Origin: Octopus sinensis
Taxonomy: Eukaryota
Direction of reading: 5' to 3'
DNA length: 64,000 nt
Assembly (NCBI RefSeq): GCF_006345805.1
Contig: NC_043012.1
Location: 2,294,001 to 2,358,000, forward strand
Part shown: positions 1 through 64,000 of the stretch, piece by piece
How the letters are laid out: the number at the start of each line of letters is the position of its first letter
Position numbering within the stretch: position 1 is the stretch's first letter
Program-made: the position numbers and the translations under genes
The notes under the pieces: model-generated
What the model was told of the DNA's origin: nothing
Seen by the model: only the letters and a program-made list of their open reading frames with translations
Databases searched by the model: none

Positions 1-154
<154 letters not shown>

Positions 155-270
155 AGTAAGCACATGATTGCAAAACAAAGTGGAAAAAATATAAAACCAT
201 GCAACTGTCTGACGAATGAGAATGTGAAACTAACAGTTTTCTGATAATTTTGCCGTTTTAATAAAAGTAT
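155..270 (+). mobile_element. Penelope-pLTR-like fragment with hammerhead core (helix III collapsed); same family as 30738-30930
   Basis: aactgt(203-208)-CTGACGA(209-215)-atgagaatgt-GAAA(226-229)-c-TA-acagtt(233-238). Bases 155-189 resemble the reverse complement of the 30890-30926 tail. Flanked by microsatellites. Confidence 0.6.
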
Positions 271-442
271 ATATATATATCGATAGAATGAGTACTAGGC
301 TTAAAAAAGAATAAGTCCTGGGGTCTACTTGCTCGACTAAAGGCGGTGCTACAGCATGGATGCAGTCAAATGACTGAAACAAGTAAAAGAGTAAACAAAT
401 ATATATATATATATGTATGTATATATATATATATATATATAT

Positions 443-678
443 ATGTAATAATTAAAATATATGCATACATACAAACATATATGTACGTACCTACATCTAC
501 ATGTATATATATACATGCATATATAAATAAATATATACATGTAGATGTAGGTACGTACATATATGTTTGTATGTATGCATATATTTTAATTATTACATTA
601 TTGTCTGACAGCACCTCGCGTCGGGTTCGTTTTCGATTCGTCGGTTCGTTCCATCTCTTGTCCTCCATTTTAATTCTT
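443..678. mobile_element. (TA)n-embedded foldback element: perfect 68-bp inverted repeat plus about 80-bp unique tail
   Basis: 443-510 is the exact reverse complement of 531-598; CpG-rich tail 599-678; TA tracts on both sides. Confidence 0.65.
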
Positions 679-1228
679 ATATATATATATATATATATAT
701 ATATTTCTTTCTTTCTCTGGCTTGTTGCTTCATCTCTCTGAAAGATACTGGATGCTGTCAAAATTGGCTAGTACTTTAAACATTGTCAGGTTGACCTATC
801 TAAATGTAGTCAGCCTTCCTTTTCCAATCAGGCTTCCTCATCATCACCACTACAACACACACACACACCAGATGAACAACAGCCACAACAGCAGCCTTTG
901 TAGTTTATTTCTTCTTTCTATATTCCAAAACCTTTCCAACATAATACGGTATTTTACATCATTGTTGGCAGCAGCATCATCTCAATATTATCAGTTTTTC
1001 TCCAAACTAGATATGCTGCATGACGTATTTATGAGAGCTGTATGACTTTAGACATTTATCATATTCTACTGAGACTTGTGGCAATTATGTTTTAAGTATT
1101 CTTCTCTCTTAATTCTATGCAATAGACTTACATATCATCATAACACTATTTCAATATCTTTTATCTTTCACTTGTGTTAGTCCTTGGACTGTGGACATGC
1201 TGAGAGCACTGCCTTGAAGTGTTTGGTA

Positions 1229-1934
1229 CAGGGGTTCTCAATCATTTTTTTTTTATCTATGGACCCCTTTGATTACTATTTAATTCTAGTAGACTCACAT
1301 AACCATTCCATGTTTAAAAACTAGTTTTATAGAAACTACTTTCAAAATTCCTATTTTGTTTTTCACACATTGTGGTGGCATGCAATAAGTACCATTCATG
1401 CGTGGGTTGTTGCTAGTGTCACCTGACTGACTCCCTGTGCTGGTGGCACGTAAAAAGCACCATCCAAACGTAATCGGTGCCCCCCCTCCCCCCGACTGGC
1501 TCCTTTACCGGTAGCCTATAAAAAGCACCATCCAAACATGGCCAATGCCAGTGCCACCTGATTGGCTTCCTTGCCGGTGGCACGTAAAATGCACCCACTA
1601 CACTCTTGGAGTGGTTGGCATTAAGAAGGGCATCCAGCTGTAGAAACATTGCCAGATCAGATTGGAGCCTGGTGCGGCCTCCTGACTTTCGAGTCCCCAG
1701 TCAATCTGTCTAACCCGTGCTAGCATGGAAAACGGTCATTAAACAATGATGATGATGATTTGATTGTGTAGGTTGAACTATGTTAGAGAAAGAAACCTGT
1801 TTTTTGCAATACATACTAATACATAGATCTAAAGAAATTTTTTTTTTTTAGGGGCTCTTAAAATACTATTCTGTATCCCCATTTTAGTATTTTGTTGTTT
1901 GGACCCCCAAAATCTTAAATGAACCCTCAGGTTG
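1229..1934. mobile_element. hAT-like MITE interrupted by a SINE
   Basis: Starts CAGGGGTTCTCAA, subterminal ggaccccc repeats, ends gaaccctcaggttg (right TIR truncated); SINE inserted at about 1373-1758. Confidence 0.5.
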
Positions 1935-2801
1935 TATCTGACCCAAATATTCCATCTGTACTGTGTTCAAACTGACCAGATTTGGCTTCATCCATTGGCC
2001 CTACTTTGTCGTTCTACAAATAAACAATCACGCTATTGAAATCTTGAAGTTATGAGATATGGCCGGTTTTAATGCTAAAGGGTTAGAATAGCTTTGACAA
2101 TACTATGCTGGTGTTTGGAACATAAATTAACATGAAATTCAGATGGAAGGTTTTAATTTAGATCACTTTAAAATGTGAAGTTTGTATCATAGGATCAAAG
2201 GCACTTTCAAGTAAGTTCGATATCTAAAGGGTTAAACGTGAACTGGTATAAAAATTTGAAAAAAGTGTGAAAAAGAAAAGATAATGTTAAGCAGGAATAA
2301 ACCATGTGGTGCAAAAAAGTTGGCCTTTCCTGATTGCAAAAAAAAAAAAAAATAGTTATTAAGTTCATTTACCAATTGTACCAAAAAAATTATTTTTCCT
2401 CTTTTCATCTCGGAAAATGCTTTTTCTTTCTTTCTTTCTTTTCTTTTTTTTTTCTTTGTTAATCTTTGCTAAGTAAAACACTTTTTAGCATGGTAGGATA
2501 TCCTGACTGTAAAATGAGAATAAAATTTGCAGTGCAAAATAGTTTTCAGTTGTGTAAATAATTAGAAACTGGAATATTTTCTTTGCTGGGTTATTATCTG
2601 TCGCTCCTTGAAAGTGAAAGTGTTTGCCTTATCCAAAAGTAAAGGTGAAAGTGTTTTCTTTCTCCTCAAAAGTGTTTAAATAGAAAATGAAATTATCAAG
2701 TGTTTTGTAAAGAAAATGAAATTACGTTGGGATGAAAGCACTCAATAATGATACTAAAGTAAATAGTGAAGAGTAGAACATACTGGCCAAGTACTGTAAA
2801 A

Positions 2802-3074
2802 CAGTGCTACTCAAAATGGTGGACCGTTGACCAGTACTGGTACATGGAGAGTTTCCAGAAAAGAAAGAAACATTATGAAATGCTTATGTAATATTGTGTT
2901 ATTTGTTTACAAAATAAATATAAGGTTAAAAAAAAAGTATCAACTTTTATTATATTCATTATATATATATTGTTTCTGGTATAAATTAATATTACTAAGA
3001 AATATTACTGGTCCCTGGCACATTGGAAAAAAGAATCTGCTGGTATGCCCCATCAGATAGTTTGAGAAATACTG
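2802..3074. mobile_element. hAT-like MITE
   Basis: CAGTGCTACTCAAA ... TTTGAGAAATACTG imperfect TIRs; flanking 8-mers ctgtaaaa / ttgtacag match at 5 of 8 positions. Confidence 0.5.
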
Positions 3075-3790
3075 TTGTACAGCGTTCGATGTGATGAATG
3101 CATACTGATTCACAGCCACCTTGCAGTGACCTTGGCTGCCTCCACAACTAATCTGATAGCCTGCAAACCCTTTGCATTCAACCTGAGTGCAAAAGTGGCT
3201 GAGCATTTCACAGACACATGTACTGGCTCTCTGTAGTCTTGAGTTCAAATCCTGCCGAAGCCAACTTCACCTTTCATCCTTTTGGGGTCACTAGGCTGGC
3301 AGAATTGTTAAAACATTGGTTGAAATGCCTTGCTGTGTCTGTTCCAGCTCTTTGCATTCTACCTGCAACTCCTGTGGTCACAGTGGTGCCAAGGTGTATA
3401 AGCGTTTACCAACATCAGTGGCATGCAAAAGGGAAACTTGCATGCAGCAACTTCAAATTTCCAATAAACTGATTTGCCCAGGCTGGTGACCTGATGATGA
3501 CCTTTCCAGGGGCAAATTCATGGTCTTTGGAAGACACAGAAACTTTCATTTGTGTTAGTATGTTTATAAAAAAAATATATATATATAAAATTATAATTTA
3601 GGGTATCTAAGAGATACCACTACGCTGGAAATAGCAGACAAAACTTGACTCTAAAACCACATTAAATGTTCATACAATACCAGGAGAGAAGACAAAGAGA
3701 CAAAATAAACTAGCAAAAAGAATTACTGGATAATTCCAGATCCCGGATTTCTGGCTCTGCATAAGAAATGCTCTGCCTTCATCTTATCCT

Positions 3791-3845
<55 letters not shown>

Positions 3846-4551
3846 GCTGTATGTATACAGATCATTGTTGTTATGTTAAACTGTTGTATGTCCAAATTTG
3901 GCCAAATGCATTGTTTTCAATATTTATTTTTGCTTGCAATAGTTGGTTCTTTTGGTCAAACTGTGGTATCTCCAGCTGCTCCAGATACCAAGAAATCAAA
4001 AACTGTCAGTGTTGAACAACAGTTTTGCTACGGGATAGTGAAACTATTTTTTTGTTTTCTGGAAAAGCATTGTTTTGGACTTACGACACTTTTGCATAAT
4101 AGCAATGATACACACACACATATATATATATATGAACGAGTAGACAGACAAAAGACAGTGGAACCCAACACATTTGGTAGGAGTTATATGATTCGATAAC
4201 AGTTTCATTCAGCTTCATGGACTTACGCTTGTAGAAGGAATCCATCTTTTCTGGCATCTAGAGTAGAGTCACTCTTGTAGATGCTTGACAAGATAGGTTT
4301 GTTGTTTAAGCCTCAGCCTAGCGCTGAGTCAAACTATGACACACGGGCACACACACATATACACATACACACACACATGTGAACATACACTCACACCAAA
4401 AGCTTAGACAGATTGACATGCTGAAAAAATTGTCAGGAAGTAGGGGTTACATCTTAAGTTAACAAAAAAAAGTAAATGTTAAATTTTTGTGGTGGGAAGT
4501 ACAAGTGTGCCCGTGAGTGTGTATAATATATATATATGCATACACATGTGC

Positions 4552-4583
<32 letters not shown>

Positions 4584-4619
4584 AAGTATATATACACATT
4601 TTGCCCCATTCATACATTT

Positions 4620-4652
<33 letters not shown>

Positions 4653-4835
4653 ATAAATATATACACATACATTTTGTCCTATTCATTCATTTTATATGTG
4701 TGTGTGTTATTTTTCTTTATAAACTTTCTTTTCTCAGTGACTGACTCGCGTTATTCTGTTATCGAAAATCAGTTACATAAAAAAATGTCACTCTCTGAAA
4801 CTCCGAGTAGAAACAGTATTCCCAGCACATATGCG

Positions 4836-4874
<39 letters not shown>

Positions 4875-5770
4875 GCATGCACGCATACACAATTTATGGC
4901 CTGCCAGATGGAATGGGAGAATTTCGTCATTGTTATTTATATGCAGAGGAAGAAAAGCTTGTTTCTAAAATGATGACAGTGGCAGAGGTGGTATCAGCAG
5001 TGGTTGAGTGGTTGTGATGGTTGGTGTGTGTGTGTTTGTGTGTGGGTGTGTGTGCAGTGGGGTGTTGGGTGGAGTACCTGGTAGGTATTATTGATACCTA
5101 GATTTAAGTTTCAAGGTTGTGATCCGATTCTCCATTCCTTCCCTTTCCTTTCTTTACATCCTTTCTCCTTTTCCTCTTTGGGTGTCTTTTTTTTTTCACT
5201 TTTGGTTTTCTTCATAAATTTATTGTGGTAGTGATGATGATGATGTTATTGCTGATGGTGGATGTCAAAATTGTGGGTGATTAACTATGGTAATGAGAGA
5301 TTTACTATAAACGAGGTTAAATGATACATGTTCACAAACACTCACGCACACGCACACATACAGAAGCACATGTATACAGTAATACACAAACATGAACACG
5401 CACACATACATGTATGCATGCACTTACGCATGCACGCACACAGAGCAAATAAATATCCTCGCTTGGAAACTTTTGATTCTGTTACTGTAGTAACTCTGGG
5501 GATATTCTAAGCCAAAGGAAACCTGACCATCAGTGAGCTGTCTCGATCACCACCGCCGCCGCCATCATGTCTCAACTACTGCATCTCTACCGTCTGCTCC
5601 TTTCTTTCCCACCTCACTTCTCTGCGAAAGGATATCTCTTTCTTAACTCCGGTATCAGCTAATAGGATCTGTGATGCGTGTTCTTAATGTACAAAACTAC
5701 TGGCTGTGATGACAAAGCAAGACTACTAGGGCGTCTAGGGTGGCAATAGCAATGGGATGAAGTAAGCTAG

Positions 5771-5807
<37 letters not shown>

Positions 5808-6573
5808 AAGTCTTTCTCTTTGCACAAAGAATGCAGATTTTATTAAGAAAGAAATTGAGCTTGGGGATAGTTTGTTTTACAAGGAAAGGAACCCCCAAAA
5901 ATTTTTTTAAATGGAAAGAACAATGAAATGAAATAACGGCTAAGTAAAATTAATAAGGAGCCCCAACTCTGTTTCTTAGGTAGCACACCATCTGCATAGC
6001 TCACATACACATAATTTTTAAGGATATTATTAATCTACTTAAAAATTTGTGGCATTAAAATTTACTTATCTTAGGTGTCGAGAGTTAATATTTTCATTGT
6101 AAGTCTGCTGTTCTCTTAATGAAGAACCTTGAACATTTTTGATGAGTAATTAGGAAAATATATAATCACCTAATTAAAATTCTTTATTTGGAGTCAGATG
6201 TGGAAATCGTTATAAAAATGAAAAATTAAGTTATACCTGCTCTTTTTCTTAGTTTTTTTTTAGTTTTTTTTTTTATAAGTCCTACCCTGTTCAGATTTGA
6301 TTAGTCAAAAGACACATGCCAGCTCTTGAATCACTAACTACTCCCCATGTTTTTTTTAGTGAAGTTGTAATATTAAATATTACCCTGGGAATGGTTAAAA
6401 AAAGAAATCTACTTATTATTAAAGTGGCAAGCTGGCAGAATCATTAGCATGCTGGATAGAAATGCTTAGTAGCATTTCTTTTGGCTTTATGTTCTGGGTT
6501 CAAATCTGACTGAGACTGACTTTCTCTTTCATCTGAGAACAATGCCAGCAGCAGCAGCTGACCATTGAAAACC

Positions 6574-6706
6574 GGCTGTGTGGTAAGTAGCTTGCTAACC
6601 AACCACATGGTTCTGGGTTCAGTCCCACTGCGTGTCATCTTGGGCAAGTGTCTTCTGCTATATGTGAGTGGATTTGGTAGACGGAAACTGAAAGAAGCCT
6701 GTCGTA

Positions 6707-6757
<51 letters not shown>

Positions 6758-6970
6758 TTGTGTGTCTCTATTTGTTCCCCTAGCATTGCTTGACAACCGA
6801 TGCTGGTGTGTTTACGTCCCCATCACTTAGCGGTTCGACAAAAAGAGACCGATAGAATAAGTACTGGGCTTACAAAAAGAATAAGTCCCGGGGTCGAGTT
6901 GCTCGACTAAAGGCGGTGCTCCAGCATGGCTGCAGTCAAATGACTGAAACAAGTAAAAGAGTAAAAGAGA
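6574..6970 (+). mobile_element. tRNA-derived SINE family 1
   Basis: Same head, body and tail as 57512-57910 with a short internal deletion. Confidence 0.85.
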
Positions 6971-8074
6971 CAGTGCCGGCTACAGTGGTTTGGTCACATC
7001 TGCAGGGTGAGCACTGAAAGACTACCACACCAACTTTTGTGATGACAGTGACACACACACACTGGAGAATCCAGTGCAGCACACCAAAAGAAGACTTAGT
7101 TGAAACAAATTGAAGAAGAAGAAGTTGCAGTTCTTTGACATCAAGCGTACCAAGGCCAGCGCCATGGATTAGAAAGTGGAATAACATCATCACCAGAGGA
7201 CAGCTTTCCTTTTCAGTCGCCAGCTAGGGATTTCACATGCTAAGTATTAGCTGAGTATGGGGGTCAATGTAATTGACTTAACTCCCACCCCCAAAATTGC
7301 TGGCCTTGTGCCAAAATTTAAAACCACTATTATTATTATTATTGGTGGTGAATTGGCAGAAACATTAGAGCATTGAATGAAATGCTTTGCAGTTTGGTCT
7401 TTACATCCTGTGTTCAAATCCTTCCTTTGCCTTTCATTTCTCGCGGGTGGGGAGTCGTCAATAAAATAAAATACCAGGCAAGAACTGGTAAACCCTTGTC
7501 TTCAAAATTGCTGTCCTTGTATATAAATCAGGATCTATTATTATTTGAGAGTGGTGAGCTGTCAGGATCATTAGAGTGTTGGGGAAAAGTGCTTAGTGGT
7601 ATTTCTTTCAGCACTTTAAGTACTGAATTCAAGTCCTGTCATATGCCAGACTTGCCACTTTGCCATTTCATCTTTCAAGGTACAAAAATTAAAAAAATAA
7701 AGTGCCACTCATATCTTGAGGTTAATGTGATTGACTAACACCCTTTCCTCAAACATTACTGGTCTGGTACCTAAATTAGAACAGTTCTTATTAATTAGAT
7801 CAGGAAGTGTTAGACTAAATACTTTGCTTATACATTCTGGTTCAGATCCCACTTCGCATTGCTTTTCATTATTCTGAGTTCAATAGAATACTAGTAACTG
7901 TGATTGGTTTAATTCAGTACTTCATTTCAAATTTATTGCTTTCTTACCTGCGAGTGGAGAGGACAGTTGGAGGCTGAGCTAACTGCTTCAACGCTAGATA
8001 CTGTTTAACAACTCTGTATCAAAACCTGTTTTATACTTTTTAACTTTATTTTTGTTTTCTTTCTATTTATCTGC

Positions 8075-8577
8075 TTGCAAAGACCTGTTGAGGCTAGTGA
8101 AATCGAAATCAAATTCGATGACTGGCATCCGTGCTAGTGGTGTGCTAATAGCACCATCCAAGCGTGATCATTGCCAAAGCAGCTAACTGGTTTCTGTGCC
8201 GGTGGCATGTAAAAAGCACCATTCGAGCGTGATCGTTACCATCGTCGCCTTACTGGTATTTGTGCCGGTGGCACGTGAAAAGAACATTCGAGTGAGGTTG
8301 TTGCCAATGCTGCTGGACTAGCACCCGTGCAGGTGGCACGTAAAAAACACCATCTGAGCGTGCTGTTGCCAGTACCGCCGGACTGGCCCTCGTGCCAGTG
8401 GCACGTAAAAGCACCCACTACACTCTCGGAGTGGTTGGCATTAGGAAGGGCATCCAGCTGTAGAAACTCTGCCAGATCAAGATTGGAGCCTGGTGCAACC
8501 ATCTGGTTCACCAGTCCTCAGTCAAATCGTCCAACCCATGCTAGCATGGAAAGCAGACGTTAAATGATGATGATGAT
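8075..8577 (+). mobile_element. (GAT)n-tailed SINE-like element with internal about 60-bp tandem units
   Basis: Repeated gtgccggtggcacgtaaaaagcaccat units, then cactctcggagtggttggcattaggaagggcatccagctgtagaa..aacccatgctagcatggaaa..(GAT)n. Relatives at about 1373-1758, 31098-31672(-), 38100-38265, 50395-50525, 58394-58664(-), 61121-61575. Confidence 0.78.
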
Positions 8578-9809
8578 ATGTGTATCTTTGTGAGATTTTC
8601 TACCTAAGGTTTAACCTATGTCATTAATCACATTATTTGTAAAGAAGGTAATAATTTGATGAAAATTTTAAAAATCTGTTTATGTGCAAGCATGGTTGGG
8701 CAGACGGCTACTATAGCCCCAGACTGACTAAAGCCTTTTAAGTGGATTTAGCAAACGGGTACTAAAAGAAACCCATCATGTGTGTGTGTATGTGCGTTGG
8801 GCCCCACAGAGGCAATGATCTAGACCAATGCCTTGTGAGTGAATCTGGTAGATGGAAACTGTGTGGAATCTTGTGTGTGTTTGTATTTGTTTCACCACCT
8901 GACTGCTGGTGTTGGTTTATTTAGTCCCCCACTGCCATAACATAACAGTTCGGCGAGAGGGCTCAATAGACTAAGTACCATACTTTAAAGAAAAAAATAT
9001 ATAAATACTGGGGTCAGTTTGTTCAACTAAACACTTTAAGGCAATGCCCTACCATGGCTGCAGTCCAATGACTGAAGCATGTAAAAGATAAAAAAGAAAT
9101 ATATTATATGTGTTGAATAATTATTTTGTAAACTGAGCATTGCTCAGAATACCAAGATATGATGTCTACTCTTGTGTGTAAGTAATGTTTATGGGGTGGG
9201 ACTGGATGGTGACAGATGATTATGATGCATAGGAGAGCTATGGGAAACATTAAACAGAATAGAAGACCGTAGTAGGTTATACCTCTCACATGAGTCAGCA
9301 AGGTAGTTCTGTGTAATTGCTCACTCTGCGAGAGGCAGCTGCCAAATTTCTTCCAAATCGCTTTGTATCATTTTTGAATGAAAATGTAGGGAACCTTGAA
9401 TAAATGCTTTGTCCTAGATACATTACTTGAAAAAAAAGAAGGGAGGATTATGGTTGGAAATGTTGTGATCATAAGTCTGGTTGGTTTGACCCAAGACCAA
9501 ACAACACAGAATTGATATGCATACACACACACACACACATATAGTAGAATAATAAAGAGAAAGTTCTTGGTACAATATTATATATATTTGAAAGAATGAG
9601 TAGAGATGGCATTTTTAAAGGGATAATTTTTTTATATTAATCTTAATTATAATGTTTACAGTGAGTAACTCACTGTAAACATTAAGATTAAAATAAAAAT
9701 TATCCCTTCAAAAAAGCCATCTCGACTCATTCTTTCAAATACACACACACACATAAACATATACATACAGGTATATTGATGCAAACAGAACTCAAAATAT
9801 GAGTATATT

Positions 9810-9847
<38 letters not shown>

Positions 9848-9965
9848 CAAATAAGAAGACAAAGAAAGACTTAAACACATCTTTAATGACTGGTTACAAT
9901 TGTTTCTGTACCAACTCTGCTTTCAACCCTAACCCTTTCTGCTCCCCCAGGACCTCACACACACA

Positions 9966-10008
<43 letters not shown>

Positions 10009-10017
<9 letters not shown>

Positions 10018-10193
10018 CAGTGTACATTTAAACACATAAGATGTATCCATCATAGGACTACCTGCATGCTAGAGAGGACAGTTAAATTCCAAACCACTAT
10101 TAGGGATAAAATATGATGGATACCTCTTATGTGTTTAAATGTACACTGTATTTATATGAATAATAGTCTATTGTTCAGATTACCCTTTGATAT

Positions 10194-10195
<2 letters not shown>
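10009..10195. mobile_element. (TA)n-embedded foldback element: about 46-bp inverted repeat plus tail
   Basis: 10009-10054 pairs with 10112-10157 (one mismatch); tail to about 10195; TA tracts on both sides. Confidence 0.62.
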
Positions 10196-10229
<34 letters not shown>

Positions 10230-10730
10230 TAATGTGTGTGTGTAAGGTCAATGCTAATCTTAAAGGCATATCCAGCATTCGATACCACAATCAGTATACA
10301 ACATAAATTAATGCCAATTATTCTGATAGAAAAGCAATTATGTTAGTGCAACAGCACTTAATGCTAATTAGTATGGTACTTCACAGTTATGAGTTTAAAT
10401 CCCAAGTTAATAAAATAAATATTAAGATTAAAAAAAAAAAATCATGTTTCCTTAAGGTGGAGCAGTGGCAGAGGAGGGGATAAAATTCTGTGTGGCATTT
10501 AATTATGCATGTTTACATTCTGAATTGCAATTTTTCTGTGGCCTGACATTACCTTTCACCCTTCTGGGTTAATAAAATAAGCAGCTGTAACATTACTGAT
10601 GTTGATTAAAGTGACTACATCCTCCCATAAATATTTTTAGCCTTGAATTAAGAAATGGGAAATTATTTGGCAGTGGGTAGCAGAATTGATCAATAAAGGA
10701 AAATGTGCAGTGTTATGCTTGTTGCAAACC

Positions 10731-11104
10731 ATTACCTCCACTTTAGCAAAGGTGGAGGTATTGTTTTTAGTCATGTTTGTTTGTTTGTCTGTGGACAAGA
10801 TATCTCAAGAACTGCTGAATGGATTCAGATGAAACTTTCAGGGATGTTTGGCCCCGTGACTAGCATGAACTGATTAGATTTTGGGATCAATTGAGTACCG
10901 GAAAAGGATTCTGGTTTATTTTTCTGTTTTTTTTTTTTTTACTTAATTTTTGAGAGGAGTTGGGTTCATTTTTAATATTCTCGTTTGTGAGAGCAGTCGA
11001 GTTTTATTTCAGATATTCTCATTTTAAAAATTATCTCCAGCTAATCGTTAAGAGGATGTTAGTGTTGTCTTGGCAGAGGTTTGCGCTCTCTGAATGCTTT
11101 TGTT
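10731..11104 (+). mobile_element. DINE-1/Helentron-associated (HINE-like) non-autonomous element
   Basis: 5' attacctccacttt..aaaggtggaggta hairpin, (GTTT)n/GTCT microsatellite, 3' subterminal ggcagaggt complementary to the 5' acctcc motif, terminal stem-loop gcgctctctgaatgc, then T-rich end. Confidence 0.7.
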
Positions 11105-11501
11105 ATTATTACTTTGTGAAGCAGGTGAGTTGGCAGACTCATTAGCATGCCAGACAAATTACTTTGTGGCATTTGTTCCAGCTTTATATTCTGAGTTCAA
11201 ATTCTGACAAGGTAAACTTTGTCTTTCTTTGCCTTTAATCCTTTTGGGATCAGTAAAAGAAGGACCAGCTGAGTACTGGGACTGATGTAATCAACTGGCC
11301 CCTAAACCCAGAATTTCAGGCTTTGTGCCTATAGTAGAAACCATTATTGTTATCTTGTGAAGATGGTAGAGAAAAGGGCCAAGTTTCCTCCCTGCCTGCC
11401 ATGCTGTTTGGTCTTGCTCTTTTCTGTTCTGAATTCAAATCCTCTCCAGGGTCAATAAAATAAGTGTAATAGCCGTATTTTGAGCTGGAATAAATCAACT
11501 A

Positions 11502-11776
11502 CAGTAATGCCTCACTTTACAAGGACTCACTTTACAAGACCCCGGGTTTACTAATTTTATTTTATGATGAATATAAAAAGGTTAAACAGCCAATTTGTGT
11601 GTATGGTAACGTCGCAACGTGTGGCACCACTGTTTCTGGTGCATCTACACAGTAACAGACTAAAATGATGGCATAAAGTTTCATTGCTACTATGGGAAAT
11701 AATTGCTCTGCTTTCAAGTTTTTACTTTACAAGCGATCTCCAGGATTGAATTAACCTGTATATTGAGGAATTGCTG
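11502..11776. mobile_element. Tigger/pogo-type (Tc1-mariner) MITE
   Basis: TA-CAGTAATGCCTCA...TGAGGAATTGCTG-TA: imperfect TIRs with TA duplication. Confidence 0.6.
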
Positions 11777-13915
11777 TATACGTTTTCTTCCGCTGCTAAT
11801 TGTGGTGACCTCATAACAGTGTCAGAAGCAATTATCACTCACTATTGTTGTTTTTGTATCTCTGAAGTAGGTATCCCTTGCTAACTTCCTGCTTGGTACA
11901 GTGACTAGCGATGTAACACTAGTTGGGGGAGTAGGTTCAAATGGAGGGTGGGAAGGATGAAAATAGCTTGAGGAGAACCCTAGGAATCCAGTGATGTGTA
12001 GTATTGGTGCAGGTAATGTGGGATTTAACTGTTTAGCATTCAAATTATTCTTTTAAATGTAAAGCTTTTCATTCACATTGTTTTGAATTAATCATGCATT
12101 ATCTTGTGGCTTTGAGATCTCTGTGATGTGATTATATACTTTTAGAATGATACTGTAGGGTAGGTGTGAAAGGCTGGATCTGGTCAGTATCAACATAAAA
12201 CCAATAGAATATTTGGGTCTGATATGGCTAGTTTAAACGCTAAAGGATTAAAACTACTAATACTCTTTCAAAGCTTTCAGCTGATGAGCTCTAACTATGT
12301 CGAGAGTGAGGCATTGCTGTCTTGACAAAACATGCGTTCTTTTGTATTGCGTTACTTCTTGGTGAAACTGGGTCTTTTTCCTGCTTCATTTTCAGCCTAA
12401 TACAAATATCTCTTCTTAGCCAACTTGCCCCTTTTAATTTCTCTCGCTAGCACCAGATTGATCCTTTAGCATTTAAACTGGCCATATCTGGCCCAAATAT
12501 TCTATTTGTTTTATGCTCAAACCAGCCAGATCTGGTCTCTCACACTTACCCTACAATGGCATTCTAAAAATAATTACATCATCAAAATCTCGAAGCTACA
12601 AGATAATATATGATTAATTCAAAGTGGAAGTAATCTGAATGTTAAATGGTTAAATTGAAGCTTAGTTCAGATGCTGGGCTTCCATATAAGATCCTACTAG
12701 CAGAAGTCTTACTCTGAAACTGGTCACCCGATTAAACCTCCAAGCATCTGAATAATTGGGGCATGCCCCAGCAACCACCATAGTGAGTATATTTGGGAAT
12801 GTGACCTCATAGAAGATCAAGAGGCCACTTATGGAAACACTTCTCATAATGAAGGACTGCATATAATGTTTGGTGTAAACAGAGTTCTTGTATGGAATAC
12901 AGTGCAGATGTTGGAAAGGTGAGTGGCTGCTGGAGTTTTAGATATATTATCCAATATTACATACCTATGCAAGAGCAGACATCTCGGTTGGATGAACTGT
13001 TTAATGCTCAGCTCACAGAATATCTGTTTAACAGATGAGATAAAAATATATCTTCCATCTTACAGATAATTCCTTGCCAAAATCATTCTTCAACATCGTA
13101 GAACGGATACAATAAGGATTTCTCATGGAAGCACAATTTCTTGGATTTATAGGAGAGGTAATGTGGGGTGAAGTGAAATTGGCAAGAAAATCAAGTTGAT
13201 AAAAACTGCTGCAAGCTTTTCACATATCTAGTCTCTAATACTTGGCATATTGCAGGTTTCTTTAGCTGTTCAACAACTTTTATAATTATCATTATCATCA
13301 CCATCATCACTATTGTGTAATCAGAATCATGTCTTGCTTGAATTTTTTGAAGATAATTACTGTTTATTATAGTAGGAGTAGAAAAGACAGTGAGAGGATA
13401 CAGCCTGCTAAATGACTAATCTGAACAGTTTTTGTTAGGGTTTATCAATCAAATGGATGTCAAACATGTTATTTTTAATTTATCCTTATTGATTCTTGAA
13501 TGACGAGCATTAAGCTGACCTTCATAGTTTTGTTCATTCAGAACTGTTAATCCTGCTAGACAGTTCATCAAGTTGTCATTAAGTCTTAACTAACAAGCTG
13601 TGTTTTGACAGGTTGTTGGCAACTGGATGTGACAACAGTGTGAAAACAAACCAAAAAACCTAGGCTATATAGATGTTAAGAATAACAAGTTTAGCATTTC
13701 ATGATTCCAAGCTTTTTAATCAAGTCCAAATTAGTTTGTGGAATCAATACAATAAATACAGAATAAAATCTTGAGATTTGGACAATTGACTTGCTTAAAA
13801 AATGGATTCTTTTCACACTAAAATAAGTAGTTTTATAAATTGTGATTGTCACTATGGTGCTGTAATAAGTTGTATATATTTATTTTCATAATATATTTGG
13901 TGATTAGTAACATTA

Positions 13916-14200
13916 AGGATGATGCATGGCTTAGTGGCTGGGGTATTTGGTCATGATTGTAAAGTTGTGAGTTCAATTTCCAGTGGGGCGTTGTGTCCTT
14001 GAGCAAAACATTTTTCTTTCTCATTGCTCCAGTTCACTCAGCCTTGTCACACTCTGTGTCATACTGAATCTCCCTGAGAACTACGTTAAGGGCATGCATG
14101 TCTGTGGAGTGCTCAGCCACTTGCAGGTTAATTTCATGGGTAGGCTATTTGGTTGATTTATCGATTGGGATAACCAGTCATAACCAACAAGAGCCAGGCT
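13916..14200 (+). mobile_element. tRNA-derived SINE family 3
   Basis: TGGCTTAGTGG A box, GAGTTCAATT B box, gtgtccttgagcaaaacat..ttgctccagttcactcagc body. Relatives at about 15585-15810, 20420-20605(-), 25430-25670(-), 42690-43020, 52828-53040. Confidence 0.7.
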
Positions 14201-14806
14201 TAATTACATTGTTAATTTCCAACAGACCAATCAGTAGGCTTGCTGCATTTACGACGACAAGACTGGCAAGGGATTGTCTGTGCAACTTGGTGTGGAAAAT
14301 ATCACACAGGGTATTTTTTATTCAAAGACACCAATATTTCAATATTTACAGCCTTTGCTGGTATAAATCAATAAAAGATACACACACACACTCTCACTCA
14401 CACATATTGGTATAAGCATGGTTGTGTGGTTAAATTTGCTTCCCAATCAGATAGTTTTAGGTTCAATTGCACTGCATGGTACATTGAGCAAGTGTCTTGT
14501 ACTATAGACCCAGGCCAACCAAGCCTTTGTGAGTAGATTTGACAGACAGAAACTGAAAGAAGCCTGTTGTATATGTGTGTGCACATGTTTGTTTCTTCTT
14601 TGACATTGCATGGTAGTGGTAAGCATGCATCACCATCATACAAGTGATATTTCAAATCTTCTGTGAAAACATGTCTGGCCTTTGTGAACTATTTATTACC
14701 TTCCTTGACAACTGGAAGGGCATCCAGCCTTAGAAAACCTGCCTCAATGACTTTTGCCTGACTCATGCAAGCATAGAAAAAAAGACATTAAAATGATTAT
14801 GTGTGT

Positions 14807-14948
14807 ATTGTTGACATAAGAATTTTATAAACTTTTAAGAGAATGTAAAATAATTCTTTTTGGAACAGTGGATCTCAAAGCACGCAAAGCTATAAATATT
14901 ATTTATAGCTTTATGTGGTTTGAGATCCATTGTTCCCAAAAAAGAATT
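14807..14948. repeat. About 97-bp near-palindrome (14852-14948) in a repeat related to 55600-55710
   Basis: aattctttttggaacagtggatctcaaagcacgcaaagctataaata-t-tatttatagctttatgtggtttgagatccattgttcccaaaaaagaatt; 14807-14900 resembles the reverse complement of 55608-55710. Confidence 0.6.
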
Positions 14949-14956
14949 TCATATAT

Positions 14957-14996
<40 letters not shown>

Positions 14997-17900
14997 ATGT
15001 ATGTTATGGAAGTTCCCTCATAGTTTCAGTCTACCAAATTCCACTCACAAGCCATTGATGAATCCAAGATTATTGTAGAAGGTACAATGGCTTCAATGCC
15101 ATTCAGTTGGAATAAACTCAAAACCACATAGTCGTGAAACAAACCTTTCCAATTCCAACCATGCAATCATATTTAAGTAAACAAAACATGTTTCAGTTGT
15201 CAGTTTATTCTTTTTTTTTTAATGTTTATTAATTCCTTTAGGGCTGATTTCAACCTCTGTAACTTCCTACAAACTTTTCGTTAAATCTCGTTTCTGATCA
15301 TCTCTACTTTACCTGACACACTGCACAAAAGTGACCAATGGTAAAGGAGCCTCTTCATGGTCAACTGTCATGTTGACCATGAATAGCAGCCAAACATTCC
15401 TTAATTCACACTGCACCATCTTAAAAAAAAATGAAGGATGACATCTAACACTACTATAGATAATATAGATACCCAATTCCTGGAGAACAAAATGAAAGGG
15501 TGTTCATGGTTGTAGTGCATTTGATAAGAGTTAACTTGAAACTTAAACATCAATAAAGGATCAGCACATAAGCCATTTAATAGAAGCACATGACTTAGTG
15601 GTTAGGGTGTTGAACTCAAGATTGTAGGATTGTGATTTTGGTTCCTGAACTGGGTGATACATTGTGTTCTTGAGCAAAACACTTCATTTCACATTGCTCC
15701 AGTCCACTCAGCTGGCAAAAATGAGTAATGGACTGGCATCCCATTCAAGGAGGAATATTTTTATGCTAGAGAAACCAGGAAACCAGCTCTATGCTTCTTA
15801 TGGAGTCATGTGGACTAACCATATAAGTTTAATACTCGGGATTAATAATCCAGTTCTATCTGGTACCCTATTCCTCAAAAATACTATCCTACTTCACTAA
15901 TTAATACATCTGCTAATTTAACAGCTTAATTATAGCTTCATTATTTGTTTAACCCATATTAACATGTATAAATGTTGTAATTCTGTAATCATTTATGTTC
16001 TCTGTTGCACGGAACATCTTCATTTTAATTTACATTGCTTTTTTTAATTTACTTCTTCATCTGTTTTTTTGTCATTATGCTTTTAGTTCTTATCAGTCAT
16101 GTGATTTGTTTGTAACAGGTGAGGGTGGTGACTGCATCTTTTTTGGTTAACCCCTTCAAATAACAGTAACCCCTTTAACTAAAGGTAAACATTTAGTATT
16201 AGTAGTTTTGCACTCTTAAATTAAAATTCATTTTTGTGAGTGCCCCAAGGAATGATTATATCAACACTAAAAATTACACCAGTGGTTGTCATTCACCTAA
16301 AACAAGTTTCACAGCAGGTTTAAGTATGTTTGCAAACACATATCATATGCTGTGAGGTGTGATATATAATTAGCATAGCTGTTTTATATATTTTTAAAGT
16401 TGTGTAATCTCTTAGTTAAACTTTTCTTTCTCTCTTATGAGGGTCACGGCAAGTTAAGTGTATAGAGAGTCACAGCAGTTTTAGTGGATATGGCGTTATT
16501 GTGCCAGCTGGAGCATCACTGGTTCCTATCCTATTGCTGGCACATTGCCGTCTCTAGCAACAGTACTCATCTTTTATTTAGCTATAGTAAACATTGAGGC
16601 ACTGGAAGAAGCACTAAGAATTCACTCTTTGACAGTTGCTGTTTAACCCAAGATCAACCCTGATTGAATAGATGTAATCCAAGGTATTTGATCCATGGTC
16701 TTCTCTTTACTTCGGGTTATGTAGGACAACATTATCTAATGTTTTTACATTTCCCAAGACTGAGAGTGTGGTTTGAGAGATAGAGAGATTTGACTGTTAT
16801 TTTCAATAGGTCATGCACTTACACAGAAGTTCCCCTGGTGGTGCAACCAATGGTGTCCTAATAATCTGCTGGATTAAGGAGTACTTAGTTTTATTCCTGG
16901 TAGCACAGGTGAGATAGTTCTAATAAGTAAACTAGTTGTGTCAACTGTTGGTCCTCTCTAACATTGACTTTTGGGTTCAAAATAAAAGACTGGGAGAAAT
17001 AATGTGACCTTTTTCTTTAACCAAGAACAGCATTCACTGCCAATAACAAGTTTCGAACTCCTGGGTTAAGGGTCAGTAATCGCTTAAAATTGTGTAAAAG
17101 CAATTATTTCTTGCAGTTTGGGTTTTTTTTCCTTCCTCTTTTCCTTTCTGTTTCATTTCATGCCTTCAATTAATTCTCTAATTGTCTGTTATGTATGTCT
17201 TTCTTTTCTTTTCTAACTAACTATGTTTTCTTTACCTATCTTCATTACAGAAATATGCCAGCTCTCCTAACTAATTATTTTCCTATACAGTACAAGTATA
17301 CCCGACCAATTAGAAGAAATTATTCTAGCTTGATTACACCACATTTTTTATTTTAAATTTTCCCTTTCAGAGTTTATGGTCTAAGCTGGGATATGCAGCA
17401 CAATGCCAGGTAGACTGCGCCATTTTGCTCCTTTTTCTTTGCCCCCTTCTTTCTCCCTGTCAGTATTTCTACTCACCAAATACTAATAGAATTCTGTATG
17501 GTTTCACACCGACTTCCATGCTCATGCATCATGTTAAAAGCTGTTAGTTTGTGTACCTACCACTATAACTACATAAAACCCATAAAGGGCCAGTTCACTA
17601 TAGTTGTGGGCCCAAATAATTGTTGACATCATTTGCTAAATTCTGTCCTTGGAAAACCTAGCATGTTGGTTTATGTGCCCACAATCCACAGATTTTGATG
17701 TTATTTCTGACTGTTGTTCCTTCTCCCTCAGAGTGACACATATTTCAAAAAGTTACTTTTTTGGTTCATTGCTCATTTTTTTGTTTGTTTGTTTTGTATT
17801 CTTGAAACATATTTTCCCTAATTAAAATAAAATGAAACCTAATAAATGCCAATTATCAACTTGAATGTGTGTGTATGAATGTATGGTTGTGAGTTGTCAT

Positions 17901-18894
17901 CTTTAATGACCATTGATGTGGAATTCTTGAGTCTAATGAGTGGAAGACATGGATTCGACTGAGATATCATTCATCGTTTGGTGATATTTTGATGTGAATT
18001 TCTTCTGATCTGTTTTCAGCTTGACTTCTGCTTAATTCTGAAAGTTAACTTTGAGAGATAGATAGACTTACTACGTACTGAACCCTCGTTATTTTTTTTT
18101 CCTCCCTCAAATAGAAAAGCCATTATGAAATCCTATTTCTGAAGACCATATCTTTGGTCCCAGATACTTTCTACAGTTGGGATATAAAGAGTAACAATTC
18201 TATAATTGTCCCATTTTCATCTAGTTACCTTTTACTCATTGATCTGTTTACCAGTAACATTGACTTCTTTGATGGTGTATTGATACCAGGTATAGACTGA
18301 GTATTACAGGTGTTAATTTACTATATCGTTATTCACACTTAAGAAACAATTGTCTAATTTATTTCTATGCCAGCCCTCCCATATTTGATTAAGGCTTTGC
18401 AATTGGAGGCAAATGATATTAAGCTTCAGGATGTTCGTATCTAGGTTGACAGTATTTTCACTTTCCTCAACTCCTCTGTCTCTTAAGGTTTGCAAATTTT
18501 AAAATGACCACAAGTTTCATGTTTTCTTAGAGAGAGAGATTTGAGAAGTAAAGACATAATAGAATGTTACTCTTCTTCTCTCTTGGAAACTGAGATGCCT
18601 CTGCTGCTACAAATGTCTTTGTGCTTCCATCAGTTATTTTTGGTGAAAACTAGAGCAGCATATTACAAGAAGTTCTTTGTGGAATGTATGAATTGATAAT
18701 AGCTTTACAAATTGGTAAGTGCGAATTGACAGGTGAGGTGGATGGTGTTTTACTTTGTGAGTATGCAGCCCTATTATCTTTGGAGTTTTATTTCTGTTAT
18801 ATTTTATTTTAAAATTTTCTGAGAACTGCATGTAGAGTTTTTTTTTTAAATTTTAGTTACATCCATTTCTGGTTGATATCAGGAAATTGCATTG

Positions 18895-20340
18895 TCATCA
18901 TCATCATCATCATACTTCCCTTTCTTTGTTCTTGTTTGGGTTGGACAAGTCTTCTCCAGCACTGCATCTTGTCACTTGTTGTGTCCTTTATAATCTCCTT
19001 TGTAAGGCCCAACCTTCTCAGGCCAGCTAACATCACTTCTGTCCTCACCCCTTGTTCTTCCTCTTCCAAAGTTCACTCATCTTGGATTGTTTGATTCTTA
19101 TTTACTCAATTGTCATCCTCTATATGCATCTCATTTCCATATTAGTACAGTATCCTTTTCTTGCACACTGTGTATTCCTCTTATTTTCAGTTTTGGTTTC
19201 AGCTCATTTGGACTCTGTCATTCATAGACATAAATGTTACACATCCTCCAGAGTTTTCTCACCTCATTTTCTTCCAGTCTTTGCTCACCTCCACATGTTA
19301 TATCCATGTTTCACTACCATACAACATTCTACTTCAGGCTATCACACAATCTGCCCTTCACTCAGTGGATCATACAATCTGCTCTTCACTCAGAGAGTGA
19401 ATGAGTATCTTTTTCTGCTAGTAGAGGAGCACCCTAAAATTTGCTACTCCATTTTTAATATGGATGCTTTTGGAACACTTTTCTTCACTGCAAATTAAGT
19501 CACCTGGTTAACAAAACTATTACCTTGTTCTAGGGAGCCCTATTTTATAAATGCTCTTACTGCTAACTACTCCTGTGTATTTGCTACATATGAAGTCCTT
19601 ATTCTTATTGAAACTGCCTGTGATCTCAATGCACCTCTAATGCAACCCTAGTTAAAACTGGGTATGCCATCCTATTTATTTTCTGCTTATTAAGCATGGC
19701 TATTTCCTGCACAGCAGTAGAGACCCGTCTTCCATTTTACTAACTAAAATGTTTGTCTTTGTTAGGTTTACTTTAAGATGATAGGCTTTGCTTCCACATT
19801 TGGAATTTCTTGTTAACTCATCAACAAATTCAGCTTTGAAAACTAGGGCATCAGCATACAGGAGATTCCACCATAATTCTGCTGTTATGGCTTGTGGGAC
19901 TATAATTTAAGGGGAGTGGGGTGAGAACTGAGCTTTGATGGACTCCTACCTGCATGCTAAATTCCTTGCTGAACTTATTGCTAATTTCTACCTTACTGAC
20001 AGCATTTCTCACAAGCCATTTGTCTATACCTAGTTTGCTGAGCAGCCAGCAGACAGCCAATTATGATAAACAAGATTTATTTATCACAGTCTACTTTAAG
20101 CCCCACCTCCCCCTAACAAACTGTGTGCACCCTTAGTAGCTGCACAGATGTCTCTTGAAGTGCAACCAGTCTAAGAATTCAGACGTTCTAAATAAACTCT
20201 TCAACCTATAAGTACCTCTCTTCAGTCACTATCTGTGAGCGCCCTTTTACAGCATTTTGGATGTAGTCCCATGGCAGTAGTGAATGCAACCTGGCTAGGA
20301 TATTAGACTCTCCAGCAATTATCTAGGAGAGCAGCAACTC
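18895..20340 (-). pseudogene. Highly degenerate RTE-type LINE, 3' portion with (GAT)n tail
   Basis: Minus-strand fragments KLGIDKWLVR..SKVEISNKFSKEFSMQVGVHQSSVLTPL, then YAD.LV near 19845-19860, C-terminal LGLTKEIIKD..DK..C and a (CAT)n tail at about 18896-18912. Confidence 0.7.
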
Positions 20341-20715
20341 TGAATATAATATATATATAGTTTCAACTAAACTATCAGATGTTATACATTGCTGATCACA
20401 ATGCTTGCTGGGTGAGAAGGCCAACATTCCTCCTGATCGGAAGGTTATTCTGTCTCGGGTCACCTATTTACAGCTGAGTGAACTGGAGCAATGTGAAATG
20501 AAGTGTTTTGCTCAAGAACACAATGTGCTGCCTGGTCTGGGAATGGAACCCACAATCTAGTGATCATGAGTGCAACACTCTAACCTCTAGGCCATCTGCC
20601 TTCATATGTGTGTATGTGTGTGTGTGTATGACTGTAATAAGATATTAACATGTGAGCCCTGGGTTATAGACCAGCATTTTAGAGTATCATTTGGCATTGT
20701 CATTTAATGTCAAAA

Positions 20716-21110
20716 GGTGCAGGTATGGCTGTGTGGTAACAAGTTTGCTTCCCAAGCACATGGTTCTGTGTTCAGTCCTGTTGTATAGTAGTACCTTTGG
20801 CAAGTGTTTTCTACTACAACTTCAGGCCAACCAAATCCTTGTGAGTGGATTTGGTTGACAGAAACTGAGTGAAGCCTGTTGTATATATACATGTGTGTGT
20901 CTGCGTTTGTCCCCCACCACTGCTTGACAACCGATGTTGGTGTGTTTATGTATCTGTAACTTAGTGGTTTAGCAAAAGAGGCTGATAGCATATATGCCAG
21001 GCTTAAAAGGAAAAGAAAAATGTATTGCGGTTGATTCACTTGACTGAAATTCCTCAAGGTGATGCTCCAGTATGGCTGCAGTCTAATGACTGAAATAGGT
21101 AATATCGTAA
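20716..21110 (+). mobile_element. tRNA-derived SINE family 1, older copy
   Basis: Colinear with 57512-57910 from ggtgcaggtatggctgtgtgg to tgactgaaa. Confidence 0.8.
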
Positions 21111-24058
21111 AAAAAAAAGCAAATAACCACTGATGCAAACATTGCAGCTGAGAGAACCAAGCTGATCTCTGTGAGTTTGTCTACATAGACATTGAATTGT
21201 TTATGGTGATTTTTTTTTTTTTTCTATATCTTTTTTTGATATTTTCAATGCTAAACTCATTCAAAAGATCTTTCAGTTTTGGATAAATACATTGAGAAAC
21301 TTGAACTAGATTTGGAAGCAGATTTCTATTTTTATTCTCCTGTAATCATTGAAATGGATGTGACAGTTATTCTCCGACTTTGACTGAACACTACAAGTAG
21401 AGCAGCGTAATTTAGCTGATACAATAGATGCAAAATCCTAGTAAAAGATATGGTATTAGGTTGCTGTAAAATGATAAAAGTAGCTTAGTATTTCAGGTAA
21501 AATTCTTTCATCAGAAAGAAATGAAATTAAAACTGTACCTGAAATCTAAGATATTTCTTCTTACAGATACTTAATATGCTTCTATTTTATCTTCTATTCT
21601 GTTGTCTCTTCCTAATTCAGATCATCACTAGGCTCCTTAAGCTCTGCTGATTATAGTGTCTTAATCCAGAGATTAATGCTCTGTCCATATTGCTATTTAA
21701 TTATAATCCATAGGCATGGCTGTGTGGTAAGAAGTTTGCTTCTTGACCACATGGTTTTTTTAGTTCAGTCCCACTGTGTGACACCTTGGGGGAAGCATCT
21801 TCTACTATAGCTTGGTCCAATGAAATCCTTGAGTGGATTTCATTGATGGAAACTGAATGATGTCTGCCGTGTGTGTTTGTGTCTTCTTGCCTTGACATAG
21901 CAGGGTAGCTGTAAAGGAGTGTCACTGCCATACATGCCGTGATATTCGTTTCCAATATTCTTTTTTGGACATGGAGAAATATTATTTTGCTTGGAAACGG
22001 GTGCAGTTAGCAACAAGAAAGGCATCCAAGATTCTGTCTGACCCATGCAGTCATGGCAAAGTGGATGTTATTAGGATGGTGATGATGAGCCATGCTCTAT
22101 TCACTCTGCATTATAAGTGATAAAACATCCTAAATCACCATTCATATCATCATCATCATCATTTGATGTCCCTTTTTCCATGCTGGTAAGTGTCTTCTAC
22201 TATAGCCTGGTCCAACGAAAGCCTTCTGAGTGGATTTCATACATGGTTACTAGCAGATGGAGAAATATCAAACCTTTATCCTGTACTGTCTATTATTAAC
22301 AATTCTTCTTTCATCTATCATTTGTTTCATTGAAGAGATTAGTTGTACAAATCAAACACCAGTACTTTGTTTATATATATATTTTAAAGTCTGGTACATA
22401 TTCTATTGTCTCTTTTGCCAAACTGCTATGTTACAGGGATGTAAACAAACCAAGACTAGTTGTCAAGCAGTGGTGAGGGACAAACAAAAAAAGGCACTCA
22501 ATATATGATGGGTGTCTTTCAGTTTCTATCTACCAAATTCACTCACAAGGCTTTAATCAGGTGGGGGGGGCTATAGTAGAAGACACTTGCCCAAGGTGCC
22601 ATTGTTCAGTGGGACTGAACCTGGAACCATGTGATTGGGAAGCCAACTTCTTACTTACTTCTGGATGTTTCAAATACTACATATGCTCTTTGGACAACCA
22701 AATTAAAAGCATGAATGAGTGTTAACACTTTCTTTATGTTTATTATTGCATTCAAGCAACCGCAACAGCTGACAGTTGTTGCATAATTATCGGCAATTAA
22801 TTTATGCAAAAAATTAAGTTCAATTTATGAATATCATGGGTATGTGGTTAAGAAGCTCACTTCAGAACTACATACTTTTAGGTTCAGTCCCACTGTATAG
22901 TGCTTTGGGTGAATATCTTCTACTAAAGCTCTGGGCCAACCAAAGCCTTGTGGGTGGATTCTGTAAACAGAAATTGAAAGAAGCTCATTGTATGTTTGTC
23001 TCCTTGTCTTGGCATTGTGTGCTAATTGCAAACCACTGACATGGTCATCCAAGTGGTAATGTTCATTTGCAGTCTTCAGTGAATGCATGTCCAGTCACTG
23101 TGCTCTTCATGTTCAAAGGAGTAGGGGAAATATTAACCTTGCTAGGAAACTGGTGAAGGTTGGCAACAGGAAGAGCATCTGGTTGTGGAACATCTGCCTC
23201 ATTGAATTTCATTTGGCCTGTGCAAACATGGAAAAGTAGACCTTAAAACAATGATGGTGTTAGTGGTGATAGTGATGAAGATGATGATGATGATGGTTTA
23301 GAGGTTTGAAAGCACTGAATTCTTTGTTGCAAATTGTGTACCTGGAATTCTAAACTCAATCTTTGTCCATGGTATTTTTATTTCTTATTTTTGTTTATTG
23401 GATGTCATCTTTTCACTTTTGGATAATTAAGACTTCAGCTTTCCTTCATCAATGATTTTGACTTGTACAAAACATAACTTAGGGCAGGTGACATTGGCGA
23501 TGTGGGTTAATTAACATTCAAATCTGGGCTGTAATTGGTATGAACCAGAGAAAAGCATAACAAGGTCACTGCTAAATCATGATTGTTCTTTCACTACCAT
23601 TAAGGTCACATTATCATGTTTCTCCCCCTCTCCCACCCGCCTCCTGCTCCATCCGATTAATGACTTTGCCACAGGTAAAGGTGATTTAACTCAGTACAAG
23701 GTAGTGAAATGTCAACCACCAATGTTTTTGCAATAGTATCTGAGATGTGTGGATGATGTGAAATAGGTGCAAAATTTTTTTTTTTGTTTCAGATGTTTTG
23801 TTTTAAAAAAAAAAAGGTTTTCTTTTGTTATTTTCACTTTGTTTATATTTATTTTGCTTGTTTTATTTTGTGTTGTGTTTTTTTATTTAAAATTTTACTG
23901 TTTGTTTACTTTGATTATACACAAAGCACTTTTTATGCTCTGAAACACTCTCTCTTACACAGACTGCCTGTCTGTCTTCTTTTGTGTTTGTATATGCAAC
24001 ACACACACACACATTCTCTCTCCTTTTGTGTCTGTATATACAACACACACACACTGTG

Positions 24059-24095
<37 letters not shown>

Positions 24096-26565
24096 TGATT
24101 GTATTATTGTCTGTCAATACAACTCTCTTTCCCTCTATCCATTCGTCCCTTTCGCTGCCTCTATCTCCCCCTCTCTCATTCTCTCTATTGATTCTATTTT
24201 CTTGATGCAGCTCTCGCTTCCCCTCTCTCGCCCACGTGTGCTTGTTTCTGTCTTCAATATCTTTCTTGATCCCCCTTTTGGGTAGATAATACCATATTTA
24301 ATCCATTAGAGGTGTTGAAACACTACTGAAGGTTTCAAACTTAACATAGTGAGTCTCTGGGACAGTTCTCTGGAGTATGCTTGCTCCACTAAAAGCTGTC
24401 AAGTCACTAATTATGTAGCTCCACCCACCAATCTTGCAGCCTCTATGCTGTTGTTTACATTGCTGGAAATAGCAGTTGAATCTACTGTATTTTTTACAAC
24501 CCAAAAATAAAAACGAAAGAAAAAACAGTAAAGAAAGGGCATATTGACTATTGTAGTCCTAAATACTTCTAACAAAAATGGGATGGTCACAGCTGGAATG
24601 CCTTTGATCATAGGACTACACAATCTAGGATGTCCTTGAGCTAAAAACAGCAACAGTGTACTATCACTTCTTTTCCACCCTCATGATTCATTAGATATAA
24701 TTAAATCACTGAGATTTCACTGACATTGTCAAGGACACACCACATTGAGGATAATGAGCTAAAAACCACTAAACCATGAACTGATTAACTTGTTTACACT
24801 ATTAACTGCAACAGTCTGTAATATTTAACTTAGTATAATTTGAATATTTAATGCTTTAACATTCAGGTTACTCTGTCAAATGTAATGCTTATTTACTCAT
24901 ATTGCTTTGAAATAATTGTGCTTTATCTCATAGCTTTTGATGATGTGATTGTGTATTTGTTTTAGAATGGCATTGCAGGATAGGTATGAGATACCCAATC
25001 TGGCCAATTTCAACATAAAGCAGGTAGACTATTTGAACCAGATATGGCTGGTTTAAATGCTAATGGGTTGATATTGCTGAGGCATGAAGCTATCTCATGC
25101 TGTGAATGCTTGTTGCTTAGAGGACAAGTGCTTTTTGTTTGAATTTAGGTTGCATGGAAATTATTTTTTTTTTTAGCTTTTTCTTGGTCTCAACAAATTT
25201 TTTGTAAAATACTTGTGTCTTTTAATGACAAATCTGATGTGTGCTTACACACACAGTCACAGTCACACTGAGTATTCTTGTGTACATTCAGGGCAATGAT
25301 TTTGTCTCTTTATTCCATGGTTATAGTCACGCATTGGAATTTCCCTTATTATGGCAACTTTTTCAGTTTTTGCATTTTAAATTACTGCATGAAAATTGTT
25401 TGCATTAGAATTTTAGTGTATCTTGAGCCTGCAGGTTCATGAGGCCAGAACTTGTTTTGGTTTCTGTTCTCTTTAAACAACTGAGAGTACAAAACTCCTC
25501 TCTCTTCTGAATGAGATCCCTATATATCATAATTGGGTTAACTCCCAAGTTGCTGCTGGTTACTCATTTTCAGTTGAGTGAACTGGAACGATGTGAAATG
25601 AAATGGCTTGCTCTAGGGCTTAATTGAACCTGCAACTTAATGATCATATGCTCAAAACCAAACCCATCTTCATGTTGTGTCTGTATAAAATAACAAATTG
25701 AAGCTCTTTTAGTACCTTCTCAATTACTTGATAATTATCTTAGACGTTACTTGTGATTCATCTAAAATTACTGTAGCAATTAGCTGAGCCTAAAATATTC
25801 TTCCAGTTGTGGATCTAGGCTGCACTTTGTTAAAATTGATTTCAGAAACTTAGTTGAGAGATTTTGTATTTATTTCATATATTTTCCATAGATCTACCTC
25901 TGGAAATTGGCATAATTAAAGTAAGCCTTTAACCCTCTAATGCTTATGACCAACAACTTTTGTTTCTTCAAAATACCATGGGGAGAAAATTACAAACTAG
26001 AAAGCTTGGCTGTACTTTAAGGATTCTTTATGTTTGAACAAAATTACTTCATGTAAACAGTTATAATATCCAGCCATTATTACAGAAATGCTAACATTTT
26101 TAATTTATGCAAGAAATTTTAGTGAAGTCCAGTTTGTAAACATCTACCTAGAGGCTTGAAAAGTTTTCAAGTTAATAAGAATAATGAAGTGCAAGAGGAC
26201 TAAATGACTTAAGAATATTTAATTTTTACCTATTGAGTTCTGATTTCAAATCCAATTGGAGCCCGTGTCATTTATTCTAAGCTCTGAAGTTGATAAAATA
26301 AAAATAAATTACCAGTTGTGTATGGAATCAATAAAATCAACAGTGCCCATACCCTACAAAAATTGGATTCTTGCTTCTTTAAAATTTAGTGTTTCAAACT
26401 TATAGTCATTAGTGATAGTTGTGTTGAAGATGTTTTGAGGTAAACACAAGGTGTTATGATTTCAGGGTAAAAAAAAAAAAAAAAAGTACCAGTCAAATAC
26501 TGGGGTCAGTGTAGTCAGTTTACTCACTCTCTTCAAAATTGCAGATCTTGTGCCTAAAGCAGAAG

Positions 26566-26604
<39 letters not shown>

Positions 26605-28792
26605 TGAGTGATTGAACAACACATGCCATCAAAGTGTCACTGGGTTACAGATATACAAAGCTCAATATACCCATCATGGCTTCCCATCTGATAATGGTAA
26701 ACCAGGCTCATGTATCACAGTCATATGTGTGCAACATGGTGACCTCATATCAAGAAAAACAGTGCATGACCTTGCAGGTTGGTCCTAGTTAGAATTTTTG
26801 TCAGGTTGAGTGGCCCATCCTGTTCAAAGGTCCCTAAATAAGGGTTGTTTAAGGATGATAAACATAACATCCATGTTTCCAGAGGTGAATTATTCAAACT
26901 CCAAAGAATTCTTCTCAACACATGGCTATGATGCTCCCCAACTACTGCTGATCAGAGGTGCACATATCGTCAGCCACTAAGGGACATGCTCAGCTGGTTA
27001 CGGTCAAGCAATTGAAAAGCAAATCTGGTATTGAGCAGAATATTTGCTGTAGTCCCATCCTTTATGCTGTAGAAGGATTCCAACCACCCCCCAAGTGACT
27101 GACTCATTGTTATAAAACAAAGAGCTGTGTGCGATTGGCAGTTCCTGTTGGAGCAGTTTACTGTGATATAGAATAGTGAGTCTTGTGCAGTAGCAATGCA
27201 TCATGTATATACCTTCTTCCCCACTGCTTTGTTATATTATATATCCAATACAAAAATATAAAACTTAACACCAACGCAAAACATATACATATTAACACTT
27301 CCAATTAGTTAAAATCAGAAACCATGAAAGCCACTACCTGGCACTGCATCATGGCAATTATTTTTTTTTTTTTTTTTTTTCCCCACGTGGAAAAGAATGT
27401 GAAGGTGGAATGGTAGATGCTTTCCTCCAGTAAACTTGTTTAAAGGAGGGTAATGTTAATAAAAGTTGGAGTTTGGTAGTTGGAAGTGAGAGTGACTGTA
27501 GATTTGTATGGTTTCTTCATTGGCTCTTGTCCGAGATTTTCCTGTACCAGAAGACCAGCATCACCATTCATACATTTTTTTTCCAATTTATTTACCCACC
27601 CCCACCCCACCGTTTGATTTCTGCATAAATCATCCAAGGCCCCTTTGGCAAATATAAAGGAATTATTATTATTGGCTGATCTATTAGTCAGTTAAATAGG
27701 TTTGGATAATGTTAATTGGGGGTGTTTGCAGTTCAGTATTGCTTATTTCTGAAAATAGTTAATTATTTCCGGTATTGCTCATTGGTTGTTTAGTTAGGAT
27801 GAAAGACAGTCAGACATACAGACAGAAAGAAAGAAAGAACACAAGCAACGAAACAAATCAATATACTTCATTAATATCGTGATGGATAAATGAAGAAAAC
27901 TTAGTGACTCATGGATGCTGTATTGATTTCTATGTGTATAATTTTTGGACTGATTGACATTTCACTGGCATACATAGGGATCTCATCGTAGTTTTTGCAT
28001 GCAACTCTTCAACAGCATCAGTGCCAAATTTATCATTTCCACCTACTGTTCAGTTGAGAGAAGACGAAAACAATTTTTTTGCTTTTAATCTTCCTCCCCT
28101 TCTGCTGAGTGTAAATTGCTCCTGGTTACAGGCTTGTCCCTGTTCAAGTTGTAAAAGTCTAAAACGTGAAGCAGTTTATTTGTGTTTGCTTTTTAAATTA
28201 ATATATTTTTGTTGTTTTCGATTCTCGGTGTTTGCCTGGAGGCATTAAGTATTTTTTCAAACTTGTAAACAAACAAGAATAACCTTTTCTCGAATTATAC
28301 AATCGTATTCTCTAGAGAGCTTCTCTGCTGGGTGTTTCTTTTTAGAAAGCTGCTAAGAAATTATACAAGGCTGTTATAGAACACACTCTGGAATGTTTCC
28401 AAGTGTCTTACTACTTATAATGTGTATCTGAATCTCAAATGTTTTCCTACAATTTAATGTCAGTGTAATGAAATCTCTCTGGATGGCAATGACACATTTT
28501 TATTTGGGGTCCTGTTGGGAGATGTGTAAAACATATTTGGTGCTTAAAGTGGTGTAGTAGTAGTAGTAGTAGTTTAGCTGATGTGACAGTTTTCATTCAG
28601 TGATTTTAAGAGATGTTTTAGCTCAAAGTCACTTGTCCTGATATATATTATGATATGTTGCTCTGCACTTTCTGAATTTTTAAAAAATATTCAGAAGTTT
28701 TTTCCCAACTGTTATTTACATCCACAGGGAGAAGTGGTCTCCGTTTTTCCATACATGATCAGCTATACCCAATTTTTCAATATCCCCTCGTG

Positions 28793-29255
28793 TCCCTGTG
28801 GGATGAAGTTAAAATAATAGAGAACACCACTGGAAAACATGAAAATTAAAAGAGGACGCACATATGCTAGGACACAATAACCGCCTAATCCGACCTAGGG
28901 CAGATAAGAATGTAATATGGGAACCAGTATTAAGAAAAGATATAATATTAGGTTTATAAGCCCAAAAATTCACTCTATAATTACCTACAGGCATATAGCA
29001 TAGGATAAGAGCTTCAGATTCTGGGTTCAATCCCAGGCAGGGACTTGGGAAATAATATCAACAGAAAAAATAAAACTAGCAAAAAAGAATACCTTAGGAA
29101 TGAGAACAGAGTACCCCATTAGTCAAATAAAAGGTTGGGTTCGAAATTCCACCAGAACACCTGATGAAGGCTGGATAATGCATCAGCCGAAATGTAACAA
29201 CAAACAAGGTGAGGACACCTATATGTACATAATTCCTCATCTCAAGAATATAGAA
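28793..29255 (+). mobile_element. Penelope-like element 3' relic: GIY-YIG endonuclease C-terminus plus pseudo-LTR with degenerate hammerhead
   Basis: Frameshifted translation SLWDEVKIIE / EHHWKT*KLKEDAHMLGHNNRLIRPRADKNVIWEPVLRKD resembles the C-terminal part of Penelope GIY-YIG domains (W..VKII..E..W..RK.KEA.H.......N..W.P.L). Downstream CTGATGA(29161)-a-ggctg..cagcc-GAAA(29189-29192). Confidence 0.72.
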
Positions 29256-29418
29256 TAGTGTCAAGAGTACTTTTAAAGTTTACTGTACTTTGTATATATA
29301 AAAGGTGATTAGAATTTCAATCACCTTATTTTAAATTGTATGGTTAATAAATACCATACTAAATTCTGGTGCCTCAACTTAAGTACCATATTAATCTGAA
29401 TCTCTCTCTCTCTCTCTC

Positions 29419-29529
<111 letters not shown>

Positions 29530-29619
29530 TGGCATTACAGGACCAATAACTTGGTGTAGAACTCAATATACATATGCTTCAGAATAGAGCATTTGTCAGA
29601 TACAGGGCTGTAATAATAA

Positions 29620-29799
29620 AAAATGAGATGACAAAGGAATAAACAATTAAATGTGATTCTTTTCTCAAATGAGTTGCATTTCATATTCGAGGCTCTGATG
29701 AAGCTATAAGGTGTTACTATGAGTCCACTGCATCTTTTTGCAGAAACAGCTGTAAGCTAATGAAGTTCATAATCATTTATTCCTTTGTCATCTCATTTT
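29620..29799 (+). mobile_element. Penelope-pLTR-like remnant with 24-bp inverted repeats enclosing a hammerhead motif
   Basis: aaaatgagatgacaaaggaataaa (29620-29643) is the reverse complement of 29776-29799; hammerhead motif lies between them. Confidence 0.6.
29692..29757 (+). ncRNA. Type I hammerhead ribozyme-like motif, helix II closing pair mismatched
   Basis: GCU-CUGAUGA(29695-29701)-a[gc..aaggugu/gcaucuu..gc]a-GAAA(29743-29746)-CAGCUG-UA-AGC. Palindromic helix III, 3-4 bp helix I, A.A mismatch at the base of helix II. Confidence 0.65.
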
Positions 29800-30705
29800 C
29801 ATGTGTGTGTGTGTGTGTTTATGTTTGTGCCCTATCACTGCCTGACAACTGGTGTTGGTGTGTTTACATCCCTGTAACTTTGGCTTAAAAATCAAACAAA
29901 CAAGTACTGGCTAAAAATTCTTCAAAGCAGTGCCCCAGCATGACCACAGTCTGACAACTGAAACCAGTGAAAGATAAAAAGTAAATGAAACATCACTGCA
30001 TCTGTTGTGTTTTTCTTAGATAAACAACCTGACTTGACTGTGAGATATATGATCCTTTTTCTTTCTTTCTTTAAAAGAGGCAAATTTATATTTAATCTTG
30101 GATGATAAAGGATCCTATGAAACAACCAATAATGATAAAGGGTGTCACATTTTAACCTAAAAGGCTTTTGTGTCATTATTGATTGCTATGTACTTTTTTT
30201 AGTGGTTCTTTCTTTCTCCTCATCACCCCTTCGTTCTCCCCTCTTCCCCCTTAAGGCATTCCATGAAGAAAACAATTCCTTTTGCAAAAGCAATGATGTC
30301 AGTTGATTCTGGCTGAGATTTAAATCTTTCATGCGAATGACAAAGAAACCATTATTATTAGGCTTACAAGGAGAAGGGGGGGGGGAAAACCAAAAAAAAC
30401 ATCCATTTTAAATATTTTACTGCTATTATTATTTGTGTGTTTGATTCAGATTTCATTTTTAGTTTTTACAGAGAAATGTATATTTTCTCTGACAAGTATC
30501 ATGCACTGCTCTGAAATTATTTGACATGTTTAAAAAAAAAACACAGAGGAAGGGCTGTGTGGTAAGTAGCTTGCTTACCAACTACATGGTTCCTGGTTCA
30601 GTTCCACTGCATGGCACCTTGGGCAAGTGTCTTCTACTATAGTCTTGGGCTGACCAAATCCTTGTGAGTAGATTTGGTAGACAGAAACTGAAAGAAGCCC
30701 AATGC

Positions 30706-30737
<32 letters not shown>

Positions 30738-30928
30738 GCTTTATTTAAAAGCAGCAGAAATATAACAAAAGCTGTTACTGAGTTTCGTGTTCTTGTTAAT
30801 TGGGAACGTGAAACTCTGAGTAACAGCTTTTATTATTTTTCTGGTGCTTTTAAATAAAGCATATTACTCTACCTATCGTATTTGAGTACTCTTTTTACCA
30901 CCTTGTTTCACATTTATGTGCTTACTCC

Positions 30929-30930
<2 letters not shown>
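30738..30930 (+). mobile_element. (TA)n-embedded foldback element with the 3' half of a hammerhead core
   Basis: About 55-bp imperfect inverted arms (about 30736-30792 and 30804-30864); gggaacgt-GAAA(30810)-ctctgag-TA-acagc; tail ends ccgg at 30930 before (TA)n. Confidence 0.65.
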
Positions 30931-30969
<39 letters not shown>

Positions 30970-30975
<6 letters not shown>

Positions 30976-31092
30976 CAAACTGGGACAAGAACGCAAAACA
31001 TTTAGAAGACGCTACAAAAAACACGGACGGGACATTCAAAGCCTTCAATCTTCAGTCAAGAACCAGATCATCCTCGCAATTTCGGCTGATGA
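30970..31092 (-). mobile_element. Short Penelope-pLTR-like fragment next to (TA)n
   Basis: Unique, CpG-retaining 120-bp piece between TA tracts; minus strand contains cagccGAAAttgc and gaCTGAAGAttgaaggc motifs. Confidence 0.4.
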
Positions 31093-31097
31093 TATAT

Positions 31098-31672
31098 ATC
31101 ATCATCATCATCATCATCATCATTTAGCGTCCGTTTTCCATGCTAGCATGGGTTGGACGGTTCAACTGGGGTCTGGGGAGCCCGAAGGCTGCACCAGGCC
31201 AGTCAGATCTGGCAGTGTTTCTACAGCTGGATGCCCTTCCTAACGCCAACCACTCCGAGAGTGTAGTGGGTGATTTTATGTGCCACCGACACAGGTGCCA
31301 GACGAGGCTGGCGAACGGCCACGCTCGGATGGTGTTTTTATGTGCCACCGACACAGGTGCCAGACGAGGCTGGCAGACGGCCACGCTCGGATGGTGTTTT
31401 TTATGTGCCACCGACACAGGTGCCAGATGAGGCTGGCAGGTGCCAGACGAGGCTGGCAGACGGCCACGCTCGGATGGTGTTTTTATGTGCCACCGACACA
31501 GGTGCCAGATGAGGCTGGCGGACGGCCACGATCGGATGGTGTTTGTTACGTCCCCAAAGCACGGAGGCCAGTCTATGCGGTACTGGCTACGGCCACGTTC
31601 GGATGATTTTCTTGTGTGCCACCGGCACTGGTACCACAAAGATACAAATTCCATTTATGCTCATCTATTTTG
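31098..31672 (-). mobile_element. (GAT)n-tailed SINE-like element with young internal minisatellite
   Basis: (CAT)n at 31098-31123; about 5-6 copies of an about 62-bp unit tgtgccaccgacacaggtgccagacgaggctggcgaacggccacgctcggatggtgttttta. Confidence 0.8.
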
Positions 31673-32881
31673 ATTATATATATATATATATATATATATA
31701 TGGACATATATGTGTTTATGTGTCTGTGTTTGTCCCCCTACCATCATTTGACAACCGATGCTAGTGTGTTTACATTCCCCATAACTTAGTGGTTTGGCAA
31801 AAGAGACCAATAGAATAAGTACTTAGCTTACAAAAAATAAGTCCTGGGATTGATTTGTTCAACTAAAGGCAGTGCTCCAGCATGGCCACATTCACATCAC
31901 TGAAACAAATAAAAGAATAAAAGAGTAATGTTACTGTTTAGCCACAGGATAACTCTTGTCAAGTAAATAGCGACATAGGATCAAAAGTGTGTCAGTCATG
32001 ACTATCATGTTCTTTTCTTAGTGTATAATATATATGAACTGCATTATCCAATGTGCCTCTTTATGGCAGTTAGATGGGTTTTGAGAGAGTTTTAACTGTT
32101 GTTTTTAGCAAGTTGAGTGTTCATTTAAGGGACTTCCTTGTAAAACGTGCAGATTTGTTGACAGTAGATGCTTATCACTTGTAATTCATTCATGTCGCAG
32201 TAAAAATAAAAAGTAAGAAATTCAATCTGATTTTTACATTATGGAGTGTAAATGTTTCCTCCCATAAAGGCTTCAGTGAGTGGATTAGCAGATGTTTTAT
32301 GTAGGAATGTTGCACAAGGAAATCAAGACAATCTCTGATGATGGACCACCACTACCACCACTACTACTAATAATAATAATCCTTTCTACTGTAGGCCTAA
32401 GGCCTGACATTTTAGGGGAGAGGTCTAGTCTACTACATCATCCCCAGTGCTCAGCTGGGACTTATTTTATTGACCCTGAAAGGATAAAAGGCAAATTCAA
32501 CTTTGGTGGCATTTAGACTCGGAATTTAAAGCTGGAAGAATTGCCACTAAGCACTTTTTCCAGTGCGCTAATGGTTCTGCTGTTCACTATCTTACTACCA
32601 CCACCACCACCACTACTACTACTACAATAATTCTTTCTCCTACAGACAAAAGGCATGACATTTTTAAAGGGCAGGGTTAGTCAATTTCACCAACCTCCGT
32701 GCTCAACTGGTACTTATTTTATTGACACAAGAAGGATGAAGGCCAAAGTTGACCTTGGCGGTGTTTGAACTCAGAAAGTGGAGCTGGAAAAATGCTGCGA
32801 AGCTTGTTAAGGATTCTGTCAGGTCACTGCCTTAATAATAATAATAATAATAATGATAATAATAATAATCCTTTCTATAAT

Positions 32882-33065
32882 AAGTGGTTCCTAATCTTTT
32901 CACTACTAAGGACCCTTTTTCCCTTTTATTTAAATGAGTTTCTTAATATGCTTACCCTTACACACACACACACACATACATATATATGTGTGTGTGTGTG
33001 TAATTTTAAATTTAGTTCACGGACCCCCAGTACTATCTTTGCAGACCACAGGTTGGGAACCACTG
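32882..33065. mobile_element. hAT-like MITE
   Basis: aagtggttcctaatct ... aggttgggaaccactg inverted termini, subterminal ggaccc motifs. Confidence 0.5.
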
Positions 33066-33607
33066 TACTATGGGTACAAGGCCAGTATTTCACTGGTACA
33101 TAATTTACTGCCCCCTGAGTTAGGTTTAGTGTGTGGTAGTGAGTCGATGTAATGTGCGAGTGTTGAACACTATACAACACTTCCAGAACTCGGTTTTACT
33201 GAGGTGCACAGGCCCTCTTGAAAATTTCATATTGCTATACATCCCAGTCCTTTGTCATCTCTGTGAGGCTCAACATCTTGAGATCAAACCTCACCGAGGT
33301 GTTAATTATAATAATTGTTTCTAATTTAGACGAAAGGTCAGCAATTTTGAGGAGTGGGTGTTAGTACCTTCAATCTCATTTCTTGATTGGTACTTTATTT
33401 TATTGACCTCAAAAAGAGTGTAAGGCAAAGTTGTTCTTAGCAGGATTTGAACTCACAATGTAAAGAATCATAACAAGTGGCAAGGTATTTTTTTCTAACA
33501 CGCTAGCAATTTTGCCAGCTTGCTGCCTTTGTAGTAGTAGTGGTGGCAGTGGCGGTTACTGCTGCAGCAGCAGTAATTTGGTCCTAACATTTGGAATAGT
33601 TGATTAA

Positions 33608-33827
33608 CCCTTTAGTGTTCAGATTACTCTGTTAAATATAATACTTTTTCACTCAAATTGTTTTGAATTAATCATGCATTATCTTGTAGCTTTGAGGTTT
33701 CAGTGATGTGATTGTTTATTTTTAGCATGACATTGTAGGTTAGGTGTGAGAGGCTAGATATCGACAGTTTGAATATAAAGCTTTTAGAATATTTGGGCCG
33801 GATAAGGCCGGTTTAAACACTAAAGGG
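33608..33827 (+). mobile_element. piggyBac-type MITE family A (220 bp), best copy
   Basis: TTAA(33604-33607)-CCCTTTAGTGTT...AACACTAAAGGG-TTAA(33828-33831). Related copies at about 1940-2085(-), 12026-12250(+), 12460-12655(-), 24850-25070(+), 35830-36055(-), 40420-40675(+), 42456-42652(+), 46027-46240(+), 56939-57074(+). Confidence 0.8.
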
Positions 33828-33993
33828 TTAAATCAATCCCAATACTTGACCGGAACTTTAATTTTATTGACTTTGGAGGAATGAAGGGTGAAGTTGGCAT
33901 AGGCGGGATTTGATCTCAAAACATTAAAGAGCCAGAACAATTACTGCAATGTATTTTGTCTGATGCTCTTATGAGTCTACCAATCCACTACCC

Positions 33994-34043
<50 letters not shown>

Positions 34044-35169
34044 CCTTTCTCATTTTGGCACAGAGCCAATAATTTTGAGGGATGGGAAAATTGATTACAT
34101 TGAACTGCAGTGCTCAACTGGTATTTATTTTATCGACACCGAAAGGATGAAAGGTAAAGTTGACCTCAGTGCCATTTGAACTCAGAAGAAATGCCACTGG
34201 GCATTTTACTTGGGTCTCTGGGAGAGGTTGCTAGTCTGTTGAGAGTAACTTTCCCAGAAAAATGTGGGGAAACTGAGAGGAAGTAGCAGTTAGGGTTTTA
34301 TCATGAGATAACTTTACTGGAATATGAACTACTCTTCCATGAAATACTTGGATGTGATCTGGTATATATATATAACAGGTTTACCAACCACATATTAACA
34401 CCAACAGCAAACACCTCCACACATAGTAACAGGGTTACTGTGGGCCCTGCAGGCCCACCTGACCTGCTGGAAGCGGAAGCCAATCCTTTTTGGAATCACA
34501 GTCTCTTAAAAAATAACATACTTGATACACTTGCTCCTGAAAGAAAAACAGGATTGTCATGGCTGGAATGGCTATGGTCATAGGTCACAATAACACCACC
34601 ACCATCCATACTTTCATTCTTTTGATGTATTTCTAACCACTTCTCTTTCCATCCTTCATTCCTTTCCTTATTTTCTCTTTCTGTCTCTCCTTCACATCTC
34701 TTCCTCTTTTTCTTTTTTCTCAGTATCTTTCCCTCACATTTGTCTGACTCTCTCTCCCTCCTCCTCCCCCTCCTTGTCCTCTTTTACCTCTCTCCAATTA
34801 TCATACTTCCTGTACAATTTCTGTTTTGTTTATATTCTCTCTCTCCCTCTCTCCCATACTCTCTCTGTTTGTTTATAAGTCATCACTGTCATATTTATCA
34901 AGTACTGAGTGCTTTGCTTTGCTGTTGTTGTCGTCGTTTGCGGTTGTTGTTGTTATTATTGGTGACTAACTGATCCTGTAGTAGCAGATATTTAGGTTAC
35001 AGAACAGCCAGGATTTACGTGCAAGTTAGGAGGTTAGAAGGATTGGGAATCAGAAATTGACAGATTTCACTGATAACAAGGGTAACATTAGCTGTCAGGA
35101 ATAAACCATTTTTGCAGACCCAAAGAAGAATTCACAGTCAAACAGTGATGATGTGATATATTTGTTACA

Positions 35170-35196
<27 letters not shown>

Positions 35197-35200
<4 letters not shown>

Positions 35201-35480
35201 GTAAATGTAATATGTGACAATTATTCGGTAGCCATGATAAAACTCTGAGTATTGGATGTTGGGGTGGAAATCCACACTGCCATCTCTTCAGTTATTCGGC
35301 CTTCAGAAAAAAGGTATTTTTCCGATGGCTGGATAACTGAAGAGATGGCAGCATGGATTTCCACCCCAACATCCAATACTCAGAGTTTTATCATGGCTAC
35401 CGAATAATTGTCACATATTACATTTACAGATAAATTCCTCTATTTACATAATATCGAGGTCTCTTTCATTCTTTTGTTGT

Positions 35481-35483
<3 letters not shown>
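35197..35483. mobile_element. (TA)n-embedded foldback element: about 105-bp inverted repeat containing a mutated hammerhead, plus 52-bp tail
   Basis: 35197-35301 pairs with 35327-35431. Right arm reads gataa-CTGAAGA(35337)-gatg..catc-c-AATA (in place of GAAA)-ctcagag-TT-ttatc. TA tracts on both sides. Confidence 0.72.
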
Positions 35484-35552
<69 letters not shown>

Positions 35553-36129
35553 CGAGATCCATGTGATTTTGGTTAGGCTGGGGATAAAAACTTAATGGTC
35601 ACGTGATGGGTGGATAGACAGTCACATGACATTGCTTACTCTGGGGTGAGTTGAAGAGAAGACATGTAGCATTGTTAGACTGAAGGTGGTGGTACAAACA
35701 TGTGGCATTGGTCTACTACATGGCTTGTAGTAGAGAGACAGTCACGTGACATTGTTTTATTACTTAACCTAAGGAAGAGATGCATCACTTTGAAGAATGT
35801 CAAATGACTATACCAACTGTTTACTTATTGACCCTTTAGCATTTAAACTAGCCCTTTCTGGCCCAAATATTCTATCCCTTTTTATGTTCCAATTAGTCAG
35901 ATCCAACCTCTCACACCTTTCTGACAATATCATTCTTAAAATAAACAATCGCATCATCAAAATCTCAAAGCTGTAAAATAATGCAGGATTAACTCAAAAG
36001 AATATGAATAAATATTTATAACATTTGACAGAATAATCTGAATGCTAAAGGGTTAATTAACTCATTAACTTTATTATGAAGAAAGATGAGGCAGCAGTTC
36101 CCAGAATTTTGTTGCTGTTTCAGGACTGG

Positions 36130-36430
36130 TGAGTTGTGTGTGGCTAATGTTCTGCCTTGACGTTTGTAAATTGACATCTTCTGGGAAAAACCTGAACAAG
36201 GAAGGAATTCCAAGCTGGTGATGTTCCACAGAGAAAAAGATTTGGCAAAATAGTCGTTAGTATGTTGGGTGTGGGATGGGACAATTTGCATGATGAGAGA
36301 ACTGGGTGTGGCTTTTGGTGACATTAAATAGATTTGTTGTGGAGGAGGTGAGATTGGGTGCGTGTCAGACTCAATTGAAGCTAAGCAGAAAAATACAAGT
36401 GATGCAGCATAGAGATACATTTGATACTAC
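36130..36430 (-). mobile_element. CR1/Jockey-group LINE 3' relic
   Basis: Minus strand, across frameshifts: HTNDYFAKSF..AWNSFLVQVFP..DVNLQT. Confidence 0.45.
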
Positions 36431-39400
36431 AGAGAAAGTGAGAGGGGGCTGATTGAAACACACACACACATACTCACACAAATTTCCTGCTTCATGTACT
36501 ATTCATAGCATAATAGGAAGCCTGTTATTTTCTCTGAAATGAAATGCAAATGAGTGCTGACATTGTTTATACGAAATCCAGTATCTATGTTATCCTAGGG
36601 GGTTTTAATCTATGTCAGCATGGTAGTTTAATCCAGAAAGCATTTTGTCAGCATAATTGAATGGAGAGCCAAAAAAAAAAAAAATCTTAAAGAGAGATAC
36701 CCCCCCCACACACACACACACAAAAAAACCTAGTACAAAGTGGTTGTGTTGCAGTGAATGAAAAGGAAAATAATATCAAGATTCAAGATATGTTTTCTAT
36801 AATTTGTCTTTTGTTAAGTTAGATAGATAGGTAGGGAAGAGTTAAAAAGAAATGTTAGAGAACAAAAAAAAAAAAAAAATTATTTTACGGAAACTGCAAA
36901 GTGAATAATGAAAGTGGGAAGGGCCAGGTGGGTTATTTTTTGTTTTGTTTTTTTTGTTACAGAGGAGAGGGTGTTGAGCTATGAGTTGTACTCAAGGAAT
37001 TAGGGGTGTGAGTGAGTAGAAGAGTTTGGAGGTAGTAATTCAGATAGTACTCACATAATAGTGCGTAGGTGTGAACAGGTGTGATATTGACCTAATAGAA
37101 TCATACAAGAGCAGGTGTGTACAAGTGGGTTTCTACATAGTAAAAAAAAAGTTTTTAAGATATAAACAAAGCATCATATTGTGTGTGTATGATAGGTGGT
37201 ATTGTGTGCTGAAACGTTTGCTTACCAAACACATGGTTCTTGGTTCAATCCCACTACATGGCACCTTGGCCATCTGTCTTCTACAATAGTCTCAGGCTAA
37301 CCAAAGCATTGTGAGTGGATTTGGTATAGAGAAACTGAAAGAAGCCTCTATGTATGTGTGTGTTATTGTCTCCTAACCTAAATGAGCATCACCATCATGT
37401 AAGATGTGTTCTTACCTTGCTTAGAAACGAGTGAGGATTGATGACAGGAAGAGCACCCGGCTGTAGAAAAATCTTCCTTTTCAAATTCTGTCCAACCCAT
37501 GCAAGCATGGAAAAGTGGATATCAAAATGATGATGAGGCAGAGGAGGAGGGTGATGTGGAGGGGGTGGGTATAACAAAACATATGTAAACATCATTATCT
37601 GCTCTGAATCAGTGGCCTTTTGCCAATGTGACAAATCACTTGTTGCTGCAGTAAGCTAGCAGAACTTTTGGCACATTGCACAAAACGCTCAGTGGCACTT
37701 CTGCTTCTTAACATTCTGAGTTCAAATCCCACTGATGTCAACTTTGCCTTCCATCTTTACAGGGTTGATAAAGTAAAGTACCAATCAAGTACTGGGGTTG
37801 ATTTAACCACCTTCTTTCTTTAAAATTGCTGGCCTTGTGCCAAAATGAGAAAGACAGTATTATTGTTGTTATTTCTTATTAATCTTATTAGTATTTAAAA
37901 GTGGTGGACTGGATAGAATCAGTTAAGCAGTGGACTATTTGCAGTCTAATGCTTAGTTATCCCTCTTTATATTCTGATTTTGAATCCTTCTTTGGCCAAC
38001 TTCGGGTTCCATCCTTCCTGGGTTGGTAAAATAAAATAAAAATACAAAAGGGGTTGATATAATCAATAATCTCACATAAAAAGCATCAGGGCTGATTTAA
38101 AAAGCACCCAATACACTTTGTAAAGTGGTTGGTGTTAGGAAGGGCATCCAGCTGTTGAAACTATACCAAAATGGATGTTTGGAGTCTGGTGTGGCTCCTG
38201 GCCTTGCCAGCTCCTGTCAAACCATCCAACCCATGGAAAATGGACATTAAATGATGATGATGATCTTTTCCCCTCCAGAAATAGTGTTATTTCTGCAACA
38301 ATATTAAAGTTGACTTCTTTTCAGCTTTCTAGGATCAACCAAATAAATGCTTGTCAAAAACAGCAAATATGTTGATCAATTACACTTCTCCATTAAACTT
38401 GTGGCCTTGTAGTACTAGTGTAGATAAATCATTGGCTGTTGGCCACAACTGGGAGAGGGCTCTTGTCCTTGATTGTTAAGGTAATTAAGAATTTGTGGAG
38501 TAACAAGATTAATTCTAGTGACTATCTCCCAATTATGTTTAGTTTATCTTTTACTTGTTTCGGTCATTAGATAGCAGCCATACTGGTGCACCACCTTGTG
38601 GAATTTTTTGTTGAATGAATTAACCTCATAAGACCTGTTGAAGGGTGGATAAGCTTCTTGTGCACCAATTGTAATCCAGGTGGGGAAAACTAATGGAAAC
38701 CACCCCAATATCTCTGCCAAGAAAACACAGAACAAAGTAACGTAATGGCTTCATCTGATGGGAGAATTCATGCCCAATTGGGAAAACTTTTATTTTAGGG
38801 TCAGCAATGAGTTGCAAAAGTATGCGATACATAACAACAACAGTGATAACTATATGAGTTAGCTTCTTTTTGATGAGATCTGTAGAGCAGGTCTTGGTGA
38901 CCAAATCCTTTGTTTTGGTTGAAATCCTTCCATTTCACATACATCACTATGTTTTTAGATGTGTTGAAAAAGACACGGCTGTCACAACTTCCCATGTCAC
39001 CAATCCTACAAATTTTGACTTACATATCTGTGTGTGTGTGTGTGTGTGTGTGTGTTTTTTTTTTTAAGGAATTTATTTTCTTGTATTTACAGAATTATAA
39101 CTGAAACGTCTGGAAAAAATACTCAAAGTTAAATTTCTGAATATATGTGATAAGGATTTAGACATTCTTCATTAGTTTCATTTCTTCCTCTTGACTTCAC
39201 GATCCTTTCAACTTAGATTGGTTACTTTGTGCTTGAAGTAGGTCTTATCATTTTCCTGCACACCAACTTTCTTCCTGCTTGTCTCTAGTCACTGTTGGTT
39301 GTACGTAGTTAGTCTCATAAGCCTTGAAAGTTTCTGTGAAAGAAAGAGAGGCTAGTTATTTTTAAATGGTTTTTAAAATACTGTTTAGCTAGTCAACAAA

Positions 39401-39963
39401 AAACACATGTAATTGTGACATGTGCAGAAGTAATGAAATAATGATTTAATGAATGTATTTAAAGTAATTAAATAAATTTTCAATTCCTAACATTTCATTA
39501 TAAATACTGTTAATGCTTGACATATGTTGACAGTGAAGCTAAGTTATAATAAAATAGACAGTAGGCTGTGAGGAAACTAGTAATGGTCTGTATCAGCAAT
39601 TAACATGTGTAAACAGTTCCAAGTGGAATAACAATAAATTGGTTTGCTGTGAGGAAGGTGTGGAAGAAGTTTTATGTTTCAAGCGAACTCTTTGTTGAAG
39701 AAATATGTTCTTTGAGTAAATAGACAATAACACGAAGTTGTGATACTACCAATACGTCAGATCGAGCAGTTAGGGAGTGCATAGCTTCACATAGCAAGGA
39801 ACTGGTATTATTAGAATTGAGGAAGTGAGGACAGTGACATAGACCAAGCTACTTGAACGAAGTCAAGCAAGGAGATAGAACCACTTGATGAATCTAGAGA
39901 ATTTTGTTGTTCTCTAGGATGTGATATCGACTTATAGAAACATTTATTATACTTTATAATATA

Positions 39964-40353
39964 CTAGCAGTATCGCCCGGCGTTGCTCGGGTTTGTAAGG
40001 GAAATAACTATATAAGCATTTTTAGAGAGTTTTAGCCAAAAAAATAGCAAAAAAATGCATTAAAAATGGAAAAAAAATTATGGTAAATTTTTTTTTTAAT
40101 CGTTGACTCATCATAGACATTTTTAGAGAGTTACTTCCCTTAGCGAAAAATGCATTAAAATGGAAAAAATGATGGTAAATTATTTTTAAAATCGTAGACT
40201 CATCGTAGATGTGCGCTAATACCCAGAAGGGCTCGATATGAATCATGACTATAAGATACCCGCTTTTGGTTACACTGCACCGCAAAATGTGGGAGTAGTT
40301 AGGAATCTAAATCGTAGGAGACAGACACACAACTTCTCTTTTATATATAAAGA
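39964..40353 (-). mobile_element. Non-autonomous Helitron (390 bp)
   Basis: Minus strand begins TC (TCTTTATATATAAAAGAG..) after A and ends with GC-rich hairpin CCCGAGCAACGCCGGG, then CTAG, then T: 5'-TC..CTRR-3' in an A^T site with no TSD. Internal about 100-bp duplication. Confidence 0.85.
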
Positions 40354-41001
40354 TTTGCATAACGAAGTACCATGTACCTACAAATCATTAATCTACAGAA
40401 TGTTGTTTATTCATTTTGTATTCAGATTTCTCTGTCAAATGCAATACTTGCTTATTCACATTGATTTGAATTAGTCATACATTACCTTGTTGCTTTAAAA
40501 TTTCAACGACGTGATTGTTTAGTTTTAGAATAACATTGTAGGAGAAGTGTGACGGGCTGCTTGAAGATAAAACAGGTGGAAAATTTGGGCCAGATATGGC
40601 TGGTTTGAATACTGTTTTAAATATGGCTGGTTTGAATACTAGTTTAAATATGGTTGGTTTGAATATAGAGAGTTATTCATTTTGTGTGACATTTGATTTG
40701 TTGCTGTTGAGCCTCAGGTCAACACCGAGTTCAGCTACATTCTCAGGTATTCAAACACTGATCATCTGATTTTTGTTTAAGGTATCATATATTGTGGACC
40801 AAATTTTCTTGGATACATGTCTCTTCCTCTTTTTTAAGTCAGAAAGGGTGTGATTTAAGATAAATTTGGCTACTATTTCTAGCAGGTTGTGTTACCACAT
40901 TGTCTTCCTCATTGGCCTTGGAGTTTGGTTGATTTTATTTTAATTGATAAACACTCAAACATTTGGAGAAGTGGTGCATATGTGTGACATTTATGCCTTA
41001 A

Positions 41002-41223
41002 CCCTTTTGTTACCATTTTTCTTTTGAGATGCTCTGTGTTTCTTTCAGTTAATTTTAAATATAACGAAGAATTTAGTAAAACAACTTAGTTATCATTAAG
41101 CTAGTGTTAGGAACATAAATTGTGATTTAGGTTTGGTGGAAGATTTTAATTCAGAACTTTTGAAAACAAGACATTTGTACTACAAAGCCAGAGGCAGTTT
41201 CAGGCAGGCTGGTATCAAAAGAG
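41002..41223 (+). mobile_element. piggyBac-type MITE family B
   Basis: TTAA-CCCTTTTGTTACC start and GGTATCAAAAGAG-TTGA degenerate end; related copies at 58337-58820, about 43092-43313 and about 2085-2235. Confidence 0.7.
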
Positions 41224-44200
41224 TTGAATATATTAATGGCAGTCCCGAATTAGTTAAATTAGTTTTATTTACATAAACATTGAATCACAATAAACTGGCT
41301 GGCATCTCCACGTGGTGAATTTTCAATTTTCTCTTGGAACATTTGACTTCTCCAAGTAATGCCTTGTGTTTATATTCAGTCTAAGATCTGCTTAAGGCCA
41401 TGACAGAGCACTACCACAACCCACACACACACACAGATAAGTAGATATATATTATGATGGTTGAAGGGATAGATAAAGTTCATGTCTGCTTTATTGCTTG
41501 AATGATATTTTCTTAATTACTTGATTCTTGAAAGTAATACTGAAACACAAATATATGTTCTTATATTCCAATTGAGAACTGGATGTGACCGAAATCAATT
41601 TGTAATAGCTATAAATCAAAATGATCCATAGTTATTAAGTGTGGTGTTATTTGAACCTGAGATGTTTATGTTTGCACTTTTAGTCAATCACATTGTCCCA
41701 GTACTTATCCCAGCCTGTCTCATAATTTTATCAAGTTTCTATTTACCAATTGGGTAAATCACCTTTTGATATGAAAGCTATGCTGTTTTACATCATCATG
41801 CTCAAACACAAAGCTTAGTTGCCCTTCCTGTCGATACTTGCCATGCACTTGCTGTTTAGTCCCAACTCAATCATGACTGAGCAAATCAGCAGACAAAGGT
41901 TATCCGGTCTTAGTCATCTCCTTTTATTCATACAGTGTATCAAAGACCATTGTAGAGTGTGATTTGTCTGTTCTTTCTAGCAGGCTAGCAGGTTGAGTGA
42001 CTGTATAGAGGCTTTCTCGGTGACTGTCAGCATTCCTGTTAGTGTGGTTGTAACAGTCACTGGTGGAAGCAAGAATCAGGTCGTCTCATCAGCCAAGACA
42101 ACATGTTTACTTAGTGGCTACAACATAATTGTGATACAGTGAGAGGTGCAAGTAATTTCTCAGCCTTTGCTTATAAGATGATACGGTTGCTCTTGACATG
42201 AAGCCAAAACTTACATTTTTTGTATCATATAACCAGATTGCATCACAACTTGTGCTCTGTCTATAGTCAAGCAGTGAACTATTTCTAACAGATAACGGTC
42301 ATGTTTGTTTGATACCTGTTCAAATGTTATCGTCATACTCTTTTTTTCTTCTTCTGGGATTCTTTCAAGATCAGAATACCTGACAACATTTAGAATGTTT
42401 ACCTACATCAAAATTACTCTAAAATAGCTTGGTTAATGCCTTTGTTTGGTTGAATTAACCCTTAAGCATCACTGCCAAATCTAATGCTTATTTATTCACA
42501 TTGTTTTGAATTAACCATGCATTATCCCATAATTTCAAGATTTCAATGATGTGATCATTTATTTTTAGGACATTGTATGGTAGGTGTGAGAGGCTGGATA
42601 AAAAAAGGTGGAATATTTGGGCCTGATATGGCCTATTTAAATTGCTTAAGGGCATAAGCCTTGTCCAGTTATGTTTACCCTTTCTTGACATGGCTAATTG
42701 GTTAGAGCATCAGGCTGACAATCATGAGATAATGAGCTTGATTGCTGGACCAGGCTGTGTGTTGTGGTCTTGAGAAAAACACTTTATTTCGCGTTGCTCC
42801 AGTTCTCTCAGCTGTAGAAATGAACTGTGACGTCACTGATGCCAAGTTGTATTGGCCTTTGCCTTTCCCTTGGGTAACATTGGTAGCATGGAGAAGAGAG
42901 GCTGGTATGCATGGGTGGCTGCTGGTCTTCCATAAATAACCTTGTCCAGACTTGTGCCTTGGAGGGAAACTTCCTAGGTACAGCCCCATGGTCATTCATG
43001 ACCAAAGAGGCTCTTTACCCCTTTTACATTTCTGGATTTAAAATATTGTGCTTCCCACAGCAAGCATGTTCATGACTAACATTAAAAAAAACCCTTTTGT
43101 TATAACATTTCAGTCAAAATATATTACCATATTTACAATTAATTTTCAAATTAATGAAGGATTTAGTAAATTAACTATCATTATTAAGCTGGTGTTTGGA
43201 GCATAACATGAAAGTTTGATGGAAGATTTGAGCTTAGATCACTTTAAGCAGGAAGTTGGTAAGTTGGTATCAGATAACTTGGTGCAGTCTTGGATGGTTT
43301 GGTATCAAAAGAGTTAATAATATACACTACACTGGCTCCTTTCCTTGCTATTTCACTGACAATGCTTTGAACTCATGGTTGATAAACTCTGTGAGAGAGA
43401 TTTTCTGGTTAGGAAATTCTAAATTCAAAATGCTACTTCTAATAATAAAACAAAGCTAGAGTGATGAGTACGCAATGTTGGGCATTTTAAAGTTGAAATT
43501 TAAAAACACTCTATTGTCTTAACATTGACTAGTCTCTTTGTACAAACCATACACAGTTGCTATTATATGTGTATCTTTGTTTCAGTCATTGGACTGCGGC
43601 CATGCTAGAACAATGCCCTGTAGGGGTTAGATGAATAAATCAACCTCTACTTTGTTTTTTTTTTTGTAAAACCTGGTATTTATTTTATCAGTGTCTTTTG
43701 CAGAACTACTAAGTTACTGGAATGTAAACAAACCAACACTGGTTGTCAAGTGTGGCAGGGGACGAACACAGACACATTCACACACGCATGCATGCACATA
43801 CGTACAACAGGTTTCTTTCAGTTTCTCTCTACCAAATCCACTCACAAAGCTTTGGTCAGGTGGGGCCTTATTGTAGAAGACATTTGTTCAAGGTGTCATG
43901 ATTGGGAAGCAAACTTCTTAACCACACAGCCACAACTGCACCCATACAGCTGGCATGTTTTTGTTTTTAGTGCTTCTGTCTCCAATAATTTGAAGAGGAT
44001 GGTGCAGTGTCCTCCGAATTTAGCAGGACATGAAAATCCAGAGGGGTGATATTCTGGGCAGGAAAGAGCAAGGGTTATTTATCTCACTCTGTTTTCTCTA
44101 TATTTCATCAGCCATATTCAGAGGTCCTAAAATAAAAAAAAAAGCTATAGGTACTGCACCATCTTCTTTACATTAATTTGTAAGGTAGGTGGGGCACTAA

Positions 44201-44446
44201 ATTTTATAATATTAAACATGTTCTTGATTATGTTAAAAAATGAGCTTATTAATTTTGAAGGGCAGATACAGACTGTATGGGTGGTTGTGGTGGTGGTGGT
44301 GGTGGTAGCTCTATTGTAACTCTGTATTGTTGCAACATTTAATTGAATGTAGTTGACACAGGATGTTTTCAATAGTAAAGCTGTAAAGGAAAAGAGATTG
44401 ATTTTTTTTTTCAATCAAAATAATGTATTTTGCTACTGGACCTTTG

Positions 44447-44476
<30 letters not shown>

Positions 44477-44477
<1 letters not shown>

Positions 44478-44880
44478 TTTATTCTTTTATTTGTTTCAGT
44501 CATTTTGACTGCAACCAGGACTTATTCTTTGTAAGCCTAGTACTTATTCTATCAGCCTCTTTTGCCAAACTGCTCAGTTACGAGGCCGCAAACACACTAA
44601 CATCGGTTGTCAAGCAATGGTGGGGATACACACACACACACATATGACAGGCTTCTTTCAGTTTTCATCTACCATATGTGTGTGTGTGTGTCCACCATTG
44701 CTTGACAACCAATGTTGGTGTATTTATGTCCTCATAACTTAGCAGTTTGGCAAAAGAGACCAATAGAATAAGTACTAGGCTTACAAGGAATAAGTCCTGG
44801 GGTTGATTTGCTCGACTAAAGATGGTGCTCCAGCATGGCCGCAATCAAATGACTGAAACAAGTAAAAGAATAAAAGAATA
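44477..44880. repeat. Foldback of SINE family 1 3' halves (inverted arms, 26-nt spacer)
   Basis: Minus-orientation arm 44477-44646 and plus-orientation arm 44673-44880 pair through catatg and (CA)/(TG) up to the SINE tail. Confidence 0.8.
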
Positions 44881-46701
44881 TACATTTTATATATATATAT
44901 ATATATCATAGCTACTGGTCCTCTGCCTGCACTTCCCTCATAGCGTCTCCCATTCTATGAATAACCATCACACGCCCTCACTTTCACTACTCTGCAATTA
45001 TTGTCTCTTTTGTTGCACCCTATCATCACTGTCCCCCTCTTCATCACTCTTTCTAGCACTATCTTGTTTCTTCCTCCTCACACCAATCACTTTGTCAGCC
45101 ACCTCCTCTACCACCACCACTGTACTCTCACTTCTGTCTGCCTCCTACCTTAGTTCTTCCTCTGCAGTTACCCTCTGTCTTACCCTCTCTGTTGGTCACA
45201 ATGCCCTGAACGTAGACATCATACTGTGTTGAAAGCCCCTTTTGTCTTACTGGGTGTAAGGGCAGCTTAACTACTACTTGTGCACACATAGTACGCTCTG
45301 TAAAGGGATAGGTAATCGAGTGGATACAATATGGGGTTAAGGGGTCCTTTCTGTCCCTTTTGTCTTGTTGAGAACATGACACCTTTGATGAAATGCACTC
45401 AGTTCCTTGTGTAGCAGTTCATGCTGGGAATGGCAACCAGCTGCAGAAACCATACCGAAATAAAATTCATGCGCAAGACGCTGTCAGGCAGCTTGACTTG
45501 GAGGGTAGTGATTCCATATAAGAAATGAAACCTCTTTGGCCTATCCTACTCAGGCTAGGAGGGAAAGTGGATGTAAAATGGGGATGACATATGTACCCCG
45601 CTGCTGCTGCTTCTCTCTCTCTCCCTCACACACAGTACATGATTTGGCTGGTCTTTTTTTTTATAGCAGAAGGCTCTGCAGCTGGTGGTCGTTCTGATCA
45701 ATGTAAGAAGAGGAACTTGTTTTTTTTTATTCCTCTTAGTTCAGTCAGACAAATTGGAGTAAACTTCAACAAACAAATTTTGGTATTCAGCAGGGCATCC
45801 GTGTTTAACAACAAAGCAAATTAGTCTAACCCCTTGTACTGATGATGGTGATATATTGTTTATTGTTCGACAGTTTCTTGTCTGCATTTAAATAAGTGTC
45901 TTCTACTATAACCTAGGGCCAACGAAAGCCTCGTGAGTTGATTTGGTAGATGAAAACTGAAAGAAGCCCATCATATTTGTGTGTGTATGCATCTGTGTTT
46001 GTGTGTACCCTTGTCTTGATACTATGGCATTCAGATCACCCTATCAAAAGTAATGCTTATTTATTCATATAGTTTTAAATTAATCATGCATTGTCTTGTA
46101 GCTTCAAGATTTCAGTGATGTCATTGTTTATTTTTAGAATGACATTGTAGGCTAGGTTTAATAGGCTGGATCCAGTCAGTTTGAACGTAAAACAAGTGGA
46201 ATATTTGGGCTAGATTTGGTGAATTTGAATACTAAAAGGTAAAAAGAAATGTGTTTGGCCATGGGAAAGAAATAATACCTTGTTTACCTTGCTTGCAAAC
46301 AAGTGGGGTTCCTTGCAAGCATGGAAAAGTAGATATTGAATAATAATAATAATTATTATTATTATCTTTAGTTGGCACAGTTCTTAGTTGTGTAGCCATT
46401 CTGGAGTTTGTTTTAAGCAGTTGTGGATCTGAAATGATTCCAGTAAAATACAAAACACCATTGTTAACTTAGGCACTTCCCTGGGGATTTGACAGAAGGA
46501 CTGACAACCAACAGAGATCTCTTGGGACAGTGCTGGCTTCATTAACTCCATCCAATGCAGTATAGGGGAAAACAGGTCTAGTAGTGGAAGTGGTGGTGTG
46601 TAGTGATAAGGAAGATATTGTTAGCCTCATGATAGCCTAGTGTGAGTTGACCTATAATGAGATGTTCCAGCTGTGAACCACCAGTTTTTTTTCTTTCTTC
46701 C

Positions 46702-46736
<35 letters not shown>

Positions 46737-47089
46737 AAAAACAAGTCAAGGTAGAAAATGCTATATATATATATATATATGCACTTTTACATATTTCAGC
46801 CCCAAGGCTGTGACACCATACATACACACACACACACATGATCTCCAAAACTACATTATCTAATATGTCCATTTATTTTTCCTAAGACAGTAGGTTGTGA
46901 TATGGGGATTTAGCTGTTACTTCTAGCAAGTTGAGTGACTGTAGAGGGTCATTGGTTGGCCTCATGATAGTGGCGGCAGCAGCAATCACAGCTGCAGCTG
47001 CTGACTTTAAAGCTTCACCATATAAATTGCTCTTCAGAAAAGATTTGGAAGATTAGTCTAATCTTGTAGACTAAGCTAATCTCTTTATT

Positions 47090-47169
<80 letters not shown>

Positions 47170-47400
47170 TTATACATCTTATCTTGAAATTGACACTGGA
47201 ACTTGATTGCTAAATATTCTCAGGTCTGAGTTGCATGGTTGGCCCATTTGAGTTCAAGTCATTCCTCCTTCCTTATCTAAATAATTATCAAGGGCCCAAA
47301 TGGAATATCTAAATGTTTTGCAATTTTTTTTTCTCTCTTTCTTAGAATATATATCATTTTAGCATTTGTTACAACCAAGCTCTGTTTATAAAACATTACA

Positions 47401-47445
<45 letters not shown>

Positions 47446-48204
47446 CCCTCTCCCTCTCCTTTTTATGTAATTTTCCACAGTATCAAGTTGAATGGTTCTA
47501 CAAATTTGGATATTTGTGTAATGTTGCAGCTAGTTGCTGACAGCTGAATGTGCCTCCCACTGTGTCTTTGCCTGTTTTCCCCTCCCCTACTTGTTTACCA
47601 CTACTACCATCACCACTCCTTCTTTTTCTAAGTTTCTTCCTCTGGCTGTGTATCCCCCCCCACACACACACACTCAGCCCCTCAGTGCATCTGTCTTTCT
47701 TGCTCTCTTTTATTTTTCTTCTTTCTTATCTCTCAAATTTCACACTTGAAAACTTTACCTAATTTTTCTTTCGCATAACTGCAACCCCACTGCTATCCCC
47801 TATCTGCTCACGTTTTTCCCTCTAACCACCAGACTTGGCAAATCAGTCGGAACATTGACTATGCAAACCCCACCACCAAGATTGAGAAGTCTGCCTCTTC
47901 CCCACTTCTCCTTAAATAATTCTTAAGAACATAAATATATTTCAGAAATTAAGAATTATTACTTCTCAGAGAAAGCAAATAGGAAATATTAAACACAGTT
48001 TTTATGTAACTAAATGAGCTGAAATAATCGCTTAGAAATTTCTTGGAAAAGTATTTGAAGAATTCAGTATAGGTTTTGGTTAATCGGTTGTCTCAATGAT
48101 AGATTAACAGAATCTTTAGAACATCAGAGAGAAAAATATGCTTAAGAGACCTGTACATCATCATCATTATTTAACATCCACTTTTCCATGTTTGCATGGA
48201 TCAG

Positions 48205-48958
48205 ATGGAATTCACTGAGGCAGATTTTGTATGGAAGCTCTTCCTGTCATCAACCCTCACCTGTGTCCAAGGAAGGTAATACTATTTTCCTGTGGCCAGA
48301 TATGTTTTTCACAGATGATTGGAAATGAACAACATTACTTGTATGATGGTGATGCTGGTTTACAACCACCATGTGATGTCAAGACAAGGACTCACAGAAA
48401 ATCACACACACCACTTATACACTCATACATACAACAGGCTTCTTTCAGTTTCCATCTTCCAAATTCACTCACACACTATTGATTGCCCTGGGGCTATAGT
48501 AGAAAACATTTGCTCAAGGTGCCATGCAGTGGGATTGAACCTGTCATGTGTTAGCCTTGCCTTTCATCCTATACTCAATAAAATGGAATTCACTGAGGCA
48601 GATTTTGTATGGAAGCTCTTCCTGTCATCAACCCTCACCTGTGTCCAAGGAAGGTAATACTATTTTCCTGTGGCCAGATATGTTTTTCACAGATGATTGG
48701 AAATGAACAACATTACTTGTATGATGGTGATGCTGGTTTACAACCACCATGTGATGTCAAGACAAGGACTCACAGAACACTCATACACTTATACACTCAT
48801 ACATACAACAGGCTTCTTTCAGTTTCCATCTTCCAAATTCACTCACACACTATTGATTGCCCTGGGGCTATAGTAGAAAACATTTGCTCAAGGTGCCATG
48901 CAGTGGGATTGAACCTGTCATGTGTTAGCCTTGCCTTTCATCCTATACTCAATAAAAT
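48205..48958 (+). repeat. Near-identical 378-bp tandem duplication
   Basis: 48205-48582 is repeated from 48583 to about 48956; the ORFs at 48231 and 48609 are offset by 378; the only visible difference is in the CA-rich segment. Confidence 0.9.
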
Positions 48959-50347
48959 TAAGCAGCGGTTGACAATTGGATTTACTTGACTGCCCTAGTT
49001 GTTTATTGGGTTGTCTTCATGCAAGATACTAAGGCAGTGTGCTGGCAGAAATGTTAGCATGCCGGGCGAAATGCTTAGCGGTATTTCATTTGCCATTACA
49101 TTCTGAGTTCAAATTTCGCCGAGGCCAACTTTACCTTTCACCCTTTCGGGGTTGATAAATTAAGTACCAGCTACACACTGAGGTCGATGTAATTGACTTA
49201 ATCCCTTTGTCTGTCCTTGTTTGTATCCTCTATGTTTTGCCCCTTGTGGGCAATAAAGAAATAAGATACTATGGCTGAGTATCTTTAATGAATTGTTAGT
49301 GTAGCTTACACATTAAGGGCAGAAAGAGCACAATCCTCAGTAATGTTCCTGTGCAGAGCAGTGATGTTGTGTATTATTAGCTTTGACTGACATAGCAATG
49401 GAAAAATGCCACACAAATCTTATGGTTAGCGTGAAATGTAGTGCATCCATCATTGTGCTCAATGCAAGTCAACAGATAAAGAAAGATGTTATCATCTAGA
49501 ACTTCATCAGACTTGTAATACTTCCAGCAATGTATATAAAGTAAAAAAGATTTAAAACATTTTGAGCTTATTCTAAGTTTTTTTTTCTTTCTTTCTATCA
49601 TATAGCTACTTTGATAAGTACATCAAGAGAAATATTACAAATACTGTAAGATTATTTACATGGAAAACATAGCAATGTTCAATCTAACATTAATCCTGTT
49701 CAGAAGAGAATATATTTGATCTTCATTCCATTCTTGGAGTGGTAGACAATTTTATACTTATATGCATACATTCATGTGTGTGTGTGTGTTTGTTTATATG
49801 TCTGAAATGTAAGCAAACAAGACAGACTCTTGTAGGAGCTTCAATCTGCTAGAGATAATAGTTAAGTTCTCAGAAATCACACTCTGCCTTCTTTAAAAAG
49901 AGAGAGGTGTAAAAACATGCTTGACAATATAGATTTGGATATACAAAAAGACAGGATGGTCATGGTTGACTTGAATCTAAAAATTTGACCAAAAAAAAAA
50001 AAAAAAGAAATCTCTTACTGAGGGCCAAACACAGAATATCTTTGGTGCGGATTGAACTCAGAAATATGTGGTCAGTAATATGGCTCATCAATTTCAAGGT
50101 CATTTTACTATTTTATTGTCTTTAAAAAATTGATTTTACTTTTACTTGTTTTGGTCATTGATCTGCATCCATGCTGGGGCACCACCTTGTTGGGTCTTAG
50201 TCAACTACATTGACCCCAGTACTTTTATTAAGTCTGGTACTTATCCTATCTGTCATTTTTGCTGAACTGCTAAGTTGCAGGGGCATAAACAAATCAACAC
50301 TGGTTGTCAGGCAGTGGCAAGGGAGGGATCAAAACCAGCAGAAACTC

Positions 50348-50392
<45 letters not shown>

Positions 50393-50521
50393 CACTCTGC
50401 TGGGTTGTTGGTGTTGAGAAGGCCATCCAATTGTAAAAACCGTGTCAAACATCAAACATACATAGAAGTCTGGTGCAGGCTCATGCCTGCATGGAAGGTG
50501 GGCATTAAACAATGGTAATGA

Positions 50522-50561
<40 letters not shown>

Positions 50562-50565
<4 letters not shown>

Positions 50566-51209
50566 TAAGCAATAAAGGGTTTAGCAACGAATTGCCTTAC
50601 CACATACCGAATTTAGAAATAGCAGTCAAAGAGTTATAGCTATTTCTTCTACTAAAAAGGGAGATCTCAGTAAAAACAGCAATTGGAAGGCAGACACAAA
50701 CAGGTAAGAGAGAATGAATTGACGGCAATCTATCATACAATTTTAAGTTATCTACGGACGTACGTTTCGAAATCAAGTCTTTAGGAAAGCATAAGAATTA
50801 AATATTAAATAATTCTATCTTACCAAAAACTTCTTTTCTCTTCAGCGTAGAATACTATAATTATAAATGATTATATATTGAATTTTGAGATACTAGAAGG
50901 CACCAACTCAACTCAGTATCAGAGCGAGCTAGAATCCGCAACTAGTATCACCAAATTCAATGCGTGAATGAAAAGATTGTGTCACCAGCCCCTTCCCACC
51001 CGCGTGTAGCCAAAACAAGATGCTGTGGTCATCTACTGAGATAAAATATGGTTATCCGTAATAATGAAGGGTGAAATTAATTAATTTGGAATAATTATCA
51101 ATTACACCAAGTAGTCTTCGGCATGTAAAAGCCTCATTCGAGGAAAATTTAAGTAATACTAAGCAATAAAGGGTTTAGCAACGAATTGCCTTACCACATA
51201 CCGAATTTA
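50562..51209 (-). mobile_element. Non-coding hammerhead-bearing retroelement (retrozyme / Penelope pseudo-LTR-like), 594-bp unit with 54-bp direct terminal repeats, inserted in (TA)n
   Basis: atactaagcaataaagggtttagcaacgaattgccttaccacataccgaattta occurs identically at 50562-50615 and 51156-51209; both outer flanks are (TA)n; intact hammerhead core inside; no long ORF. Confidence 0.8.
50751..50851 (-). ncRNA. Type I hammerhead ribozyme, apparently intact
   Basis: Minus strand reads UCUACG-CUGAAGA-[GAAA..long helix II..UUUC]-GAAA-CGUACG-UC-CGUAGA: 6-bp helix I, both core boxes canonical, palindromic helix III, GUC cleavage triplet (predicted cut between 50757 and 50756). Confidence 0.88.
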
Positions 51210-53421
51210 TATATATATATATATATATACATACATACATACATATATACATACATATATATATTCAACAAGCTTCTACACAGTTTTCATTTACCAAATT
51301 CACTCACAAGGCATTGGTCAATTCAAGGCTGTAATAGTAACCACTTGCCCAAGGTATGCTTAGTGGGACTGAACTCAAAACCATGTGGTTACAAAGCAAG
51401 TTTCTTACCCACACAGTCATGCCTCACATTAAGTTTTGTCTCTTTACCACTCAGTCTCTATCTCCTCAACACTGTTCCATGAGCCTGTTGGGGAGCCTCT
51501 GCATTCATTTGGCCTGTTAGAAATACAAACCATACCTCCCTCAAATCAAGCCATACAATCTTTGAAAAGAAGGGACATATTGTAAATAGTATATTGTATT
51601 CACTGTGCCTTTGAAAAATATAGGATGGCTTTATCTGGAATACCTTAATGGGTCTGCTCAATTTGGTCCTGCAAGAAGCTGGACAGTGATTTTTTTTTCA
51701 CAAGCCAGTGATAGAATCTCTATGTAATTTTGTTTTTATTTATTTATTTTTTTGTCAGACAGGCCTAAATCAGACATGACTTTTTATAGGGTCTCTATGA
51801 TTGGTTAGAGGAAGGTATCCCCAAACCAAAAATCTGGCCTGAATGCTTGTTGCAAAGTGGACTTCACTGAAGACACCAATGTGTTTTAAACCAGATGATG
51901 TATTATGTAGATTTGTTAGAAATGACAACCAAATCTTCTTGAAGTCACATCTTACCATCTCAAGGAAAAGAGGGATACTTTAAATAATGTAACCTTTGAA
52001 AACTAGCTGGTTTGGGCATGGATGGAATAGTTTTGATCATAGGTCTGCTGCATCTGACCTATCTGGAGATAAACAACGGATACTATGTTATATGGTGCGT
52101 TTAAGTTAACTTGTGATAAATGTATGATGAGGAAATTAAGGAAAATAAATAAAAAAACAATATTATTTACTGCCCAATATTATTTTTACTTCTCTGGCAA
52201 GTAAGGGAAGACAACTCTGAATGTGTTTTAACTTCATTCTGACCTTTACTAGCAACACGTGCCTTTGCTTGTGTTTACTGAAAATTATACATTTGTTGAT
52301 GTTGAAAAATAGAATTGTTTAGAAATGAGATATCGTAACGTTATTTTGTACTCGTTTCAACTGTTGAGTGTTTGGTTATGTAATCCTCTGTTTTCTTTCA
52401 TCTCAGTCTTCTCTATAAAGTGAGAAAATGCATTTTTTTTGTTTTGGTTTCGTTTCTTCACGGCTTATTTCAGCTTGTATCTCGAAACTTATCTCCATTT
52501 CTTTTCATCAGGGATATTTTTGTTTGTTTTTTTTTTCTCTCTCTTATTCATGCAGTGTAGATATGGTCACATGGCTAAGAAGATCACTTCACAATATGGT
52601 TCTCAGTTCGATTCCCACTGTGCTTTATCTTGAGCAGTTTTCTTCTCTCATTGCCTTGGGTCAACCTAAGTCTTGTGAATGTAATTAGATAAGTGGAAAT
52701 GGTATAGAAGCCTTGATAGGTGGATGATATATATTCTTGTGTGGTGGTGTAAATCCATTGGTTGGTTTAACACCCCCATCACCACTTGGTTGTTGGGTGT
52801 CTTTGGTGAAGTCCATCTGTTGCAAGTGAGGGCACATGGTTTAGTGGTTAGGTCGTTGGACTCGCAGTCATTAGCTTGTAGAGTGTAATTCTCAGGTTAC
52901 GTGACATGCTGTGTCCTTAAAAGCAAAGTACTTCATCTCACACTTCTCCAATACATTCAAGTGAAAATTAGTAACAGTGGGCACCTGAGGTGCAGATGAC
53001 AGGGTTGACCTTGCAGCAGACTAGCATCTTGTTCAGAGATGAATATAGAACTCTCAGTCTAAACCCCTTGAAAATTCAGTTAAATTCTGGCTTCGTTGGC
53101 CTATAATCTCAAGGCTGTGTTTGTGTGTGTGTTGCAAATTTCAAGCTAAGTCTCTCATCAGAGGAAAACCCCTGAGTCATGGTTTCTTCTCTTCCCAGGC
53201 TTGGAAATTTTACAAAGGGCCATGGATGCTGCTTTTTTTGCTCTTCTGACTAAGCCCTTCAAAAATAATCTTACATATCAGTCAGTCTGTGATTTACTAA
53301 GTTTGGTGGTGGTGGGGGGATTGATAGAAAAGGACCTGGTGTCTCAAGGAAATAATTTTTTTCTTCTTGAAACAGCACTGTTCAAAAATTTCAGTATATT
53401 TTGTTTAAAATCTGTGTGTGT

Positions 53422-53480
<59 letters not shown>

Positions 53481-54163
53481 CTCATCTCTTCTGGTGTCAG
53501 GGATGAAGCTACTCTTCCATCTTGTGAAAGATTTATCTTTATTAAACTGAAACTGGTTAATCAGTATTTGTTGTTGTTGTTGTTATTTACCCCCCCCCCC
53601 TCCCTCAGTACTGAACCAAGCAAGCTTCTGTGTTGACCATCCTGTCCTTTTAGGGTCTCCAAGTACATTAATCTGTCTTTGCTCCCCACCTTTTTTTTTT
53701 TTTTTAAAGATTGTAGGATGTGACTTGAGTGGGATTTGACTAATATTTTTATCAGATGGAGTAACTGCCAGGTGGCTCCCTTAAATGTCTATTGAGGTCA
53801 GTGTTTTCTATGTCATGTGTTGTCTCTGTGACAAGATTTCCTATTTTCTGATTAATCATCTCCATCCTCACCATATTCCCACTATGTGACTAATATGTTG
53901 TGAGAACATGGTCTTAGAACCAACACAGATGTCTGTGTGTGTGTTCTCAAGGACCATATTGTTGCAATCTGTCACTCTAAATAGTGTCCTTATTTGAGGT
54001 GCTGTTTGATCGGAAAACATGGCGTACTCTATCAAGTGCCTACTGAAGTCATCAGCCTTCATGTTGCCATTAAAAACCATCAGAGAAATTGCTATATCAT
54101 TGCTCAACCTGCTAAAAAGAACAACCAAATGCCCTCAGTCAAGTCAATAAAGGGGCACCCCTT

Positions 54164-54522
54164 CATGGTTCTTGACCTGTGAGAAATAGCAGCTAAATTC
54201 CCTTAAATCAACAAGAGCCTCTACATGGTTTTTGACTTGTTAGAAATAGCAGCTAAATTCCTTTAATCAAGCCAGTAAAGGAGCTTTCACGTAATTATTA
54301 CCTGTGAGAAATAGCAGCTAAATTCCCTTAATCAAACAAACGACAGAGCCTCTACATGGTTCTTGATCTGTGAAAAATAGCAGCTAAATACCTTTAAACC
54401 AACAAAAGGGCTTCTACATGGTTTTTGATTTGTTAGAAATAGCAGCTAAATTCCCTTATTCAAACCAACAAAGTAGACTTTATATGATTCTTAATCTGTT
54501 AGAAAGAGCAACTAAATTCCCC
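54164..54522 (+). repeat. Six-copy degenerate minisatellite, 60-66-bp unit
   Basis: Core (g)aaatagcagctaaattcc at about 54183, 54243, 54308, 54374, 54436 and 54502, each preceded by a catggtt.ttga..tgt-like sequence. Confidence 0.85.
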
Positions 54523-54880
54523 TCAAAATTACATCCCTACCATCTTGATTTCCTAGATATTCTTAAAAAGACAGAATGGTCATGGCTGGAAAGCCCTTGA
54601 CCATAAGTCAGATATTTGATCAAAGGCATTCACACCTATTTTTTGATACCATGTGTGTCTATGAAGACATATGTATAGTGTGTCTTGCATTTATTATATC
54701 ATTACCTTGCTGTGATATGGAACTCAGATATAGGCTTTTGATAGGCTTAGACAAATAAGGGGTTTCTTCATTGAAGGCATCATAAAATGTAAAACGCAGG
54801 TATTGAGATTACAGCCATATGACCAGTCAGGTAGAACTGCTAAATATCAACTTTTACTAAGTATAAAATCCCTGATATAT

Positions 54881-55092
54881 ATGAGGGGTAACTGGAAAGT
54901 TCTTGCTTCAGGTAAAAGAAAATGCAGGAGGACCAGTTAATTATGATTTTATTCAACCTATTCCCCTCTCAGGTTCACACACTTATTGTAGCAGTCCTTC
55001 AGTTTTTCTAAGCACAGTAAAAGAACTCGGACTGTTGGGCCTCCAGCTAGGCCTTTTGTGATGCCCTTAAAACCAGGAACTTTTCTGCACAC
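54881..55092. mobile_element. Mariner-type MITE, degenerate
   Basis: gaggggtaactggaaagttcttgct ... accaggaacttttctgcacac are imperfect inverted termini. Confidence 0.5.
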
Positions 55093-55266
55093 TATGTGTG
55101 TGTGTGTATGAGGATAAGGATAAACAGGTTTATATAATAGTTCCTATGCATACTTCACTATTGTGGTTGTTTGGAACCCTAGAGTAGCAGACTGGATTAA
55201 GATAATCTGGTGCTCTAGACATAACAGTAGCAGTTGTACATCTATTTGTACACAATTTTCACAACC

Positions 55267-55307
<41 letters not shown>

Positions 55308-55842
55308 AAATAATTTTGGTGGAATAGTATATCTTGAAGCTCACGTACACATGCAGCTATAAACAATATTCTGCCATTTCACTGTGATATATATGGTAAA
55401 TCATTCTCTTGATGTAGCATTTTAATTGATCACAAACATATTCACACAGGAGAGTAATCATATCATTGTATATTTAGAAAGCATATCATTGTGATTTGGA
55501 TAGAAAAAACTGAAAGTAGCCTTCAATAGAAAAAGTCCAAGGCTACCTTCAAATTTTTCTATTCAAAATGTTTTTTCAACCTAATTTTGATATTTATAAA
55601 CATTCTATTATTTATAGCTTTATGTGCGTACTTCACTGTTATACTATTCCAAAAAAGAGTTACTGCATATTCTCTCAAAAGTTTATAAAAGTCTTATGAT
55701 GTCAGCAATATATATTATTATGTGTATATATGATGTACTGTAAAAAATTATAATTTTAATGATTGCTTATACTAATAATGCATCTGCTAGATCGAGCATT
55801 TGTGAAAATTCAATTAGTAAAATAAGATACTAGCAGAATAAA

Positions 55843-55900
<58 letters not shown>

Positions 55901-56023
55901 CACACACACACACTTTTATGTGTATATATAATCTTTTGTATGTATATACATTTATAAAAATGCATTATATAAATGATTAGTGTTGATCTAGTAACTGATC
56001 TTATTCTTTCTACTGTTTTACAG

Positions 56024-56174
56024 ACTTTTCGACCCAAGAAGCGGTTTGAACCTGGCACCATGAAGTATGAACTTCACAAACAGGCCAATGCCTCGCTGAA
56101 TGCTGGCATTGATCTGAAAGAAGTTGTCCGTTTACCACCAAATGAAGATATAAATGACTGGATTGCCGTACATG
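56024..56174 (+). CDS. MOB3: Internal coding exon of MOB kinase activator 3-like gene (phase 0 start, phase 1 end)
   Basis: Translates to [50 protein letters not shown](V), matching the N-terminal MOB3-family pattern TFRPK..FEPGT...LHK.A.ASL..G.DL...V.LP..ED.NDW.AVH. Pyrimidine-rich acceptor ttctttctactgttttacag ends at 56023; donor gtatga starts at 56175. Flanking exons were not found in the window. Confidence 0.93.
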
Positions 56175-57084
56175 GTATGACTTACTTTTCAATATTTTAT
56201 TCAATGAATGCTTATGTCTTTGTTTTTACATTTGCTTTCAAGTTCCTCTTCTTAGTTGTCCTCATCGTCATCCTATCACCATCTATTTTGACGTGCCCAC
56301 CCCCCACACACAACAAGCTGTTATATGAAGAATGTGTTTTGCTGAGAGAGATTTTCGCTAGTGACATTTTGAGTGACTAGGGGGTTCTCACTGGATATTA
56401 CTTGTGTTTTGGTGTTTTTTCAAGGGGGCAGGAATGTATAGTATTTGAGGAAGGTTTTTTGGTGTTAATAGAGGCAAGATTGGCACAGCTCCTTTGGTAG
56501 GTGTCCTTCAAGTTTCCCTTTTGATCCTGGAATCAATGAAGGTTTGGTATTTGCTGCCTAGGTTGTGTGTGCAGATGATCAGATGATGCATAGTTGGGGA
56601 AGGTTGGGGCAAAATGAAGGGTCATATCATTTGTACAAAAATGAGCAGTGTTGTTGGATTGAAAATAGGTTCTTGATGTACAGAATGAAGAGGGTTGGGA
56701 ACTAAACTGGTCCCTGGGGCATACCGGAGTTGCTTGGGAGCAGGAAAGAAAGAGCTCTTTCGACACCTATTGCTATGATGCAGTCTTATAGGAAGCCATT
56801 AGCAGTTGCTAATAGTCTACAAGGCCCAGGTCAAGCCCAGAATAGTGCATTGCTCCCTTATCTGGGATAATACTGCTACTGCTACACACACAAATATCCT
56901 ACACCACAATCAGAGAAGGGACATTCAACTGATTGGCATTAACCCTTTGGCATTCCTATTAAGCATTATCTCATAATTTCAAGATTTTGATGATATGATT
57001 GCCTATTTTTAGAATGACATAGTAGGGCAGGTGTGAGAGGCCAGACCTGGCCAGTTTAAATGCTAATGGGTTAAATTACTAACA

Positions 57085-57420
57085 GAGCTGCTCCTGCATC
57101 TGGTCTGGTGGTGTGCTGTTTCTTCTCTCTGTCTTTTCTGTCACTGCTATAATGACCTCTGTTCCTCAGAGCTGGCTGGTCATATAACCACTTTACTGAG
57201 GTCCCCAACTCCACCTGTCTTTCCATCTCTTATCACCCTCGCTGTGTCCAGTACCCACCATCCCACCTCTTGCACTAACCTCTATGTCTAGTTGCTTCTC
57301 CTTAGAACATTGGCTTTTTCGTATCTTCTTCCGGTTCACGTCTTTCCTTTACATGTTGACCTGGGATATTTTAAATGGGACAGTCACGTCAGTAGTCTCA
57401 CTGGTTTCCAAAAGACCTAC
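57085..57420 (+). mobile_element. CR1/Jockey-group LINE 3' relic
   Basis: LRTLAFSYLLPVHVFPLHVDLGYFK resembles the ORF2 C-terminal motif PRT..LWN.LP..VFP...NL..FK. Confidence 0.5.
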
Positions 57421-57511
57421 AGAGGTCATGGACACTGTCCCTTCCTACACATTCAACAAGCACAAAATAAACAAGTAAATAATAGGAGTGACTGTGTGGT
57501 AAGTAGCTATA

Positions 57512-57910
57512 GGTGTAGGAGTGGCTGAGTGGTAAGTAGCTTGCTTACAAACCACATGGTTCCGGGTTCAGTCCCACTGCGTGGCACTTTGGGCAAGTGT
57601 CTTCTACTATAGCCTTGAGCCGACCAAAGCCTTGTGAGTGGATTTGGTAGACGGAAACTAAAAGAAGCCCGTCATATATATGTATGTGTGTATGTTGTGT
57701 ATATGTTTGTGTGTCTATGTTTGTCTCCCCAACATCGCTTGACAACTGATGCTGGTGTGTTTACATCCCTGTAACTTAGCTGTTTGGCAGAAGAGACTGA
57801 TAGAATAAGTACTAGGCTTACAAAGAATAAGCCCTGGGGTCGATTTGCTTGACTAAAGGCAGTGCTCCAGCATGGCCACAGTCAAATGACTGAAACAAGT
57901 AAAAGAGTAA
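57512..57910 (+). mobile_element. tRNA-derived SINE family 1, near full length
   Basis: A box TGGCTGAGTGG, B box GGTTCAGTCCC, internal TA/TG microsatellite, tail ..tgactgaaacaagtaaaagag. Other copies or fragments at about 281-395, 8690-9100, 14415-14800, 21711-22085, 22320-22650(-), 22838-23295, 37196-37535, 43570-43935(-), 50135-50330(-), 51270-51422(-), 59540-59895(-). Confidence 0.85.
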
Positions 57911-58336
57911 ATATAAAAATAGCCGATGGTAAAATGTTGTGTCTCTGCCAACTCCTTCAATGTTCCACTGTTTCTTGCAATATTTTAAATGGTAGCAACT
58001 ACAGAGAATGTTTCTAAGTGTAAATTGTATCGCCACTGTGCTAACGTCTTTGAATTTTTAAGCTACTGGCGATAACTATAATAATTACAGTCGAAACACA
58101 GCTATAATAGTTTCAATGTACATATAATGATTCCATTTATAAATCACAAGCTAATGTAAATGGATGCAGCGTTAAATCCAAGTAATTTTGGTCTAATTTG
58201 AAGTGATTTTCTTAGACTGTTTAGGTGCTGCTGACCATTTAAGATTTTAAATAAAGAATTTATGTTTCAATGTGAGAGAGAGAAAGAAAGAGGTGAGTGA
58301 TGTTGAAAGTGCTGTGATTATAGAGAATGCTATTAA

Positions 58337-58820
58337 CCCTTTTGTTACTGTATTTATTTTGAGATGCTCTGTGTTTCTTTAAATTACTTTAAATCATCAT
58401 CATCATCGTTTAACGTCCGTTCTCCATGCTAGCATGGGTTGGACGGTTCGACCGGGGATCTGGGAAGCCAGAAGGCTGCACCAGGCTCCGGTCTTATCTG
58501 GCAATGTTTCTACAGCTGGATGCCCTTCCTAACGCCAACCATTCCGTGAGTGTAGTGGGTGCTTTTTACGTGCCACCTGCACTGGAGCCAGGCGAGGCTG
58601 GCATCGGCCACGGTCGGATTGGTGCATTTTACGTGCCACCTGCATGGAAGCCAGTCGAGGCGGCAGAATTTAGTAAGATTACTTAGTTATCATTAAGCTA
58701 GTGTTAGGAGCATAAATTGCAACTAAGGTTTGCTGGTATATTTTAATGAAAAACTAATGAAAACAAGACATTTATACTACAGAGCCAGAGCCGGTTTTGG
58801 CCGGGTTGGTAATGAAAGGG
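58337..58820 (+). mobile_element. piggyBac-type MITE family B interrupted by a SINE (58394-58664)
   Basis: TTAA-CCCTTTTGTTAC...GTAATGAAAGGG-TTAA with TTAA on both sides; the two halves match 41002-41223 around a minus-strand (GAT)n-tailed SINE. Confidence 0.78.
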
Positions 58821-58855
58821 TTAAGCATTTATGTAGTTGTTGGTGTTTATTATTA

Positions 58856-58895
<40 letters not shown>

Positions 58896-59341
58896 GGCGG
58901 TGAGCTGGCAGGATCGTTACTGCTTTGGGAAAGATGCTCAGCAGCCTTTCTTACGACTTTTACGTTCTGTGTTTAAATGCCGCCAAGGATGACTTTACTT
59001 TTCATCCTTTCGCGGTCGATAAAATAAGTACCAGTTATGCACTGGGGTCAATATAATCAGTTTATGCTCTCCCTTGAAATTGATGGCATCGTGCCAAAAT
59101 TTGAATCCATTATTAAGACAGCAAGCTGTCAGAATCATTAGGGATGCCAGGTGAAATACTTCGCAGTATTTCATTCATCCTTACGTTCTGAGTTCAAATT
59201 CTGCTGAGGTCAACTTTGCCTTTCATCCTTTCAGGATCGATTAAATAAGTACCAGTTATGCACTGGGGTTGAAGTAATCGAGTTAATCCCTTCCCCCAAA
59301 ATTTGAGGCCTTGTGCTACCGGTAGAAAGAATTATTATTAT

Positions 59342-59388
<47 letters not shown>

Positions 59389-60234
59389 CCAGTGAAACAC
59401 AGGTTGATGTAATCGACTTGTCCCCTCCCCCAAAATTGCTGCCCTTGTGGCAAAATTTGTAACCATCATCATCATCATCGGCAACAACAACAACATCCCT
59501 TTGGTCACCATATTTCTGTTGATACTGCCTTTGTTACAGCCATTTGGTCTGTGGTCTTGAATGGTTTAGTTGAACACATTGACCCCCTACACTTTTAAAT
59601 ACTTTTAAATCTGGTACTTACTCTATCAGGGTCTTTTGCCAAACAGCTAAGTTGCATGGCTGTAAACAAACTAACCCTGGTTGTCAAGCAACAGAGGCAG
59701 ACAAACGCAAAGACGCACACATCACATTTATATGTATGTTTGTGCGTATGTATGTATATGACAGTCTTCCACACAGTTTCCGTTTACCAATTTCACTCAT
59801 GAGGTTATAATAGAAGTTACTTGGTCCAAGGTGCTCTGCAGTGAGACTGAACTTGAAACCATGTGGTTTGCAAAGCAAGCTTCTTAAACACATAGCTATA
59901 AGACTCATAACTTTCTTTAATGCAAACAAAACCTATGACTTTTTTTGTTCTTAAACTCATTAAACGTAAACTGCAAATTCATTGTCAGTTGACCTCTTTT
60001 ATTCTGTAATACTTACCACATAATTGGTTTCTAACTTCAAGACAAAAAAATGTTATGAAATCTGATATAAATGTTTTAAGGTGATTTTTAATTGTAAATT
60101 TCTATATTTCTTAAGCGGAATCTTATTATACAGGTCCTCCAGTATGACATTCGTTTTTAAGTATTTGAAAGTATCTCATTTAAAATAACTCAAAAAATAC
60201 AGAAATTTAAAGGTCAATAAATCTATAAAGCCAT

Positions 60235-60465
60235 TGCGGCGAGCTGGCAGAAACGTTAGCACGCCGGGCGAAATTCGTAGCCGTATTCGTCTGTCGTTGC
60301 GTTCCGAGTTCAAATTCCGCCGAGGTCGACTTTGCCTTTCATCCTTTCGGGGTCGATAAATTAAGTACCAGTTACGCACTGGGGTCGATGTAATCGACTT
60401 AATCCCTTTGTCTGTCCTTGTTTGTCCTCTCTGTGTTTAGCCCCTTGTGGGTAGTAAGGAAATAT
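60235..60465 (+). mobile_element. tRNA-derived SINE family 2 (young, CpG-retaining copy)
   Basis: gcggcgagctggcagaaacgttagc head, B box GAGTTCAAATTC, central gcctttcatcctttcggggtcgataaattaagtaccag block. Other copies at about 49031-49265, 58894-59340 (tandem), 11120-11350, 32370-32600(-), 33320-33530(-), 34040-34200(-), 37650-37860, 62385-62590. Confidence 0.82.
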
Positions 60466-61120
60466 ATAAAGCCATTGCTGTAAAATAAATATGCTATTGC
60501 AAAACATTGCTTGTCTAAACTATTCTAGTGTTCGTTGTCTGCTCATATACAAATTTGTACTTCAATGTAGGGGTTCTCTCACGGTGATGTCAGTCACGTA
60601 CAATGATGGTTAAGCTTCACTGAAGAGCTCAAATAAGACTGAAGACGTTATCATAGTTGTCTGCCCCTACTTGCTATAGCAACATCAAAAGCACTTTAGT
60701 CAGTGACTAATGTTTTTCCCTTCACTTTTCTAGTTTACCTTTTATTTTATGTTAACACTAGGTCAACTGTATCAGTAAACACACTCACTCAGATATACAT
60801 GCTCACATTGTGTTGTACATGTGAGCATGTATATTGTTATGTCAAAAAAAGTAATAACAATAAAAGCAATGCTAATAAAAAAAATTAAATTCCTGTGAAT
60901 CAGTAATCCAGCAAATATTTTCAATGAGCAGATTAATAATTTAATGGCTATTATAGATTAAGATTTACTTGCTAGTTGAAATAATCTCAATCAGATTAGA
61001 AAGCTGAAAATGAGGTAGAAAATTATTTATCTGAACATCATTAACGATGAGTATAGATTCTTGTTGAAAACTGGGGCACTCTCTATATAGCCAAATAGTG
61101 TTTTTGTATTGGGATTGTTA

Positions 61121-61290
61121 TCCTTTCGAGCATTGGGCCTCATGGAGGCAAAGTGGCTGAGTTCCATTCGAGCACTGGGCCTCACAGGCAAAGTGACTAA
61201 GTTCCTTTAGAGCACTGGGCTTCAGGGAGCCAAAGTGGTTGAGTTCTTTCGCATTCCTTTCAAGTGTTGGGCCTCATGGAGGCTATGACC
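61121..61290 (+). repeat. Four-copy about 40-bp tandem repeat upstream of a (GAT)n-tailed element
   Basis: tcctttcgagcattgggcctcatggaggcaaagtggctgag-like unit repeated. Confidence 0.75.
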
Positions 61291-63169
61291 AAGACCTTTA
61301 GCATTATGTTGTGCTTGAGAAGAAGACCCATCAAGCCAAACAAAATCACAGTCATGGTAGATACGAGTGTCATGCAAATGGCTCCCATGCTGGAGGCACA
61401 TAAAAGCACCCATTACACTCTCAAGGTGGTTGGCATTAGGAAGGGCATCCAGCTGTAGAAAACCATGTCAAATTGGACTGGAGTCTGGTGCAACTCTCCG
61501 GCTTACCAGTGCCTGTCAAACTGTCCAATCCATGCCAGCATGGATAACGGACGTTAAATGATGATGATGATGATTATTTAGTTCCTGGTCAACTCTGCTT
61601 AAGCAAAATATGAAGATGTTCCAGCTGTAACCATCCCATCTTTTTTTTTTATATATATATTTATGTCTTTTTTTGAGACAGTAAGGCATGATCTAAAGGA
61701 GAATTGGCTGCTGTTTTTTGCAATATAATTTCTTTTATGATGATATTAAAATACCTTGTGTTGTTCTTCAGCCCATCTGTATATTCATAACTACATTGTG
61801 TTCTGTGTGCCTTTCCCTTTTTTGTTGAAGATGGCTGAGTGTGATTTGAAGTTCGACTGCTATTTCTAGCAGCCAAGGATGTTATAATGGTATACTTCTA
61901 ACAATGAGACTATCTCACGCTCTGTCAATCCTACCAATGATAGGATAGGGACTTTGATAAAATTATAAACTGACATTTATCTATGTAAAATACAATCAAG
62001 AGATTTTCATTAGCTAATGGAGATAAAACATATATCATTAAAAAATACCATTGTGTTGTAGTGATAGCTTAATATTTTTATTAAGCCATTACCATGATAT
62101 TGAAGTCTTACCTATAATATTATTACACAATACCATGTTATGGAAACTACCACAATATTATTATATTCTACCATGGTGTATAAGTCATAACAATGTTGGA
62201 CAATGTTAGTTTTTACTAAGGATCTATAGCACTTCTTCATAATCCGTGTGAATTAATATAGCTTTTTCATGATGATAATATTGAATATCTTGTACCGTTT
62301 ATCACCAGATCAGTTCTAATTGAGTAGACCATTGATCAAAGCTTTGACCAAGCCATATTTTTGTGTATCAGGGACTACACTGGCCAGAACCATTAGAGTA
62401 CTGGGTGAAATGCTTCGTGGTATTTCATCTACTGCTATGTTCGGATTTCAAATTCCGCTGAGGTCGACTTAGTCTTTCATCCTTTCGGAGTCAATAAATT
62501 AAGTACCAGTGAAACACTGGGGTCGATGAAATTAACTAGTCTCCTTACACCTAAATTTCAGGCCTTGTTCCTATCGCAGAAAAGATTATTTAAGAGGGGT
62601 GTAATTTGATTGAAATATGGCTGCTATTTTTCTTTAGTTAAACACTTGTGTAAAAGCTTCCCTTGTTGGCTCACTGCTTGTGTTGGTATCTCAATAACAT
62701 TTGCCTAAACAAGCTTTCTCAATCATCTTTGCTACTAAGCAAAAGCTTGCATCTACTACTCTGTCCTAAATACTCACCTCAAAGAGGCCTGACTGTTTTT
62801 GCTACAATGAGAACAGCTTGTCAACAAAGATGAACTCTGAAAGAATGCTTATTGTAGTTGACAGGAAACAATCCTTGGGTCACAGGAAAGTGACTCACTA
62901 AGGTAAGCACTCACTTCGGAGAGGATTGATAAAGAATAGGGAAATACTGTTTTCTCAAAAGACAACCTCTGTAGTATTAGTTCCAGTATTTAATACACTA
63001 AATACACCCAGCCTTTTTTATTTTAATGGTTTGATCTGGAGGAAGTCTCTGTATCCATGGAATTTACAGATCCTTGTAGACCTGCCTGTAGTTTGTAGGA
63101 GCTTCCTGACTCTAATCAGGGTTCAAAGATTATGTTATATGAAGTACAGGCAGTCATCAAAATGACGAA

Positions 63170-64000
63170 AACAGAGATGCTGGGTCAAAGCTGCTGGATG
63201 TAATAAACAAGATCTGTGAAGTTTCCAGAAGATCTGAGTGAATCCATTTTTGTTGCATGCCTGAAGAAATCAGGGGCAGTGGACCGTGAACAACATTGCA
63301 TAATTAGTCTAATGAATCACGTTACAAAGATCATTCTGAGAATTTTACTCCTGTGGACAAGAAGCAGAATAACATCCGAGATTGGAATTGAGCAGTTAGG
63401 CTTTGTAAAGAGTGCTAGTGTTAGGAATGTTATTTTTGTATTGAGAATGGTAACAGAGTGGGCGGTGGAGATGCAAAAAGACATCCTTGCGTGTTTTATA
63501 GATTACACAAAAGCCTTCGACAAAGTAAGTCATAATATGTTATTTGAAGAACTCGGTAACCTTGATCCACTTGTGAAAGACCTCCGAATCTTGTAACCAA
63601 TCAGTGTGCATAAAGGTAGATAGGGAAGGCAGTGAATGCACTAACATCAGGAGAGGGGTCAGGCAAAAAAGTGTTATGTCACCAACTCTTTTCAATTCAA
63701 TTACTATCGCGAATCGATCATAAGAGAACTGGAAAGGGAGAAAAAGGGTTGTAGGGTAGGAGGCAGAAACATCACAAACATAAAGTATGCAGATAACACA
63801 GTCTTACTTGCAGAATCGGAAAAGGAACTCCAGAGACTTCTGGATGAAAGACTTCTAGTCAGAGAAAGTGAGAGGAAGGGCCTGTTTGTAAATTGCCAGA
63901 AGACAAGGTGTATGGTGGTGAGAAAGAAGTGAATGATCAAATCATTAGGCGGGTACCTTGGAACTTTGATCACAGAAGATGCAAAATGTGTAAAGATCAA
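63170..64000 (+). pseudogene. Degenerate RTE-clade LINE reverse transcriptase fragment, runs off the window end
   Basis: FPEDLSESIFV..KK..A...EQH..ISLMNHVTKII.RIL, EQLGF, FIDYTKAFDKVSH, GVRQ..V.SPTLF, KYADNTVLLAESEKELQRLL and YLG motifs in RT order, with stops and frameshifts. Confidence 0.9.

What the first reader, a model, noticed from the sequence alone, without database searches (positions are those of the whole stretch)
50562..51209. Retrozyme-like 594-nt element with an intact hammerhead and terminal redundancy, inserted in (TA)n
Seen: a non-coding 594-bp unit whose first 54 bp recur exactly at its end, flanked by (TA)n, with a complete type I hammerhead on the minus strand (helix I UCUACG/CGUAGA, CUGAAGA, GAAA, palindromic CGUACG, GUC site). 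Known: Penelope pseudo-LTRs and metazoan non-LTR retrozymes carry type I hammerheads with palindromic helix III that act as dimers. Inferred: 1.09 units with the ribozyme internal rather than at a terminus is what reverse transcription of a circular or multimeric RNA would leave, so this may be a cephalopod circRNA/retrozyme family mobilised by Penelope RT. Identical terminal repeats suggest a recent insertion.
Basis: partly seen in the sequence, partly recalled or inferred. Interest (0 to 1): 0.88.

Follow-up and report, generated by a model that had tools for sequence, protein, structure and literature searches.

The report
Ribozyme-bearing parasite of Penelope retrotransposons
This is one young copy of a thousand-copy, protein-free jumping element that carries a predicted self-cutting RNA and inserts into TA repeats from two fixed start points, likely copied from an RNA circle by borrowed Penelope retrotransposon enzymes, which makes the open question of how such animal elements move testable.

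Summary
In detail: 594-nt unit, 54-nt exact repeat, (TA)n flanks, complete type I hammerhead on the minus strand. It is one copy of a young family (1,616 exact ribozyme motifs in the genome) inside a superfamily of ~545-640-nt units (11,911 copies of a shared motif). Copies are not random permutations. They start at one of two fixed points, A and B, ~100-110 nt apart, joined to (TA)n, run for up to ten tandem units, and stop anywhere. The 54-nt repeat is just such a stop, not a terminal repeat. Inverted insertions pair A with B (33 of 36, never A with A), reach 11.6 kb, and carry no ORF. This is the Penelope 'tail' signature of internal priming. A covarying RNA structure spans point A, and ribozyme helices covary across sister families. 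Copying reads through the cut site without pile-up, so the template is a circle (favoured) or an uncut multimer. Self-cleavage, circles and the partner enzyme are not shown. One transcript contig joins a splice donor inside the ribozyme loop to a host cyclophilin mRNA. Verdict: a non-LTR retrozyme, new variant of a known kind.

The parts
50524..50563 (.). (TA)n target at the fixed outer end
   Evidence: 1,595 such junctions genome-wide
50564..51157 (-). One full 594-nt unit (u1-u594); RNA is the minus strand; 50564 is fixed start point A of the DNA copy
   Evidence: strand from ribozyme, G-U pairs and splice direction
51158..51209 (-). First 52 nt of a second unit, ending at a random truncation joined to (TA)n
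50751..50851 (-). Type I hammerhead: helix I 50851-50846 with 50756-50751, core 50845-50839, GAAA 50768-50765, palindrome 50765-50758, predicted cut 50757/50756
50818..50824 (-). Splice donor (exon ends 50824) inside the helix II extension of the ribozyme
   Evidence: first five letters invariant in 34-35 diverged segments covering them; used in one transcript contig
50616..50646 (-). Conserved hairpin of the shared 3' module
51117..51205 (-). Multi-branch stem (51205-51197 pairs with 51125-51117) that encloses point A and spans the unit junction
51046..51064 (-). Fixed start point B (u483-501), internal in this copy, outer end in others
51208..51264 (.). TA/TACA run at the truncated end

Best explanation
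This is a protein-free, high-copy tandem element with a conserved type I hammerhead motif and two fixed (TA)n-joined ends, likely a non-LTR retrozyme that is copied into the genome by a Penelope-like reverse transcriptase/GIY-YIG endonuclease acting in trans on a circular RNA. Shown: family size, no ORF, fixed points A and B, A-with-B polarity of inverted insertions, read-through of the cut site, covariation of ribozyme and module. Inferred steps: (1) tandem copies are transcribed on the minus strand; (2) neighbouring ribozymes pair through the palindrome and cut to 594-nt monomers, which ligate to circles where a lone ribozyme is quiet; (3) the Penelope protein binds the structured module, nicks (TA)n and primes internally; (4) nicks on both strands prime at A and at B on the same RNA; (5) synthesis rolls for a variable distance, then the end is joined to the target (this window's copy, 1.09 units) or one cDNA switches onto the other, giving a palindrome with A at one end and B at the other.
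For: Copy number: 1,616 exact 17-nt ribozyme motifs, control 0; 1,595 (TA)n/A junctions; 355 junctions of one B variant. Polarity: of 71 A-anchored ends 37 have an inverted arm; of 36 far ends in view 33 lie at u483-501 and none at A; of 20 B-anchored ends, all 13 inverted ones with the far end in view finish at u1-5 (the sets overlap). Same pattern in sister families. Two internal start sites giving a 'tail' are what a purified Penelope protein does (PMC11167929), and two autonomous RT/GIY-YIG families in this genome end in (TA)n with alternative ends ~35 nt apart. Same template for both arms: arm-to-arm difference is no greater than the median to other loci in 37 of 37; arm ends correlate (rho 0.84; 13 of 36 within 15 nt, 2.5 expected). 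Read-through: 26 of 67 complete arms pass u198 and 1 of 68 ends lies at u188-198; the cut site is seamless in 269 of 294 spans (overlapping loci counted repeatedly). For a circle: nine units differing by 0-2 substitutions and six identical units, private variants fixed in all units of several arrays, a 21-unit insertion, median arm only 139 nt so linear sources would shrink (inference), circular fold z -4.6. Selection on RNA: helix I and the palindrome change compensatingly across families; module 94% paired, 18 two-sided changes, 0 of 500 shuffles as high.
Against: No partner found: none of 62 Penelope-protein loci carries the module at its own end. The A-B distance (~100-110 nt, ~120-135 in one sister family) is three times the published 30-40-nt tail. 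Some arrays are not uniform: three units differ by 4-8 substitutions in L306, and the outer units of both arms of L313 mirror each other (1 difference against 4-6), which a single monomer circle does not explain. In the Penelope assay uncut RNA was the main substrate and ribozyme mutants still inserted; 8 of 9 frog retrozyme dimers did not cleave in vitro. Uniform arms could also come from gene conversion. The covariation shuffle ignores relatedness, and part of the ribozyme conservation test is biased because loci were fetched by that motif.
Confidence: 0.62

Rival explanations
1. Same non-autonomous Penelope-mobilised element, but the template is an uncut linear multimer transcribed from genomic arrays; the ribozyme acts elsewhere in the cycle or weakly.
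For: Mirrored outer units in L313 and uneven units in L306, L309; uncut RNA is the main substrate of the one purified Penelope protein; long source arrays exist.
Against: Only 8 of 67 complete arms exceed one unit, so arrays would shorten each round unless regenerated; arrays of 6-9 near-identical units with fixed private variants; ribozyme conserved in at least eight sister variants.
Confidence: 0.27
2. The unit is the pseudo-LTR or 3' end of an autonomous Penelope element that I did not find; these copies are its truncated products.
For: All insertion features are Penelope features; only 150 of 5,029 GIY-YIG candidates were scored.
Against: Units follow units directly for up to ten rounds with no ORF; no hit of two Penelope proteins within 500 nt of any insertion and no shared continuation other than sister-family sequence among 272 distinct ends.
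Confidence: 0.07
3. DNA-level amplification (satellite expansion, Helitron-like rolling circle) or long-read fold-back artefacts.
For: Tandem arrays; a few local duplications (L310, L151/L152, L003/L027).
Against: Dispersed insertions with unique flanks, asymmetric A/B ends, one-strand RNA covariation and a conserved ribozyme.
Confidence: 0.04

Closest known systems
Metazoan non-LTR retrozymes (PMC7229834; bioRxiv 10.64898/2026.07.22.740005)
   Same: Non-coding tandem units with one type I hammerhead each, GC below 50%, weak palindromic helix III, monomers to multimers, proposed Penelope-driven copying of circles.
   Different: Unit 594 nt (170-400 in the 2020 paper, within 51-972 in the 2026 preprint); helix II extended to 70 nt; a conserved structured module and two fixed priming points, whereas PMC7761336 states that animal retrozymes show no conserved motif pointing to a partner; strict (TA)n targeting and long palindromes; circles not yet shown here.
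Penelope-like elements, EN+ clades (PMC8557442, PMC11167929, PMC4209133)
   Same: Partial tandems, inverted 5'-truncated arm, tail at one end only, two internal start sites, (TA)n preference, type I hammerhead, spliceosomal signal next to the ribozyme.
   Different: No ORF; tail ~100-110 nt instead of 30-40; no sequence match to any Penelope end examined.
Non-autonomous Chlamys elements such as MRC1 (PMC8557442, passage)
   Same: Non-autonomous Penelope derivatives with multicopy head-to-tail insertions.
   Different: Those resemble their partner's 3' end and the clade lacks canonical hammerheads; here a full ribozyme is kept and the partner is unknown.

Membership tests
Non-LTR retrozyme | Type I hammerhead in each tandem unit | tested here: met
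Non-LTR retrozyme | Tandem arrays of two or more units in the family | tested here: met
   (this copy has 1.09 units)
Non-LTR retrozyme | Non-coding, GC below 50%, no LTR | tested here: met
   72 aa longest frame, GC 35%; repeat length varies between copies
Non-LTR retrozyme | Highly self-paired predicted circle | tested here: met
   circular fold -154.7 kcal/mol, z -4.6 on 30 shuffles; other strand z -3.5; linear z -6.1
Non-LTR retrozyme | Self-cleavage in vitro | not testable with these tools
   only folding: dimer -55.6 against 2 x -21.6 kcal/mol
Non-LTR retrozyme | Accumulation of circular RNA | tested here: inconclusive
   contigs of 4 of 4 runs laid cover the unit and span the cut site, but contigs cannot show circles
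Non-LTR retrozyme | Target-site duplication when present | tested here: inconclusive
   hidden in (TA)n
Autonomous Penelope-like element | ORF with reverse transcriptase and GIY-YIG endonuclease | tested here: not met
Non-autonomous Penelope derivative | Partial tandem and inverted truncated arms in microsatellite targets | tested here: met
Non-autonomous Penelope derivative | Tail at one end from two internal start sites (30-40 nt in print) | tested here: met
   two sites with strict polarity, but ~100-110 nt apart
Non-autonomous Penelope derivative | Sequence similarity to the end of an autonomous partner | tested here: inconclusive
   none in 62 loci from about ten families; most candidates unseen

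The most novel reading that the evidence does not exclude
A superfamily of ~550-640-nt RNA circles in this genome carries a conserved loading structure that makes the two halves of a Penelope enzyme dimer start at two set points on one circle and roll out palindromes up to 12 kb, and the same RNA can donate its 5' half, from a splice site inside the ribozyme loop, to host mRNAs in trans.
Probability: 0.15. Interest if true: 0.82.

Novelty: new variant of a known kind. Interest (0 to 1): 0.52.

Why it matters
How animal retrozymes move is stated as open: a 2020 review says they show no motif pointing to a partner (PMC7761336) and a 2026 preprint links them to Penelope elements by co-occurrence and frog pseudo-LTR similarity, leaving the mechanism unresolved. 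This family gives a physical signature (two fixed priming points, strict polarity, a covarying RNA module around point A) that predicts exactly where a Penelope protein should start, in an assay that already exists (PMC11167929). It also offers hundreds of simple, young, ORF-free insertions for working out how Penelope inverted structures form, and an active source of large palindromes and chimeric transcripts in this genome. The class itself is known, which caps the surprise.

Tried and rejected
Rfam scan: no hammerhead family matched; only microsatellite-driven miRNA hits far below cut-off. Partner hunt: GIY-YIG search, two young families with intact 781- and 775-aa frames, 20 further loci, profile and covariance-model scans: module hits were separate insertions nested in TA runs (L053, L102, L108, L046; L315). 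Three family motifs were absent from the Naiad/Chlamys/Hydra supplement of PMC8557442, a weak negative because its sequences are line-wrapped. A Pfam family recalled from memory was not in the library; one protein query had stops and was dropped. Pile-up of ends at the ribozyme cut: absent. Pile-up at the splice donor: 4 of 49 ends, p 0.01 post hoc, not used. A peak at u248 is an alignment artefact of a 7-nt insertion. Lock-step of two enzymes with a 105-nt offset: 2 of 36 fit against 13 of 36 for no offset. Sequencing runs: no RNA holder listed on record; runs X1 and X2 had no cover on the host exon. With ~1,600 copies, trace DNA or intron read-through could give the unit's contigs, so independent expression is not claimed. 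No cis copy of the element in the donor orientation in 160 kb upstream of the cyclophilin exon, two 100-N gaps aside. Earlier scan notes: nothing in three look-ups.

Full report
Coordinates: u1-u594 number the unit from window 50564 on the + strand; the RNA is the minus strand.

Observation. The 594-nt spacing, the exact 54-nt repeat, the TA flanks and the hammerhead are all there. The descriptor hits 0 of 2,000 shuffles. The lone ribozyme folds helices I and II but leaves helix III open; two copies pair through the palindrome, -55.6 against 2 x -21.6 kcal/mol. Rfam did not detect it.

Family. A search of the genome gave 1,030 first-look candidates, 40 scored, with full-length matches 97-100% identical. 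A 17-nt ribozyme motif occurs exactly 1,616 times, control 0. Older copies go down to about 75% identity. The nearest copies differ from this one by 2 substitutions. Twenty sequencing runs under four organism labels hold at least half of the sampled words.

Anatomy of insertions. Outer ends fall at point A (u1) or point B (u483-501) and abut (TA)n: 172 of 178 such ends among 272 distinct ends in view, though many loci were fetched by that junction; loci fetched by similarity or by the ribozyme show the same. There are 1,595 TA/A junctions and 355 of one B variant. I examined 71 of the first 75 listed A junctions (four were already held and skipped). Thirty-seven have an inverted second arm; of 36 far ends in view, 33 are at B, three elsewhere, none at A. 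Of 20 B-anchored ends, 13 are inverted with the far end in view and all finish at A; three are not inverted; four run out of view. Arms range from 25 nt to over ten units; the median complete arm is 139 nt and 8 of 67 exceed one unit. The largest insertion is a palindrome of about 21 units, 11.6 kb, with no ORF. The window's copy is an A-anchored, non-inverted arm that stopped 52 nt into its second unit. No hit of two Penelope proteins lies within 500 nt of any insertion.

Both arms come from one template variant: in 37 of 37 scored insertions (38 tried) they differ no more than the median to other loci. Their stop points correlate (36 pairs; three with a far end away from B were left out): 13 lie within 15 nt against 2.5 by permutation. 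Stops do not gather at the ribozyme cut: 1 of 68 ends at u188-198, and 26 of 67 arms pass it.

Superfamily and RNA structure. A motif near point A occurs 11,911 times in sister families with units of about 545-600 nt and about 641 nt. Most variants read carry a type I hammerhead on the same strand, 120-138 nt upstream of the motif, with compensating helix I pairs and different but still palindromic helix III; in a few variants my scan found no intact ribozyme. Their inverted insertions mostly show the same A/B polarity. An alignment of 15 variants folds into a hairpin, a multi-branch stem that closes around point A across the unit junction, and a tail hairpin: 94% of cells paired, 18 two-sided changes, 0 of 500 shuffles as high, slid controls 37-49% (the shuffle ignores relatedness). 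One-sided changes are G-U on the minus strand. Among 49 diverged segments no core or palindrome column departs by 15% or more (0 of 17 against 127 of 577, p 0.03; partly biased by how loci were fetched).

RNA. Contigs of four runs guessed to be RNA cover the unit and span the cut site; most carry variants of related subfamilies rather than this copy. Runs X10 and X12 hold a spliced cyclophilin mRNA, so they contain RNA. In X10 one 1,346-nt contig joins u533-u263 of the element to that mRNA. The join fits a GT donor in the ribozyme's helix II extension, in a variant seen in 28 of 221 motif matches, and an AG acceptor 31 nt inside the colinear 5' end seen in X12. G000 has no copy in the donor orientation within 160 kb upstream. 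This is one contig in one run: a polymorphic upstream insertion or trans-splicing. It independently gives the minus strand as the RNA. Circles cannot be seen in contigs.

Mechanism. Published Penelope insertions show partial tandems, an inverted truncated arm, a 30-40-nt tail at one end and (TA)n preference (PMC8557442, passages and supplement searches). A purified Penelope protein nicks both strands of AT-rich DNA and starts at two internal sites that define the tail; its ribozyme was dispensable (PMC11167929, parts 1-2 of 4). Two autonomous families here, with RT and GIY-YIG, end in (TA)n with alternative ends about 35 nt apart, but share no module with this element. I infer priming at A and B from the two nicks on one RNA, rolling synthesis, and a switch of one cDNA onto the other. 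A circle is favoured by uniform long arrays and by the need to regenerate length; L306, L309 and L313 are uneven or mirrored and fit a multimer or fold-back better.

Comparison and novelty. Non-LTR retrozymes are described in coral, mussel and axolotl (PMC7229834, parts 2-3 of 6 and passages; no mention of octopus or cephalopods in its text). Circular templates for more-than-unit copying were proposed in PMC4209133 (parts 1-2 of 4), which also notes an intron end at the fly Penelope ribozyme. The 2026 preprint (parts 1-3 of 5) ties vertebrate retrozymes to Penelope elements. PMC7761336 (passages) says no conserved motif points to a partner. Six searches of the held library listed no description of this family, of a conserved priming module or of A/B polarity in retrozymes; repeat databases and subscription journals were not searchable, so it may be catalogued under another name. 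Verdict: real, a new variant of a known kind, interest 0.52.

Noticed in passing
L202:1015-1195 and L214:3134-3862 (G000:C22 near 14.75 Mb): A cyclophilin gene with a signal-like N-terminus; in run X10 its first exon is joined to the element's 5' half at splice-like sites, in X12 it is colinear.
   Followed up: partly
L237:1600-2420: One insertion joins a ten-unit array of this family to an inverted piece of a ~555-nt sister family without a TA run between them: template switch between families or a deletion after nested insertion.
   Followed up: partly
L091-L105; L098, L192-L201: Two young autonomous Penelope families with intact 781- and 775-aa RT/GIY-YIG frames, an upstream overlapping frame (479 aa in L091), (TA)n ends and ~35-nt tails; the 781-aa family has a minimal hammerhead with the U3-A8 core variant.
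   Followed up: partly
L093, L094, L098, L009, L128, L129, L151, L208, L215, L262: Many other type I hammerhead motifs with different palindromes lie in the fetched flanks, unrelated to the module: the genome likely holds further retrozyme families.
   Followed up: no
window 54164-54521: A 66-nt tandem of an abundant repeat shares about 13 letters with the module motif; relation unknown.
   Followed up: no
window 55973-56203: Exon of a Mob1/phocein-family gene on the + strand (E 8e-6, just under the Pfam cut-off); the element lies 4.8 kb upstream, ribozyme strand antisense.
   Followed up: partly
L302-L303 (G000:C1 95.52-95.53 Mb): An 11.6-kb palindrome of about 21 units persists in the assembly, with a further copy 1.6 kb away.
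   Followed up: partly
L003 and L027; L018 and L019; L093 and L094: Pairs of loci share flanks and insertion, so they are duplications of one event.
   Followed up: partly
window 63207-63932: Broken reverse-transcriptase-like frames of a LINE at the window's end (read from the ORF list).
   Followed up: no
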